Below the pieces are notes generated by a model. The model ran no database searches, was not told the DNA's origin, and was given only the letters and a program-made list of their open reading frames with translations. A program made the position numbers and the translations under genes. Below are positions 1 through 64,000 of a stretch of 64,000 nt of DNA, piece after piece (the first letter of the stretch is position 1; each line of letters opens with the position of its first letter). The stretch is taken from positions 544,001 through 608,000 of the forward strand of contig CAWDVR010000002.1 of the NCBI GenBank assembly GCA_963805975.1, given 5' to 3'. Source of the DNA: an uncultured Acidobacteriota bacterium (GTDB lineage: Bacteria; Acidobacteriota; Thermoanaerobaculia; Multivoradales; SZUA-115).

Positions 1-56
1 CGGCGCGCGGCGAGGACAGATGCTTCATCGATCTACCGATCTGGCGGTCTCGCCGC

Positions 57-832
57 CTACCCTGCTCCGCCCTTTTCCTTGGCCGGCGGGCGGGCGGTGA
101 GCTTGGCCTTCAAGAAGTCGCGGTTGAGGCGGGCGATGAAGTCGATCGAGATGTCCTTGGGGCAGACCGCCTCGCACTCGCGGAAGTTGGAGCAGGAGCC
201 GAAGCCCTCGGCTTCCATCTGCTCGACCATGCGGAGGACGCGCCCGTAGCGCTCCGGCTGCCCCTGCGGCAGGAGCCCGAGGTGCGAGACCTTGGCGCCC
301 ACGAAGAGCTGCGCCGCGCCGTTCGGGCACTGGGCCACGCAGGCACCGCAGCCGATGCAGGTGGCGGCGTCCATGGCGTGGTCGGCGACCGGCTTGGGCA
401 CCGGCAGGTTGTTGGCCTCGGGCGCCGAGCCGGTCGAGACCGAGACGAAGCCGCCGGCCTGGATGATGCGGTCGAAGGCGGCGCGGTCGACCACCAGGTC
501 CTGCACCACGGGGAAGCCGCGCGAGCGCCAGGGCTCGATGTAGATCGTGTCGCCGTCCGTGAAGTGGCGCATGTGGAGCTGGCAGGTGGCGGTCGAGCGC
601 GAGGGCCCGTGCGCCACGCCGTTGATCATCAGCCCGCAGGAGCCGCAGATGCCCTCGCGGCAGTCGTGCTCGAACTCGATCGGCCGTTCGCCCGCTTCGA
701 TCAGGCGCTCGTTGACCACGTCGAGCATCTCGAGGAAGGACATGTCCGGGCTGATGTCCCGCGCCTCGTAGCGCTCCATCCTCCCCGCGGCGCTCGGGCC
801 CGCCTGGCGCCAGACGTAGAGCGTCAGGTGCA

Positions 833-833
<1 letters not shown>
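57..833 (-). CDS. sdhB: Succinate dehydrogenase/fumarate reductase iron-sulfur subunit
   Basis: [21 protein letters not shown] and [12 protein letters not shown] Fe-S motifs; ATG at 833 overlaps the sdhA stop (TGATG). Confidence 0.95.
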
Positions 834-2746
<1,913 letters not shown>

Positions 2747-2767
2747 CGCGCGGGCTCTTCCGAAAGG

Positions 2768-3475
2768 CTAGCGCACGATCCCCGCCAGCACGGCGATCGG
2801 GAACGAGACGTTGCCGGCGGTGACGAGGAAGGCGAAGGCGGCGGCCGCACTGCGGCGCCAGGCGTTGTAGCGCGGGTGGTTCCAGCCCAGGCTCTGGCAC
2901 AGGCTCCAGATGCCGTGGTAGAGGTGGAGACCCAACGCCAGGTTGGCGGCCACGTAGAAGAGCGCGACGAACGGATTCTGAAAGCCCGTGACCACGTTGT
3001 GGTAGACCTCGCCCGGCCGGAAATCCGGGTGCGCGTTCCCCCAGGTGAGGTGCATCAGGTGGTAGACGACGAAGAGCAGGATGATCACCCCGCCCCAACG
3101 CATGGTGCGCGCCGCGTAGTCCGTCTCGACGAAGGCGTGCTTCACGTACCGCGAGCCCCGCGCGCGCCGGCTCCGGCGGGTGACCTGCCAGGCCGCCACG
3201 ATGTGGGCCACGACAGCCGCCAGCAGGCCGGCCCGCGCCACCCACAGCAGGCCGCCGGCCGGAAGCAGGGGCGGCCCCAGCGCGCGCAGGCTCTCGGCGT
3301 AGTGGTCGTACTCCGCCTGGCCGAGGTACATCTTCAGGTTGCCGGCCATGTGGCCGAGCACGAAGCCGAAGAGGGCCACGCCGGACACCGCCATCACCGC
3401 CTTTTTGGCCAGCGACGAGCGCCAGAACGAGGTGCCGCCGGGCGCGGGGCGATCGACGGTTTCGACTTTCGACAT
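2768..3475 (-). CDS. sdhC: Succinate dehydrogenase cytochrome b558 subunit
   Basis: Multi-TM protein with conserved His (HMAGNL, HIVAA, HLMHL, HLYHG); first gene of sdhCAB; start set at ATG 3475. Confidence 0.9.
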   Translation of the reverse strand: MSKVETVDRPAPGGTSFWRSSLAKKAVMAVSGVALFGFVLGHMAGNLKMYLGQAEYDHYAESLRALGPPLLPAGGLLWVARAGLLAAVVAHIVAAWQVTRRSRRARGSRYVKHAFVETDYAARTMRWGGVIILLFVVYHLMHLTWGNAHPDFRPGEVYHNVVTGFQNPFVALFYVAANLALGLHLYHGIWSLCQSLGWNHPRYNAWRRSAAAAFAFLVTAGNVSFPIAVLAGIVR

Positions 3476-3521
3476 CAAACCGGAACCCTCCCTCGAGGCT
3501 CCTCCCTCAAAACTGGGGCCT

Positions 3522-4904
3522 TCAAGACTCCACGCGACGGCGGCGACGACGGCGGAAAGGCCGGCCGCCACGGCGTTCTCCCGGCCTCGCCGAGGCCCGC
3601 AGATCCTCGGCTTCCGTGCCCTCGGTCCCATGGCCTTCCGTGGCCTTCGCGGCTGCCGCCCGCCGGCCGGCCTCCTTCCACGCCGCCAGCACTTCCCGGC
3701 CGTCCGCCGTCGCCCGCACCATCACCTCGAGCAGCGCCAGGGCGTTGACGAAGGACGAGCGGCGCGCCAGGCGCAGCCGGTCCGCCTCTTTCCACCTCGG
3801 GTCGGCGAGGAGCTGGAAACCGACCAGCGCCTGGTGCATCTCCTCAGAGCGGGCGCGGGAGAGCGCGAAGCGGGCGACGAAGGGCTCGACCGCCTCGCGC
3901 ACCAGCCCGTCGAGGGCGGTGCGGCGCATCGGCCGCTGGGCCTCGGCGTCGTAGCGCCGCAGGAGGACGGCCGGCAGCAGCAGCACGGCGAGCAGCACCG
4001 AATCGGAGAGCGTGGCGCCTTCCTGGATCATGGTGTCGATCGTCGGCAGCAGCCGGCCGAACTCTCCCAGGCCCCGCGCGCTGGCGCTGAGCATGGCCAG
4101 GGCCTCGGGCAGCAGCGCCTCGACCAGCCCGAGGTCCAGCATCCACTGCATGGCGGCGCCCGAGTGGCCGCAGCGCAGGAGCTGCACGATCTCCTCGGTC
4201 ATCCTCGCCGGCGACGCCTTGGCCACCTCCCCCGCCAGCTCGCAGATCGACTCCTGGGTCTTCCTCTCGATGCCGAAGCCCAGCCGGGCCGCGAACTCGC
4301 AGGCGCGCAGCATGCGCACCGGGTCCTCGCGGAAGCGCACGGCCGGGTCGCCGATCACGTGGATCAGCCGGCGCTCCAGATCCTCGATCCCGCCCACGTA
4401 GTCGATCACCGAGAAGTCGGCGATGTTGTAGAAGAGCGCGTTGACCGTGAAGTCGCGCCGGAAGGCGTCCTCGGACGGCGTGCCGAAGGTGTTGTCCGAG
4501 GTGATGAGGAGCTCGCCCGGCGCGGCGTCCTGCTCGTCGGGATCGGGGTTGCGGCGGAAGGTCGAGACCTCCACCACCCCGTCCTTGAAGAACACGTGCA
4601 CCAGCCGGAACCGGCGGCCGATGATCCGCGAGTTGCGGAACAGCCGGCGGATCTCGTTGGGCTTGGCGTCGGTGGCGGCGTCGAAATCCTTGGGCCGGCG
4701 TCCGAGCAGCAAGTCGCGAACACCTCCCCCCACCAGGTAGGCCTTGAAGCCCGCCGTCTGCAGGCGGTACAGGACCTTGATGGCGTTGGGCGAGATGTTC
4801 TTGCGAGAGATCGCGTGCTCGGAGCGCGCCAGGATTCGCGGCTCGCTCGACCAGGGCTCCTCGGTCAGAGGGTCACGGGCGGCGGTGGTATCGGCCTGTG
4901 CCAT
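3522..4904 (-). CDS. pcnB: Poly(A) polymerase I
   Basis: VGGGVRD..PKDFD, PAP signature IIGRRFRLVHV, RRDFTVNA, EDPVRMLRA, Arg-rich C-terminus. Confidence 0.9.
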   Translation of the reverse strand: MAQADTTAARDPLTEEPWSSEPRILARSEHAISRKNISPNAIKVLYRLQTAGFKAYLVGGGVRDLLLGRRPKDFDAATDAKPNEIRRLFRNSRIIGRRFRLVHVFFKDGVVEVSTFRRNPDPDEQDAAPGELLITSDNTFGTPSEDAFRRDFTVNALFYNIADFSVIDYVGGIEDLERRLIHVIGDPAVRFREDPVRMLRACEFAARLGFGIERKTQESICELAGEVAKASPARMTEEIVQLLRCGHSGAAMQWMLDLGLVEALLPEALAMLSASARGLGEFGRLLPTIDTMIQEGATLSDSVLLAVLLLPAVLLRRYDAEAQRPMRRTALDGLVREAVEPFVARFALSRARSEEMHQALVGFQLLADPRWKEADRLRLARRSSFVNALALLEVMVRATADGREVLAAWKEAGRRAAAAKATEGHGTEGTEAEDLRASARPGERRGGRPFRRRRRRRVES

Positions 4905-5192
4905 TCAGGAGCGCGCCGCCCGCGCCCGGCGCGCACGCACGGGAAATGCGGTTCGAAAAGAGGGGTCCGGGTTCCGCACTTTGGCTGATGTCGTGGGCCG
5001 GGAGAGAGGGCGGCGGGGTGGGTGGGCTGTCCTCGGCGCGCTCCGCGCTCTGCCGGGCCGTCACTGTCGGGGACCGAAGTATACCCCAGGGCCGGGGCCC
5101 ACCTCAGGGTGGTGCCGGTGCCTCGTCCCGCAGCACGAAGGGCCGGCGCCGAGGCCCTGCGAACGATCGCAGACCTCGGCGCTGGCAGGCGG

Positions 5193-5711
5193 CTAGTGAT
5201 ACGGACAGTGCTCGTGGTGGGGGCGATGGTGCGACTGCGGGCGCCGGCCCTGGTGGCGGCGGTCGCGGCCGTGGTCGTCGCGGCCGTAGCGCTCGCGGCG
5301 GTCGTCGTACCGGCGATCGTCGTAACGCCGGTCGTCGTAACGATAGTCGTCCCCGCGATACCTCGGGCGCGGCGCGTAGCGGTCGAAGGCCGCGTGCCGA
5401 TCACTGTGGTACGCGTCGAAGTGGCGGCCGACTCCCGGGCACTGGGCGTCGTGGTAGTAGTAGTCGCCTTCCTTGAAGCAGCGCGAGGTGCAAGGGAAGT
5501 TGCGGTACGGGAAGCGCTCGTGCACCCGGTAGTAGTAGACCGGCCGGCGCTGGCGGTCGAAGTCCCGGAAGACGAGGTTCAAGTGGAACTGGCCGACCCT
5601 GAACCCGCTGCCGAGCACCCAATGGGCGTGGTCGGCGCGGGCCGGCGCGGCGGTCGCCAACGAGGCGATCAGGATCAGGGCTGAGGTACTGGCTGCGAGT
5701 GTCTTTCTCAT
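5193..5711 (-). CDS. Secreted hypothetical protein with YDDRR repeats and His/Cys-rich tail
   Basis: Sec signal ending ARA, GGAGGT RBS, tandem RYDDR repeats, C-terminal HHEHCPYH. Confidence 0.75.
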   Translation of the reverse strand: MRKTLAASTSALILIASLATAAPARADHAHWVLGSGFRVGQFHLNLVFRDFDRQRRPVYYYRVHERFPYRNFPCTSRCFKEGDYYYHDAQCPGVGRHFDAYHSDRHAAFDRYAPRPRYRGDDYRYDDRRYDDRRYDDRRERYGRDDHGRDRRHQGRRPQSHHRPHHEHCPYH

Positions 5712-5741
5712 GAGTTCGTCTACCTCCTGCCAGAGTCCATA

Positions 5742-5797
5742 TCAGCTTCCATGCCAACCCGGCATGTTCAGGTAAACTATTGCAGATCAAGGGGTTG
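5742..5797 (-). promoter_or_regulatory. Putative sigma54-type promoter with adjacent IHF-like site
   Basis: Minus strand TGGCATGGAAGCTGA (5756-5742, imperfect -12); GATCAAGGGGTTG at 5785-5797 is close to IHF consensus WATCAAN4TTR. Confidence 0.4.
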
Positions 5798-5836
5798 TAG
5801 CGATTCCGAGGCAGGCCACAACAACATTCGTCCTCG

Positions 5837-6646
5837 CTAGAGGACGGGTTGCCGGGCCTTCGGAGGTCCCGGCTTGTCAGCCTGGGCCTCGCCGCTCATC
5901 GGCGGCAGCTTGACGGGGATCTTGGTGCGCTTCTCGTAGCCGTCCTCAGTCCTGGTGATGACCACCAGGTTCTGGAGGAAGCGCCCCTCGGGCACCACCA
6001 TCCTGCCGCCGATCCGAAGCTGATCGAGGAGCGGCTGCGGGGTGCGCGGCGGTGCCGTGGTGAGGATGATGGCGTCGAAGGGCGCCTCGTCCGGCCAGCC
6101 CTGGTAGCCGTCACCGATCCGGGTGTGCACGTTGCGGCAGCCCGCGGCCTGGAGATTCGCCTTGGCCTGGCGGCCGAGGTCGGGATCGATCTCGATGGTG
6201 AACACCTGTTGCGCGAGCCTGGACAGCACCGCCGCGTGGTAGCCGGAGCCGGTGCCGATCTCGAGCACCTTGGCGCCGCGGTCGAGCCCCAGGAGCGAGG
6301 TCATGAGCGCCACGATGTACGGCTGATGGACGCTCGAGCTCTTGCCGATGGGCAGCGAGCGGTCCGCGTAGGCGTCGGCCCGCAGCTCCTCGGGCAGGAA
6401 GAGGTGCCGCGGCACCTCGCCCATGGCCGCGAGCAGGCTGGGCGAGGTGATGCCGCGCTCCTTGATCTGCTGCTCGACCATCAGGCGCCGCTGCTCGTCG
6501 AAGGAAAGGTCGGCAGGCGCCGAGAGCGCCTTCGCCGAGGCCGACTGCGCCGAAGCCGGCGGCGCACCGATCAGGAAGGCGGCGAGCGAGAAGCCGAGGA
6601 CGATGGCCGAGGAAGCGAGCGCCGCGCGGCGCGGAGACGAGTGCAC
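5837..6646 (-). CDS. pcm: Protein-L-isoaspartate O-methyltransferase paralog with N-terminal signal peptide
   Basis: VPRHLF, AYAD, QPYIVALM, VLEIGTGSGY, GDGYQGW..EAPFDAI. Confidence 0.85.
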   Translation of the reverse strand: MHSSPRRAALASSAIVLGFSLAAFLIGAPPASAQSASAKALSAPADLSFDEQRRLMVEQQIKERGITSPSLLAAMGEVPRHLFLPEELRADAYADRSLPIGKSSSVHQPYIVALMTSLLGLDRGAKVLEIGTGSGYHAAVLSRLAQQVFTIEIDPDLGRQAKANLQAAGCRNVHTRIGDGYQGWPDEAPFDAIILTTAPPRTPQPLLDQLRIGGRMVVPEGRFLQNLVVITRTEDGYEKRTKIPVKLPPMSGEAQADKPGPPKARQPVL

Positions 6647-6653
6647 GATCCGC

Positions 6654-7523
6654 TTAGCGCTTCTGGCGCGCCTCGCCGGTCATCGGCACGAAACGGACCG
6701 CGGCGATGCGCTGGCGCTCGGGCCCGGTCTCGGTGCGCGTGATCACCAGCAGCTCCTGGACGTGGCCGCCGCCCTCGGGAAGCACCATCTTGCCGCCGAT
6801 CTTGAGCTGATCGAGGAGCGGCTTGGGGACCTCGGGCGGCGCGGCGGTGAGGATGATGGCGTCGAAGGGCCCTTCCTCCGGCCAGCCGCGATAGCCGTCG
6901 CCCAACCGGACCTTCACGTTGTCGTAGCCCAGCGACGCGAGCGCGCTGCGGGCCCGCTTGCCCAGGTCGTCGACGATCTCGATGGTGAACACCTTGCCCG
7001 CGATGCGCGACAGCACGGCGGCGTGATAGCCGGAGCCGGTGCCGATCTCGAGCACCTTGGAGCGCTTGTCGAGATGCAGCAGCTCGGTCATCAGGGCCAC
7101 GATGTAGGGCTGAGAGATGGTCTGCCCGTGGCCGATGGGGAGCGGCTTGTCGCGGTAGGCGTGGGAGGCGTAGGCGCTGGGCACGAACTTGTGGCGCGGC
7201 ACCTCGCGCATCGCCTTCAAGACCGCCTTGTCGGTGATGTTGCGCCGGACGATCTGCTCCTCGACCATGGCGTGGCGCTGCGCCGCGAGCTGGTCGGCGG
7301 ACGACTCGGCCTCGACGATGAGCGCCGCGGCGAGCGGCACGGCCAGGCACCCCATGGCGAGCGCCGCCAGCCAGCGGTGGGACCTCGTGCGGCGCTTGGG
7401 GAGGTCGGCCGTGTCCTCGACCGTCCGCGCGCTCGCGAGCGGCGGAGCAGGCGCGGGCAAGGCCCTCGGGGTTCGACCTTCAGCAGCGGGCACGGTGTGG
7501 AGTCTCCTCGGGAGCAGCCTCAT
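6654..7523 (-). CDS. pcm: Protein-L-isoaspartate O-methyltransferase with N-terminal hydrophobic segment
   Basis: VPRHKFV, GQTISQPYIVA, LEIGTGSGY, VRFVPM; start codon uncertain. Confidence 0.88.
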   Translation of the reverse strand: MRLLPRRLHTVPAAEGRTPRALPAPAPPLASARTVEDTADLPKRRTRSHRWLAALAMGCLAVPLAAALIVEAESSADQLAAQRHAMVEEQIVRRNITDKAVLKAMREVPRHKFVPSAYASHAYRDKPLPIGHGQTISQPYIVALMTELLHLDKRSKVLEIGTGSGYHAAVLSRIAGKVFTIEIVDDLGKRARSALASLGYDNVKVRLGDGYRGWPEEGPFDAIILTAAPPEVPKPLLDQLKIGGKMVLPEGGGHVQELLVITRTETGPERQRIAAVRFVPMTGEARQKR

Positions 7524-7609
7524 TGTCGCAGCTCGCAGGTGCAAAGAACAAGCCAGCGCGGCGCCCGGCACGGCGCTGGTAGACTGCGCCTTCGCCAAAG
7601 GAGCCTTCG

Positions 7610-8716
7610 ATGGATCGCCGACACTTCCTCGGTGGCATGGTAGCCAGTCTCTCTCTTCCGCTCCTGGCGCGGGAGCCGGACTCACAGACGCCAAGGCCGG
7701 CGCCGGCCCAGGGTGCGTCTTCCTCGGCGGTGGCGGTGGCGAGCGAGAACGGCCTCGAGGCGGTGCGCATCGCCTACCAGGAGCTCACCTCCGGCACCGA
7801 TCCGGTGGATGCCGCGGTCGCCGGGGTGCGCGTGGTGGAGCTCGACCCCGCGGACTATACGGTCGGCTACGGCGGCCTGCCCAACTTCGAGGGCGTGGTG
7901 CAGCTCGACGCCGCGGTGATGCACGGGCCTTCCGGCAAGGCGGGCGCGGTGGCGGCGCTCGAGGGCGTGAAGACGCCGGCGCAGGTGGCGCGCTTGGTGA
8001 TGCAGCGCACCGATCACGTGCTGCTGGTGGGCGAGGGCGCGCGCCGCTTCGCCACCATGCACGGCTTCCCCCACGAGGAGCTCCTCACCGACTTCACCCG
8101 CAAGGTGTGGCTCTACTGGCGCGAGAACCTGTCGCAGCTCGACGACTGGGTGGAGCCTCTCCCCGCGGCGCTCGACCCCGAGGTGCGGCGCTTCGTCGAA
8201 GACCCGGACAACCGCGACCTCTTCCGGCCCGGGCCCGAGCGGCCGACCGGCACCATCCATCTCTCGGCACGCACCGCCAGCGGCGATCTCGGCTGCTGCA
8301 CCACCACCTCGGGCCTGTTCTTCAAGATCCCCGGCCGCGTGGGCGACTCGCCGATCATCGGCGCCGGGCTCTACTGCGACAACGACGTCGGCTCCGCCGG
8401 CGCCACCGGGCGCGGCGAGGCCAGCATCCAGTCCTGCGCCGCGCACACCGCCGTCGAGCACATGCGCGCCGGCCTGGCACCGGAGCAGGCCATCCTGAAG
8501 ACCCTCGAACGGGTGGTGCACCTCAACCGCGAGCCGCTGCTGCGCCGCCGCGACGGCCGGCCCAAGTTCAACCTCCGCCTGTACGCGGTGGACAAGTCTG
8601 GCCGCTACGCCGGCGGCGCGATCTGGGGCGGCCGGAAGTTCGCCGTCGCCGACTCCCGCGGGCCGCGGCTCGAGGAGCAGGCCTACCTCTATCCCAAGAC
8701 GCCCGCCGAGCCGTGA
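7610..8716 (+). CDS. Tat-exported Ntn-hydrolase (glycosylasparaginase / isoaspartyl peptidase, Asparaginase_2 family)
   Basis: MDRRHFL twin-Arg signal, VGYGGLPN, GT nucleophile site, TTTSG..KIPGRVGDSPIIGAG, ATGRGE. Confidence 0.88.
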   Translation: MDRRHFLGGMVASLSLPLLAREPDSQTPRPAPAQGASSSAVAVASENGLEAVRIAYQELTSGTDPVDAAVAGVRVVELDPADYTVGYGGLPNFEGVVQLDAAVMHGPSGKAGAVAALEGVKTPAQVARLVMQRTDHVLLVGEGARRFATMHGFPHEELLTDFTRKVWLYWRENLSQLDDWVEPLPAALDPEVRRFVEDPDNRDLFRPGPERPTGTIHLSARTASGDLGCCTTTSGLFFKIPGRVGDSPIIGAGLYCDNDVGSAGATGRGEASIQSCAAHTAVEHMRAGLAPEQAILKTLERVVHLNREPLLRRRDGRPKFNLRLYAVDKSGRYAGGAIWGGRKFAVADSRGPRLEEQAYLYPKTPAEP

Positions 8717-10077
8717 GCAAGGCGATCCTGGCTTCACCGTCGCACTCTCTCGAGGCGGTGCGCGAGCGGCTGGCACGCCTGCTGGCCGCCTCGGTGGGAG
8801 ACGCCACCGAGCTGCTGTGGATCGAGACCCGGCGCGGCGAGGCGACGAGCCTGCGGCGCGAGGAGCCGCCGCCCATCGTCGTCCGTCGCACCGTGACCGT
8901 GCGCGTCTCCGAGGGGCCGCGGCTCGGCCGCTACACGACCGAGGACGGCGCCGACGGCGAGCTGGCCGACGCTCTGCGCCTCGCCCTGGCCCACGCCCGC
9001 GCCGAGAGCCCGACCGCCACCCCGTGGGAGCCGCCCGCGGGCGGCGGCGCGAACGGCGACGCACCGGCGGCCGATGTACTTTTCGATCCCGAGGCCGCGG
9101 CGCTCGAGCCCAGGGCGGCCAAGGCGCTCCTCGAGCGTGGCCTGCAGCAGGACGAGGTGGCGCGCCTGCGCTGGGCGACGACGCGGGCGGTGCTCGTCAA
9201 CAGCCGCGGCCTCTGGCGCGCCACGGCGCTGACCGGCGCCGCGCTCGCGATCGAGAGCGGGCGCGGTGCGGGCGCCGGCTCCGCCGAGCGTGCGGCGCGC
9301 ACCTTTGCGCTCCTCGCCCCGGCGGAGCTCGCCGAGCGCGCTCGGGCCTTGCGCTCCGACGAGGAAGCGGCGGCACCGCCGGCGGAGCCCGTGCCCCTGG
9401 TGCTGGGGCCCGTTGCCGCGGCGGCGCTGGTGCATCGGCTGGCGGCCACCGGGCTCGCCGCGGAAGCGTTCGCCCGCGGCGGCGTGCTGGGGGCGGGCGA
9501 CCTCGGCCGGGAGATCTTCTCGCGCGCTTTCTCGCTGGTGGACGACGGCTCGCGCCCGGCGGGCCTTCCCTTCCCGTTCGACTTCGAGGGCCGGCGGCGA
9601 GGGCGGGTGGAGCTGGTGACCCACGGGGTGCTCAAAACGCCGGCGGTGGGCCCTCTTCTGGCGGCCGAGCTGGGGTTGCCGGCCACGCCCCACTACCTCG
9701 GGCCGGACGAGATCCGCCCGCAGCACCTCTTCGTCGAGCCCGGCGCCGGCTCGCGGGAAGACCTGCTGGCCGCCGCCGGTGGCGGTCCGGGGGGCGACGG
9801 CCTCTGGGTGGGCACGCTCGCCGGCCTCGGCCCGGTGGAGCCCTTCGGCTCCTCCTTCCGAGCCATCTGCAGGGGCGTGCGGCAGATCGTCGGGGGACGG
9901 CTCGGGCCACCCGTGGCCCCCTTCCTCTGGCAGGACGATCTCAGGCGCGTGCTCGCCGGGATCCTCGCCGTGGGCAGTGATGCCACCGCCGTGGCGTTCG
10001 ACAGCGAGCTTCGCGGCGCGGTCTCGTCGCCGTCGCTCGCGGTGGGAGCCGGTGGCCTCTTCAGGCCGCCGGCATGA
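8713..10077 (+). CDS. TldD/PmbA-family (TldE-like) protein
   Basis: GTG overlaps upstream TGA; PVPLVLGP, SLVDDG..PFPFDFEG, SSPSL motifs; no HExxH. Confidence 0.7.
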   Translation: MSKAILASPSHSLEAVRERLARLLAASVGDATELLWIETRRGEATSLRREEPPPIVVRRTVTVRVSEGPRLGRYTTEDGADGELADALRLALAHARAESPTATPWEPPAGGGANGDAPAADVLFDPEAAALEPRAAKALLERGLQQDEVARLRWATTRAVLVNSRGLWRATALTGAALAIESGRGAGAGSAERAARTFALLAPAELAERARALRSDEEAAAPPAEPVPLVLGPVAAAALVHRLAATGLAAEAFARGGVLGAGDLGREIFSRAFSLVDDGSRPAGLPFPFDFEGRRRGRVELVTHGVLKTPAVGPLLAAELGLPATPHYLGPDEIRPQHLFVEPGAGSREDLLAAAGGGPGGDGLWVGTLAGLGPVEPFGSSFRAICRGVRQIVGGRLGPPVAPFLWQDDLRRVLAGILAVGSDATAVAFDSELRGAVSSPSLAVGAGGLFRPPA

Positions 10078-11623
10078 CGCGCAGCAGAACCACCGTCTGA
10101 TCGTCACCCTGGGGCTGACCGCCGGCGAACCGGGTGGTGGCCTCGTCCAGGGAGCGGATGATGGCCTCCAGGGATTGCTCGCGGCTGGCGGCGAGGCAGT
10201 CGATCAGGCGCCCGAGCCCGAACTCATCCCCCGCGCGGTTGGCCGCCTCGGTCAAGCCGTCGCTGTACAGGCAGACCAGGTCCCCGGGCGCGAGCTCCAC
10301 GCTCGAGCGCTGGAAGCTGCCGCCGGGAAGGAGACCCACCGGCAGCCCGGTCGACGGTAGCTGGCGCACGTTGCCCGCCAGATCCAGCACCACGCCGGGG
10401 TTGTGGCCGGCGTTGACGTAGCCCAGCCGGCGGGTGGCGGGGTCGAGCTCAGCCACCAGCAGCGTGATGTACTTGGCGGGCGCGCTCGAGTCCAGCACGT
10501 GATGGTTCAGGCGCTCGAAGAGCGTCGGCCCCACCTCGTGGCGGTCGAGCATCAACCGCAGCGCCGAGTGCAGGATCGACACCATCAGGGCGGCCGGCAT
10601 GCCCTTGCCGGAGACGTCTCCCAGGGTCAGCACCCAACGGCCCTCGGCAGTCCGCAGGTAGTTGTAGTAGTCGCCGCCGATGTGGCGCGCCGGGCGGTTC
10701 CAGCCGGCCAGCTCGTAGCCGGGAATGTCGGGCGCGTGCTCGGGCAGGATCTGGCGCTGGATCTCGGCCGCCAGCTCCATCTCGCGCTCCAGGCGCTCCT
10801 TCTCCAGGGCCTGGCGGTGCAGGCGGGCGTTTTCGAGCGCGATCGCCGCCTGGTTGGCGAAGAGCTGCAGAGTGAGGTCGTCCGTGGCGCCGAACGGGCC
10901 GACCCCGCGGCGGCTCTCTTTGTCCGCCACCACCAGCATGCCCCGCGGCGAGCCTTCGATCTTGATCGCCGCCGCCAGCAGGTGGGTGGCGCCAGGCAGG
11001 ACGCCGGCCGGCAGCAACAGCGCCTCGGCGGTGGAGAAGCTCGGCAGCGCGCTGCCTCCCAACGCCCGCGACAGCCCGTAGACGCCCCCCTCCAGCAGGT
11101 AGAGGGCGGCACGGCGCGCATCGAGGAGCGACAAGGCCCAGGAGAGGATGGCCTCGGACAGCGACTCGACGTCGAGCATCGAGGTGATGGCCAGGCCCAC
11201 GTCGTAGAGGGCCTGCTGCTCGACCCCGCGCATACCGGCCGCGAAGTTCTGGCGCTTGAGCTGGCGCTTCAGGCAGCAGATGCGCGCCGCAAGCGCGAGA
11301 AGCGCGGCAAGCGGGCTCGATCCGAGGCCGTCGAGGCCGGGGCCCGCGCCGGGTTCGAAGAGCAGGAGGCCGTCCGGCAGCTTGAAGACGCCGAACCCGT
11401 CGGGCGGGGCGCCGGTCAGAACCTCGGGCAGCTCGCCGTCGCCGTCGCAGAGCTCGAGCTGGAGCATCGAGTCCTGGTTCAGGTAGAGCGCTACGCTGCG
11501 CACCCCGGTGGCCTGCCGGAAACGGGCGAGGACGGAAGGCACGAAGTCCGCCTCGGGAGCGTCCTCCAGGAGGTGGCGGACGAGAGGGCCCCAGCTCGCC
11601 CCGTCGCCGTCGATCCCGTTCAT
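10061..11623 (-). CDS. GAF + PP2C (SpoIIE/RsbU-type) phosphatase
   Basis: LAAEIQRQILP, IGGDYY, GDVSGKG, NAGH, YSDGLTE, DDQT. Confidence 0.92.
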   Translation of the reverse strand: MNGIDGDGASWGPLVRHLLEDAPEADFVPSVLARFRQATGVRSVALYLNQDSMLQLELCDGDGELPEVLTGAPPDGFGVFKLPDGLLLFEPGAGPGLDGLGSSPLAALLALAARICCLKRQLKRQNFAAGMRGVEQQALYDVGLAITSMLDVESLSEAILSWALSLLDARRAALYLLEGGVYGLSRALGGSALPSFSTAEALLLPAGVLPGATHLLAAAIKIEGSPRGMLVVADKESRRGVGPFGATDDLTLQLFANQAAIALENARLHRQALEKERLEREMELAAEIQRQILPEHAPDIPGYELAGWNRPARHIGGDYYNYLRTAEGRWVLTLGDVSGKGMPAALMVSILHSALRLMLDRHEVGPTLFERLNHHVLDSSAPAKYITLLVAELDPATRRLGYVNAGHNPGVVLDLAGNVRQLPSTGLPVGLLPGGSFQRSSVELAPGDLVCLYSDGLTEAANRAGDEFGLGRLIDCLAASREQSLEAIIRSLDEATTRFAGGQPQGDDQTVVLLRVMPAA

Positions 11624-11625
11624 GC

Positions 11626-11979
11626 TCAGGAAGCGCCGAGCCCGGCGACGGCGCTCGGCTCGTCCGGGTAGATACCGGCGTACTGCGCCAAACCCATGAT
11701 CTGGAAAGTCTTCTCGATGGTCGGCGTCAGGTTGCAGAAGGCGAGGCGGCCCTGGACCTCGATCATCTTCTCGATGATCTCGATCAGGATCGAGATGCCG
11801 ATCGAGTTGACGATCTTGGTGCCGGCCAGGTTGAGCAGCAGCTCTCGAACGCCCTGGTCGATCAGCTCGTAGGCCTGGCGGGCGATCTTCTCGCCGCCCT
11901 GGTTGTTGATGTAGCCCTCGGTGTAGAGCACCGCCAGGTTGCCGCGGCGGTCCACTTGCAGGCTCAAGCTCTCGGTCAT
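11626..11979 (-). CDS. STAS-domain anti-sigma factor antagonist (RsbV/SpoIIAA-like)
   Basis: LLLNL..TKIVNSIGISIL with phosphorylatable Ser; FQIMGL. Confidence 0.9.
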   Translation of the reverse strand: MTESLSLQVDRRGNLAVLYTEGYINNQGGEKIARQAYELIDQGVRELLLNLAGTKIVNSIGISILIEIIEKMIEVQGRLAFCNLTPTIEKTFQIMGLAQYAGIYPDEPSAVAGLGAS

Positions 11980-11995
11980 CGTGGAACCCTCTTCC

Positions 11996-12406
11996 TCAGC
12001 GCGCCTTGCTCATGACCACGGTGGTGCCGTTGCCGCCGGAGTGGATCGTAACCTCGTCCATCAAACCACGGATGATCTTGAGACCATGTCCGCGATGCTT
12101 TGGGGAGCGAAGAGGGCTCGCAGGATCGAAGCCCACGCCATGGTCGCGGACCGTGACGCGCAGGGTCTCCGGCTCCCGCTCTCCGAGCACCGAGAACGTC
12201 AGGTGCACCATGCCGTCCGGGGCGTGACTGTATTCGAAGGCGTTGATGCAGGCCTCGACGACCGCCAAGCGGATCTCGTCGACCTTGTCCGGGCTCATCT
12301 TCATGAACTCGGCGAGCGAGGTGACCGTCTTCGTCGCCGCGATCTCCATGTCAGCGACCATCGGGAGCGCCAACGTGACCTCCCTCAAGACAGCGGGCCC
12401 GGCCAT
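11996..12406 (-). CDS. Anti-sigma factor Ser kinase (RsbW/SpoIIAB-like HATPase)
   Basis: LAVVEACINA, DHGVGFD, RGHGLKIIRGLMDEV, GTTVVM. Confidence 0.9.
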   Translation of the reverse strand: MAGPAVLREVTLALPMVADMEIAATKTVTSLAEFMKMSPDKVDEIRLAVVEACINAFEYSHAPDGMVHLTFSVLGEREPETLRVTVRDHGVGFDPASPLRSPKHRGHGLKIIRGLMDEVTIHSGGNGTTVVMSKAR

Positions 12407-12431
12407 TTCCTCGTACGCTCTTCGGAAGGGT

Positions 12432-12593
12432 TCAGAAGGCCAGGTAGAGCTGCAAGAGATACACGACGACCGGGTGAATACGATCCTGCACCAAAAGCCA
12501 GGTGAACCCTGCGAGGCTGGCCACTGAGAACGAGAGCTTCACCGCGACTCGAGGCACCGCGACGGCAACCAGCTTGCGGGCGGATAGTAACAT
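12432..12593 (-). CDS. Small hydrophobic protein (53 aa)
   Basis: GAGAGGAGG RBS shortly before ATG 12593, directly downstream of a sigma54 box; MLLSARKLVAVAVPRVAVKLSFSVASLAGFTWLLVQDRIHPVVVYLLQLYLAF. Confidence 0.7.
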   Translation of the reverse strand: MLLSARKLVAVAVPRVAVKLSFSVASLAGFTWLLVQDRIHPVVVYLLQLYLAF

Positions 12594-12623
12594 GGGGTCC
12601 TCCTCTCCCTGCCCGCCGACAAC

Positions 12624-12638
12624 GCAAGGCCGCTGCCA
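12624..12638 (-). promoter_or_regulatory. Sigma54 -24/-12 promoter
   Basis: Minus strand TGGCAGCGGCCTTGC matches TGGCAC-N5-TTGC spacing. Confidence 0.7.
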
Positions 12639-12733
12639 GCGCACCGAGATCCAGAGGCGATGCCCCAAGTTGTTTGTTTGGAGTGGTTTCCGGAGAGTGT
12701 ATTGCGGCTCGTCCCGCTCCTGTCCGAGTTGAA

Positions 12734-12851
12734 GCGAGACAAAATGCCTCAAGTCTCTTCAAAAACCACCAAAAACATTCAGTTTTTCCTTATTTTTCAT
12801 AGACTTCTACCACATGAGACACTTCGTCTCGCATGAGACACGCTGCCCCGC
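12734..12851. promoter_or_regulatory. Three putative enhancer (UAS) sites for the adjacent sigma54 activator
   Basis: GCGAGACAAAATGCCTCA (12734-12751), rc GCGAGACGAAGTGTCTCA (12815-12832), rc GCGGGGCAGCGTGTCTCA (12834-12851). Confidence 0.55.
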
Positions 12852-12866
12852 TCGCCGGAGCAGGCC

Positions 12867-14351
12867 TCAGAAGCCCTTGCGGAGCAGTGTGCGGCGATCC
12901 ACACCCAGGATTTTCGCTGCCGCGCTCTTGTTGCCCGCCGTCATGCGCAGCACTCGTGCGATGTGCTGCTGTTCCACGGCACCGAGGTCCAGAAGCTGGC
13001 CGTCGGCCTCGGCCGGGGCCTGGCTCACTCCCATCAGCGAGCTCAAGAGCTCGGGCGTGACCTCCCCCTCGGCGAGTGAGAGGGCGCCCTCGATCAGGTT
13101 CTTGAGCTCGCGCACGTTGCCGGGGTAGCCGTGCCGCATCAGGAGCGCCAGGGCCTCGGGAGTCACGGGCGAGCTCTCGATCCCTTCTCGCCGGACGAAG
13201 TCCTCGGCAAAAGAGCGCACCAGATGGGGAATGTCCTCCCGCCGCTCGCGCAGCGGCGGGAGCTGGAGCTCGACGCCCTTGAGCCGGTAGTAGAGATCCT
13301 CCCGAAACGAGCCTTCGACTACCAGGGCCTCGAGATCACGGTGCGTAGCCGCCACCACCCGCACGTCCACCGGGATGGGCCGCCGGCCGCCCACGCGGAC
13401 CACTTCGCGCTCCTGGAGGGCGCGGAGCAGCTTCACCTGGGTGGCGGGCGGCATGTCGCCGATCTCGTCCAGAAAGAGGGTGCCGCCGTCCGCCAGCTCG
13501 AGCGTACCGGCGCGGGCCGTGACCCCGGTCGCGACACCGCCCTCGATACCGAACAGCTCGGCCTCGAGGAGCGAGTCCGGCAGGGCGGCACAGTTGAGCG
13601 CGATGAGCGAGCCGCTGCGGCCCGAGGAGAGGTGGAGGAGCTTGGCGATCAGCTCCTTGCCCGTTCCGCTCTCGCCGCGCACCAGCACGGAGACGCCGCG
13701 CGGCGCCACCCGCTCGGCGATCTCGAGCACCCGCCGCATGGGCGGCGCATGGGCCACGATGCGCTGCCCGGCCACCTCCTGCGCGAGCTGGCCCTTGAGG
13801 ATCTTGTTCTCCTCTTCCAGGCGCTCGCGCTGGGTGCGGAGCTGCTCCACTTTGCGCGCGCTGTCGAGCGACACGGCGGCGAGCGCGGCCACCGAGTCCA
13901 GGAAGCGGCGGTCGTCCTCGGTGAAGGGCGAGGTGCCCTCGCCCCGCGCCTCCTTGTCGAGGAGCGCGAGGTAGCCCAGAAACACACCCCGGTAGTTGAG
14001 CGGCACCGCCAGCAGCTCGCCGTACTCGCGGCCGGCCAGCCGGCCGTCCGGCCGCACCAGCAGGCGGCCCACGGTCAGGAGCTCGGTCCAGATCGGAGCC
14101 GAGAGCAGCACCTCGCCGTCCGGCGGGCGCTCGCCCCAACCTACCGTGGCCAGGGCCTGGGGACGGCCGTAGGCGTCGCGGGTGACGGCGATCGCCGCCG
14201 CCGGGTCGAGCACCGGGAAGACGCGCTCCAGCACCTCCTCCAGCACCTTCTCCTCGGAGCGCCCGGCGTGGAGAGCCACCGCGAGGTCGTACAGGGTCTC
14301 GAGCTGGAGGAGCCGGCGCTTTTCGGCAAAGGCGGTGAGGCGGGCTTCCAT
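12867..14351 (-). CDS. Sigma54-dependent transcriptional activator (GAF-AAA+-Fis HTH)
   Basis: GESGTGKE, ELFG..GVATG (GAFTGA variant), FLDEIG, FREDLYYRL, PGNVREL, HTH. Confidence 0.93.
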   Translation of the reverse strand: MEARLTAFAEKRRLLQLETLYDLAVALHAGRSEEKVLEEVLERVFPVLDPAAAIAVTRDAYGRPQALATVGWGERPPDGEVLLSAPIWTELLTVGRLLVRPDGRLAGREYGELLAVPLNYRGVFLGYLALLDKEARGEGTSPFTEDDRRFLDSVAALAAVSLDSARKVEQLRTQRERLEEENKILKGQLAQEVAGQRIVAHAPPMRRVLEIAERVAPRGVSVLVRGESGTGKELIAKLLHLSSGRSGSLIALNCAALPDSLLEAELFGIEGGVATGVTARAGTLELADGGTLFLDEIGDMPPATQVKLLRALQEREVVRVGGRRPIPVDVRVVAATHRDLEALVVEGSFREDLYYRLKGVELQLPPLRERREDIPHLVRSFAEDFVRREGIESSPVTPEALALLMRHGYPGNVRELKNLIEGALSLAEGEVTPELLSSLMGVSQAPAEADGQLLDLGAVEQQHIARVLRMTAGNKSAAAKILGVDRRTLLRKGF

Positions 14352-14398
14352 GACTGGGACAGCCTACCGCAGGCGTGGGGCATTTCGCCGCAGCTTAC

Positions 14399-16129
14399 CT
14401 AGCTATCGGTCGAAGGCTTTCCGACGGCCTTCTCGGTCGCTCGATCGAGCTGTGGGTGCCTCCGATGGTGCTCCGTCGCGTCCTGGTACTTCTTGGCCAC
14501 GCTCAGGAGCTTGCCTTCCTCGTAGAGCCCGCCCACGAAGCTGATGCTGGTGGGGGTGCCGTCCTTCCTGAAGCCGTTCGGCAGCACCACGGCCGGGTGG
14601 CCGGTCAGATTGGTGAGCAGGAGGTTGTCGCCGCCGAAGGACGGAGCTACGTACACGTCCACCTGCCTCATCACTTCCGCCATGCGCGCGATCAGCAGGC
14701 TGCGCACCCGGTTGGCCTGCAGGTACTCGACCGCCGGGATCAGCCGCGACTCACGGAAGACGTTCGGCCACGCCTGCTTCTCCTGCCGGCCGAGGAGGTC
14801 GTCCCGGCCGGTGAGCGTCAGGTCGTCGAAGGCCGCGGCAGCCTCGGCGCCGAGCAGGAAGGAGAGCGCCCGCACCGGCAGGTCGGTGGGCAGCTCGATG
14901 GGCAGGAGCGAGAAGCCGATGCGTTCCATATCCACGAGGGTCTGCCGGGCGAAGGCGTGAGATTCTTCCTGCCCTTCCTCGGGCTTGGCCTCGAACAGTG
15001 AGCGGACGTAGCCGACCCTGAGCTTCGTGGGGTCGCCAGCCGGTGGCCAGGTGAAGGGAGCGTCCACGGCCGTCGCGTCCTTCCCGTCCCGCCCGGCGAT
15101 CGCGGCGAAGGCCAGGGCGCAGTCCTCGACCGAGCGGCCGATGGGCCCCAGCTTGTCCATGGACCAGGCAAGGGCCATCGCCCCGGTGCGCGGCACACGG
15201 CCGAAGGTTGGGCGCAGTCCCGTGGCACCACAGCGCGTCGACGGCGAGACGATCGAGCCCCAGGTCTCCGAGCCCAGGGCAAAGCCGACCAGCCCCGCCG
15301 CCACGGCCGAGGCCGAGCCCGCCGACGAGCCGCTCGATCCCTGCTCGGAGCTCCAAGGGTTGCGCGTCCTGCCGCCGAACCAGACGTCGCCCCAGGCCAG
15401 CGCTCCCAGCGCCAGCTTTGCGACCAGAACCGCCCCGCTCTCGGTGAGGCGGGCGACCGCGGTCGCGTCCTCGTCGATCGTCTGCGTCTCGTAGGGCTCG
15501 GCACCCCAGGTGGTGCGGTAACCCTGCGCCGCCAGAAGGTCCTTGGCGCCCCACGGGATGCCGTGGAGCGGCCCCCGCACGCGGCCCGCCGCACGCTCGC
15601 GGTCGGCGCGCTCGGCCTCGGCCAGCGCCCGCTCGCGGGTCAGCGTCACCACGCAGTGGAGCAACGGGTCGTAGCGCTCGAGCCGGTCGAGGTAGAGGCG
15701 CGTGAGCTCCACGGAAGAGACCTGGCGCGCGGCCATCAGCCGCGCCAGGTCCGCGGCCGAGGCGAAGGCCAGCTCGCCGTCACTCCCCGGCCGGGTCGCG
15801 GTGCCGGGGCCGAGCGAGACGCCGCTCGGACCGTGCGGCATCTCGGCTCCCGGCGGCAGCGGGTCGAAACGCAGGGCCGGCGGCACCGAGTTGGGCACCG
15901 CCACCTTGCGCAGCTCGCGGAACGCCGCCAGGTTCTCCTCGACGCCCTCGAGCATCAGGTCGCGGTCGGCCGACGAGAATTCCAGCCCCGCGATCCTCTC
16001 CGCCTGCGCCAGGGCCTCCTTGGTCAGCCCGCCGGGCTTCTCCGCCTCGGCGGCCAGAGCGTCTGCTGCCAGCGCCCCGGCGCCGAGCGCCGGCAGCACC
16101 GAGAGAAACCGCCTGCGATCGAGCGCCAT
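14399..16129 (-). CDS. Tat-exported amidase (amidase signature family)
   Basis: MALDRRRFLS twin-Arg signal with GGAGG RBS; GPLHGIPWGAKD, GSSGSSAGS, GSETWGSIVSP. Confidence 0.9.
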   Translation of the reverse strand: MALDRRRFLSVLPALGAGALAADALAAEAEKPGGLTKEALAQAERIAGLEFSSADRDLMLEGVEENLAAFRELRKVAVPNSVPPALRFDPLPPGAEMPHGPSGVSLGPGTATRPGSDGELAFASAADLARLMAARQVSSVELTRLYLDRLERYDPLLHCVVTLTRERALAEAERADRERAAGRVRGPLHGIPWGAKDLLAAQGYRTTWGAEPYETQTIDEDATAVARLTESGAVLVAKLALGALAWGDVWFGGRTRNPWSSEQGSSGSSAGSASAVAAGLVGFALGSETWGSIVSPSTRCGATGLRPTFGRVPRTGAMALAWSMDKLGPIGRSVEDCALAFAAIAGRDGKDATAVDAPFTWPPAGDPTKLRVGYVRSLFEAKPEEGQEESHAFARQTLVDMERIGFSLLPIELPTDLPVRALSFLLGAEAAAAFDDLTLTGRDDLLGRQEKQAWPNVFRESRLIPAVEYLQANRVRSLLIARMAEVMRQVDVYVAPSFGGDNLLLTNLTGHPAVVLPNGFRKDGTPTSISFVGGLYEEGKLLSVAKKYQDATEHHRRHPQLDRATEKAVGKPSTDS

Positions 16130-16167
16130 CAGCAACCTCCTGCGTGATCGCGCCACGCCGGCACCCC

Positions 16168-16599
16168 TCAGCCGGCGAGCGGATTGATGTGGCGGATGCC
16201 GGGGAAGCGCTTGAAGTCGTGGTCCGCGGAGTAGACCGGACAACCGTTCTCGAGGGCGAGAGCCGCCAGATGAGCGTCCGAAGTCAGGTTGCCGGCCGTT
16301 CCCACGGCAGCGACGAGGTTGCGCAGGATCGGCCAGTGCCGGTCGCCCGGCCCGACGGCGCTGACATTGGGCAGCTCGAGCCAGGAGTCCACGTAGGCGA
16401 GCGCCTCTTCGGCGGAAAGAGGGTGGCGAAAGATGCCGTTGCGCGTCACGACCCGGACGAAACCCAGGATCACCACCCAGGCGAGCCCGATTCGAGTGGG
16501 GCTCGAGAGCGTCTGTTCCAGCCAGAGCCGCGCCCGCTCGTGATGGGGTGAGTCCGAGTTGACGGCGTAGAGCAGGAGGTTGGCGTCGACGAGGATCAC
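16168..16599 (-). CDS. vapC: VapC PIN-domain toxin
   Basis: ILVDANLLLYA, DAHLAALALE, SADHDF. Confidence 0.9.
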   Translation of the reverse strand: MILVDANLLLYAVNSDSPHHERARLWLEQTLSSPTRIGLAWVVILGFVRVVTRNGIFRHPLSAEEALAYVDSWLELPNVSAVGPGDRHWPILRNLVAAVGTAGNLTSDAHLAALALENGCPVYSADHDFKRFPGIRHINPLAG

Positions 16600-16862
16600 T
16601 TCCGCAGCTCGAGCTTCTGGGCGATGGCGTCGTCTTCGAGCGCGTCCGCCAGGCTCAAGGCCCGGTCGAGATCGATTCCGGGCATCACTGCGCCGAGCGA
16701 GGACGGCCGCAGGCGATAGGCGCGAGGCTTGGCTGCCGTATGGCTGGCCAGACCCGCGCGTAGGGTGGCATTGACCACCTCCTTGAACGGGCGCCCGCTG
16801 CGATGGGCCCGTTCCTTGAGGACGGCTGCCAGGTCATCTTCGAGGCTCAGGGTGGTGCGCAT
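16596..16862 (-). CDS. vapB: VapB-type RHH antitoxin
   Basis: MRTTLSLEDDL..FKEVVN..LRAGL; overlaps the vapC start. Confidence 0.85.
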   Translation of the reverse strand: MRTTLSLEDDLAAVLKERAHRSGRPFKEVVNATLRAGLASHTAAKPRAYRLRPSSLGAVMPGIDLDRALSLADALEDDAIAQKLELRK

Positions 16863-16926
16863 CGGAGCCGCATCTTAGCACTCCCAGGCGCAGCATCAAC
16901 GCATCATGGGCAGCCCAGCGCGGGCT

Positions 16927-19746
<2,820 letters not shown>

Positions 19747-19782
19747 AAGGCGCGGGACTCTAGCAGAAGTGGGGCGTAAAAG

Positions 19783-19822
19783 CCCCTCACCCTAACCCTC
19801 TCCCCGCGAGCGGGGAGAGGGG
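19783..19822. repeat. BoxC-like palindromic element
   Basis: CCCCTCACCCTAACCCTCTCCCCGCGAGCGGGGAGAGGGG. Confidence 0.65.
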
Positions 19823-19845
19823 ACCGGAGATGGGGGCTTGGATCC

Positions 19846-19869
19846 GTAGGGGCGACCGGCGATCGCCCC
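19846..19869 (+). repeat. GTAG-type REP element (copy 1)
   Basis: GTAGGGGCGACCGGCGATCGCCCC; near-identical copy at 52445. Confidence 0.7.
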
Positions 19870-19891
19870 AGTCAATCGGAGTGAGAGGGAG

Positions 19892-21355
19892 CTAGCCGTC
19901 CATCGACGGCCGCTCGGGCCGAGAGACAGGCTCCGCCGGTGCCGGGGGACGCGGAGCCTGCGGCCCGGCGCCCGGGCCATTACCACCCGGAGGAGGCTGG
20001 CCGCCGCTCTGGCGCAGCCGCTCGAGCAGCCAGGCGGTCGTCGGCACGTTGAGCGAGCGCCGCAGGTTGTCCAGCGCCTTGTCGGTGAGCTGCACGCCCG
20101 CCGCCTGGACGTCGTCCAGGGTGCCGGCGCCTGCCTCCGATCCGAAGGTGAACGGGAAGAGGTCGACCGGCGGGATGCTGCCGCCGAACTTGGCGTTGAT
20201 CGCGGTGATGAAGGCGTTGGCGACGAAGGCGTAGCCAAACGGCGTCGGGTGGACGCCGTCGTACGAGAAGATGCCGCCGGAGAGGTACGAGGCGGTGTAG
20301 GTCAGGCCGCCGAAGCGCAGGCCGCGGGCCGCGATGCGGTCGAAGATGGCGTTGGCGTCCACCAGCGCCGCCCCCTCCGCGCTGGCCACCGCGCTGATCA
20401 CGGCGTTGTAGGCCGCGGTCCGCTGCGTGATGGCAGCCAGCTCACCGGCGTCGAGGAAGAACTGGGTGGGCAGCGGCTGCCCGTTGCTGCCGGGGATGCC
20501 GGCCGGGAGGCCGAAGCCCTGGCGCAGGGCGGTGGTTGCCGACAGCAGCACGCGATCGCTGGCGGTCAAGGGGCCGTTGGGGCCAATCAGCGGCACCGGC
20601 TGACCATTGATCAGCAGCGGCTGGTTGGTCGCCGGGTTGACCACGAAGCGCGGCACGGTGTTGACGAACGGGATCGCCGTGACATTGGGGATGTTGGCGA
20701 TAGCGAGCTGCGCGCCCTGAGCTCGCATCGCGCTCACGATGGCGCGGAAGTCTGCCTCGAACTGGGCCACGGGCGTCAGCGTGACGCCGTCGATCACGAT
20801 GCCGCTAGTGGCGGCTGCCAACACATCGTTGTTGCCGATCCACAGGGTGACGAAAGTGGGATTCGCCAGCACCGCCTGCGTCAACGCAGTACCCCGGCCG
20901 CGCAGCACCAGGTTGACGATGCCATTGCCGGAGAAGGTGTGGCCCACGTCGTGGACTCGGAACCCGGGGACTGCCAAGTTGTCATAGGCCCGGTTCAGGG
21001 CGAGGTTGGTCGGCACCCCGGTCGCGGCCGAGCGCGGCGCGACGACCAGCGGCGAGAGGCTCACCAGGTCGAGGAGCGCCGGGATCCCCGGCGCCGAGAC
21101 CGTAGGCTGCTGGAAGCCGCTGCCGCCGGTCGCCTGGCGGTGGATGAGCCGCGGGTAGCTGTTCGCCTGCACGGAGTCCAGCAGGCCGCCGCTCGCAAAA
21201 CCAGCGGTCAGGCTGTCGCCCAGGGCCACGTAGCGGGAGAAGTTGGCGGAGCCGGTGTTGGCGGCCTGGCCCAGCGCGGGAGCGACGGGTAGCGTGAAGA
21301 TCACCGCCGCGGTGAGCGCGGCGGACAGCAGACGGGAAAGGCGGGGCGATCTCAT
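19892..21355 (-). CDS. Secreted SGNH/GDSL lipase/esterase
   Basis: Signal peptide, ALGDSLTAG, WIGNND, DGVHP. Confidence 0.88.
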   Translation of the reverse strand: MRSPRLSRLLSAALTAAVIFTLPVAPALGQAANTGSANFSRYVALGDSLTAGFASGGLLDSVQANSYPRLIHRQATGGSGFQQPTVSAPGIPALLDLVSLSPLVVAPRSAATGVPTNLALNRAYDNLAVPGFRVHDVGHTFSGNGIVNLVLRGRGTALTQAVLANPTFVTLWIGNNDVLAAATSGIVIDGVTLTPVAQFEADFRAIVSAMRAQGAQLAIANIPNVTAIPFVNTVPRFVVNPATNQPLLINGQPVPLIGPNGPLTASDRVLLSATTALRQGFGLPAGIPGSNGQPLPTQFFLDAGELAAITQRTAAYNAVISAVASAEGAALVDANAIFDRIAARGLRFGGLTYTASYLSGGIFSYDGVHPTPFGYAFVANAFITAINAKFGGSIPPVDLFPFTFGSEAGAGTLDDVQAAGVQLTDKALDNLRRSLNVPTTAWLLERLRQSGGQPPPGGNGPGAGPQAPRPPAPAEPVSRPERPSMDG

Positions 21356-21378
21356 GCTCTTTCTCCTTGTAGTCTCGC

Positions 21379-22689
21379 CTATCGCGACATGGTGAAGCCG
21401 AGCAGCCAGGCGCTGGTGTTGTAAGAGCCGAAGAAGCCCAGCTCACCCTCGAAGGACTCGTCGACCTCACGCTCGTCGAAGTCCAGGTACATCACGGCGA
21501 GGTCGAAGGTCCAGCCGCCGCCGGTGGTGTGGCCGAAGCCCGCCGTCAGAGCGTTGCGGTTCGCGTCGGGCAGCAGCGGGCTCGCCGCCGCCTCGGGTTG
21601 CGGCGTCTCGTCGTAGATGAAGCCCAGCCGCCACTGGTTGGCCGGGCTCGAGTTCCAGCGGAAGCCGGCGCGGTAGTTGTACACGTCCTCCCACTCCTGC
21701 GGCGACTCCTCGGTGGGGAGGGAGTTGTCGGTGAAGAAGATCTCGAGCTTCTCGAAGCTCGACCAGCCGGTCCAGTTGGCGTCCAGCTCGAGGAAGGTGT
21801 TGGGGGTGAAGGCGAACCCGACGCCGAAGGAGGCCATGTCCGGGAACTCGAGCGAGGTCTCGATCGGCAGGTCGCGGCCGAAAGGCCGCGAGGCCGCGAC
21901 CAGGGCATCGAACTGCGCGTTGCCGCTCGACACCTGGGTCAGCCGGGCGTCGCCGCCGAAGTCGACCTCGATCTTGCTGCGGTAGGACAGGCCCCAGGAG
22001 AAGCTGTTGGTCACCTTGTGCAGCATCCCCACGTTCCAGCCCAGGCCGTTGTCGAGGTCGCTCTCGAGCTTGACCTTGGCCACGTCCACCTGCCGGTTGG
22101 TGAACGGGTTGAACGCCGCGGCGCGCCGGTTGAGCTGTACCTCGGCGAAGCGGCCGATGACGCCGAAGCCGAGGCCGAAGTTGGGGGTGGCCTGCCAGGC
22201 GATGCTGGGGTTGAGGTCGTAGGTGGTCAGCTCCGCCTTGGTGTTGATGAACCGGCCAGGGAAAGTCTCCGGGTTCTCCCACTCCGTCACCAGGCCATAG
22301 GGGTCGTTGAAGCCGAAGCCGAAGGTCCAGCTCTGGCTGAGCGGCTTGACGTAGTAGATGTGCGCCGGGGTCACGTAGTTGTCGGCCTGCTCGCCGCGCG
22401 CGGTGGGGCCCGGGAACGGCGCCGCACCTTCGAACTCGGAGTCGCCGAGGCTGATGATGGTCAGGCCGGCCGCGATGCTGCTGTCCTTCTGGAAAGCCAG
22501 GCCGCCGACGTTGTGGAACATCGCCGAGCCGTCGTCCGCCTGGGCGGTGAAGGCCATCCCCATGCCCATCGCCTTGGTGCCCTGCTCGAAGATGCCGAAG
22601 CCTGCCGCGAACGAGGGCGGCGCTGCCGCCACCAGGCTGGCGAGCGCTCCCAGCCAGAGGACTTTCCGTAGTCGTGCGCAACCCCTCAT
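21379..22689 (-). CDS. FadL/OmpP1/TodX-family outer membrane transporter
   Basis: Signal peptide, AGFGIFEQG..MGMAFTAQADDGSAMFHN hatch motif, beta-barrel pattern. Confidence 0.88.
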   Translation of the reverse strand: MRGCARLRKVLWLGALASLVAAAPPSFAAGFGIFEQGTKAMGMGMAFTAQADDGSAMFHNVGGLAFQKDSSIAAGLTIISLGDSEFEGAAPFPGPTARGEQADNYVTPAHIYYVKPLSQSWTFGFGFNDPYGLVTEWENPETFPGRFINTKAELTTYDLNPSIAWQATPNFGLGFGVIGRFAEVQLNRRAAAFNPFTNRQVDVAKVKLESDLDNGLGWNVGMLHKVTNSFSWGLSYRSKIEVDFGGDARLTQVSSGNAQFDALVAASRPFGRDLPIETSLEFPDMASFGVGFAFTPNTFLELDANWTGWSSFEKLEIFFTDNSLPTEESPQEWEDVYNYRAGFRWNSSPANQWRLGFIYDETPQPEAAASPLLPDANRNALTAGFGHTTGGGWTFDLAVMYLDFDEREVDESFEGELGFFGSYNTSAWLLGFTMSR

Positions 22690-22844
22690 GTCGAGGTCTC
22701 CTGTAGAGAAAGAAACGTGCGGATCTGAGAGTGGAATCGCATGTGAAAGATTGACGCTGTAGCTTTCCGGCAGACTAGCCCCTGCCGTAGTGGGGTGTCA
22801 ACGTGGCCTGCTGCTAGAGTACGCAGAGCAGAAGGGGACCCAAG

Positions 22845-23390
22845 ATGGAGTTCGAGAACCGGATCCAGGAGGAGACGCACGCCAAGCTCGAGGAGTATCT
22901 CAGCGAGCTCTTCGACGATGCGTATCACGACCCCGAGAACAACCACTTCTACGTCCGCTACGGGACCACGGTGCTCGAGATCTCGAACGAGCCCTACGGG
23001 CCCGAGGAAGCGGCGGTGACGATCATGTCCTACTGCGTGCAGGGCGTGGAGATCGACGAGGAGCTGCTGCGCAAGCTCCTGGTGCTCAACCATCGCATCC
23101 CCTTCGGGTGCTTCTCCCTCGCCGGGAGCGACATCTTCTTCTCGCACTCGCTCTTCGGACGCACCCTGTCGCGCAGCAACCTGATCACCGCGGTGTCGGC
23201 CGTCGCCACCTTTGCCGACGACTACGACGACAAGATCGTGGCCGGGTACGGCGGCCAGACGGCCCTGCAGCGCATCGAGGAGACCGGAGGCATGCGGCGC
23301 CGGACCTCGGAGCGCCTCACCAACGTCGAGGACGAAGAAGACCTGGGCGATCTCGATCTCGACGGCAACGTCGACCCGGACGATCTCTAG
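22845..23390 (+). CDS. YbjN/CesT-like (T3SS chaperone fold) protein with acidic tail
   Basis: LLRKLLVLN..IPFGCFSL, ADDYDDKIV..YGG pattern. Confidence 0.65.
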   Translation: MEFENRIQEETHAKLEEYLSELFDDAYHDPENNHFYVRYGTTVLEISNEPYGPEEAAVTIMSYCVQGVEIDEELLRKLLVLNHRIPFGCFSLAGSDIFFSHSLFGRTLSRSNLITAVSAVATFADDYDDKIVAGYGGQTALQRIEETGGMRRRTSERLTNVEDEEDLGDLDLDGNVDPDDL

Positions 23391-23412
23391 CCGGCCCTCG
23401 ACGATTCCTCTG

Positions 23413-23901
23413 ATGCCCGAGCCCACGATCCGGCCCCTGGCGAGCAACCGGCGCGCCCGCCACGACTACCACATCCTGGAGACCCTGGAGGCCGGCCTCG
23501 CGTTGTCCGGCACGGAGGTCAAGTCGGCCCGCCAGGGCAAGGTCCAGCTGAAGGACAGCCACGTCGAGTTCCGCAACGGCGAGGCCTTCCTGGTCGGGGC
23601 GCACATCAGCCCCTACAGCCACGGCAACCGCGAGAACCACGATCCCGAACGACCGCGCAAGCTCCTGCTGACGCGGCGCGACCTGGGCAAGCTCTTCGGC
23701 CGCTCGCGCGACAAGGGGCTGACCGTGGTGCCCCTCGAGGTCTACCTCAAGGGCAACTGGGTGAAGGTGGAGATAGGCCTCGCCCAGGGCAAGAAGCTCT
23801 TCGACAAGCGCGAGGCGGAGAAGAAGCGCGAGATGGACCGCGAGGTGCGCGCCGCCATGGCCCGGCACGCGCGCGGCGCGACCACCCGCGACGGTGCCTA
23901 G
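23413..23901 (+). CDS. smpB: SsrA-binding protein
   Basis: NRRARHDY, EAGLALSGTEVKS, RKLLL, GKKLFDKR. Confidence 0.96.
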   Translation: MPEPTIRPLASNRRARHDYHILETLEAGLALSGTEVKSARQGKVQLKDSHVEFRNGEAFLVGAHISPYSHGNRENHDPERPRKLLLTRRDLGKLFGRSRDKGLTVVPLEVYLKGNWVKVEIGLAQGKKLFDKREAEKKREMDREVRAAMARHARGATTRDGA

Positions 23902-23930
23902 CTCCAGATCCTGGCTATAGTCTTCCGTCC

Positions 23931-24476
23931 ATGAGGCATCTCGCCCTCACCTCCCTCTTCTTCCTGGCCGCTTTCGATCTCCAGGCCGCCGACATCGCCG
24001 ACCTCCGGGTCGCGCTCGCCGAGACGCAGGTGGTGGTCAGCTTCCGGCTCGAGGAGGCCTTCGACGCCAAGCTGGTCGAGCGGGTCGAGAGCGGCCTGCC
24101 GACGACGCTCTCCTATCAGCTCGAGCTGATGCGCGACCGCAAGCGCTGGTTCGACCGCAATCTCCAGGAGTCGAGCCTCACCGTGGTCGGCATCTACGAC
24201 GCGGTGCGGCGCGAGTACCTGGTCAACACCAAGCTCGACGGGCGGCTGCTCGAGAGCCACATGGTCCACGACCTCGACGCGCTCAAGACGGCCATGGCCC
24301 GCTTCGACCGGCTGCCGGTCTTCACGCTCGAGGCGCTCGAAGACGACCGCCGCATCCTGGTGCGGGTGCGGGCCGAGCTCGGCACCGCGCACCTCCTGGG
24401 CTTCATCCCCAGCCGGGTCACCACGGAGTGGGTCGAGTCCAACAAGCTGCGGCCGCCGCGCGAGCTGGTGCGCTAG
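23931..24476 (+). CDS. DUF4390-like periplasmic protein
   Basis: Signal peptide, SGLPTTLSYQLEL..RKRWFD, YDAVRREY; upstream of an NtrY-like kinase. Confidence 0.7.
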   Translation: MRHLALTSLFFLAAFDLQAADIADLRVALAETQVVVSFRLEEAFDAKLVERVESGLPTTLSYQLELMRDRKRWFDRNLQESSLTVVGIYDAVRREYLVNTKLDGRLLESHMVHDLDALKTAMARFDRLPVFTLEALEDDRRILVRVRAELGTAHLLGFIPSRVTTEWVESNKLRPPRELVR

Positions 24477-24495
24477 GCATGGGCGCCCTCCACCC

Positions 24496-26304
24496 ATGGG
24501 CCTGAGGGAACGGCTCCGGCGCCACCGCAAGGACAGCCGCTGGGTCACCGGCGGCCTCGCCGCCCTGCTGGTGGTCGCGACCGGCCTCTTCTACCTGTTC
24601 GAGCGCAGCCGCGAGCTGCCGCCCACCCTGGTCACCAACCGGGTGCTGCTCTTCGTGCTCTGGTACGTCAACGTCGTTCTCATCCTGACCGTCCTCTTCG
24701 TCCTGCTGCGCAACCTGTTCAAGCTCCTGGTCGAGCGCCACCATCGCATCCTGGGCTCGAAGTTCAAGACCAAGCTGGTGCTGACCTACTTCGGCCTGTC
24801 GCTGATCCCGGTGCTGCTGCTGTTCGTGATCTCGACCCAGCTCTTCCGCGGCTCGATCAACCGCTGGTTCTCGACCCCTCTCGAGGAGATCCTCACCCTC
24901 GGCAGCTCTGTGGCGCAGGAGCTCTCGCTCACCGTCGAGCGCCAGAACTTCCGCGACGCCAGGCAGGTGCTGACCGAGATCGAGCTCCTGGGGCTCGCCG
25001 AGCCGGCGGCGCGCCCCGCCCTCCTCCAGCGGCTGCGCGAGCTGGTGCAGGAGCGCGAGCTGGACTATCTGGCGCTCTACGAGGGCACCGAGCTGGTGCA
25101 GGCCGCGCTCAGCTCGCAAGGCCCGCTCGCCGACCTGCCGGAGCCCGGCCGGGCGCTGCTCAGGGAAGCGGCCGAGAGCGGCAGGGCGCGCGGCCAGCCG
25201 CCGGCCAAGACCGAGGGCGCGCTGCTGGTGAGCGCGGTCTCGGCGGGCGGCGACGGCGGCGAAGGGCCGCTGGTGGTGGTCGCCGGCCGGGTGCTGGCGC
25301 CCCAGGCCGCCGCCTCGGCCCGCCGGCTGATCGAGGCGGCGCAAGGCTACCGGCAGCTCGAGGTGCAGCGCGACGACCTGAAGGCGAGCTACCTGCTGAT
25401 CTTCCTCATGCTGACCCTCCTCATCCTGCTCGCCTCGACCTGGGTGGGCCTCTACCTGGCGCGGCGCGTGACGGTGCCGATCCAGGCCCTCGCCGACGGC
25501 ACGCGACGGATCAGCAGCGGCGATCTCGACCATCGGGTGGAGGTCTCGGCCGACGACGAGCTGGGGGTGCTGGTCGACTCCTTCAACCGCATGACGGCCG
25601 AGCTCCAGGCGAGCAAGGCGGAGCTCGAGCGCGCGCAGCAGCTCGCCACCTGGCGGGAGGCGGCGCGGCGCGTGGCGCACGAGATCAGGAACCCGCTCAC
25701 CCCGATCCAGCTCGCGGCCGAGCGGCTGCTCGCCAAGCACCGGCGCGGCGACCCGGACCTCGGCGCCACACTCGAGGAGAGCGTCGAGATCATCGGCCGC
25801 GAGGTCAAGACGCTGAAGGGCATGGTGGACGAGTTCTCGCGCTACGCGCGCCTGCCACAGCCCCAGCCCGAGCGGGTGGACCTCGAACAGCTCTTCGCCG
25901 ACACGCTGCAGCTCTACCGCAACCTCAAGCCGGGGGTGGAGGTCGAGAGCCTGGTGGCGCCCGAGGTGGGCCACGTGTTCGTCGACCCGGAGCAGATCCG
26001 CCGCGTGCTCATCAATCTGGTGGACAACGCGATCGAGGCCACCAGCCCGCCCGGCCAGGTGCGGGTCGAGGCCCGGCGCGAGGGCGGCCGCCTGCGCATC
26101 GACGTCGCCGACACCGGTCCCGGCATCCCGCCGGAAGCCCGGGAGAAGCTCTTCCTGCCCTACTTCTCGACCAAGGGCCGCGGCTCGGGGCTCGGCCTCG
26201 CCATCGTGCACCGGATCGTGACCGACCACCGCGGCCGCATCACGACCGCGGACAACCAGCCGCGGGGCACAGTGTTCACGGTCGAGCTGCCGGCGTATCC
26301 GTGA
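24496..26304 (+). CDS. NtrY-like membrane sensor histidine kinase
   Basis: GSKFKTKL, HAMP, WREAARRVAHEIRNPLTPIQL, N/G boxes. Confidence 0.9.
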   Translation: MGLRERLRRHRKDSRWVTGGLAALLVVATGLFYLFERSRELPPTLVTNRVLLFVLWYVNVVLILTVLFVLLRNLFKLLVERHHRILGSKFKTKLVLTYFGLSLIPVLLLFVISTQLFRGSINRWFSTPLEEILTLGSSVAQELSLTVERQNFRDARQVLTEIELLGLAEPAARPALLQRLRELVQERELDYLALYEGTELVQAALSSQGPLADLPEPGRALLREAAESGRARGQPPAKTEGALLVSAVSAGGDGGEGPLVVVAGRVLAPQAAASARRLIEAAQGYRQLEVQRDDLKASYLLIFLMLTLLILLASTWVGLYLARRVTVPIQALADGTRRISSGDLDHRVEVSADDELGVLVDSFNRMTAELQASKAELERAQQLATWREAARRVAHEIRNPLTPIQLAAERLLAKHRRGDPDLGATLEESVEIIGREVKTLKGMVDEFSRYARLPQPQPERVDLEQLFADTLQLYRNLKPGVEVESLVAPEVGHVFVDPEQIRRVLINLVDNAIEATSPPGQVRVEARREGGRLRIDVADTGPGIPPEAREKLFLPYFSTKGRGSGLGLAIVHRIVTDHRGRITTADNQPRGTVFTVELPAYP

Positions 26305-26317
26305 TCTAATTCCCCGC

Positions 26318-26767
26318 ATGAGCACGCCGCAGCAACGCATCGAAACCGACCTCAAGACCAGCATGAAGGCCGGGGACAAGGAGCGCACGGGCACGCTCCG
26401 CATGCTCCTCGCCGAGGTCAAGAACGAGCGGATCGCCGCCGGCGCCGAGGTCGACGAGACCCGCTTCGCCGCCCTGGTGCGCAAGGCCATCAAACAGCGC
26501 CACGAGGCCGCGACCCAGTTCCGCGCCGGCGGACGCGAGGAGAGCGCGGCGCAGGAGGAGCGCGAAGCCGAGATGCTCGGCTCCTATCTGCCGCAGACCG
26601 TCTCCGAGGAGGAGCTCTCCGCCGCCATCCGCGACCTCATCGCCGCCGAGGGGCTCTCCGGGCCGGCCGCCATGGGCCGGGTGATGAAGGAGATGCTCGG
26701 CCGCTACGGCGCCCGCGCCGACGGCGCCACGGTCTCGAAGCTCGCCCGCCAGGCTCTCGCCTCCTAG
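26318..26767 (+). CDS. GatB/YqeY domain protein
   Basis: DLKTSMKAGDK, KQRHEAATQF, YLPQ, MGRVM, ADG. Confidence 0.9.
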   Translation: MSTPQQRIETDLKTSMKAGDKERTGTLRMLLAEVKNERIAAGAEVDETRFAALVRKAIKQRHEAATQFRAGGREESAAQEEREAEMLGSYLPQTVSEEELSAAIRDLIAAEGLSGPAAMGRVMKEMLGRYGARADGATVSKLARQALAS

Positions 26768-26773
26768 CAACCC

Positions 26774-28672
26774 ATGCGGCGGGTGGTGATCGGTACCGCT
26801 GGTCACGTCGACCACGGCAAAACCCGCCTCGTCGAAGCCCTCACCGGCATCGACTGCGACCGCTGGGCCGAGGAAAAGGCGCGCGGCATCACCATCGACC
26901 TCGGCTTCGCCCACTCGACCGCGGGCGACCTCCAGCTCGGCTTCGTCGACGTTCCCGGCCACGAGCGCTTCCTGCACAACGCCCTCGCCGGCCTGGGCGG
27001 CATCCGCGTGCTGTTGCTGGTGGTGGCGGCGGACGAAGGGGTGAAGCCACAGACCCGCGAGCACCTCGCCATCGCCTCGCTCCTCGGCATCCCCGCGGCC
27101 CTGGTCGCGCTCACCAAGGCCGACCTGGTGGACGACGATCTCGCCGGCCTGGCGGCGCTCGAGGTCGAGGATCTGCTCGCCACGACCCCCTTTGCCGGCG
27201 CCGAGATCGTGCCCGTGTCGAGCGTCACCGGCCGGGGCCTCGCAGAGCTGCAAGCGAAGCTCGTCGCGCTCGGTGAGGCGCACGCCGTGCCCCTCGACCG
27301 CGACCGGCCGGCCCGCCTGCCCGTCGACCGTGCCTTTCACCTGAAGGGCCTGGGGCTCGTGGTCACCGGCACGCTGGCCTCGGGCGTGGTGGCTCCCGGC
27401 GACGAGCTCGCCCTGCTGCCAGCCGGCGGGCGGGTGAAGGTACGCTCGATCGAGGTCCACGGCGAGCCCCGGCAGGAGGCGGCGGCCGGTGAGCGGACCT
27501 CGTTGCGGATCGCCGGCGTCGAGCTTGCGCAGACGGAACGCGGTGTCGAGATCGTGACACCCGGCGCCTTCGCCTCGACCCGGAGCCTGCTCGCCCGCGT
27601 CCGCCTGCTGCCGGAAGCGGAGCCGTTGGCCGGCTCGACACCGGTCCGCGTCCACCTCTTCGCCGGCGAGGCGATGGGACGGTTGCGCCCGCTGCTCCCC
27701 ACCACCCTCGAGCCGGGGGCCACGGGGTTGGTCGAGATCCGGCTCGCCGCGCCCCTGGTGGCGGCGCGGCGAGACCGGCTGATCCTCCGCCGGCCGTCGC
27801 CGCCGGCCACCTGGGGCGGCGGCGAGGTGCTCGATCCCGCCTGGCGCAAGCACCGCGGCAAGGCGCTGGCCGGCGCGCTGGCGGCGCTCTCCGGCGAGCG
27901 CCGGGCAGCGCTCCTCTTCTGGGTGCAGGAGGCCGGCGAAGCCGGGGCGCTGGCGGCCGAGCTGGCAGAGCGCCTGGGCGAGCCGTCTTCGGGCGTCGAG
28001 CGCGAGCTCGAGGCCCAGGTCGAGGACCAGCGCCTGCTGGTGACGCCGGCCAGCCCGGGCGCGCCGCGCCGCTTCCTGGCGCCGGCGGCCTACCGCCGGG
28101 TGATGGAGCGCGCAGAGCGCCTGCTCAAGGAGCACTTCCAGCGCGACCGCCTGTCGCTGGGGCTGCCCAAGGCGGAGGCGATCGAGCGCCTGTTCCCCGG
28201 CCGCGCCGCAGAGCTGGGTACCGTCTACCTCGAGTGGCTGGCGGCGCAGAAGAAGATCGTGCTCGACGGCGGCCGGATCAATCCGCCGGGGCGGAAGACC
28301 GAGCTGACCGGCGAGGAATCCGCGCTCTCGGCCGCGGTGCTGGCGCGTTTCGAGGCCGGGGGCCTGGCACCGCCGGCGCCCGGCGACTTGCGCGCGGCCC
28401 TCGCCGCCAAGCCGCAGATCCTGGACGGCATGGTGCGCTACCTGGTCGAGCGCGGCCGGCTCGTCCGCCTGCCGGACGGCCTGGTGATCGCCGCCGCCGC
28501 GGTCGAGCGCCTCAAGGGCGACCTCGCCGCCACCGGCTGGGAGCGCTTCTCGGTGCCACAGTTCAAGGAGCGCTTCGGCCTGTCTCGCAAGTGGGCGATC
28601 CCCCTCCTCGAGCACCTGGACTCGGTGGGCACCACGCGCCGGCTGGGCGACGAACGGATGGTGGTACGGTAA
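26774..28672 (+). CDS. selB: Selenocysteine-specific elongation factor
   Basis: GTAGHVDHGKT, RGITIDLGF, DVPGHE, C-terminal SRKWAIPLLEHLD winged helix. Confidence 0.96.
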   Translation: MRRVVIGTAGHVDHGKTRLVEALTGIDCDRWAEEKARGITIDLGFAHSTAGDLQLGFVDVPGHERFLHNALAGLGGIRVLLLVVAADEGVKPQTREHLAIASLLGIPAALVALTKADLVDDDLAGLAALEVEDLLATTPFAGAEIVPVSSVTGRGLAELQAKLVALGEAHAVPLDRDRPARLPVDRAFHLKGLGLVVTGTLASGVVAPGDELALLPAGGRVKVRSIEVHGEPRQEAAAGERTSLRIAGVELAQTERGVEIVTPGAFASTRSLLARVRLLPEAEPLAGSTPVRVHLFAGEAMGRLRPLLPTTLEPGATGLVEIRLAAPLVAARRDRLILRRPSPPATWGGGEVLDPAWRKHRGKALAGALAALSGERRAALLFWVQEAGEAGALAAELAERLGEPSSGVERELEAQVEDQRLLVTPASPGAPRRFLAPAAYRRVMERAERLLKEHFQRDRLSLGLPKAEAIERLFPGRAAELGTVYLEWLAAQKKIVLDGGRINPPGRKTELTGEESALSAAVLARFEAGGLAPPAPGDLRAALAAKPQILDGMVRYLVERGRLVRLPDGLVIAAAAVERLKGDLAATGWERFSVPQFKERFGLSRKWAIPLLEHLDSVGTTRRLGDERMVVR

Positions 28673-28677
28673 CGACC

Positions 28678-29049
28678 ATGAAGACGATCGCCGTCCTGGG
28701 TGCCTCTGGTGACCGCCGCAAGTATGGCAACAAGGCGGTGCGGGCCTACACGAGAGCGGGCTGGCAGGTCTTCCCGGTGAACCTCGCGGGCGAAGAGGTC
28801 GAGGGCCAGGCCAGCTTCCGCAAGCTCTCCGAAGTGCCGAAGCCGCTCGACCGCGTCACGGTCTACCTGCCGCCGCCGGTCACCCTCGAGCTGCTGCCGG
28901 AGATCGCCGCCACCGAAGCCGGCGAGGTCTGGTTCAACCCCGGTGCGGCCGACGGGGCGGTGCTCGCTTCTGCCCGCGAGCTGGGTATCCCGGCGCGGCC
29001 GGGCTGCAGCATCGTGGACATCGGCTTCTCGCCCGCGCAGTTTCCCTGA
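28678..29049 (+). CDS. CoA-binding protein (YccU-like)
   Basis: TIAVLGAS.DRRKYG, VFPVN, VWFNPGA. Confidence 0.88.
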   Translation: MKTIAVLGASGDRRKYGNKAVRAYTRAGWQVFPVNLAGEEVEGQASFRKLSEVPKPLDRVTVYLPPPVTLELLPEIAATEAGEVWFNPGAADGAVLASARELGIPARPGCSIVDIGFSPAQFP

Positions 29050-29077
29050 AGCTCCGAATCAATCACCCAGGGGCCGC

Positions 29078-30595
29078 TCACACGCCCCGTCGGGGCTTGA
29101 ACTCCGCGGCGTCGATGCCGTAGCGGTTCATCTTCTGGTAGAAGTTCTTGACGTCCATCGCGGCGCGTTGGGCGGCGCGCGTGATGTTGCCCTGCGCCTC
29201 GCCGAGGCAGCGCCGGACGTAGGCGCGCTCGAAGCCGGCGAGAACCTTCCGCTTCTCCTCGGCGAAGCTGCCGGCGAGGCCGATCGGAGCCCCGGCCGGT
29301 GTTTGCGAGGTGACCGACTCGGGAAGGTGCGCGAGCTCGATCACCGGCCCCTCCGCCAGCAGCGCCGCCCGTTGCAGGATGTTCCACAGCTCCCGTACGT
29401 TGCCCGGGAAGGAATATGCATCGAGCGCCGCCTCCGCCGCGGGCGCCAGGGAGAGAGACAGGCCGCCGTCGCCGCCGCGCAAACGGTCGAGGAAGTGGCG
29501 GACGAGGACCGGGATGTCCGAGCGGCGCTCGCGCAAGGGCGGCAGGCGGATCCGTACCACCGCCAGCCGGTAGTGCAGGTCGCTGCGAATCTTGCCGGCC
29601 GCCACCAGCTCGTCGAGGTTGCGGTTGGTGGCGGCCACCACCCGCACGTCGGCGTGGCGGAGCGTGGTCGAGCCCAGGCGCGAGTACTCGCCGGTCTCGA
29701 GCAGGCGCAGGAAGTTGACCTGCAGCGAGTGCGGCATCTCGCTCACCTCGTCGAGGAACAGGGTGCCGCCGTCCGCGCGCTCGAACCAGCCGGGAGCGCT
29801 GCGCACGGCGCCGGTGAACGCCCCCCGTTCGTGGCCGAAGAGCTCGGCCTCCTGCAACGACTCGGGCAGGGCGCCGCAGTTGATGGGCAGGAAAGGGCCC
29901 TCGCGGCGGCGGCTGTTGCAGTGGATGGCGCGGGCCGCGAGCTCCTTGCCGGTGCCGCTCTCGCCCTCGAGCAGCACTGTGGCCTCCGACGGCGCCACGC
30001 GGGAGATGAGCCGCAGCACCTCGAGCATCTTGGGATCGCCGCCGAGGATCGCCTCGAAGCGGTACTTGCCGCGCAGTTCGTGCTCGAGGCGGTCCACCTG
30101 GCGCCGCAGCCGGTAGCGCTCGAGGGCGTTGTAGGCGGCGAGCGAGATGAAGTGCGAGAAGGTCTCGACCGCGGCCAGGGTCTCGGCCGTGAACACCGCC
30201 GCGCGGCTGGTGGTGTCCACGTAGACGACGCCGAACGCCCGGTCCGCCTGGAGGAGCGGCAGGCAGATGACGGCGATCAGGTTCAGCCGGTCGACGCTCT
30301 CCGAGAGCGGCCTCAGAGGGTGAGCGTCGAGGTTGGGATCGAAGAAAGGCCTGCCCTCGCTCCGTACGCGACGGATGATCGTGCGGCTGACCTGGAACTC
30401 GGGCCGCTCGACGTCCTCGCGGCCGAGGTTGCGGGCCTTCTCGAAGAGCAGCGTGCCGTCCTCGTCGAACAGCAGCACCATCGCTCGCTCGGCGCCGCAG
30501 AGCTGCACCAGGCCGTCCAGGCCCGTGGTCAGCACGCGGTCCACGTCCATCTCGCCCAAGACGTTGCGCGCGATCTCTAGGACCCGGTCGGGCAT
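29078..30595 (-). CDS. Sigma54-dependent activator (GAF-AAA+-Fis HTH)
   Basis: GESGTGKE, ELFGHERGAFTGA, FLDEV, PGNVREL; start set at ATG 30595. Confidence 0.93.
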   Translation of the reverse strand: MPDRVLEIARNVLGEMDVDRVLTTGLDGLVQLCGAERAMVLLFDEDGTLLFEKARNLGREDVERPEFQVSRTIIRRVRSEGRPFFDPNLDAHPLRPLSESVDRLNLIAVICLPLLQADRAFGVVYVDTTSRAAVFTAETLAAVETFSHFISLAAYNALERYRLRRQVDRLEHELRGKYRFEAILGGDPKMLEVLRLISRVAPSEATVLLEGESGTGKELAARAIHCNSRRREGPFLPINCGALPESLQEAELFGHERGAFTGAVRSAPGWFERADGGTLFLDEVSEMPHSLQVNFLRLLETGEYSRLGSTTLRHADVRVVAATNRNLDELVAAGKIRSDLHYRLAVVRIRLPPLRERRSDIPVLVRHFLDRLRGGDGGLSLSLAPAAEAALDAYSFPGNVRELWNILQRAALLAEGPVIELAHLPESVTSQTPAGAPIGLAGSFAEEKRKVLAGFERAYVRRCLGEAQGNITRAAQRAAMDVKNFYQKMNRYGIDAAEFKPRRGV

Positions 30596-30808
30596 GCTCT
30601 TCGTTTCGCGCTTGGTGAAAGAATCTTTTCCAAGGATAACATTCCACCAGAGAGCTCTTTCGATCCCATCGGACTCTGGTATTTCGACCAGGATCTTGGT
30701 GAACAGGCCATGAGCGGGATCGGAGCCGAAGTTCGGAGGAAGCCGATCGCCTCGCCATAAGCCCTTTCCTGACAACAGTTGGAGACGCTCCTATTGGTCT
30801 CGGCCCGC

Positions 30809-30823
30809 TGGCATCGAGCGTGC
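30809..30823 (+). promoter_or_regulatory. Sigma54 -24/-12 promoter for the peptide gene
   Basis: TGGCATCGAGCGTGC with correct GG/GC spacing; palindrome CTGGTATTTCGACCAG at 30676-30691 upstream. Confidence 0.6.
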
Positions 30824-31044
30824 TAAATCTTTCCTCCAGCGACCCGGGCGCGTGCTTCGCAAGAGACGGCTCACCTCCCTCGACGCGGAGCGCCGCCCGG
30901 TCCCTTTTTCCTCTTCGGCATCACCGACGGTAATTTCTTGTCTCTTCCGACCAGCCTTCCGGCATCTTCCTCCTAGACAGATCCCTTACAAGCTCCGCCG
31001 TCACTCCTGTACGGCAGGTGCACCTGTAGGAATGGAGGTTTGCC

Positions 31045-31320
31045 ATGAGCCGCAAATCGATCGTTGTCCTCGTTGTCGCCGGGCTTCTCGCAGGAGCCCT
31101 TCCCGTCTCTGCCGCGCCCTCCGCCGGCTCTCCGGCGGCGCTGGCCGTGCACGCCAAGGCCTTTCTCGCGGAGGGTTTTCAGACGACCCGAGCCCTGCTG
31201 AAGGCGCTCTTCGTACCGCAAAAACAGGCACCGGCGCCGACGGCGGCCAGTTCCGGGGGCCCCAAAGGCATCCGCATCCAAGAGGGCTGCATGCTCGACC
31301 CGGACGGCAAGTGCTTTTGA
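31045..31320 (+). CDS. Small secreted propeptide ending in EGCMLDPDGKCF
   Basis: GGAGG RBS, Sec signal (..PVSA/A), low-complexity linker, C-terminal Cys-flanked DPDG. Confidence 0.8.
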   Translation: MSRKSIVVLVVAGLLAGALPVSAAPSAGSPAALAVHAKAFLAEGFQTTRALLKALFVPQKQAPAPTAASSGGPKGIRIQEGCMLDPDGKCF

Positions 31321-31525
31321 GGGCGGCACCTCTTCGGCTCGCGCCGGAAACGTTTACCTCGGTGATCAGCCGGCGAATTTTCTTGTCCCGTTTTCACCGG
31401 GTCAGGGAACTACCCCTGTAGGAGGCTTCCTAGTTGCACAATCGCGGCGAAAAGGAAGCTGAAGATAGTTAAAAGTATCTATCCGGGACTCGATCAGCGT
31501 GCCGACGCAGAACTGTAGATCCGCT

Positions 31526-32893
31526 ATGGAAGAACGACATCCCAGCGCTCGCGAGCTGAGCTGCCTGACCCAGGGTGAGCTGCTGTCACCCCTCTCGCGG
31601 CCGCTGGTTCTGCACCTGGCGAACTGCGGCCACTGCCGCGAGCGCCTGGAACGGGTGGCGCCCGCAGCGAGCGCGCGGGTGAGCGCGCTGCTCACCAACG
31701 TCACCCCGCTGCGGGTCCCGGACGTCGCCAGCTATCGGTCGGCGTTCGTCAACGTGATGAACAGGCTCGATCGCGAGGCCCGCCGGCTGCAGCAGAGCCG
31801 CAGCCTCGCGCCGTCTCTTCTCGCCGAGCTCGTCGGCCAGCCGCCGCAGCGCCGTCTGCTGCTGGTGCACAACAGCGCCCGCTTTGCGAGCTGGGGGCTC
31901 GCCGAGCTGCTGCTCGAAGAAGCCCGCTGCCGCTGGACCGAGGACGCCCGCGAGGCCGAGAGCCTGGCCCGGCTGGCGCTCGAGGTGACCCAGCAGCTCG
32001 AGGCCGGCGGCGAGTCCGCCGCCTACCTACGCGACCTCAAGGCGAGGGGTTGGGCCTTTCTCGCCAACGCCCGCCGGATCCGCTCCGACCTGGCGTCGTC
32101 CGAAAAGGCGTTCTCGGTCGCCCGGCAGCTCCTGGCCGATGGCTCGGGCGATCCCATCGAGCGGGCGCAGGTGATGGAGCTCGAGGTCTCGCTGCTGCGC
32201 GCCCAGCGCCGCTTCGAGGACGGCGCCAACCTGCTCAAGCAGGTGATCCGTTCCTACCGCCGGGCCGGCGAGCCACACTTGGCCGGCCGCGCGCTGATCA
32301 AGCAGGCCATGCTGCTGCGCGAGGCTGGTCAGCCGCTCCAGGGCATTCCCTTGCTCGAAAGGGCAGCGGTGCTGATCGACCCGGAGACCGAGCCCCGGCT
32401 GCTCTGCTGCCTGCGTCAGAACCAGCTCACCCTGCTGAACGAGAGCGGGCGCACGAGCGAGGCCGAAGCGCTCCTGCCCCAGGTCCGCCGGCTGGTGCTG
32501 CGACACGGCACGCGCATCGATCTGCTCCGCTTTCACTGGACGGCCGGCAACATCGCCGCCAGCCTGGGCCGGCTGGACCGCGCCGAGGCCAACCTGCGCC
32601 AGTCGCGAGCCGGCTTCCTGGTGGAAAGCATCCCGCTCGACGTGGCGCTGGTGTCGCTCGACCTCGCGAGCCTGCTGCTCAAGCAGGGCCGCACCGGCGA
32701 GACCAAGGCGCTGGTGGCCGAGGTGGTGCCGCTCTTTCACGCCATCCACGTCCAGCGCGAGGCCTTGGCCGCGACCCTGCTCTTCACCGCCGCGGTCGAA
32801 CGCGAGACCCTGACCCTGCACCATCTCGAGCAGCTCTCCTCGCTGCTGCGGCAGGCGGCCGGCGCGCGCCCGGCGGCAGCCGAGATCAGCTAA
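31526..32893 (+). CDS. TPR-repeat protein with N-terminal zf-HC2-like HxxxCxxC motif
   Basis: HLANCGHC followed by helical TPR-like repeats (AWxFLANARR, GRxxEA patterns). Confidence 0.8.
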   Translation: MEERHPSARELSCLTQGELLSPLSRPLVLHLANCGHCRERLERVAPAASARVSALLTNVTPLRVPDVASYRSAFVNVMNRLDREARRLQQSRSLAPSLLAELVGQPPQRRLLLVHNSARFASWGLAELLLEEARCRWTEDAREAESLARLALEVTQQLEAGGESAAYLRDLKARGWAFLANARRIRSDLASSEKAFSVARQLLADGSGDPIERAQVMELEVSLLRAQRRFEDGANLLKQVIRSYRRAGEPHLAGRALIKQAMLLREAGQPLQGIPLLERAAVLIDPETEPRLLCCLRQNQLTLLNESGRTSEAEALLPQVRRLVLRHGTRIDLLRFHWTAGNIAASLGRLDRAEANLRQSRAGFLVESIPLDVALVSLDLASLLLKQGRTGETKALVAEVVPLFHAIHVQREALAATLLFTAAVERETLTLHHLEQLSSLLRQAAGARPAAAEIS

Positions 32894-33006
32894 CGCGACG
32901 AAGCCTGCTGCGCGGGCCCCTCTGCGGCGTCGCAGACCGGCCCGCTCCTGGCTCAGCACCTCTCAGTTGACGTTCCGCGTCCGCTCAAGTAAAACCTCGC
33001 CTCTGC

Positions 33007-34596
<1,590 letters not shown>

Positions 34597-34611
34597 TACC
34601 GTAAAAAGGTC

Positions 34612-34937
34612 ATGGGCCGCTCTTCCCTCGACGCCACCCACGAGCCCGGCCTTGCCACCCGCAAGGAACAGAAGGTCGAGCGGCCGCGGCGGTTCAAGGT
34701 GCTGTTGCACAACGACGATTACACTTCGATGGACTTCGTGGTCACGGTGCTGCGGAACCACTTCCACAAGCCTCCTGCCGAGGCCACCCAGGTGATGCTC
34801 GAGGTGCATCACCGCGGGGTGGGGGTGGCCGGCACCTACCCGCGCGAGATGGCCGAGACCAAGGTCGCCACGGTCACCGCCGCGGCGCGGGCCGAGGGCA
34901 TGCCGCTGCTCTTGACCCTGGAAGAGGAGGGCGTCTC

Positions 34938-34941
<4 letters not shown>
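34612..34941 (+). CDS. clpS: Clp protease adaptor ClpS
   Basis: VLLHNDDYTSMDFV, MLEVHHRG, AETK. Confidence 0.95.
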
Positions 34942-37259
<2,318 letters not shown>

Positions 37260-37352
37260 CGCCGTCACCGATGCTCGCTTAGCGTCCGGCTCGACCTGCG
37301 GGTCGCGGCAGAACCCCTCTACCCAACGAGACCCTGTACCCAGGAGGACCCC

Positions 37353-38864
37353 ATGTCGGAGCCGGCCAGAGTCGTCATCATCGGGGGAGGAGCGAGCGGC
37401 ACCCTGCTCGCGGCGCATTTGCTGCGCACCGGAATCGGCCGCCCCCTGTCGATCGCGCTCCTCGACCGCGCCGCCGCCTTCAGCCGCGGCCTCGCCTACG
37501 GCGCCGGTGCCGGGGACCACCTGCTCAACGTGCCGGCCGGCCGCATGAGCGCTTTCCCCGACGATCCGGACCACTTCCTCCGCTTCGCCCAGGAGCGGGA
37601 CTCCGCCGTCGTCGCGGGCACCTTCCTGCCCCGCCGCACCTTCGGCGACTACCTCGAGGCCACGCTCGCCCGGGCGGAGGCCGAGGCCGCTCCCGGCGCG
37701 AGCCTCGAGCGCCGGCCGGAGGAGGCGAAGGCGGTCCGACCCACCGGCGCCGGCGGACGCCTGCGCGTGGAGCTCGCGGGCGGCGGCTCCTTGCTGGGCG
37801 ACCGGATGGTGCTGGCGCTCGGCAACCTGCCCCCGACCGACCGACCGCCGCTGGCTCGGCTCGAGGCGAGCGTGCGCTGGGTGGAAGATCCGTGGAGCTT
37901 CCTCGGGGACTTCCCCGCGGACGGCAGCACCGAGCCCATCCTCCTCCTCGGCACCGGTCTCACCATGATCGACGTGGCGCTCGGGCTCCGCCAGCGGGGC
38001 CACACCGGCCCGCTGTACGCCGTCTCGCGGCGAGGCCAGCTGCCCCAGGCGCACCGCGCCGCGCCCTCTCCGGTGCCCGCCGCCGCGGACGGACGGCCGC
38101 CGCTCGCCGCGCGCCTCGCCGAGGGCCCTGCCCGGGTGCGCGCCTGGCTGCGGGAAGTGCGCGCGGAAGTCCGGGCGGCGCTCGCCACCGGCGGCGACTG
38201 GCGGCCGGTGCTGGACGGCCTGCGGGCCACCACCCCGGCCCTCTGGCGGCGCCTGCCGGCCGCCGAGCGCGCCCGGTTCCTGCGTCACCTGCAGCCGTAC
38301 TGGGACACTCACCGCCACCGCATGGCGCCCCGGATCGGCGCCGAGATCGAGGATCTGCTCGCCGGGGGCGCTCTCACCGTGCTCGCCGGCCGCGTGATCG
38401 ACACGCACGAGGAGCCCGGCGCCGTGACGGTCACCGTGCGCGCCCGCCGCGGCGGCGCGCGCATCAGCCTGGCGGTGGCGCGGATCATCGACTGCACCGG
38501 GCCGGCCCGCGACCTGGCACGGGCCGAGGAGCTGCTCCTCGCCGACCTGACCGGCCGCGGCCAGGCGCGGTTCGATACACTCGGCCTCGGTTTGGATGCC
38601 TCGCCCGACGGTGCGCTGCTGGACCGCAAGGGCACGCCGTCGCGCCGCCTCTACGCCCTGGGCACTCTGCTCAAGGGCCGCGACTGGGAATCGACCGCCG
38701 TCCCCGAGCTGCGCCGCCAAGCCGCGGAGCTGGCGGCGACCCTCGCCGCCTCGCTGGCGGCCGAGGGCCAGCCGGAGGCACCCCGTCGCTCGCCGGCAGA
38801 TGCGGCCGCGGGCGGCGCGGCCATGAAGAGCTCGGCGGCGGGCGGCGAAGCGATCGGAGCGTAG
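37353..38864 (+). CDS. FAD/NAD(P)-binding protein
   Basis: IIGGGASG, GLAY..HLLNVPAGRMS, GTGLTMID, WESTAVPELR. Confidence 0.85.
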   Translation: MSEPARVVIIGGGASGTLLAAHLLRTGIGRPLSIALLDRAAAFSRGLAYGAGAGDHLLNVPAGRMSAFPDDPDHFLRFAQERDSAVVAGTFLPRRTFGDYLEATLARAEAEAAPGASLERRPEEAKAVRPTGAGGRLRVELAGGGSLLGDRMVLALGNLPPTDRPPLARLEASVRWVEDPWSFLGDFPADGSTEPILLLGTGLTMIDVALGLRQRGHTGPLYAVSRRGQLPQAHRAAPSPVPAAADGRPPLAARLAEGPARVRAWLREVRAEVRAALATGGDWRPVLDGLRATTPALWRRLPAAERARFLRHLQPYWDTHRHRMAPRIGAEIEDLLAGGALTVLAGRVIDTHEEPGAVTVTVRARRGGARISLAVARIIDCTGPARDLARAEELLLADLTGRGQARFDTLGLGLDASPDGALLDRKGTPSRRLYALGTLLKGRDWESTAVPELRRQAAELAATLAASLAAEGQPEAPRRSPADAAAGGAAMKSSAAGGEAIGA

Positions 38865-38866
38865 AC

Positions 38867-40726
38867 GTGTCCATCGTCCTCGAGCAGCTCACCAAGCGCT
38901 ACCAGGGCCACCCGGTGGTCCACAACCTCTCGCTCGAGGTCACGGACCGCGAGCTGCTGGTGCTCCTGGGGCCCTCCGGCAGCGGCAAGAGCACAGTGCT
39001 GCGCATGATCGCCGGTCTCACCGAGGTAGACAGCGGGCGCATCGTGCTCCACGGCCGGGAGGTCACCCATCTCTCGCCGCAGCGCCGGGGCGTGGGCTTC
39101 GTGTTCCAGAGCTACGCCTTGTTCCGCGGCATGACGGTGGCCGAGAACGTGGAGTTCGCGCTCAAGATCCGCGGCGTGGCCGGCGCCGAGCGCCGCCGCC
39201 GGCGGGACGAGCTGCTGGAGCTGGTGGGCCTGGCGGGTCTCGCCGGCCGCATGCCCCGCCAGCTCTCCGGCGGCCAGCAGCAGCGGGTGGCGCTGGCGCG
39301 GGCCCTCGCCCACCAGCCCGAGGTGCTGCTGCTCGACGAGCCCTTCGGTGCGCTCGACGCCCGCATCCGCACCGAGCTGCGGCGCAGCATCCGCGCCATC
39401 CAGCGCGAGCTGGGCATCACCACCGTCTTCGTCACCCACGACCAGGAGGAGGCCTTCGAGCTCGCCGACCGCGTGGCCGTGATGCACTTCGGCCGCCTGC
39501 TCGAGGTGGGCCCGCCCGAGGAGCTCTACCTGCGGCCGGAGACCGAGTTCGTGGCCACCTTCCTCGGCACCGCCAACCTGATGGTGGGCGAGGCCACGGA
39601 TGAGGGCGTGCGGCTGGGGCCGGTCAGCTTCCCGCTCCAGACCCACGCCAACGGCTCGCCCGTGCCGCGCCGCGTGCAGGTGCTGTTCCGGCCCGAGGAC
39701 GTGGCGGTCAAGGACTCGGCGACCGCCCTCGACCATCCGCTGCTCGGCGAGGCCGTGGTCGAGCAATCTACCTTCATCGGCTCGGTCGAGCGGCTGCGGC
39801 TGCGGCTGCCGCCGCTTCCCGGCGCGCGGCCGATCTCGCCGCCGGCGCCCTTCGGCGGCGACTTCGTGCTGGTCGAGGCCAGCCGCTCGCAGCACCAGGC
39901 GCGGCGCTACCCGCTGGCGCCCGGCGACAAGGCCTGGGTGGGCGTGCGCCGCGTGCACGCGCTGGTGCACCCGGGGCTCTCGCTGCTCCTCGCGACGGAC
40001 GGCTCGCCCACCGCCCAAGCGGCCCTCGCCCTGGGCGGCCACATCGGCCGCCTCGCCCACGCGCGGGTGACGGTGCTGGCGACCGGCGGCGACGAAGCCG
40101 AGCTCTCGGCCCGCACCGAGGACGCGAAAGAGCAGCTCGGCGCGGGCCTGGCGGCGCTCGACATCCGCACCGTGCCGCCGCCGCTCGCCGCAGCCCTGGC
40201 CCGCGAGGCGGAGCGGCAGTCGCACGACCTGGCGATCCTGGGCGCCGAGGCCGACGAGGCGGTGGAGGCAGCCGAGCGTACGCTCGCCGCCGGCGAGCCG
40301 CACGTGCTGGTGGTCGGCGGCCCGGCGCCGCCGCCGACCCGCCTGCTGATCTGCGTGGCGGTGGGCGAGCCGGGCAAGGACGACGTGCTGTTCGCCGCCC
40401 GCCTCGCCCGCCACCTGGGCGCCGAGGCCACGGTGCTCACCGTGCTCCGCGACGGCGACACCCCGGCCGCCGCCGAGCGCTTTCTCGCCGCCAGCGCCCG
40501 CACCCTGGTGCGCCTCGGAGTGCCGGCCAAGACCGCGCTGCGGCGCGGCGAGCCACGGACCGAGATCCTCGCCGAGGCGGCGCAAGGCGATCACTCGCTG
40601 ATCGTGCTGGGGGCGCCGCTCCCCGACCACCGGGGCCGGGTGGTGCTCTCGGGCGTCGCGGCGGCGGTGCTCCAGACCAGCGGGCGCCCGGTGCTGATCG
40701 TGCGCTCCGGCGAGGGCGCGCAGTGA
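38867..40726 (+). CDS. cysA: Sulfate ABC transporter ATPase fused to tandem USP-like domains
   Basis: [31 protein letters not shown]-like region, then LLLATDGS.. and LLICV..RRGEP..LIVLG..PVLIVR. Confidence 0.85.
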
Positions 40727-40778
40727 ACGGCGGCGCATCGGCATCCGACGCGCACCCAAGTCTCCCGAGGAACCGACG

Positions 40779-41836
40779 ATGAAGAACATAACGCTGCGTC
40801 ACCAGTTCGCCACCCTGAGCGCTCTCACCCTGTTGCTCTCACCGCTGGGCTGCGGCGGCGAAGCGCCGCAAAAGACGGCGGCCCCTTCGACCGGCGGCGA
40901 GGTCAAGCTGCTCAACGTCTCCTACGACCCGACCCGCGAGCTGTACCAGGACTTCAACGCCGCCTTCGCCAAGCACTGGCAGGCGAAGACCGGCGACACC
41001 GTCACCGTGCAGCAGTCCCACGGCGGCTCGGGCAAGCAGGCGCGCTCGGTGATCGACGGCCTGGAGGCCGACGTGGTGACCCTCGCCCTGGCCTACGACG
41101 TCGACGCCATCGCCAAGGCCGGCCTGCTCCCCGCCGACTGGCAGACGCGGCTGGCGGACAACAGCGCCCCCTACACCTCGACCATCGTCTTCCTGGTGCG
41201 CAAGGGCAACCCCAAGGGCATCAAGGACTGGGGCGATCTCGCCAAGCCCGGCGTGGCGGTCATCACCCCCAACCCCAAGACCTCGGGCGGCGCGCGCTGG
41301 AACTACCTCGCGGCGCTGGGCCTGGGCCCTCCGGCAGCCGGGCGGTGACGAGGCCAAGGCCAAGGACTTCGTCGAAGGCCCTCTTCGCCAACGTGCCGAT
41401 CCTCGACACCGGCGCCCGCGGCTCGACCATCACCTTCGTCGAGCGCGGCATCGGCGACGTGCTGCTCGCCTGGGAGAACGAGGCGCTCTACGCCGTCGAG
41501 ACGCTCGGCAAGGGCGATCTCGAGATCGTGGCGCCGTCGCTCTCGATCCTCGCCGAGCCGACGGTGGCGGTGGTGGACAAGGTGGTGGACAAGCACGGCA
41601 CCGCGGTGGTGGCCAAGGCCTACCTCGAGTACCTGTACTCGGCCGAGGGCCAGGAGATCGCGGCCCGCCACCACTACCGCCCGCGCCTGGCCGAGGTGGC
41701 GGCCCAGCACGCCAGCCACTTCCCCGAGATCGAGCTGATCACCATCGACGGCGTCTTCGGCGGCTGGGCCCGGGCGCAGAAGACGCACTTCGACGACGGC
41801 GGCGTGTTCGACCAGATCTCGACGGGCGGGCGCTGA
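40779..41836 (+). pseudogene. sbp: Sulfate-binding lipoprotein broken by two +1 insertions (possible sequence errors)
   Basis: [33 protein letters not shown]; removing bases ~41316 and ~41374 restores [31 protein letters not shown]. Confidence 0.85.
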
Positions 41837-41838
41837 CG

Positions 41839-42717
41839 ATGGTGGATCCCCACCGGCAGGGAACCGGCACGCCGCGGCGGGGTCGGGGACGCGGTTCGGC
41901 CCTGCCCGGTTTCCGGCTGGCGATGGGGATCACCCTCCTCTACCTGTCGCTCGTGGTGCTGATCCCGCTCGCCGCGGTGTTCCTCAAGACCGCCACCCTC
42001 TCCTGGGAGGAGCTCTGGAGCACCGTGGCCTCGGCGCGGACCCTGGCGGCGTTCAAGCTCAGCCTGGGCGCTGCTTTCGCCGCGGCGGTGATCAACTCCT
42101 TCTTCGGGCTGCTCCTGGCCTGGGTGCTCGAGCGCTACCGGTTTCCCGGCAAGCGGCTGATCGACGCCATGGTCGACCTGCCCTTCGCCCTGCCCACCGC
42201 CGTCGCCGGCATTGCGCTCGCCTCGATCTACGCACCGGACGGCTGGATCGGCCGCTGGCTCGAGCCCCTGGGGCTCAAGGTGGCCTACACGCCGCTCGGC
42301 GTGGTGGTGGCGCTGACCTTCGTCAGCCTGCCGTTCGTGGTGCGCACCGTGCAGCCGGTGCTCGCCGACCTCGAGCCCGAGATCGAGGAGGCGGCGGCCT
42401 CCCTCGGGGCCGGGCGCTGGCGCACCTTCCGCTCGGTGCTCCTGCCCGAGCTGGCGCCGGCTCTCGCCACCGGCTTCGCCCTCGCCTTCGCCCGCGCCCT
42501 GGGCGAATACGGCTCGGTGATCTTCATCGCCGGCAATCTGCCGCTCAGATCCGAGATCACGCCGCTCCTCATCATGATCCAGCTCGAGCAGTACAACTAC
42601 GCCGGCGCCACGGCCATCGCCGTGGTGTTCCTGATGATCTCGTTCGCTCTTCTCCTGACCGTGAACATCCTGGCCTTCCGGCGCGGCCGCAAGCTCCGGG
42701 CGGTGGAGGTGGCCTGA
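41839..42717 (+). CDS. cysT: Sulfate ABC transporter permease CysT
   Basis: VDLPFALPTAVAGI, EEAAASLGA, GEYGSVIFIAGN. Confidence 0.93.
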   Translation: MVDPHRQGTGTPRRGRGRGSALPGFRLAMGITLLYLSLVVLIPLAAVFLKTATLSWEELWSTVASARTLAAFKLSLGAAFAAAVINSFFGLLLAWVLERYRFPGKRLIDAMVDLPFALPTAVAGIALASIYAPDGWIGRWLEPLGLKVAYTPLGVVVALTFVSLPFVVRTVQPVLADLEPEIEEAAASLGAGRWRTFRSVLLPELAPALATGFALAFARALGEYGSVIFIAGNLPLRSEITPLLIMIQLEQYNYAGATAIAVVFLMISFALLLTVNILAFRRGRKLRAVEVA

Positions 42718-42718
42718 G

Positions 42719-43558
42719 ATGGCGGCCGGCCGCGAGCGCCGCCCGGCCCTCTCCGAGCCGCGCTGGGTGCGGGCGCTGCTGATCGGCATCGCTCTCGCCT
42801 TCCTCGCCCTCTTCCTCTTCGTGCCCCTCGCGGTGGTGTTCGTCAAGGCGCTCGAAGGCGGGGTCGAGGCCTACATGGCGGCGGTGAACGAGCCGATCGC
42901 GCTCGCCGCCGTGCGCCTGACGCTCCTGACCGCGGCGATCGTGGTGCCGGTCAACCTGGTGTTCGGGCTGGCGGCGGCGTGGGCGATCGCCAAGTTCCGC
43001 TTCCGCGGCCGCAACTTCCTGGTCACCCTGATCGACGTGCCGTTCGCCGTCTCGCCGGTGATCGCCGGCATGATGTTCGTGCTGCTCTTCGGGGCCAGCG
43101 GCCTGGTGGGACCGTGGTTTCTCGAACGGGACATCAAGATCATCTTCGCGCTGCCCGGCATCGTGCTGGCGACGCTCTTCGTCACCGCGCCGATGGTGGC
43201 GCGCGAGCTGATCCCGCTGCTCGAGGCCCAGGGCAACGACGAGGAGGAGGCGGCGATGACCCTCGGCGCCTCGGGCTGGCAGACCTTCTTCCGCGTCAGC
43301 CTGCCCAAGATCCGCTGGGGCCTGGCCTACGGTGTGATCCTCTGCAACGCGCGGGCGATGGGCGAGTTCGGTGCCGTGTCCGTGGTCTCCGGCCACATCC
43401 GCGGCGCCACCAACACGCTGCCGCTGCACGTCGAGATCCTCTACAACGAGTACCAGTTCCAGGCCGCCTTCGCCGTCGCCTCGTTGCTGACCCTCCTGGC
43501 GCTCGCCACGCTCGGCGTCAAGACCTGGATCGAGGCGCGCTCCCCCGGACGGCGCTGA
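42719..43558 (+). CDS. cysW: Sulfate ABC transporter permease CysW
   Basis: IDVPFAVSPVIAG, NARAMGEFGAVSVVSGHI, LPLHVEILYNEY. Confidence 0.93.
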   Translation: MAAGRERRPALSEPRWVRALLIGIALAFLALFLFVPLAVVFVKALEGGVEAYMAAVNEPIALAAVRLTLLTAAIVVPVNLVFGLAAAWAIAKFRFRGRNFLVTLIDVPFAVSPVIAGMMFVLLFGASGLVGPWFLERDIKIIFALPGIVLATLFVTAPMVARELIPLLEAQGNDEEEAAMTLGASGWQTFFRVSLPKIRWGLAYGVILCNARAMGEFGAVSVVSGHIRGATNTLPLHVEILYNEYQFQAAFAVASLLTLLALATLGVKTWIEARSPGRR

Positions 43559-43565
43559 GGTCGCG

Positions 43566-44801
43566 ATGCGGGCCCAGCTCAGCACGCTCCTCGCCGCCCT
43601 GCTCCTCGCCGCGCTCCTGGCGTGGCTGTGGTCCCGGCGCCGCTCGGCGCAGGCCAACGAGCTCTCCTCGAGCCTCGAGGAGATGAAGAACCGCCTGCTC
43701 AAGATGACCGCCGAGCTCCAGCGCCGCCAGGCCGAGGCCGAGGCGGTGCTCACCGGCATCACCGAGGGCGTCTTCGCCGTCGACCGCGACCGCCGGGTGC
43801 GCTACCTGAACCCGCACGCGGCGACGCTCCTGGGGATCGCACCCGAGGAGGCACTCGGCCGTTTCTGCGGCGAGGTGCTCAACGCGCGCCGTGCCGACGG
43901 CAGCCAGCCCTGCGACGACGCCTGCCCGATCGTTCACGCCCGCTTCCGCGGCTCCACCCGCGCCAGCGAAAACCTGGTGCTGGCCTCGGGCCGGCGGCGG
44001 ACGGTGGTGATCACCAGCGCCCCGCCCACGGCGGGCCCGGCCGCGCTCGAGTCGCAGCGCGGCCCGCAGCAGTTCCAGGTGCTGCGCGACGAGACCGAGG
44101 TCGAGGCCTCGCGACGCCTGCGCGACGCCGTGCTCGCCAACGTCTCGCACGAGTTCAAGACCCCGCTCGCCGCGCAGCTCGCCTCGATCGAGCTCCTGGC
44201 CGACCGGCTGTCGCGCTCGGGCGACGGCGAGTCCATGCAGCTCGTGGCCTCGCTCGAGCGCGGTGCGCTGCGTCTCACCCAGCTCGTCGACAACCTGCTC
44301 GAGAGCGTGCGCATCGAGGCCGGCCAGCTCGGCGTGCGCCGCCAGCCGGTGGCGCTCGACGAGGTGGTGGAGGAAGCGGTGGAGCTCGCCACCCCGCTCC
44401 TCTCGCAGCGCGGGCAGCAGCTCTCCGTCGAGCTGCCCTATCCCCTCCCCGCCGTGCAGGGCGACGCGACGCGGCTGGCGCAGGTCTTCGTCAACCTGCT
44501 CGCCAACGCCAACAAGTACGCACCCGCCGGCTCCACGATCCGCATCCGCGGCGAAGTGCGCGATGCGGCGGTGTCGCTGGTGGTCGAGGACGAAGGGCCG
44601 GGGCTGCCGGCCGGCAGCGAGCGGGCGGTCTTCGAGCGCTTCTTCCGTTCTCCCGGCGAGGAGCCCGGCGAGAGCGGAATGGGCCTGGGGCTCGCGATCG
44701 TCAAATCGATCGTCGAGCGCCACGGCGGCACGGTGGCGGCCGAGCCCCTGCCCGGTGGCAGCCGCTTCCGCGTCACACTGCCGGTCGAGGAGGCGGCATG
44801 A
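43566..44801 (+). CDS. Sensor histidine kinase (single TM, Cys-containing PAS)
   Basis: VSHEFKTPL, NLLANANKY, DEGPG, GMGLGL. Confidence 0.9.
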   Translation: MRAQLSTLLAALLLAALLAWLWSRRRSAQANELSSSLEEMKNRLLKMTAELQRRQAEAEAVLTGITEGVFAVDRDRRVRYLNPHAATLLGIAPEEALGRFCGEVLNARRADGSQPCDDACPIVHARFRGSTRASENLVLASGRRRTVVITSAPPTAGPAALESQRGPQQFQVLRDETEVEASRRLRDAVLANVSHEFKTPLAAQLASIELLADRLSRSGDGESMQLVASLERGALRLTQLVDNLLESVRIEAGQLGVRRQPVALDEVVEEAVELATPLLSQRGQQLSVELPYPLPAVQGDATRLAQVFVNLLANANKYAPAGSTIRIRGEVRDAAVSLVVEDEGPGLPAGSERAVFERFFRSPGEEPGESGMGLGLAIVKSIVERHGGTVAAEPLPGGSRFRVTLPVEEAA

Positions 44802-45499
44802 AGGTCCTGGCCGTCGACGACGACGCCGATCTCCTCGCCCTGGTGGCTTTCGCGCTGCGCCAGGCCGGCTACTTCGTGGTGGAGGCGGTGGACGGGCCGG
44901 CGGCGCTCGCCGCCTTCGCGGCAGAAGAGCCGGGCCTGGTGATCCTCGACGTGAACCTGCCCGGCCTCGACGGCTTCGAGGTCTGCCGGCGGCTGCGCGC
45001 CACCTCTCGCGTGCCGATCCTCTTTCTCACCGTGCGCGGCGGCGAGGAGGACCTGGTGCGCGGCCTCGACCTGGGCGCCGACGACTACCTCACCAAGCCC
45101 TTCTCGCCGCGCACCCTGCTCGCCAGGGTGCGGGCGCTGCTGCGCCGCGGCGGCTTCGAGGCCCCGGCGCGGCTCGGCGCCGGCGACTTCAGCCTCGATG
45201 TGGACGCGCAGGCAGTGACCGTGGCCGGCGGCCCTCCCCGGCGGCTCACCCGCCTCGAGCTCCGCCTGCTCCAGTTCCTGCTCGCCCACGCCGGCAAGCC
45301 GGTGCTCGCCGAGCGCCTGCTCTCCCACGTCTGGGGCCACCGCGGCAGCGGCGACCGCCAGCTCCTGAAGCAGCTCGTCCACCGCCTGCGCCAGAAGATC
45401 GAAACCGACGCCGCGGCACCCAAGTACCTGCTGACCGTGGCGGGCGTGGGGTATGTGCTGGAGGCGGAGGGCGGGGCGGGCACCGGCACCGCGACCTGA
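44798..45499 (+). CDS. OmpR-family response regulator
   Basis: VDDD, ILDVNLP, GADDYLTKPF, winged-helix GVGY. Confidence 0.92.
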   Translation: MKVLAVDDDADLLALVAFALRQAGYFVVEAVDGPAALAAFAAEEPGLVILDVNLPGLDGFEVCRRLRATSRVPILFLTVRGGEEDLVRGLDLGADDYLTKPFSPRTLLARVRALLRRGGFEAPARLGAGDFSLDVDAQAVTVAGGPPRRLTRLELRLLQFLLAHAGKPVLAERLLSHVWGHRGSGDRQLLKQLVHRLRQKIETDAAAPKYLLTVAGVGYVLEAEGGAGTGTAT

Positions 45500-45534
45500 G
45501 TACAAAAGGCACACGACCCTGCTAGACTGCGCGG

Positions 45535-45810
45535 GTGAAGTTCTTCGCCTGGTCGCCGGAGAAGAACGAGGAGATTCGAGCAGCCCGGGGCATTTCCTTC
45601 GAGGAGGTCGTGTTCCACATCGAGCGTGGCGACGTCGTCGATCTCCTGGAGCACCCTAACCAGGATCGGTATCCGGGTCAGCGGGTCTTTGTCGTGGCCA
45701 TCGACGACTACGCTTACCTGGTGCCCTTTGTCGAAGACGAGCAACAGGTGTTCCTGAAGACCATCATTCCGAGCCGGAAGGCGACACGGGACTATCTCGG
45801 AGGCCGGTGA
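45535..45810 (+). CDS. BrnT-like toxin
   Basis: FAWSPEKN..RGISFEE, FLKTIIPSRKA. Confidence 0.8.
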   Translation: MKFFAWSPEKNEEIRAARGISFEEVVFHIERGDVVDLLEHPNQDRYPGQRVFVVAIDDYAYLVPFVEDEQQVFLKTIIPSRKATRDYLGGR

Positions 45811-46085
45811 TGTCGAAAGTGAACAAGGACGAGCGCGAGCTTTTGAGATCGGTCGAGGCGGGTGAATGGCGGAGTGTGGCGGGCAGTAAGGAGGAGCTCC
45901 GCCGCTATCATGACATCGCGGGTGCCACCCTCCGCAAGGACCAGCGCGTGAACATCCGCATTACCCGCCAGGACCTCGAGGCGATCAAGAAGCGCGCGGT
46001 GACCGAGGGCATCCCCTACCAGACCTTGATCGCGAGCGTGCTGCACAAGTACCTGTCCGGCCGGCTGCGGGAGCTGGGCGCGTAG
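45807..46085 (+). CDS. BrnA/CopG-like antitoxin
   Basis: KDQRVNIRI, EGIPYQTLIASVLHKY. Confidence 0.82.
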   Translation: MMSKVNKDERELLRSVEAGEWRSVAGSKEELRRYHDIAGATLRKDQRVNIRITRQDLEAIKKRAVTEGIPYQTLIASVLHKYLSGRLRELGA

Positions 46086-46250
46086 CCCACGCGCCTGCTC
46101 GATCGCGGCTCCTGCATTTGGATACTGGCCGGTACCTACCGCCCCTCGACCAGGATCTCGAGGCCCTCATGGTGCACGGCTGGCACTTCGATCGCAGCCT
46201 CGTTCGCTCGGACTCCTGACCCCGCTCACCTGCTCACCGACTGCCGACCC

Positions 46251-47099
46251 TCACCCCACCCCCTCCGGCCGCTCCGGGTGCTTGGCTTCCTCCACCCATG
46301 GTTTGAAGCACTCCTCGAAGAGGAACTTCCAGCCTTCGGTGACGTTGCCCTGCAGGCTGGCGCCGAGGCGGCCGAAGATGGTGTCCAGCAGGCGGAAACG
46401 GGTGCCGGTTTCGGTGGGGACGAAGTCGATGCGGGTCTGGAGGCGGGCCGGGCCGCCGAACTCCGGGGTCAGCTCGCCGGAGAGCCGGATCGTTCCCGGC
46501 TTGTTTAGCTCGATGACGTGGTACCAGACCAGCCCCTGGCCGTCGCCCCGGTCCTCGTAGAGGCGGCCCCCCAGCTTCTCCTCGAAGACGAAGCCTTTAG
46601 GGTTGGGGGAGGTGTAGAAAGCCGTGGGCCACCAGGCGACGATCTCCTCGGTGAAAGCCTTCCACACCCGCTCCGGCGGCGCGGCGATCTCCACCTCCAG
46701 GGCCACCTCGCAGACTCCGAACTCGGGTCTACCGTCCTGCTCGCTCATCTCGGGCTCTCCTCGCGGACCGGCTTCGATCCGCTGTTTGAGATCGGCCAGC
46801 GCCTCGACTCGAGCCCTGGCAAAGGGCTCGATCCAGCGCTGGGCAATCGCGTGAATGGGCATGGGGTTCAGGAAGTTCCAGCGCTCGCGGCCACGACGCT
46901 CGACCAGCACCAGGCCGGCGTCCACCAGCACCCCCAGGTGCTTCATGACCGCGAAACGGCTGAAAGCAAAGGCCTTGGCCAGCTCGCCGGTGGTGAGCGG
47001 CCGGGGGCGGAGCAGGTCCAGCATGCGGCGGCGATGAGGATCGGCCAGCGCCTTCCAGACCGCCTCGTGCTCCGCTGACCGCTCCGTTTTGCCTAACAT
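46251..47099 (-). CDS. ArsR-family HTH fused to SRPBCC/AHSA1 domain
   Basis: ALADPHRRRML..VMKHLGVL..GRER then IAAPPERVWKAFT..WW..GW. Confidence 0.85.
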   Translation of the reverse strand: MLGKTERSAEHEAVWKALADPHRRRMLDLLRPRPLTTGELAKAFAFSRFAVMKHLGVLVDAGLVLVERRGRERWNFLNPMPIHAIAQRWIEPFARARVEALADLKQRIEAGPRGEPEMSEQDGRPEFGVCEVALEVEIAAPPERVWKAFTEEIVAWWPTAFYTSPNPKGFVFEEKLGGRLYEDRGDGQGLVWYHVIELNKPGTIRLSGELTPEFGGPARLQTRIDFVPTETGTRFRLLDTIFGRLGASLQGNVTEGWKFLFEECFKPWVEEAKHPERPEGVG

Positions 47100-47116
47100 G
47101 TTACCATTTGGTCACA
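47099..47116. promoter_or_regulatory. Putative ArsR operator palindrome
   Basis: TGTTACCATTTGGTCACA imperfect inverted repeat at the start codon; TTGACA on the minus strand at 47134-47129. Confidence 0.45.
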
Positions 47117-47165
47117 ACAGAGAGGAAGTGTCAAGGGGGCTGCAGTTTCCCCAGCCGTCAACTCA

Positions 47166-47245
47166 GATGGATTCCCGCTTGCGCGGGAATGACGGAAAGG
47201 AAGAGCACCCTCTCTTTGTCATTCCCGCGGAAGCGGGAATCCATC
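47166..47245. repeat. Inverted pair of CGTC/dRS3-like REP elements
   Basis: GGATTCCCGCTTGCGCGGGAATGAC ... GTCATTCCCGCGGAAGCGGGAATCC (ATTCCC-N8-GGGAAT core). Confidence 0.75.
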
Positions 47246-47288
47246 CCTCACACCCGGCACCGACTCGACCGGCGATAGGCTGGGGGGC

Positions 47289-48341
47289 ATGCTGCGTCTC
47301 ACCGAACAGGGCCTCTACTGCGAAGCGGGGAACTTCTTCGTCGATCCCTGGCGGCCGGTCGAGCGGGCGGTCCTGACCCATGCGCACGCAGACCACGCGC
47401 GGCCGGGCTCGCGCCGATACCTAGCGGCCGAGGAGGGTCTGGCGGTGCTCCGCGCCCGGCTCGGGGAGGAGGCGCGGATCGAGACCCTGCCCTACGGCGA
47501 GACCACCGACCTCTCGGGCGTCCGGGTTTCCTTCCACCCGGCCGGCCACGTGCTGGGCTCGGCCCAAGTGCGGATCGAGCACCACGGGGAGGTGTGGGTG
47601 GTCTCCGGCGATTACAAGACGGAGCCCGACCGCACCTGCCGCCCGTTCGAGCCGGTGCGCTGCCACACCTTCGTCACCGAATCCACCTTTGGCCTGCCCA
47701 TCTACCGCTGGGCGGGCGAGGCCGAGGTGATGGCCGAGATCAACGGCTGGTGGCGCGCCAACCGCGAGGCCGGCCGCGCCACGCTGCTCTACGGCTACGC
47801 GCTGGGCAAGGCGCAGCGCCTGCTCGCGGGCGTCGATCCCGCGATCGGCCCGATCTACACCCACGGCGCCGTGGAGCGCATGTGCCGTGCCTACCGCGAG
47901 AGCGGCGTCGCCCTGCCCGAGACCCGCCGGGTGAGCGACGAGCCGGCGAAGCGCCAGGCCGCCGCGTCGTGGGCGGGCACGCTGGTGGTGGCACCGCCGG
48001 GCGCCCACGGCACACCCTGGATGCGCCGCTTCGGCGAGGCGTCGACGGGCTTTGCCTCCGGCTGGATGCGCATCCGCGGCACGCGGCGGCGGCGGGCGCT
48101 CGACCGCGGCTTTGCCCTCTCCGACCACGCGGACTGGCCGGGCCTCCTCGCCGCCATCGAGGCCACGGGTGCCGAGCGCGTTTGGGTGACGCACGGCTAC
48201 CGCGAGGCGCTGGTGCGCTGGCTGACGGAGAAGGGCCTCGACGCCAAGGCCGTGGCCACCCAGTTCGAGGGCGAGGCGGACGACGGCGCGGCGGACGGGG
48301 ACGCGGCAGATGGGGGCGGGGCCGAGGCGGGCGCGCCATGA
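47289..48341 (+). CDS. Ligase-associated DNA damage response exonuclease (MBL/beta-CASP)
   Basis: THAHADH, AGHVLGSAQ, SGDYK, ESTFGLP, SDHADW. Confidence 0.9.
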   Translation: MLRLTEQGLYCEAGNFFVDPWRPVERAVLTHAHADHARPGSRRYLAAEEGLAVLRARLGEEARIETLPYGETTDLSGVRVSFHPAGHVLGSAQVRIEHHGEVWVVSGDYKTEPDRTCRPFEPVRCHTFVTESTFGLPIYRWAGEAEVMAEINGWWRANREAGRATLLYGYALGKAQRLLAGVDPAIGPIYTHGAVERMCRAYRESGVALPETRRVSDEPAKRQAAASWAGTLVVAPPGAHGTPWMRRFGEASTGFASGWMRIRGTRRRRALDRGFALSDHADWPGLLAAIEATGAERVWVTHGYREALVRWLTEKGLDAKAVATQFEGEADDGAADGDAADGGGAEAGAP

Positions 48342-49954
48342 GGGCCTTCGCCGACCTCTACGAGCGGCTCGACGAGACCAACCGCACGAGCGAGAAGGTC
48401 GCGGCGCTCGCCGTCTACTTTCGCGCCGCGCCGCCGGCGGATGCGGCCTGGGCCGTCCATTTCCTGACCGGCAACCGGCCCAAGCGGCTGGTGGTGGGAA
48501 AGAACCTCGGGGCGTGGGCTGCCGAGGCCGCCGGGGTGCCGCCCTGGCTGTTCGACGAGTGCTACGACGCGGTGGGCGACCTGGCGGAGACCGTGGCGCT
48601 GCTGCTCCCCGCCCATCCGACCGGCACGGAAGAGCCGCTCGGCCGCTGGATCGAAGAGCGCCTGCTGCCGCTCGGCGGCCTCTCTCCCCAGGCGCAGCGG
48701 GAGCGCATCTTGGCTCTCTGGCGCGAGCTTTCCGCGCGCCAGCTCTTTCTCGCCGCCAAGCTCGTCACCGGCGCCTTCCGGGTCGGCGTGTCGCAGCAGC
48801 TCGTGGTGCGCGCGCTGGCGGAGGTCGCGGGGGTGAGCGAGGCCGCCGTCGCCCACCGGCTGATGGGCGCCTGGCGGCCGACCGCGGAGGGGTTCGCCGC
48901 CCTCCTGGCCGGTGACACCTCGGACGCCGACCTCTCGCGCCCGTATCCTTTCTTCCTCGCCTATCCGCTCGAAGGCGACCTCGACTCTCTCGAGACGGCC
49001 CTGGGGCCGCTCTCCGACTGGCAGGCCGAGTGGAAGTGGGACGGCATCCGCGCCCAGCTCATCCGCCGCCGCGGGGAGACCTTTCTCTGGTCGCGCGGCG
49101 AGGAGCTGATCACCGAGCGCTTCCCGGAGCTGGCGGAGGCCGCCAAGCTCCTGCCCGAGGGCACGGTGATCGACGGCGAGGTGCTGCCCTGGCGGGAGGG
49201 AAAGCCGCTCCCCTTCGCGCAGCTCCAGCGGCGGATCGGCAGGAAAGTCCTGACCCCCAAGGTGCTCGCCGAGGTGCCGGCGGTGCTGCTGGCCTTCGAC
49301 CTGCTGGAGATCGACGGCGCGGACCTGCGCCCGGCGCCGCTCGCCGAACGGCGGAGCCGGCTGGCAGCGCTGCTCGACGGGTCCACGCTCCGCGACCGGC
49401 TGCCGCTCTCGCCGCTCCTCGAAGCAACGGACTGGCCGGCGCTCCGCGCCGCGCAGGGCGGGGCGCGCGAACGCGGCGCCGAGGGCCTGATGCTGAAGCG
49501 CCTGGCGTCGGCCTACGGCACCGGCCGGCGCCGCGGCGACTGGTGGAAGTGGAAGGTCGAGCCCTACTCGGTGGACGCCGTGCTGGTCTACGCCCAGCGC
49601 GGCTCGGGCCGCCGCGCCTCGCTCTACACGGACTACACCTTCGCGCTCTGGCACCAGGGCGAGCTGGTGCCCTTCGCCAAGGCCTATTCCGGGCTGACCG
49701 ATGAGGAGATCCGTGAGGTGGACCGCTTCGTGCGGCAGAACACGCTGCAGCGCTTCGGCCCGGTGCGGGCGGTGAAGCCGGAGCTGGTCTTCGAGCTCGC
49801 CTTCGAGGGCATCGCCCGCTCGAGCCGCCACAAGTGTGGCATCGCGGTGCGCTTTCCGCGCATGGCGCGCTGGCGCACGGACAAGGCGGCGGCGGACGCC
49901 GACTCGCTCGACACGCTCGCGGCCCTGCTGCCGGCCGCGGGCGCCGCCTCCTGA
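48338..49954 (+). CDS. ATP-dependent DNA ligase
   Basis: EWKWDGIR, IDGE, EGLMLK, WWKWK, VRFPR. Confidence 0.93.
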   Translation: MRAFADLYERLDETNRTSEKVAALAVYFRAAPPADAAWAVHFLTGNRPKRLVVGKNLGAWAAEAAGVPPWLFDECYDAVGDLAETVALLLPAHPTGTEEPLGRWIEERLLPLGGLSPQAQRERILALWRELSARQLFLAAKLVTGAFRVGVSQQLVVRALAEVAGVSEAAVAHRLMGAWRPTAEGFAALLAGDTSDADLSRPYPFFLAYPLEGDLDSLETALGPLSDWQAEWKWDGIRAQLIRRRGETFLWSRGEELITERFPELAEAAKLLPEGTVIDGEVLPWREGKPLPFAQLQRRIGRKVLTPKVLAEVPAVLLAFDLLEIDGADLRPAPLAERRSRLAALLDGSTLRDRLPLSPLLEATDWPALRAAQGGARERGAEGLMLKRLASAYGTGRRRGDWWKWKVEPYSVDAVLVYAQRGSGRRASLYTDYTFALWHQGELVPFAKAYSGLTDEEIREVDRFVRQNTLQRFGPVRAVKPELVFELAFEGIARSSRHKCGIAVRFPRMARWRTDKAAADADSLDTLAALLPAAGAAS

Positions 49955-50033
49955 GTCGAAACAAAAGCTCCCTTACTTTCGTCTACGGTGGCAGAGCCGC
50001 CCATCGTGGCTCCACATCTACCCCGAGACCGCC

Positions 50034-52448
50034 ATGAGCCACTTCGCCAAAGACCTCCGCTTCGCCGTCCGCAGCCTCGCCAAGCAGCCCGGCCTCTCCA
50101 TCCTCTCGATCCTGGCCTTCGCGCTGGGGATCGGTCTCACCACCACTATGTTCTCGATCGTCGACGGTGCGCTGCGCGACTTGCCGTTCGAGCGCGCCGA
50201 CCGGCTGATGCACCTCGAGCGCAACAACCTCTCCCAGAACGTGGAGAGCATGGAGGTGCCCATCCACGACCTCCTCGACTGGCGCGCCGCCCAGACCAGC
50301 TTCGAAGGTCTCGCCGGCTTCTACGAGGGCACGATCAATCTCTCGGGCGACGGCGAGCGGCCGGAGCGCTACGAGGGTGGCTTCATGACCGCGAACTCCT
50401 TCGATCTGCTGGGCGTGACGCCGGCGCTCGGCCGCGGCTTCGCGGCCGGTGAGGACCAGCCGGGCGCCCAGCCGGTGGTGGTCCTGGGCTGGAACCTGTG
50501 GCAGGTCCGGTTCGGAGGCAAGGCGGACATCCTCGGTCAGGAGATCCGCGTCAACGGCCGACCGCGCACAGTGATCGGCGTGATGCCCGAGGGCTTCATG
50601 TTCCCGCTCAACCAGGAGATCTGGACGACCCTCCCCCACGACCCCGCGCTTCTGAAGCGCGGCGAGGGCGAGTGGCTCGAGGTCTACGGCCGGCTCAAGG
50701 ACGGCGTGAGCCTGGACCAGGCGAGCGCCGACCTGGCGCGCATCGCCACCCAGATCGCCGAGCAGAACCCGGAGACCCACAAGGGCGTGGGCTCGGTGAT
50801 CAAGCCCTACACCGACGAGTACATCGGCAAGGAGCCGGCCACGCTTCTCTACCTGATGCTGGGCGCGGTCTTCGGCGTGCTGGTGATCGCCTGCGCCAAC
50901 GTGGCCAACCTGCTGCTCTCCCGCGCGGTGATGAAGAGCCGCGAGGTCGCGGTGCGCTCGGCGCTCGGCGCCAGCCGGCGGCGGGTGATCGTGCAGATGG
51001 TCACCGAGGCGCTGCTCCTGGCGAGCGTCGGCGCGGTGGTCGGGCTCGGCCTCGCGGCCCTGGGGATCGGGCTGTTCAACCGTGCCATCGCACCCACCAG
51101 CCCGCCGTTCTGGATCGACATCGGCATCGACTGGACCGTGCTCGTCTTCGTCGCCGGCATCACGCTTCTCGCGAGCGTGCTCGCCGGCCTCGCACCGGCC
51201 CTGCAGGCGACCGGTGAGAAGGTGAACGAGATCCTGAAGGACGAGACCCGCGGCACCTCGAGCCTGCGCCTCGGCCGCCTGTCGCGCGGCCTGGTGGTGT
51301 CCGAGATCGCCGTCTCCTGCGTGCTCCTGGTGCTGACCGGCTTGATGGTCAAGAGCGTGACCCAGCTCAAGCGCACCAGCTTCGGGGTGGACAAGGAGCA
51401 CGTGTTCACCGCCCGGGTGGCGCTCTTCGAGCAGGACTACCCGGACCTGGCAGCGCGCCAGCGGTTCTTCGACGAGGTGGGCGAGCGGCTGGCCGCGCTG
51501 CCGGGGGTGACGGCCGCGGCGCTCGCGGACTCGCTGCCGGTCGGCGGCTCGAGCCGCGAGCGCTTCCAGCTCGACGGCAAGGCCTACGCGACCGAGGGCG
51601 ACCAGCCCCAGGCCCGCCAGGCCGCGGTGTCCGCCGGCTTCTTCGATGCGGTGGGCGCCCGGCTCGTCGCCGGCCGCGCCTTCAACGCCGGAGACCGGGC
51701 CGAGACCTTGCCGGTGGCGATCGTCAACCAGTCTTTCGTGCGCCGCTTCTTCCCGGAGGAGGGCCCGCTCGGCAAGCGCGTGGGCTTCGAGGTCGAGGAC
51801 GAGACCCGCTGGGCGACGGTGGTGGGCATCGCGCCGGACCTCTACATGGCGGGCAACGACAACGAGGACCCCGAGGGCTTCTACCTGCCGCTCGCGCAGA
51901 GCGACCGCTCGTTCATCAGCCTGGTGGCGCGCACCGACGGCGACCCGATGGCGCTCGCCAACCCGGTGCGCAACCTGGTGACCGCGATCGACCCCAACCA
52001 GCCGCTCTACTTCGTGCGCTCGCTGGCCGAGTCGATCCGCCTCGAGACCTGGTTCTATGGCGTCTTCGGCACGCTGTTTATGGTCTTCGGGGCGGTGGCG
52101 CTGTTCCTTGCCGCGGTGGGGCTCTACGGCGTGATGGCGTTCTCGGTCAGCCGCCGCACGCAGGAGGTGGGGATCCGCATGGCGCTCGGCGCCCAGGCGC
52201 CGCAGGTGCTGAAGCTGATCTTCCGCCAGGGGGCATGGCAGCTCGCCATCGGCCTGGGGATCGGTCTCGCGATCGCGCCGCTCCTGTCGCGGTTCCTGCG
52301 CATGGCGCTCTTCCAGGTGAGCCCGTGGGACCCGTCGATCTTCGCGCTGATCGCACTGGTGCTGGCGGGGACCGGCATCGCGGCCTGCATGGTGCCGGCG
52401 CAGCGCGCGGCACGGGTGTCGCCGATGGTGGCGCTGCGCGGCGAGTAG
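50034..52448 (+). CDS. ABC transporter permease (MacB-like duplicated orphan permease, ADOP type)
   Basis: DLRFAVRSL, IACANVANLLL..REVAVRSALGA, RRTQEVGIRMALGA, PMVALR; no adjacent ATPase. Confidence 0.9.
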   Translation: MSHFAKDLRFAVRSLAKQPGLSILSILAFALGIGLTTTMFSIVDGALRDLPFERADRLMHLERNNLSQNVESMEVPIHDLLDWRAAQTSFEGLAGFYEGTINLSGDGERPERYEGGFMTANSFDLLGVTPALGRGFAAGEDQPGAQPVVVLGWNLWQVRFGGKADILGQEIRVNGRPRTVIGVMPEGFMFPLNQEIWTTLPHDPALLKRGEGEWLEVYGRLKDGVSLDQASADLARIATQIAEQNPETHKGVGSVIKPYTDEYIGKEPATLLYLMLGAVFGVLVIACANVANLLLSRAVMKSREVAVRSALGASRRRVIVQMVTEALLLASVGAVVGLGLAALGIGLFNRAIAPTSPPFWIDIGIDWTVLVFVAGITLLASVLAGLAPALQATGEKVNEILKDETRGTSSLRLGRLSRGLVVSEIAVSCVLLVLTGLMVKSVTQLKRTSFGVDKEHVFTARVALFEQDYPDLAARQRFFDEVGERLAALPGVTAAALADSLPVGGSSRERFQLDGKAYATEGDQPQARQAAVSAGFFDAVGARLVAGRAFNAGDRAETLPVAIVNQSFVRRFFPEEGPLGKRVGFEVEDETRWATVVGIAPDLYMAGNDNEDPEGFYLPLAQSDRSFISLVARTDGDPMALANPVRNLVTAIDPNQPLYFVRSLAESIRLETWFYGVFGTLFMVFGAVALFLAAVGLYGVMAFSVSRRTQEVGIRMALGAQAPQVLKLIFRQGAWQLAIGLGIGLAIAPLLSRFLRMALFQVSPWDPSIFALIALVLAGTGIAACMVPAQRAARVSPMVALRGE

Positions 52449-52468
52449 GGGCGACCGGCGGTCGCCCC
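52445..52468 (+). repeat. GTAG-type REP element (copy 2)
   Basis: GTAGGGGCGACCGGCGGTCGCCCC; its TAG is the permease stop codon. Confidence 0.7.
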
Positions 52469-52490
52469 GCCTGTTGTACGCTCCGCCGCC

Positions 52491-54044
52491 ATGAAGACCT
52501 TGAAGAGCTACGTCTGCGGCCGGTGGCACGAGGCGTCCTCCGGCCTCGCCACCTTGATCGATCCCTCCACCGAAGAGCCCCTCGCCAGGGCCGGGAGCGA
52601 CGGCGTCGACTTCGACGCCGTCCTCGCGCACGCGCGGGAGCAGGGCGGCCCGGCGCTCCGGGCGATGAGCATCGCGGCCCGCGCCGACATGCTCAAGGGC
52701 ATGTCCAAGCTGATCCGCGAGCACCGCGACGAGCTGCTGGACCTCTCGCGCCAGAACACCGGCACCACCAAACCGGACGGTTCGTTCGACGTCGACGGCG
52801 CCTCGGGCACGCTCGCCTACTACTTCTCGCTCGGCCGCCCCTTAAGCGAGCGCACCTTCTTCACCACCGGCGACGGCGTACAGCTCGGCCGCTCCGAGGC
52901 CTTCTGGGGCCAGCACGTGCTGGTGCCGCGCACCGGCGTTGCCGTGCACATCAACGCCTTCAACTTCCCCGCCTGGGGCCTCGCCGAGAAAGCCGCCTGC
53001 GCGCTCCTCGCCGGCATGCCGGTGGTCACCAAGCCGGCCACCGCCACGGCGCTGGTCGCGGCGCGCATCGCCGAGATCTTCGTCGCCGCCGGCATCGTGC
53101 CCGAGGGTGCCTTCCAGTTCGTCTGCGGCGGCACCGGCAACCTCCTGGGCCTCCTGGGCGCGCAGGACGTCTTCGCCTTCACCGGCTCGGCGGACACCGC
53201 GCTCGCTCTGCGGCGCGGCGAGAACCTGCTCCGCGCCTCGACCCACGTCAACGTCGAGGCGGACAGCCTGAACGCCGCCGTGCTGGCGCCGGACGCCGGC
53301 CCCGCTGGAGCGGCTTTCGACCTCTTCTTGAAGGACGTGGTGCGCGAGATGACCCAGAAGGCGGGCCAGAAGTGCACGGCGGTGCGCCGCATCCTGGTAC
53401 CGGCCGCGGTGGCCGGGGAGGTCGAGGAAGCGCTCGTCGCCCGGCTGCGCCAAGTGGTCACCGGCAACCCGGCGGAGGGGAGCGTCACCATGGGCCCGCT
53501 CGCCACCGCGCGCCAGCTCGCGGACGCCGAGGCCGGCGTCGCCAAGCTCGCCCGTGCGGCGCGGATCGTCGCCGGCACGGGCCGGCGCGCCGACGGTGCC
53601 GGCAGCCCAGCCGGCAAAGGGTTTTTCTTCCCGCCCACGCTGTTGCACGCGGACGACCCCTGGCATGCCACCGAGGTCCACCGGCACGAGGTCTTCGGGC
53701 CGGTGGCGACGCTCCTGCCCTACGACGGCAGCGCGGCGGACGCCGCCGGTCTCGTGGCCCTGGGCGGCGGCACGCTCGTCACCTCGGTCTATGGCGACGA
53801 CCCGGCCTGGCTCGCGGCCTTCCTGGCCGGTACCGGTCCCACCACCGGCCGTCTGTACGTGGGCTCGGAGGGCTCGGCGCCCGAGGCCCTGGGCTCCGGC
53901 ATCGCCCTGCCGCAGAGCCTCCACGGCGGGCCTGGCCGCGCCGGCGGCGGCGCCGAGCTGGGGGGCCTCGCCGGCCTCGACCCCTACCTGCAGAAGGTGG
54001 CGCTCCAGGGGGAGCGGGCGCTGGTCGAGAAGCTGAGCTCCTGA
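52491..54044 (+). CDS. Aldehyde dehydrogenase, PaaZ N-terminal / 3,4-dehydroadipyl-CoA semialdehyde dehydrogenase type
   Basis: HINAFNFP, FTGSA, EADSLN, GQKCTA, HGGPGRAGGG; no MaoC domain. Confidence 0.85.
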   Translation: MKTLKSYVCGRWHEASSGLATLIDPSTEEPLARAGSDGVDFDAVLAHAREQGGPALRAMSIAARADMLKGMSKLIREHRDELLDLSRQNTGTTKPDGSFDVDGASGTLAYYFSLGRPLSERTFFTTGDGVQLGRSEAFWGQHVLVPRTGVAVHINAFNFPAWGLAEKAACALLAGMPVVTKPATATALVAARIAEIFVAAGIVPEGAFQFVCGGTGNLLGLLGAQDVFAFTGSADTALALRRGENLLRASTHVNVEADSLNAAVLAPDAGPAGAAFDLFLKDVVREMTQKAGQKCTAVRRILVPAAVAGEVEEALVARLRQVVTGNPAEGSVTMGPLATARQLADAEAGVAKLARAARIVAGTGRRADGAGSPAGKGFFFPPTLLHADDPWHATEVHRHEVFGPVATLLPYDGSAADAAGLVALGGGTLVTSVYGDDPAWLAAFLAGTGPTTGRLYVGSEGSAPEALGSGIALPQSLHGGPGRAGGGAELGGLAGLDPYLQKVALQGERALVEKLSS

Positions 54045-54056
54045 ATCTGCGCTCTG

Positions 54057-54097
54057 AACAACGAAAGGCCCCGGACCTCTCGCGAGGGCCGGGGCCT
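54057..54097 (-). terminator. Intrinsic terminator
   Basis: AGGCCCCGG..CCGGGGCCT hairpin followed by TTCGTTGTT on the minus strand. Confidence 0.7.
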
Positions 54098-54335
54098 CAA
54101 GGGTTCGTCTTCGGTGGCGTGGGGTTGACCTCGACCGAGGACGCTTCGCTGGAGGACCCTCTTACGAGGACGCCACCTCCGGCAAACCGTGTTGATCTAG
54201 ACTCACTGGACCACCTCCTTCCTAGGCGTGTCCATCATCGGCGGGCCCCTACCCGCCCAGCTCCGTGGGCCGCCCAAGCCTCTTGGGAGCCGCCCCGCCT
54301 TCTCCACGCTAGAGAAGCAGGGAGCCACAACTCGG
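54057..54335 (-). ncRNA. Candidate structured small RNA / micropeptide transcript
   Basis: TTGACG-N17-CAGTAT promoter (from 54368), several hairpins, 14-nt SD, tiny ORFs, own terminator. Confidence 0.4.
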
Positions 54336-54631
54336 CGAAATACTGAACCTGTCGCGGGAAAACGTCAAGAGGAATGAAGAGTTAGTTCACCGCACCTGAA
54401 GTGGCGCGAGAGCCTCCCTGCCTACCGAAGCCGCGGCGAGATCGCTCCCAACAGTCCAGTCTCAGCTTTCGTATGCTACCTTGACATTTCCCTGCTCGTG
54501 ATGTTCGAACTCGAGGAGGCTTTCGATACGCACCATCACTGCGGAGCGGCAGGCCCCAGCATCGCCTGGGTCGTGCGGACCGCGAGGCCCTTGCTACGAG
54601 AACGTCCACCTTCTTTCACAGGAGCACGACC

Positions 54632-56690
54632 ATGCGTAGAAGTGCCCGCTTCTCTCCGTTCGCCGCCGGCGCCTGCGCGCTTCTGGCAGGGCTCTCTCTG
54701 CCGGCCGGCGCCCAGCTCTGGCCGACCTCGCTGCCGGCGCGCCACACGCTGGAGAGCCTCGATCTCTTCACCGACCTCGTCGTGGCCGCGGCCCCCACCG
54801 GCGAGCTTCTCGCCGCGCACCGCGGCACGGGTTCCGAGAGCCTCGCCTGGCGGTTCTTCGATGCGAACGGCGAGCCGGCGGGCCCGGTCCGCCGGGCGGA
54901 AGGCGATCGTCCCCAGCTTTCGCGTCGCGGTCAACTCGCGGAGCGAGTTCCTCCTCGTCTGGGAGAGGGACGCGGACCTCCTGACCGAGGTCGTCGGCCG
55001 CTGGTGGACCGCCGGGGGATCGCCTCTCGGAGAGGTCTTCCCCATCAACGGCCCCGGGGCTCCCTCGCGCCGGGCCCTGACCGGCGTCGACTGCGCGGCG
55101 GACGACCGCTGTGTGGTGGTCTGGTCCGCGCAGACCGCAGCCGGCAGCTCGCTGAAGGCACGGTTCCTCTCGGCGAGCGGCGTCCCTACCGGTGCCGAGA
55201 AGGTACTGGGGATCGGTCCGGACGGCGCGGTCGGCGGCCAGGTCGCGAGCGCGGCCGACGGCCGCTTCGCCGTCTCCTGGCTCCGTCCGCGCCTCTACTC
55301 GCTGAGCGAGACCCCCCTGACCCTGTACGACCCCTTCCTGCGGACCTTCGACGCCCAGGGCGAGCCACTCGGCGAGGTCGCGCCGCTCGCGCTCCCCTGC
55401 CCTCATCCGGACCCGTACGGCTGTGTGTGGGAGGCCAGCCGCTCGCTCGCCGAGTGGAACGACGAGGGCGAGCTGATCGCGGTGTGGGACAGCTTCGCGT
55501 TCGGCTACGAGAGCCCGGATGCGACCATCTGGGCGCGGCGCCTGGCGGCAGACGGCTCTGCGCTCGGTCCGGCCGCGGCGGTCAACCCACGGTGGTCCGG
55601 CGGTATCCCTGCTCTTGCCTGGAGCCCGGAGCTCCGGAGCTTCGCCGTGCTGTGGCTGTCGGTGGCGGGCGACGAGGGGTTCCTCCGCCGCGTGGCCCTG
55701 CGCCAGCTCGACGCCGGCGGGCAGCCGATCGGGGCCGAGCTCCCGGCCATGGCGAGCCGCGACTTCGTCGCCTTCAGCGGCGCCCTCGCGTTCACCGGCA
55801 CCTCGCTGTGGGCAACGTGGAACGACGGCGCCCCGGTGCTGCCCGTGGGCAGGGCGCTCCGGCTCTCTCGCTTCGAAACCGGCGAGCCGACCTGCGAAGG
55901 CCCGTTCGTCGACGGAGACGTGCCCTGCGTTCCGCTCCTCGGCAACCGCTTCAAGGCCTGGGCCTTGTTCCGCAGGCCCGGCGGCGCTCCCGCCGGGGCG
56001 CCGGCCTTCGTGGCCACGGACCGCGCCGGCTTCGTCTACTTCAACTCGGTGTTCAACCCGGAGCTGGTGCTGAAGATGCTCGACGGCCGGCCGGTGAACC
56101 GGCACTTCTGGTTCTTCTGGGGGGCGATGAGCGACCAGGAGTACTCGATCGCGATCTACGACCGGCAGAGCGGAGCCACCCGCTCGTACTACAACACCGC
56201 GGGAAACCTGGCCTCCGCGGCCGACATCGAGGCCTTCGGTGACGGCGAGCCGCGCGACGGGCTCGAAGCAGGAGAGGCCCTTTCCTTCGTCGAGCTCGAG
56301 GGCAGCGAGCCCGTGGAAACCACCACCGTGCTCGCCCCACGCGGTCTGCCGGCCCCCTGCCAGGTGGCCCAGGACCGGCTCTGCCTGCAGAGTGGCCGCT
56401 TCGAGGTGAAGGTGGACTGGAAGGACTTCGCGGGCGGCAGCGGCCCGGCGCGAGCCGTCCAGCTCACGGACCAGGGCGGCTACTTCACGTTCTTCAACGT
56501 GCAGAACGTCGAGCTCGCGCTCAAGCTCCTCGACGGCACCGCGGCCAACAGCCGGTTCTGGCTCTTCTATGCCTCGCTGTCGAACGTGGAGTTCACGGTC
56601 CGCATCACCGATCACGCGGCGGGAACGACGCGCGAGTACCGCAACCCACCGAGCACTATGCGGAGCATGGTCGACCTCCAGGCGTTTTGA
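54632..56690 (+). pseudogene. Secreted protein with two C-terminal repeat domains; one +1 frameshift near 54911-54914
   Basis: AGGAG RBS, signal peptide MRRSARF..AGA; deleting one C from the CCCC run joins ..GDRP to SFRVAVNS.. Confidence 0.7.
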
Positions 56691-56732
56691 TCTGCGCACC
56701 CCCAGCTCTTCGTCATAGAAAACATGTAGCCG

Positions 56733-56757
56733 GAAAGCCCCTCGATAAGGGGCTTTC
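56733..56757. terminator. Hairpin, probable terminator
   Basis: GAAAGCCCCT-CGATA-AGGGGCTTTC. Confidence 0.5.
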
Positions 56758-56878
56758 GCGGTACTACAAACTGAGCTAAGATGTGCCGGTACAAGCGCAT
56801 GACGCCCCTGGTTCTAATTGTATTTTTGTATTATGGTTAATAATAATTGATAAGTCAATGGCGAGTCGGGAAGGATCT

Positions 56879-59800
56879 ATGAGCAAGAGGCGGTTTCCAG
56901 CGATCCTCCGGCAAACCCTTTCCGTGCCTTGTCTCGCCCTCCTGGCCGCCGCGGCGACGCTGGTCCTGCTGAGCCCTGCCTGGCGCGCGCGGGCGGCGAG
57001 CACCGGCACTGCCGCGCTCTACATGCCGCAGGCGGAGGACTCGGCGACCGGCAACGGTGACTTCATCTCCTCGACCGGCGGCCTCGAGACCTTCTACTCC
57101 TATTTCGTCGAGGTGCCGTCGGGCTTGGCGCGGCTGGTGGTCGAGATCTTCGACGCCGACGTGGGCGTGGGCGGTGCCGCCGAGCAGAACGCACAGCGCG
57201 ACCGGGCCCGGGCCGGCTTCGACAGCACGATCACCTACTCGCTGCGCAACCCCCTGGGCAATCTCCAGGCCCTGGAGATCGGCGACTCGATCACCGATCA
57301 ACCCGGTGGCGCCGACGGTGCCTGGCTGTCGCTGCTGGACACCAACTTCCCCGCCTTCGCCGGCCTCGCCTCGGACACCGATCCCGGCAACGTGACCACG
57401 CTCACCGTCGCACGGCCCGCCGACACGCAGGCCAACGACCTGCTGATCTTCGTCCTCGCCAAGGACGGCAACGGAGCCATCGACACCCCCACCGGTGGGG
57501 GTACCTGGACGCTGATCAACGAAGGAGCCTGCACGGGCGGTGGTGGCCCCTGCCGACTGGGCGTATGGCGGCGCATCGCGGGCGGCTCCGAGCCGGCCAA
57601 CTACACGGTGACCTGGACGGGCGGGGACGAAGCGGTGGGCTACATCCTCCGCTACACGGGCGTCGACACGGTGACCCCGATCGACGCGAGCGGCGTCGCG
57701 ACCGGAGCCTCGATCGCGCCGACCGCGCCGACCGTCAACACCACCGTCGCCAACACCCGGGTGCTGCGCATCTACGTCGCGGACGAGGACGTCTCGGTGC
57801 CGGCCGACGACAACCCCTATCCGGCAGGGTTGCGCGGGCGCATCAACCTCGCGAGCAGTGCCACGGACGCCGACGCCGCCACCAGCGGCGCCGCCGAGAC
57901 CCTGCAGGCCACGGCGGGCGCCTCCGGCGGGACGAGCTTCGAGCTCGAGGAGAGCGAGCAGTGGCGTGCCGTCACCGTCGCCATCCGTCCCAATACCGGC
58001 AACGCCGCCAACGGGCACTGGGAGCTGCGCGTCGAGCCCGGGCCGGGGGACGATCTGCTGGCGACGGGCATCCGCGCCCACGATGGCACTTCCGGTGCCG
58101 GCGGCACCGAGCTCAACGTCTACTACGACTCGCACAACCAGTTCGGAGTGAACCCCAACACCGCCGGCAACATCGACCTCACCAAGGAGTACGACGTCTT
58201 CACCTACGTCACCTCCGGCTGCACCTTCAGCCACAACGACTTCGACTACGACAGCGACCAGGCAAACAACGTCGGCCTGGTGCGCTATACCAGCCGCAGC
58301 GGCAGCTTCAATCAGGTCATCGACAACAACTCCCTGGCCGTGGACAACGTCTGGCAGCGGGACACCATCCCCCGCTGGACCACCGACGGCCGGTCGACCG
58401 ACTACGGCATCTGGCTCACCGACGTGCAGATCCGCACCTACCAGGACGGGGCCTCCGGCAACTACACCAACGTCTACGTGGGCAATTTCAACGTCGGCGC
58501 CAACCCGCCCTCGCAGCCGATGACGAACGCCTTCCGCATCTATCTGCCCACCGACACCAGCCCCACCACGGCGCCGGTCAAGCCCTATCTGGAGCAGCTC
58601 CTCACCTACGTCTCCGGACCCAATCCGCCGCTGGTGAACCAGCAGACCATCGTCTCGGTGACCGTGCGCCTGGTGAACCCCACGGCCCAGTCGATCAACT
58701 TCTCGTCACCCAGCAATCTCGTGATCGCCAACGTGCCCGGCTTCGGCGCCCTCTACGGCGGTAGCGCCACCGTGTCCCAGGGCACCTTCACCCAGCCGGC
58801 GGTGGGCGGGACCGGCAACGTGACCTGGGACCCCGGCACGGTGACCGCAGGCAGCACGGAGCTCTTGAACTACCGCGTCCGCGTGACGCCCACCGTGGCG
58901 GGCCAGCGTGTGGTGGTGACCGGCACTCCGGCGTCGAACGGCACCCGCGCCGCCTTCGTCGACCAGACCGGCAACACCACCCAGGCGCGCGCCACCTTCG
59001 CCCTGGGGCCGATCTGCGAGCTGGCGGCCACGCAGGGCGTGATCACCCACGCCCTCCTCGAGCGCTTCGCCGGCTACGCCGAGGGCGGCCGGCGCGTGCT
59101 GCTGTGGGAGACGAGCTCCGAGATCGGCACGCTCGGCTTCGAGGTCTACCGCCAGGACCCGGCGAGCGGCACCTACCGGCAGCTCGGGCGTCTGCTGCCG
59201 GCGCTCGAGTCGGCGCCCAACGGCGGGCGCTACCGTTTCGTGGACGAGGAGGCCGGGGCCCGCGATCGGTCCACCTACCTGCTGGTGGAGATCGATCATC
59301 AGGGCGGCCGGCGGACCTTCGGGCCGTACACGGTCGACGGCGCGAGCGATGTCCGCCGCGAGGACCTGGCGGCGCTCGAGGACAGCTTCACTGCCGAGCC
59401 CCGCCCGGCCTCACCGCGCCTGGCTGCCCGGCTCGCCCAACACGCCTCCGAGAGACACGCCGCCGAGCTCGAGTCGAGCGCCACCGCAAAGGCCGCCGGC
59501 CTCGCCACGGCGGTCAAGATCGGCGTCGCCACGACCGGCTTCCACTCCGTGACCGCGGCCGAGGTCGCCTCTGCCCTGGGCGTGCCCGAGAGTGCCGTGC
59601 GCCAGTGGATCGCCGAAGGCCGGGTGCGGCTCACTCTCGACAGCCGGCAGGTCGCCTGGGTCGCCGCGCCCGCCTACGCCGGCCTCTCCTTCTACGGCCG
59701 TGCGCCCGAGAGCCTGTTCAGCCGCGAGAACGTCTATCGCCTGGAGAACAAGGACGGCCTGCAGATGGGCGCCGTGGATCTCGCGCCGCGCTCGCTCGGC

Positions 59801-61621
59801 GCGCCGCACGCGACCCCTGCGACCTTCTACGCGCGGCTGCACCTCGAGCAGGACCGCCTCGCCGCCACCGTGCTGCCGCTCGATCCGGCCTCCGACTACT
59901 GGTTCTGGGAGGGCATCCTCGCCGGCCACCCGACGCTCGGCAGCAAGAGCTTCCAGTTGACCGTGCCCGCCGCGCGTGCCACCGCCGCCGCCACCACCCT
60001 CACCGTCCATCTCCAGGGCGGCACCGACTTGGGGCTCGCCGGCGAGCACCAGGCGACGGTGCGGGTCAACGGCGTCGAGGTCGGCTCGACCGCCTGGCAG
60101 GGGATCACCGCGCACGCGGTCTCGTTCTCCTTCCCTTCGAGCCTGGTCGCCGACGGCCCGAACCTGGTCGAGATCACGGGCACGCTGCCGGCCGGGGTCG
60201 AGAGCAGCGCCTTCTACGTCGACTCCTTCGATCTCGAGTACCCGCGCGCCTACCTGGCGGCAGACGATGCTCTGCTCGCCACCGGCGACGGCCGCCCGGC
60301 GGTGATGGTCGACGGGTTCTCCAGCAGCTCCATCCTGGTGCTCGACCTCTCGCAGCCGAATCGTCCGCGGATCGGCAAGGGCGTGAGGGTCTACGGCGGC
60401 GGCGGTGCGTTCAGCGTCAATTTCCGCGCCGTCACGCCCTCCACTCCGTACTTCGCGATCGCGGCCGGCGGAGCGCTGCGGCCGGCGTCGATCTGCGGCG
60501 ACGTGCCGTCGCGCCTCAGCGCCGCGAGCAACCGGGCCGACTACGTGGTGATCGCGCCCGCGGAGCTGCTGGCGGCCGCCGCGGATCTCGCCGAGCACCG
60601 TGCCTCGCAGGGCCATCAGACCCTGGTGGTCGATCTCGCAGACGTCTACGACGAGTTCAGCCACGGCCAGCCCAACCCCGCCGCGGTGCGCGACTTCCTG
60701 GCGTATGCCTACGGCCAGTGGGCGACCCCGCCGCGCTATGTCCTGCTCGCCGGGGACGGCAGCTTCGACTACCGCGACCTCCTGGGCCTGGGCGGCAACC
60801 TGGTGCCGCCGCTCATGGTCTCCACCCCGCACGGCCTGTTCTCCTCCGACAGCCGCTACGGCGACGTGACCGGCAGCGACGGCGTGCCCGAGATCGCGGT
60901 CGGCCGCGTACCGGCCCTGACCGCGGCGGAGCTCTCCGCCTACGCCGCCAAGATCGTGGCCTACGAGGCCGGCGGCTCGCTCTCCTCGCGGGTGGCCCTG
61001 GTGGCGGACAACGCGGACCAGGCGGCGGACTTCGGCGCCCAGAGCCGCGCTCTCGCCTCGACCTTCGAGCAGATTTTCGCCGCCGACGAGCTGTTCCTGG
61101 GACCGCTCACCGTGACGGCGCTCCGCGAACGGTTGTTCGCCGACCTCGAGGCCGGCACCGGCCTGGTGAGCTTCATCGGCCACGGCGGTCCGCTGGGTCT
61201 CGCCGACGAGCAGCTCCTGGCGCCCGCCGACGTTCCCAATCTGGCGAACGGCAGCCGGCTCTTCACTCTCACCGGCCTGACCTGTGCCCTGAATCGCTTC
61301 GAGCTGCCCGGGGTCTCCGGCCTCGGCGAGGAGCTGCTGACCGTGGCCGACGGCGGCGCCGCGGCGGTGTGGGCGCCGTCGGGTCTGTCGCGGCACTCGG
61401 AGGCCCTGCTCCTGGGCGAGGCGTTCTACCGGGCCGTGGCGGCGAGCGACGGGCCGGTGCTCGGCGACGCGGTGCGTGCCGCGTTCGCCGCCTACGCCGC
61501 GCTCGGCACGCCGAGCGAGCTCTCGGCGACCTACAACCTGATGGGAGACCCGGCGGTCCGCTTGCAGCTCGAGCGCCGGAGCGCGCCGTCCGGCCCGCCT
61601 GCCGGCGGCTCCGACGAATGA
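56879..61621 (+). CDS. Large secreted multidomain protein with C-terminal peptidase C25 (gingipain-like) domain
   Basis: Signal peptide; ADYVVI, VYDEFS, YVLLAGD, SDSRYGD, VGRVP, FIGHGG (His), LTC (Cys), YNLMGDP. Confidence 0.88.
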   Translation: MSKRRFPAILRQTLSVPCLALLAAAATLVLLSPAWRARAASTGTAALYMPQAEDSATGNGDFISSTGGLETFYSYFVEVPSGLARLVVEIFDADVGVGGAAEQNAQRDRARAGFDSTITYSLRNPLGNLQALEIGDSITDQPGGADGAWLSLLDTNFPAFAGLASDTDPGNVTTLTVARPADTQANDLLIFVLAKDGNGAIDTPTGGGTWTLINEGACTGGGGPCRLGVWRRIAGGSEPANYTVTWTGGDEAVGYILRYTGVDTVTPIDASGVATGASIAPTAPTVNTTVANTRVLRIYVADEDVSVPADDNPYPAGLRGRINLASSATDADAATSGAAETLQATAGASGGTSFELEESEQWRAVTVAIRPNTGNAANGHWELRVEPGPGDDLLATGIRAHDGTSGAGGTELNVYYDSHNQFGVNPNTAGNIDLTKEYDVFTYVTSGCTFSHNDFDYDSDQANNVGLVRYTSRSGSFNQVIDNNSLAVDNVWQRDTIPRWTTDGRSTDYGIWLTDVQIRTYQDGASGNYTNVYVGNFNVGANPPSQPMTNAFRIYLPTDTSPTTAPVKPYLEQLLTYVSGPNPPLVNQQTIVSVTVRLVNPTAQSINFSSPSNLVIANVPGFGALYGGSATVSQGTFTQPAVGGTGNVTWDPGTVTAGSTELLNYRVRVTPTVAGQRVVVTGTPASNGTRAAFVDQTGNTTQARATFALGPICELAATQGVITHALLERFAGYAEGGRRVLLWETSSEIGTLGFEVYRQDPASGTYRQLGRLLPALESAPNGGRYRFVDEEAGARDRSTYLLVEIDHQGGRRTFGPYTVDGASDVRREDLAALEDSFTAEPRPASPRLAARLAQHASERHAAELESSATAKAAGLATAVKIGVATTGFHSVTAAEVASALGVPESAVRQWIAEGRVRLTLDSRQVAWVAAPAYAGLSFYGRAPESLFSRENVYRLENKDGLQMGAVDLAPRSLGAPHATPATFYARLHLEQDRLAATVLPLDPASDYWFWEGILAGHPTLGSKSFQLTVPAARATAAATTLTVHLQGGTDLGLAGEHQATVRVNGVEVGSTAWQGITAHAVSFSFPSSLVADGPNLVEITGTLPAGVESSAFYVDSFDLEYPRAYLAADDALLATGDGRPAVMVDGFSSSSILVLDLSQPNRPRIGKGVRVYGGGGAFSVNFRAVTPSTPYFAIAAGGALRPASICGDVPSRLSAASNRADYVVIAPAELLAAAADLAEHRASQGHQTLVVDLADVYDEFSHGQPNPAAVRDFLAYAYGQWATPPRYVLLAGDGSFDYRDLLGLGGNLVPPLMVSTPHGLFSSDSRYGDVTGSDGVPEIAVGRVPALTAAELSAYAAKIVAYEAGGSLSSRVALVADNADQAADFGAQSRALASTFEQIFAADELFLGPLTVTALRERLFADLEAGTGLVSFIGHGGPLGLADEQLLAPADVPNLANGSRLFTLTGLTCALNRFELPGVSGLGEELLTVADGGAAAVWAPSGLSRHSEALLLGEAFYRAVAASDGPVLGDAVRAAFAAYAALGTPSELSATYNLMGDPAVRLQLERRSAPSGPPAGGSDE

Positions 61622-61653
61622 GCATCTCACTGCCCCGAGGACCGAGGATCGCC

Positions 61654-61833
61654 ATGGACCAGCCGCGAGCGAAGGAAAGCGCCACCCCCGCGCAACGCCA
61701 AGGGGCGCCGCCGCGCAAGCCCTACCGGCGCCCGGAGATCACCTTCCACGAGCCGCTGGAGCTCTTCGCCGCGGTCTGCAACCCGGGCAAGGGGGACGTG
61801 GTGACCTGCAATCTGGGGCCGATCTCGTCGTAG
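61654..61833 (+). CDS. Putative RiPP precursor peptide (59 aa)
   Basis: GAGG RBS; KPYRRPEI leader motif; core-like VCNPGKGDVVTCNLGPISS; alternative in-frame ATG 61618 overlaps the C25 stop. Confidence 0.75.
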   Translation: MDQPRAKESATPAQRQGAPPRKPYRRPEITFHEPLELFAAVCNPGKGDVVTCNLGPISS

Positions 61834-61859
61834 GGGCCAGCCAGTTCCCCATCCGGATC

Positions 61860-61940
61860 ACGGCCGGTACGAGCCCGGCCGCTACACCCGGAAAATCCTG
61901 TAGCGCCTCTGGACGTAGCGGCCGGACCTGTGCCGGCCGT
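61860..61940. repeat. Inverted pair of GTAG-type REP elements
   Basis: rc GTAGCGGCCGGGCTCGTACCGGCCGT (61860-61885) and GTAGCGGCCGGACCTGTGCCGGCCGT (61915-61940). Confidence 0.7.
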
Positions 61941-61949
61941 CGCCGGCCG

Positions 61950-63014
61950 TCAATCCACGATCGGCAGGGGTGAGCGCACCAGCGCCAACCGCTGGCGGGC
62001 GCCGGCGTAGAGGGCGTCCGGGCGGCCCGTCTCCGCCACCGCGAGGCCGGGGCAGAACGCCATCTTGCGGCCATCCGGGCCGAGGCTCGAGACCAGGCTC
62101 CGCGCCGCCTGGGTGCCGGCGCGCACCTCGGCGAGAGCCCGGGCGCCGGCAGCTCCCAGCCAGAGGTCGCGGACCGAGCTCTGGTGGAGGTTGCCCACCG
62201 GCCGGCGCCACTGCACGCAGGGGTAGACATTGCCGAAAGGGTCGATGGCGAGCGCGGACGAGCCGGCGCCGCAGTGCTTGGTCGGCGATGCGAGGGCGGG
62301 GACCTGATCTCCCTCGCGTGCCGCCGCGAGCTGCGCCGGCCTGGTGACCGAGCGCTCCACCTGGAGGTCGAACAGGCGGCGGATCGCCTCCGGCGACGCG
62401 GTGATGGCGAGCGGCTCGCGGTCGCCGTCGTCCCTGGGGGTGACCTCGGGATCGAACTGGAGCGGCACCCCGAGGCGGTCGGCCAGGGCGAACATCCCCT
62501 CCATCTCGTCTTCGTTCCAGCGTGTCAGCGTGCTGTTGAGCTTGATCCGCAGGCCGAGCGCCAGGCACTCCTCGAGGTTGCCCGAGAGCCTCTCGAAGCT
62601 GCCCGCGACCCGCGTCTGGCGGTCGTGAGTGTCGGCACAGGCACCGTGCAGGCTCACCTCGACCAGAAAGGGATCGATCTCCTCCCGGACACGCCGCGCG
62701 ATCGCGCCGCGCAGAGCGTGGCCGTTCGACTTGATGCGCACCACGAAGCCGAGCTCGCGGGCACGGGCGCCGATGGCGAAGAAGTGCGGGTGCGCGAGCG
62801 GCTCGCCGCCGGTCAGGATCAGGTGCAGGGTCTCGAGGCCGGCGAGGTCGGCCAGGAGCTGCTCGTACTGGGCGAGCGAGAGCGGGCTTCCGGCGAGCTT
62901 CAGGTCGTTGTAGCAGAAGTAGCAGTCGAGGTTGCAGCGGTAGGTGAGCTCCACCAGCACGGAGAAGAGGAGATTCTCGCTCCAGGTGCGGCCCACCAGC
63001 TCACCGTAGCTCAC
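61950..63014 (-). CDS. Radical SAM enzyme with SPASM/Twitch-like C-terminus
   Basis: ELTYRCNLDCYFC, TGGEP, SNG, CGAG..IDPFGNVYPC..VGNL. Confidence 0.92.
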   Translation of the reverse strand: MSYGELVGRTWSENLLFSVLVELTYRCNLDCYFCYNDLKLAGSPLSLAQYEQLLADLAGLETLHLILTGGEPLAHPHFFAIGARARELGFVVRIKSNGHALRGAIARRVREEIDPFLVEVSLHGACADTHDRQTRVAGSFERLSGNLEECLALGLRIKLNSTLTRWNEDEMEGMFALADRLGVPLQFDPEVTPRDDGDREPLAITASPEAIRRLFDLQVERSVTRPAQLAAAREGDQVPALASPTKHCGAGSSALAIDPFGNVYPCVQWRRPVGNLHQSSVRDLWLGAAGARALAEVRAGTQAARSLVSSLGPDGRKMAFCPGLAVAETGRPDALYAGARQRLALVRSPLPIVD

Positions 63015-63307
63015 GGCACGCGCTCTGCGGCAGCCACCGGCACCACCACCCCTACCTCCACCAGCCGCGCGAGGAAGGCGGTGACGTCGCTCTCGAGCTC
63101 GCTCTCCGAGGCCTCGAACTCCGAGGAGAGATGCGACACGAGGCCGCCCACGTTGGTCTCGCCGTCGAGCAGCGCCAGCACGCGGCCTCCCACCTCGTTC
63201 AAGCCCAACACCTCGGCACGGGTCTGGGAGACGACCACCGCGCCGTCACCCACGACGCGAAAACGCACATCTTTCGCTCGAACGAAAACGCTATTGATCG
63301 TGATCAC
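63011..63307 (-). CDS. PqqD-family RiPP recognition element
   Basis: RVVGDGAVVV..LNEVGGRVLALLDG..LSSEF..DVTAFLARL..GVV; GTGA overlaps with both neighbours. Confidence 0.88.
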   Translation of the reverse strand: MITINSVFVRAKDVRFRVVGDGAVVVSQTRAEVLGLNEVGGRVLALLDGETNVGGLVSHLSSEFEASESELESDVTAFLARLVEVGVVVPVAAAERVP

Positions 63308-64000
63308 AGAGAGAGAATACTCCAGAAAGCCGGATCTTTTCGAAAGCCGAGAGCCGCGGCCGGTGTGTGGCGCACAATCGCCTCCAGGTTCGCCGCCAGG
63401 CGGTCCCCGCGAAAGGGATCGCCGTTGACGAACGGCGAGCAGGCGAGGAGTGCGGCCACGGCCGCCGACGGCCCGAGCGGTGCCAGCCGATGCTCGGGCC
63501 CTTGCTCCAGGCGCAGCAGGCGAGCCAGGGGAAAAGCACCGGGCCGGGCCGCGGCGCGACCGAAGTCGCCGGCGAAGGGAAGCTGGTAGACGGCGGCGCC
63601 CTCGTCCTCCGGCAGCACGGCATTCATGTCGTCGGAGAGCACCGCCCGCCCGCTCTCCACGGAGAGCCGCGCCACGGTCGTCTTGCCGGCGTCGGAGGCG
63701 CCGAAGAACACGCTGGCGCGACCGCCGTCCAGGGCCGCGCTGCTGTGGAGCAGCACGCCGCCCAGCTCCAGCAAGCGGTAGGCGGCGAGCACACGGAAGT
63801 AGTTCTCGAAGGCGCCGAGGAAGGCTTCGCCCTCTTCGAGGCAAGTCCAGAGAGCGCCGCAGAGCGCCGGCCGCCATTCGAGAGCGCCCACCAGCGAGAG
63901 GCCGGCGAAGCGCACCAGAGCCGCTTCGTACTCGAGGTCGAGCGCGTAGTGCCAGCCCTGGACGTCCACGGCGCGGAAGTCCTCCGCCGGCAGGAGGAAG
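63304..64000 (-). CDS. HPr-kinase-related P-loop protein (5' end outside window)
   Basis: GGVLLHSS, FFGASDAGKTT, VLSDD, PF.G motifs. Confidence 0.8.
   Translation of the reverse strand, partial: FLLPAEDFRAVDVQGWHYALDLEYEAALVRFAGLSLVGALEWRPALCGALWTCLEEGEAFLGAFENYFRVLAAYRLLELGGVLLHSSAALDGGRASVFFGASDAGKTTVARLSVESGRAVLSDDMNAVLPEDEGAAVYQLPFAGDFGRAAARPGAFPLARLLRLEQGPEHRLAPLGPSAAVAALLACSPFVNGDPFRGDRLAANLEAIVRHTPAAALGFRKDPAFWSILSL

Follow-up and report, generated by a model that had tools for sequence, protein, structure and literature searches.

The closest described systems are the linear polyphosphorylated peptides (LPPs; LppA/K/B/S/D/N) of Bacillota, reported in 2026 (PMC13381572), and the paeninodin/pseudomycoidin-type lasso peptides (PadeK, PsmK, PsmN). 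LPP precursors carry the motif YxxPxVLxHQxIxFETxxS and are cut after position 16, with the phosphorylated Ser at position 19, core position 3. For pseudomycoidin, PsmK puts a phosphate on the C-terminal Ser, which is hexosylated only if PsmN is present (PMC6993621). PMC13381572 describes what LPPs and paeninodin-like lasso peptides do as unknown, although both lie in capsule loci, and its main text contains no radical SAM enzyme or C25 peptidase. The cassette analysed here, at the end of a 64,000-nucleotide stretch of an uncultured Acidobacteriota genome (the window), resembles the LPP clusters in its YxxP leader with the same spacing, its discrete RRE, its HprK-like kinase, its SpI-like peptidase with Ser/His/Asp residues and its link to PF14907 proteins and polysaccharide loci. 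The two motifs are in the same register, with Cys instead of Ser at core position 3 (position 19 counted from the Tyr) in 33 of 35 homologues, while the conserved Ser is C-terminal here, a radical SAM enzyme and a C25 protein are added, and neither an NTP transferase nor an MsbA-like transporter is present among the ORFs around our locus. The lasso systems share with it an HprK-like kinase with paired Asp that acts on a C-terminal Ser, and a PF14907-type protein as candidate for a glycosylation step; in contrast to lasso peptides, which go with a macrolactam cyclase, a B2 peptidase and Asp/Glu at core positions 7–9, the locus has neither cyclase nor B2, and any ring would have to come from radical SAM chemistry. 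Lasso-leader models matched none of 30 peptides. The Cys-thioether maturases SkfB (Twitch) and CteB (SPASM; PMC6231123) are likewise RRE-dependent radical SAM enzymes with too few Cys for an auxiliary cluster and a Cys-containing peptide, although the RRE is a separate protein here and the similarity (4.8e-7 for SkfB) does not extend past the core domain. The SynChlorMet cassette, too, combines genes of the kinase-like, PqqD-like and radical SAM kinds, and to it the first-pass annotation had likened the locus; this likeness does not hold up, our locus having a single radical SAM gene and ScmC, ScmD, ScmE and ScmF reaching 19/125, 23/100, 47/400 and 65/400 bits, all far below cut-off. Literature searches turned up no description of this cassette, and PMC10288494 makes no mention of a kinase, C25, HPr or SynChlorMet. 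Judging by its sequences it appears to be an undescribed, uncharacterised and widespread RiPP family, the peptide occurring in 74 of the 301 genomes sampled from the phylum and also in Pseudomonadota.

The precursor is a 59-aa ORF on the forward strand (61654..61833), read directly from the sequence; the ORF track does not list it by itself but shows it as the end of a shadow frame of 909 aa. Its exact reading was reproduced, as was an alternative in-frame ATG (61618) that overlaps the stop codon of the C25-family gene (56879..61621, forward strand; PF01364, 1.7e-78) as ATGA. A 39-aa leader ending in Ala (61654..61770, YxxP at 61723) would precede a predicted 20-aa core, AVCNPGKGDVVTCNLGPISS (61771..61833, cut site inferred), which has two Cys, a Lys and a terminal Ser and an unmodified monoisotopic mass of 1929.93. 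On the reverse strand lie the genes for a radical SAM enzyme (61950..63014; PF04055, partial PF13186), a stand-alone PqqD/RRE protein (63011..63307; PF05402, 5.4e-15) and a 308-aa HprK-like kinase (63304..64000; weak ScmC and PEPCK matches), the kinase gene overlapping both its neighbours by GTGA. The gene set proposed to face the C25 and precursor genes stands, with one more gene in the operon: sequence retrieved past 64000 places the start of the kinase gene beyond the window, at 64230, and directly upstream in the same operon is an S24/S26 signal-peptidase-like gene that had been missed (window-equivalent 64227-64655, contig 608227-608655, reverse strand; TIGR02228, 1.7e-8). An S8 peptidase gene further upstream was considered as part of the system and rejected, being common only to the same-genus genome. 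The proposal of a real YxxP precursor in a kinase/PqqD/radical SAM/C25 cassette was borne out, motif, stop position and neighbourhood being kept across relatives. Both the C-terminal Ser and a Lys between the two Cys are present in 35/35 homologues, with Ala at the inferred P1 in 34/35, and in 27 of the 35 a C25 gene lies within 300 bp. At 27 further loci of the phylum, 28 of 29 peptides end in Ser and two have Arg in place of the inter-Cys Lys. A search of the ESM Atlas with the peptide returned only unnamed clusters of 58–59 aa.

The PqqD protein has the lasso/PqqD-family RREs 9X90, 6JX3 and 9X8Z as nearest structures and, by analogy with lasso and LPP RREs, would very probably bind the YxxP leader as the first step of maturation. 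In the kinase, His162, the Walker A motif and Asp200 are invariant in 14/14 alignment rows; judging from PadeK and PsmK, it would quite probably phosphorylate the invariant C-terminal Ser next. Phosphorylation of the core had been anticipated and is plausible, and its predicted site narrows from the Thr/Ser-Ser originally suggested to this terminal residue. The radical SAM enzyme displays CX3CX2C plus three auxiliary Cys (248, 266, 321) found in 27/27 sequences; all four positions of the second cluster carry Cys in no more than 4/27, each of the divergent subtype. On these residues it is a Twitch-like enzyme without the Cys for a second auxiliary cluster rather than a full SPASM protein, so that the rSAM-SPASM label was wrong for this subtype; no NCBIfam cut-off was reached, maturase models for the Cys-S-to-carbon thioethers of sactipeptides and ranthipeptides included. 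With one three-Cys auxiliary cluster, it would on balance form a Cys-thioether ring in a third step. The S26 protein has Ser29, His66 and Asp85/Asp91, likened by eye to the LppS row, and was matched in 13 of 21 system genomes compared with 1 of 40 others; it was unmatched in the remaining 8/21, one of them 100% complete. Because of the analogy with the LPP pathway, with the leader in register, the S24/S26 peptidase rather than C25 is likely to be the leader peptidase, and in a fourth step it would probably cut after Ala39, as extrapolated from LppS. Exact predictions can be made for the cut site, for the residue that carries the phosphate and for the second cluster, which the radical SAM enzyme would lack.

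The C25 protein (1580 aa) begins with a signal-peptide-like segment (by eye), followed by a variable passenger (residues ~40–720), a conserved T-x-[AVS]-[VLI] junction, an Ig-like domain, PorU-like middle domains and the C25 catalytic domain. The passenger was given no name by Pfam or NCBIfam and nothing by the ESM Atlas. By sequence, profile and fold the best solved relative of the C25 protein is PorU 6ZA2 (3.4e-45, compared with 5e-20 for RgpB), which is also the top fold match over 815 columns of a model with pLDDT 84. The dyad His1435 (GHG) and Cys1469 (61181..61285, forward strand) aligns with that of PorU and gingipains and is invariant in 22/22 alignment rows, as is the equivalent of Thr723 at the junction, which with the Ig-like domain (59045..59341, forward strand) forms a candidate cleavage or sorting signal and resembles the rule X/(GSA)(VLI) for cleavage by PorU. 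The protein is PorU-like and predicted to be secreted. It differs from PorU in being fused behind its own passenger, in stopping after the catalytic domain, in aligning a Gly to Arg722 (32 residues after the catalytic Cys), a residue linked to sortase activity in PorU (PMC4560394), in missing the NCBIfam PorU cut-offs NF033707 (209/420 bits) and NF052324 (116/450 bits), and in being tied to RiPP genes as opposed to the described A-LPS anchor. Separate proteins in genomes G076, G277 and G152 carry the junction-type Ig domain at their C terminus, and in both G076 and G161 the cassette is adjoined by a split form, with cargo and peptidase as separate proteins. In the source genome (G000), a search for large cargo proteins that end in such an Ig domain yielded only two stand-alone domains of ~130 aa, beside a second C25. 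Co-variation of junction residues with the core N terminus, assessed by eye, was not convincing. Of the two roles first offered for C25, leader protease is weakened by its signal-peptide-like N terminus, by the LppS-like S26 peptidase in the operon and by the occurrence of related C25s in lasso clusters, some with a B2 peptidase, and the alternative, a transpeptidase, fits the evidence better. As the last step, and speculatively, C25 might cut the T-x-A junction and join the passenger to the glycopeptide or its carrier, which we regard as doubtful. The sugar of such a glycopeptide would be added to the phosphoserine in a fifth step by a PF14907 protein encoded elsewhere, linking the peptide to surface-glycan assembly; PsmN and the gene neighbourhoods make this nearly an even call. 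No exporter or PF14907 gene was found among the ORFs around the locus, and the PF14907 gene of the source genome lies on another contig (C3). Overall, gene content, conservation and linkage tentatively suggest, at somewhat below even chance, a Cys-cross-linked, Ser-phosphorylated ~20-mer that would be used at the envelope by the PorU-like, presumably secreted C25, most likely in a transpeptidation by which surface proteins are anchored.

Peptide and radical SAM profiles each matched 20 of 61 related genomes, and 19 genomes are common to both, an overlap which argues that the cassette is more than chance. Within the phylum sample, C25 was matched in 66/74 peptide genomes and 57/227 others, kin among these genomes not being independent. 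Glycan genes lie at 11 of 25 loci and an NTP transferase within the examined stretch at 9/25. PF14907 and PqqD profiles match 54/61 and 53/61 genomes, so PF14907 is not specific to the system, and both were rejected as markers because their frequency in the order leaves them no power to tell genomes apart; one six-genome family has neither above cut-off and also lacks C25 and the peptide. Across host families, a phylogeny of 82 C25 domains, made with FastTree only, separates a radical-SAM-linked group (28 A, 2 B, 7 alone) from a lasso-linked one (25 copies and a further 19 alone), a split that counts as one evolutionary contrast. Since this sister clade sits in lasso-peptide/kinase clusters, some with their own B2 peptidase, C25, kinase and RRE are retained and it is the enzyme forming the ring that is exchanged. 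Lasso cores are expected to have no free N terminus and have no terminal Ser, so that a single amine-donor mechanism cannot serve both classes. That PorU-like surface proteins of one kind are found next to ring chemistries of two unrelated sorts raises the possibility that the peptides serve the anchoring or processing of surface proteins and not antibiosis. The general form of this idea, to which we give a rather low probability, is RiPP-based surface anchoring: a small rigid peptide, radical-SAM-cyclised or lasso by lineage, phosphorylated and glycosylated on Ser, would be used by the PorU-like C25 of giant adhesin-like proteins as linker or key for their covalent attachment to the envelope. 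If true, a ribosomal peptide would here be the material of a GPI-like anchor, the kinase/PF14907-modified lasso peptides and LPPs of capsule loci would gain a function, and C25 proteins would have a role outside the type IX secretion system.

The cyclised peptide could instead regulate C25 and be ligated to nothing, for example by inhibiting it or keeping it latent like a plug, with a basic residue exposed on a constrained loop. The Lys or occasional Arg held between the Cys, in a loop of 9–13 residues, would suit such a role, as would the tandem C25–peptide pairs at four loci, each C25 copy having one peptide gene, and the C25 clade tracking the peptide class. However, no gene of the peptide system lies within 6 kb of 26 of the 82 C25 copies, the peptide is kept in a C25-less lineage, and the invariant terminal Ser, the kinase and the glycan genes are left unexplained; we consider regulation unlikely. 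Similarly unlikely, in our estimate, is that peptide and C25 are separate envelope or biofilm components, co-regulated and co-transferred but never in contact, the peptide ending as a capsule phosphoglycopeptide. C25 was unmatched in 8/74 peptide genomes, four from one family, G291, G244 and G350 yielding none to a targeted search, which tells against the anchoring reading. In the C25-less lineage the cassette sits inside a polysaccharide locus (L193), the lasso cluster of G000 adjoins an Sdr-like adhesin that has no C25 domain, and C25 is no core gene of the LPP and paeninodin clusters in capsule loci, all of which would fit independent components. Against this, the peptide duplicates together with C25 and follows it when the enzymes are elsewhere, as in G044, whose radical SAM gene lies on a different contig, and the 7 C25s that stand alone within the radical-SAM clade all come from genomes having the system. 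Slightly lower we place the main first-pass reading, a conventional diffusible RiPP with C25 as its leader or release protease: the tight adjacency and joint duplication of C25 and peptide, the intact dyad and the system genomes without an S26 match would agree with it, but the LppS-like S26 in the operon is nearly confined to system genomes, C25 also accompanies lasso clusters of which some have B2, and proteins of 1,200–4,200 aa with variable passengers are needless for a leader protease.

A promoter and terminator scan of the locus gave nothing informative. In the sole RNA run found, 7% of words were present and one relative's contig covers 61440-61786, which is no proof of transcription. 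The precursor ORF has a GC3 of 0.92; over 37 codons, 4 synonymous and 4 non-synonymous substitutions separate it from the same-genus copy. A spurious ORF, as its nesting at the end of the shadow frame and the absence of Pfam and NCBIfam matches might suggest, is practically untenable and on sequence grounds already refuted by conservation, the motif, stop position and neighbourhood being kept in Thermoanaerobaculia-related genomes and Pseudomonadota and the peptide recurring in those 74 phylum genomes.

The C25 gene occupies 56879-61621 on the plus strand, within a genome of 70% GC, and the ORF of the 59-aa precursor lies directly 3' of it on the same strand (61654-61833), an in-frame ATG at 61618 (alternative precursor start) overlapping the C25 stop. 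This ORF has a GC3 of 0.92 and, compared with a genome of the same genus (G001), its conserved part displays 4 synonymous and 4 non-synonymous changes over 37 codons. Retrieval of the sequence past 64000 revealed that the kinase-like gene (308 aa, 63304-64230), which runs past the window end, has an S24/S26 peptidase gene directly upstream (window-equivalent 64227-64655, outside the window); with the PqqD (63011-63307) and radical SAM (61950-63014) genes, all on the minus strand, they are coupled via GTGA overlaps. No cassette gene reached the cut-off of any named RiPP maturase or SynChlorMet model in a model search. Upstream of C25, a gene at 54632-56690 encodes a protein that looks secreted and has repeats of a CL-x-x-GRF domain; the gene seems frame-shifted near its 5' end, with GC3 switching between frames (frameshift or assembly error). 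Upstream of S26, an alpha/beta-hydrolase-S8 peptidase fusion (G000:C2:608693-611155; L001:10694-13156) has a counterpart in the same-genus genome alone.

Sequence conservation indicates that the 59-aa precursor is real, as had been proposed from the ORF itself. A loose pattern requiring neither Ser nor Lys located the peptide beside homologues of the cassette enzymes, both in relatives and in records from Competibacter, Contendobacter and betaproteobacteria. Among 61 related genomes, 20 have a radical SAM match and 20 a peptide profile match, with 19 in common; the two genomes with only one of them have assemblies that comprise 500 and 850 contigs. Matches of the close C25 clade (E < 1e-190) fall in the same genomes, G032 excepted, in which the C25 gene is split across two contigs. 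All 35 distinct peptides carry a terminal Ser and a Lys flanked by their first two Cys, while the first Cys is at position 19 counted from the Tyr in 33/35 and an Ala lies three residues ahead of it in 34/35. In 27 further phylum loci, which a profile built on the first peptide set retrieved and which are thus only a partly independent test of conservation, the C-terminal residue is Ser in 28 of 29 peptides (Thr in one) and Arg replaces the Lys in 2. A second subtype (L040:15280-15462, L090:12608-12772, L100, L189) has a full-SPASM radical SAM, also beside C25, and longer peptides with at least three Cys, ending in Ser or Thr; G008, G025 and G031 have both subtypes.

The leader spacing is the same as in the linear polyphosphorylated peptides (LPP) of Bacillota, for which PMC13381572 gives the consensus YxxPxVLxHQxIxFETxxS, RRE-assisted cleavage after position 16 by the SpI-like LppS, and phosphorylation of Ser at position 19; the precursor has Ala at 16 and, unlike LPP, Cys at 19. 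The S26 peptidase keeps Ser29, His66 and Asp91, compared with S29, H68 and D93 of LppS. Because leader register and S26 residues match LPP and LppS, the predicted core is AVCNPGKGDVVTCNLGPISS. The S26 profile matches 13/21 system genomes but 1/40 others, and no match was obtained in 8/21, one of them 100% complete; S26 is thus specific but not universal. Its nucleophile is Cys in place of Ser in 5/9 aligned homologues (L025, L030, L031, L038, L186).

The kinase retains its His, Walker A and Asp in 14/14 aligned proteins. PMC6993621 reports that the lasso peptide kinases PsmK and PadeK have a C-terminal Ser as their phosphorylation target and that hexose addition to the phosphate needs the PF14907-type protein PsmN. 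The invariant terminal Ser of the precursor, a predicted phosphorylation site, fits such a role. In the radical SAM, Cys248, Cys266 and Cys321 are found in 27/27 aligned sequences, while at four other positions Cys is confined to the 4 divergent sequences. By analogy with the thioether-forming SkfB and CteB, for which PMC6231123 describes such an arrangement, the three would ligate one auxiliary cluster with an open site. Instead of a thioether, the precursor might carry a simple disulfide or a link to its Lys.

A C25 frame lies within 300 bp of 27/35 peptides and 1.3-3.3 kb from 4, while none is present in the fetched stretch for the other 4. Tandem C25-peptide pairs occur in four loci, and in G044 the peptide and C25 share one contig with the radical SAM on another. 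The peptide profile matches 74/301 phylum genomes (including G209, marked as unpublished), and C25 is found in 66 of these 74 against 57/227 others, a contrast inflated by kin. Among 20 phylum loci of about 20 kb, radical SAM is present in 17 and C25 and PqqD in 16 each, while 11 have the kinase, 6 the S26 peptidase and 1 PF14907. Eight peptide genomes of the phylum sample gave no C25 match, a targeted C25 search in G291, G244 and G350 found none, and 26/82 C25 copies lack any gene of the system within a distance of 6 kb. That peptide and C25 are co-located, independent envelope parts seems improbable to us. One peptide lineage (L193, L188, L032, L033) was seen in genomes where C25 searches found none, with kinase, PqqD, radical SAM and S26 in most loci; in L193 the cassette lies within a polysaccharide locus with PF14907.

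In the C25 protein, a signal-peptide-like stretch (judged by eye) and then a passenger precede an invariant Thr junction, after which come an Ig-like domain, middle domains and the catalytic domain (His1435/Cys1469). The passenger varies from genome to genome and had no family match in family-model and ESM Atlas searches. PorU, the type IX secretion sortase, was the only match to C25 in a single-sequence search of solved structures, the best solved relative in a profile search (3.4e-45; RgpB 5e-20) and the top fold match of the model (pLDDT 84; 815 columns, TM 0.47, rmsd 10-12 A). PorU cleaves at X/(GSA)(VLI) and favours amine acceptors, according to PMC4560394; the C25 junctions read T-x-[AVS]-[VLI]. 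Two features speak against counting C25 as a PorU: Gly aligns to Arg722 of PorU, and the PorU model cut-offs are missed. In G076 and G161 passenger and peptidase are encoded separately: the passenger terminates with PTAVV and the Ig domain, and directly behind the peptidase gene come those for the peptide, the kinase, PqqD, the radical SAM and S26. The passenger gene of G161 contains a single in-frame stop, and that of G076 is interrupted by a transposase-like ORF (L190:3635-5120, by eye). In 3/5 genomes searched, other proteins carry the Ig domain at their C-terminus (three in G277, one each in G152 and G076). A second, short C25 (791 aa; G000:C1:567969-571119, L056) lies between two proteins of about 130 aa each made up of the Ig-like junction domain alone, with no peptide gene seen beside it.

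In genomes of the order without the system, C25 genes of a sister clade (GHSG...WGCW) often adjoin lasso clusters, which contain a cyclase-like gene, a kinase and sometimes also PqqD and the leader peptidase B2. The lasso-leader model scored above cut-off for 2/2 precursors and B2 for 1/1, while the cyclase stayed below its cut-off. A FastTree phylogeny of 82 C25 catalytic domains has a group of 37 (28 beside the system, 2 beside its full-SPASM subtype and 7 alone, these 7 being in system genomes), a group of 44 (25 lasso-linked, 19 alone) and one long-branch row between them, each group spanning several host families; the split is a single contrast and demonstrates linkage, not contact. Lasso clusters with an HprK-like kinase wrap around the second C25 clade in L096, L097, L098, L106, L110, L114-L117, L120, L126, L128, L129, L132 and L137. 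Their cores are typically G-x-S/T-x-G-x-G-[DE]-S, without terminal Ser and, like LPP, with Ser/Thr at core position 3. The source genome has its own lasso-like cluster (G000:C4:509032-519401, L146; PqqD, B2, lasso-leader precursor, cyclase-like, methyltransferase-like, kinase), which comes immediately after the gene for a 1734-aa Sdr-like adhesin that lacks a C25 domain.

Peptide, RRE, kinase and C25 surface protein form a constant core, whereas the enzyme that forms the ring and the one that removes the leader are swapped, which argues that C25 works downstream of peptide maturation. We prefer a reading in which the finished peptide would serve C25 in anchoring surface proteins by transpeptidation, although the full package is still somewhat below an even chance. 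We favour it over independent parts and over the peptide regulating the C25 protease, judged equally improbable; a leader or release protease role for C25 is slightly less probable again. Since lasso cores would lack a free N-terminus and Lys is replaceable by Arg, the peptide may not itself donate the amine but act as a recognition tag attached to a glycan or lipid carrier. The cassette would work like LPP/paeninodin tailoring combined with a thioether maturase and PorU, and departs from each family in a defining feature. No description of the C25/kinase/RRE/radical SAM combination was found in open-access literature, and we class the cassette among kinase-RRE RiPP systems as a variant so far undescribed there; that it is a new kind of anchoring system is doubtful. 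PF14907, O-antigen-ligase-like or sugar-transferase genes occur in 11/25 loci, with profiles built from those same 25 loci and a check of the families they represent. In the source genome, PF14907, O-antigen-ligase-like, TPR and sugar-transferase genes lie together (G000:C3:267620-272057, L054) near a region resembling capsule export by eye, and the same block adjoins the cassette in other genomes.
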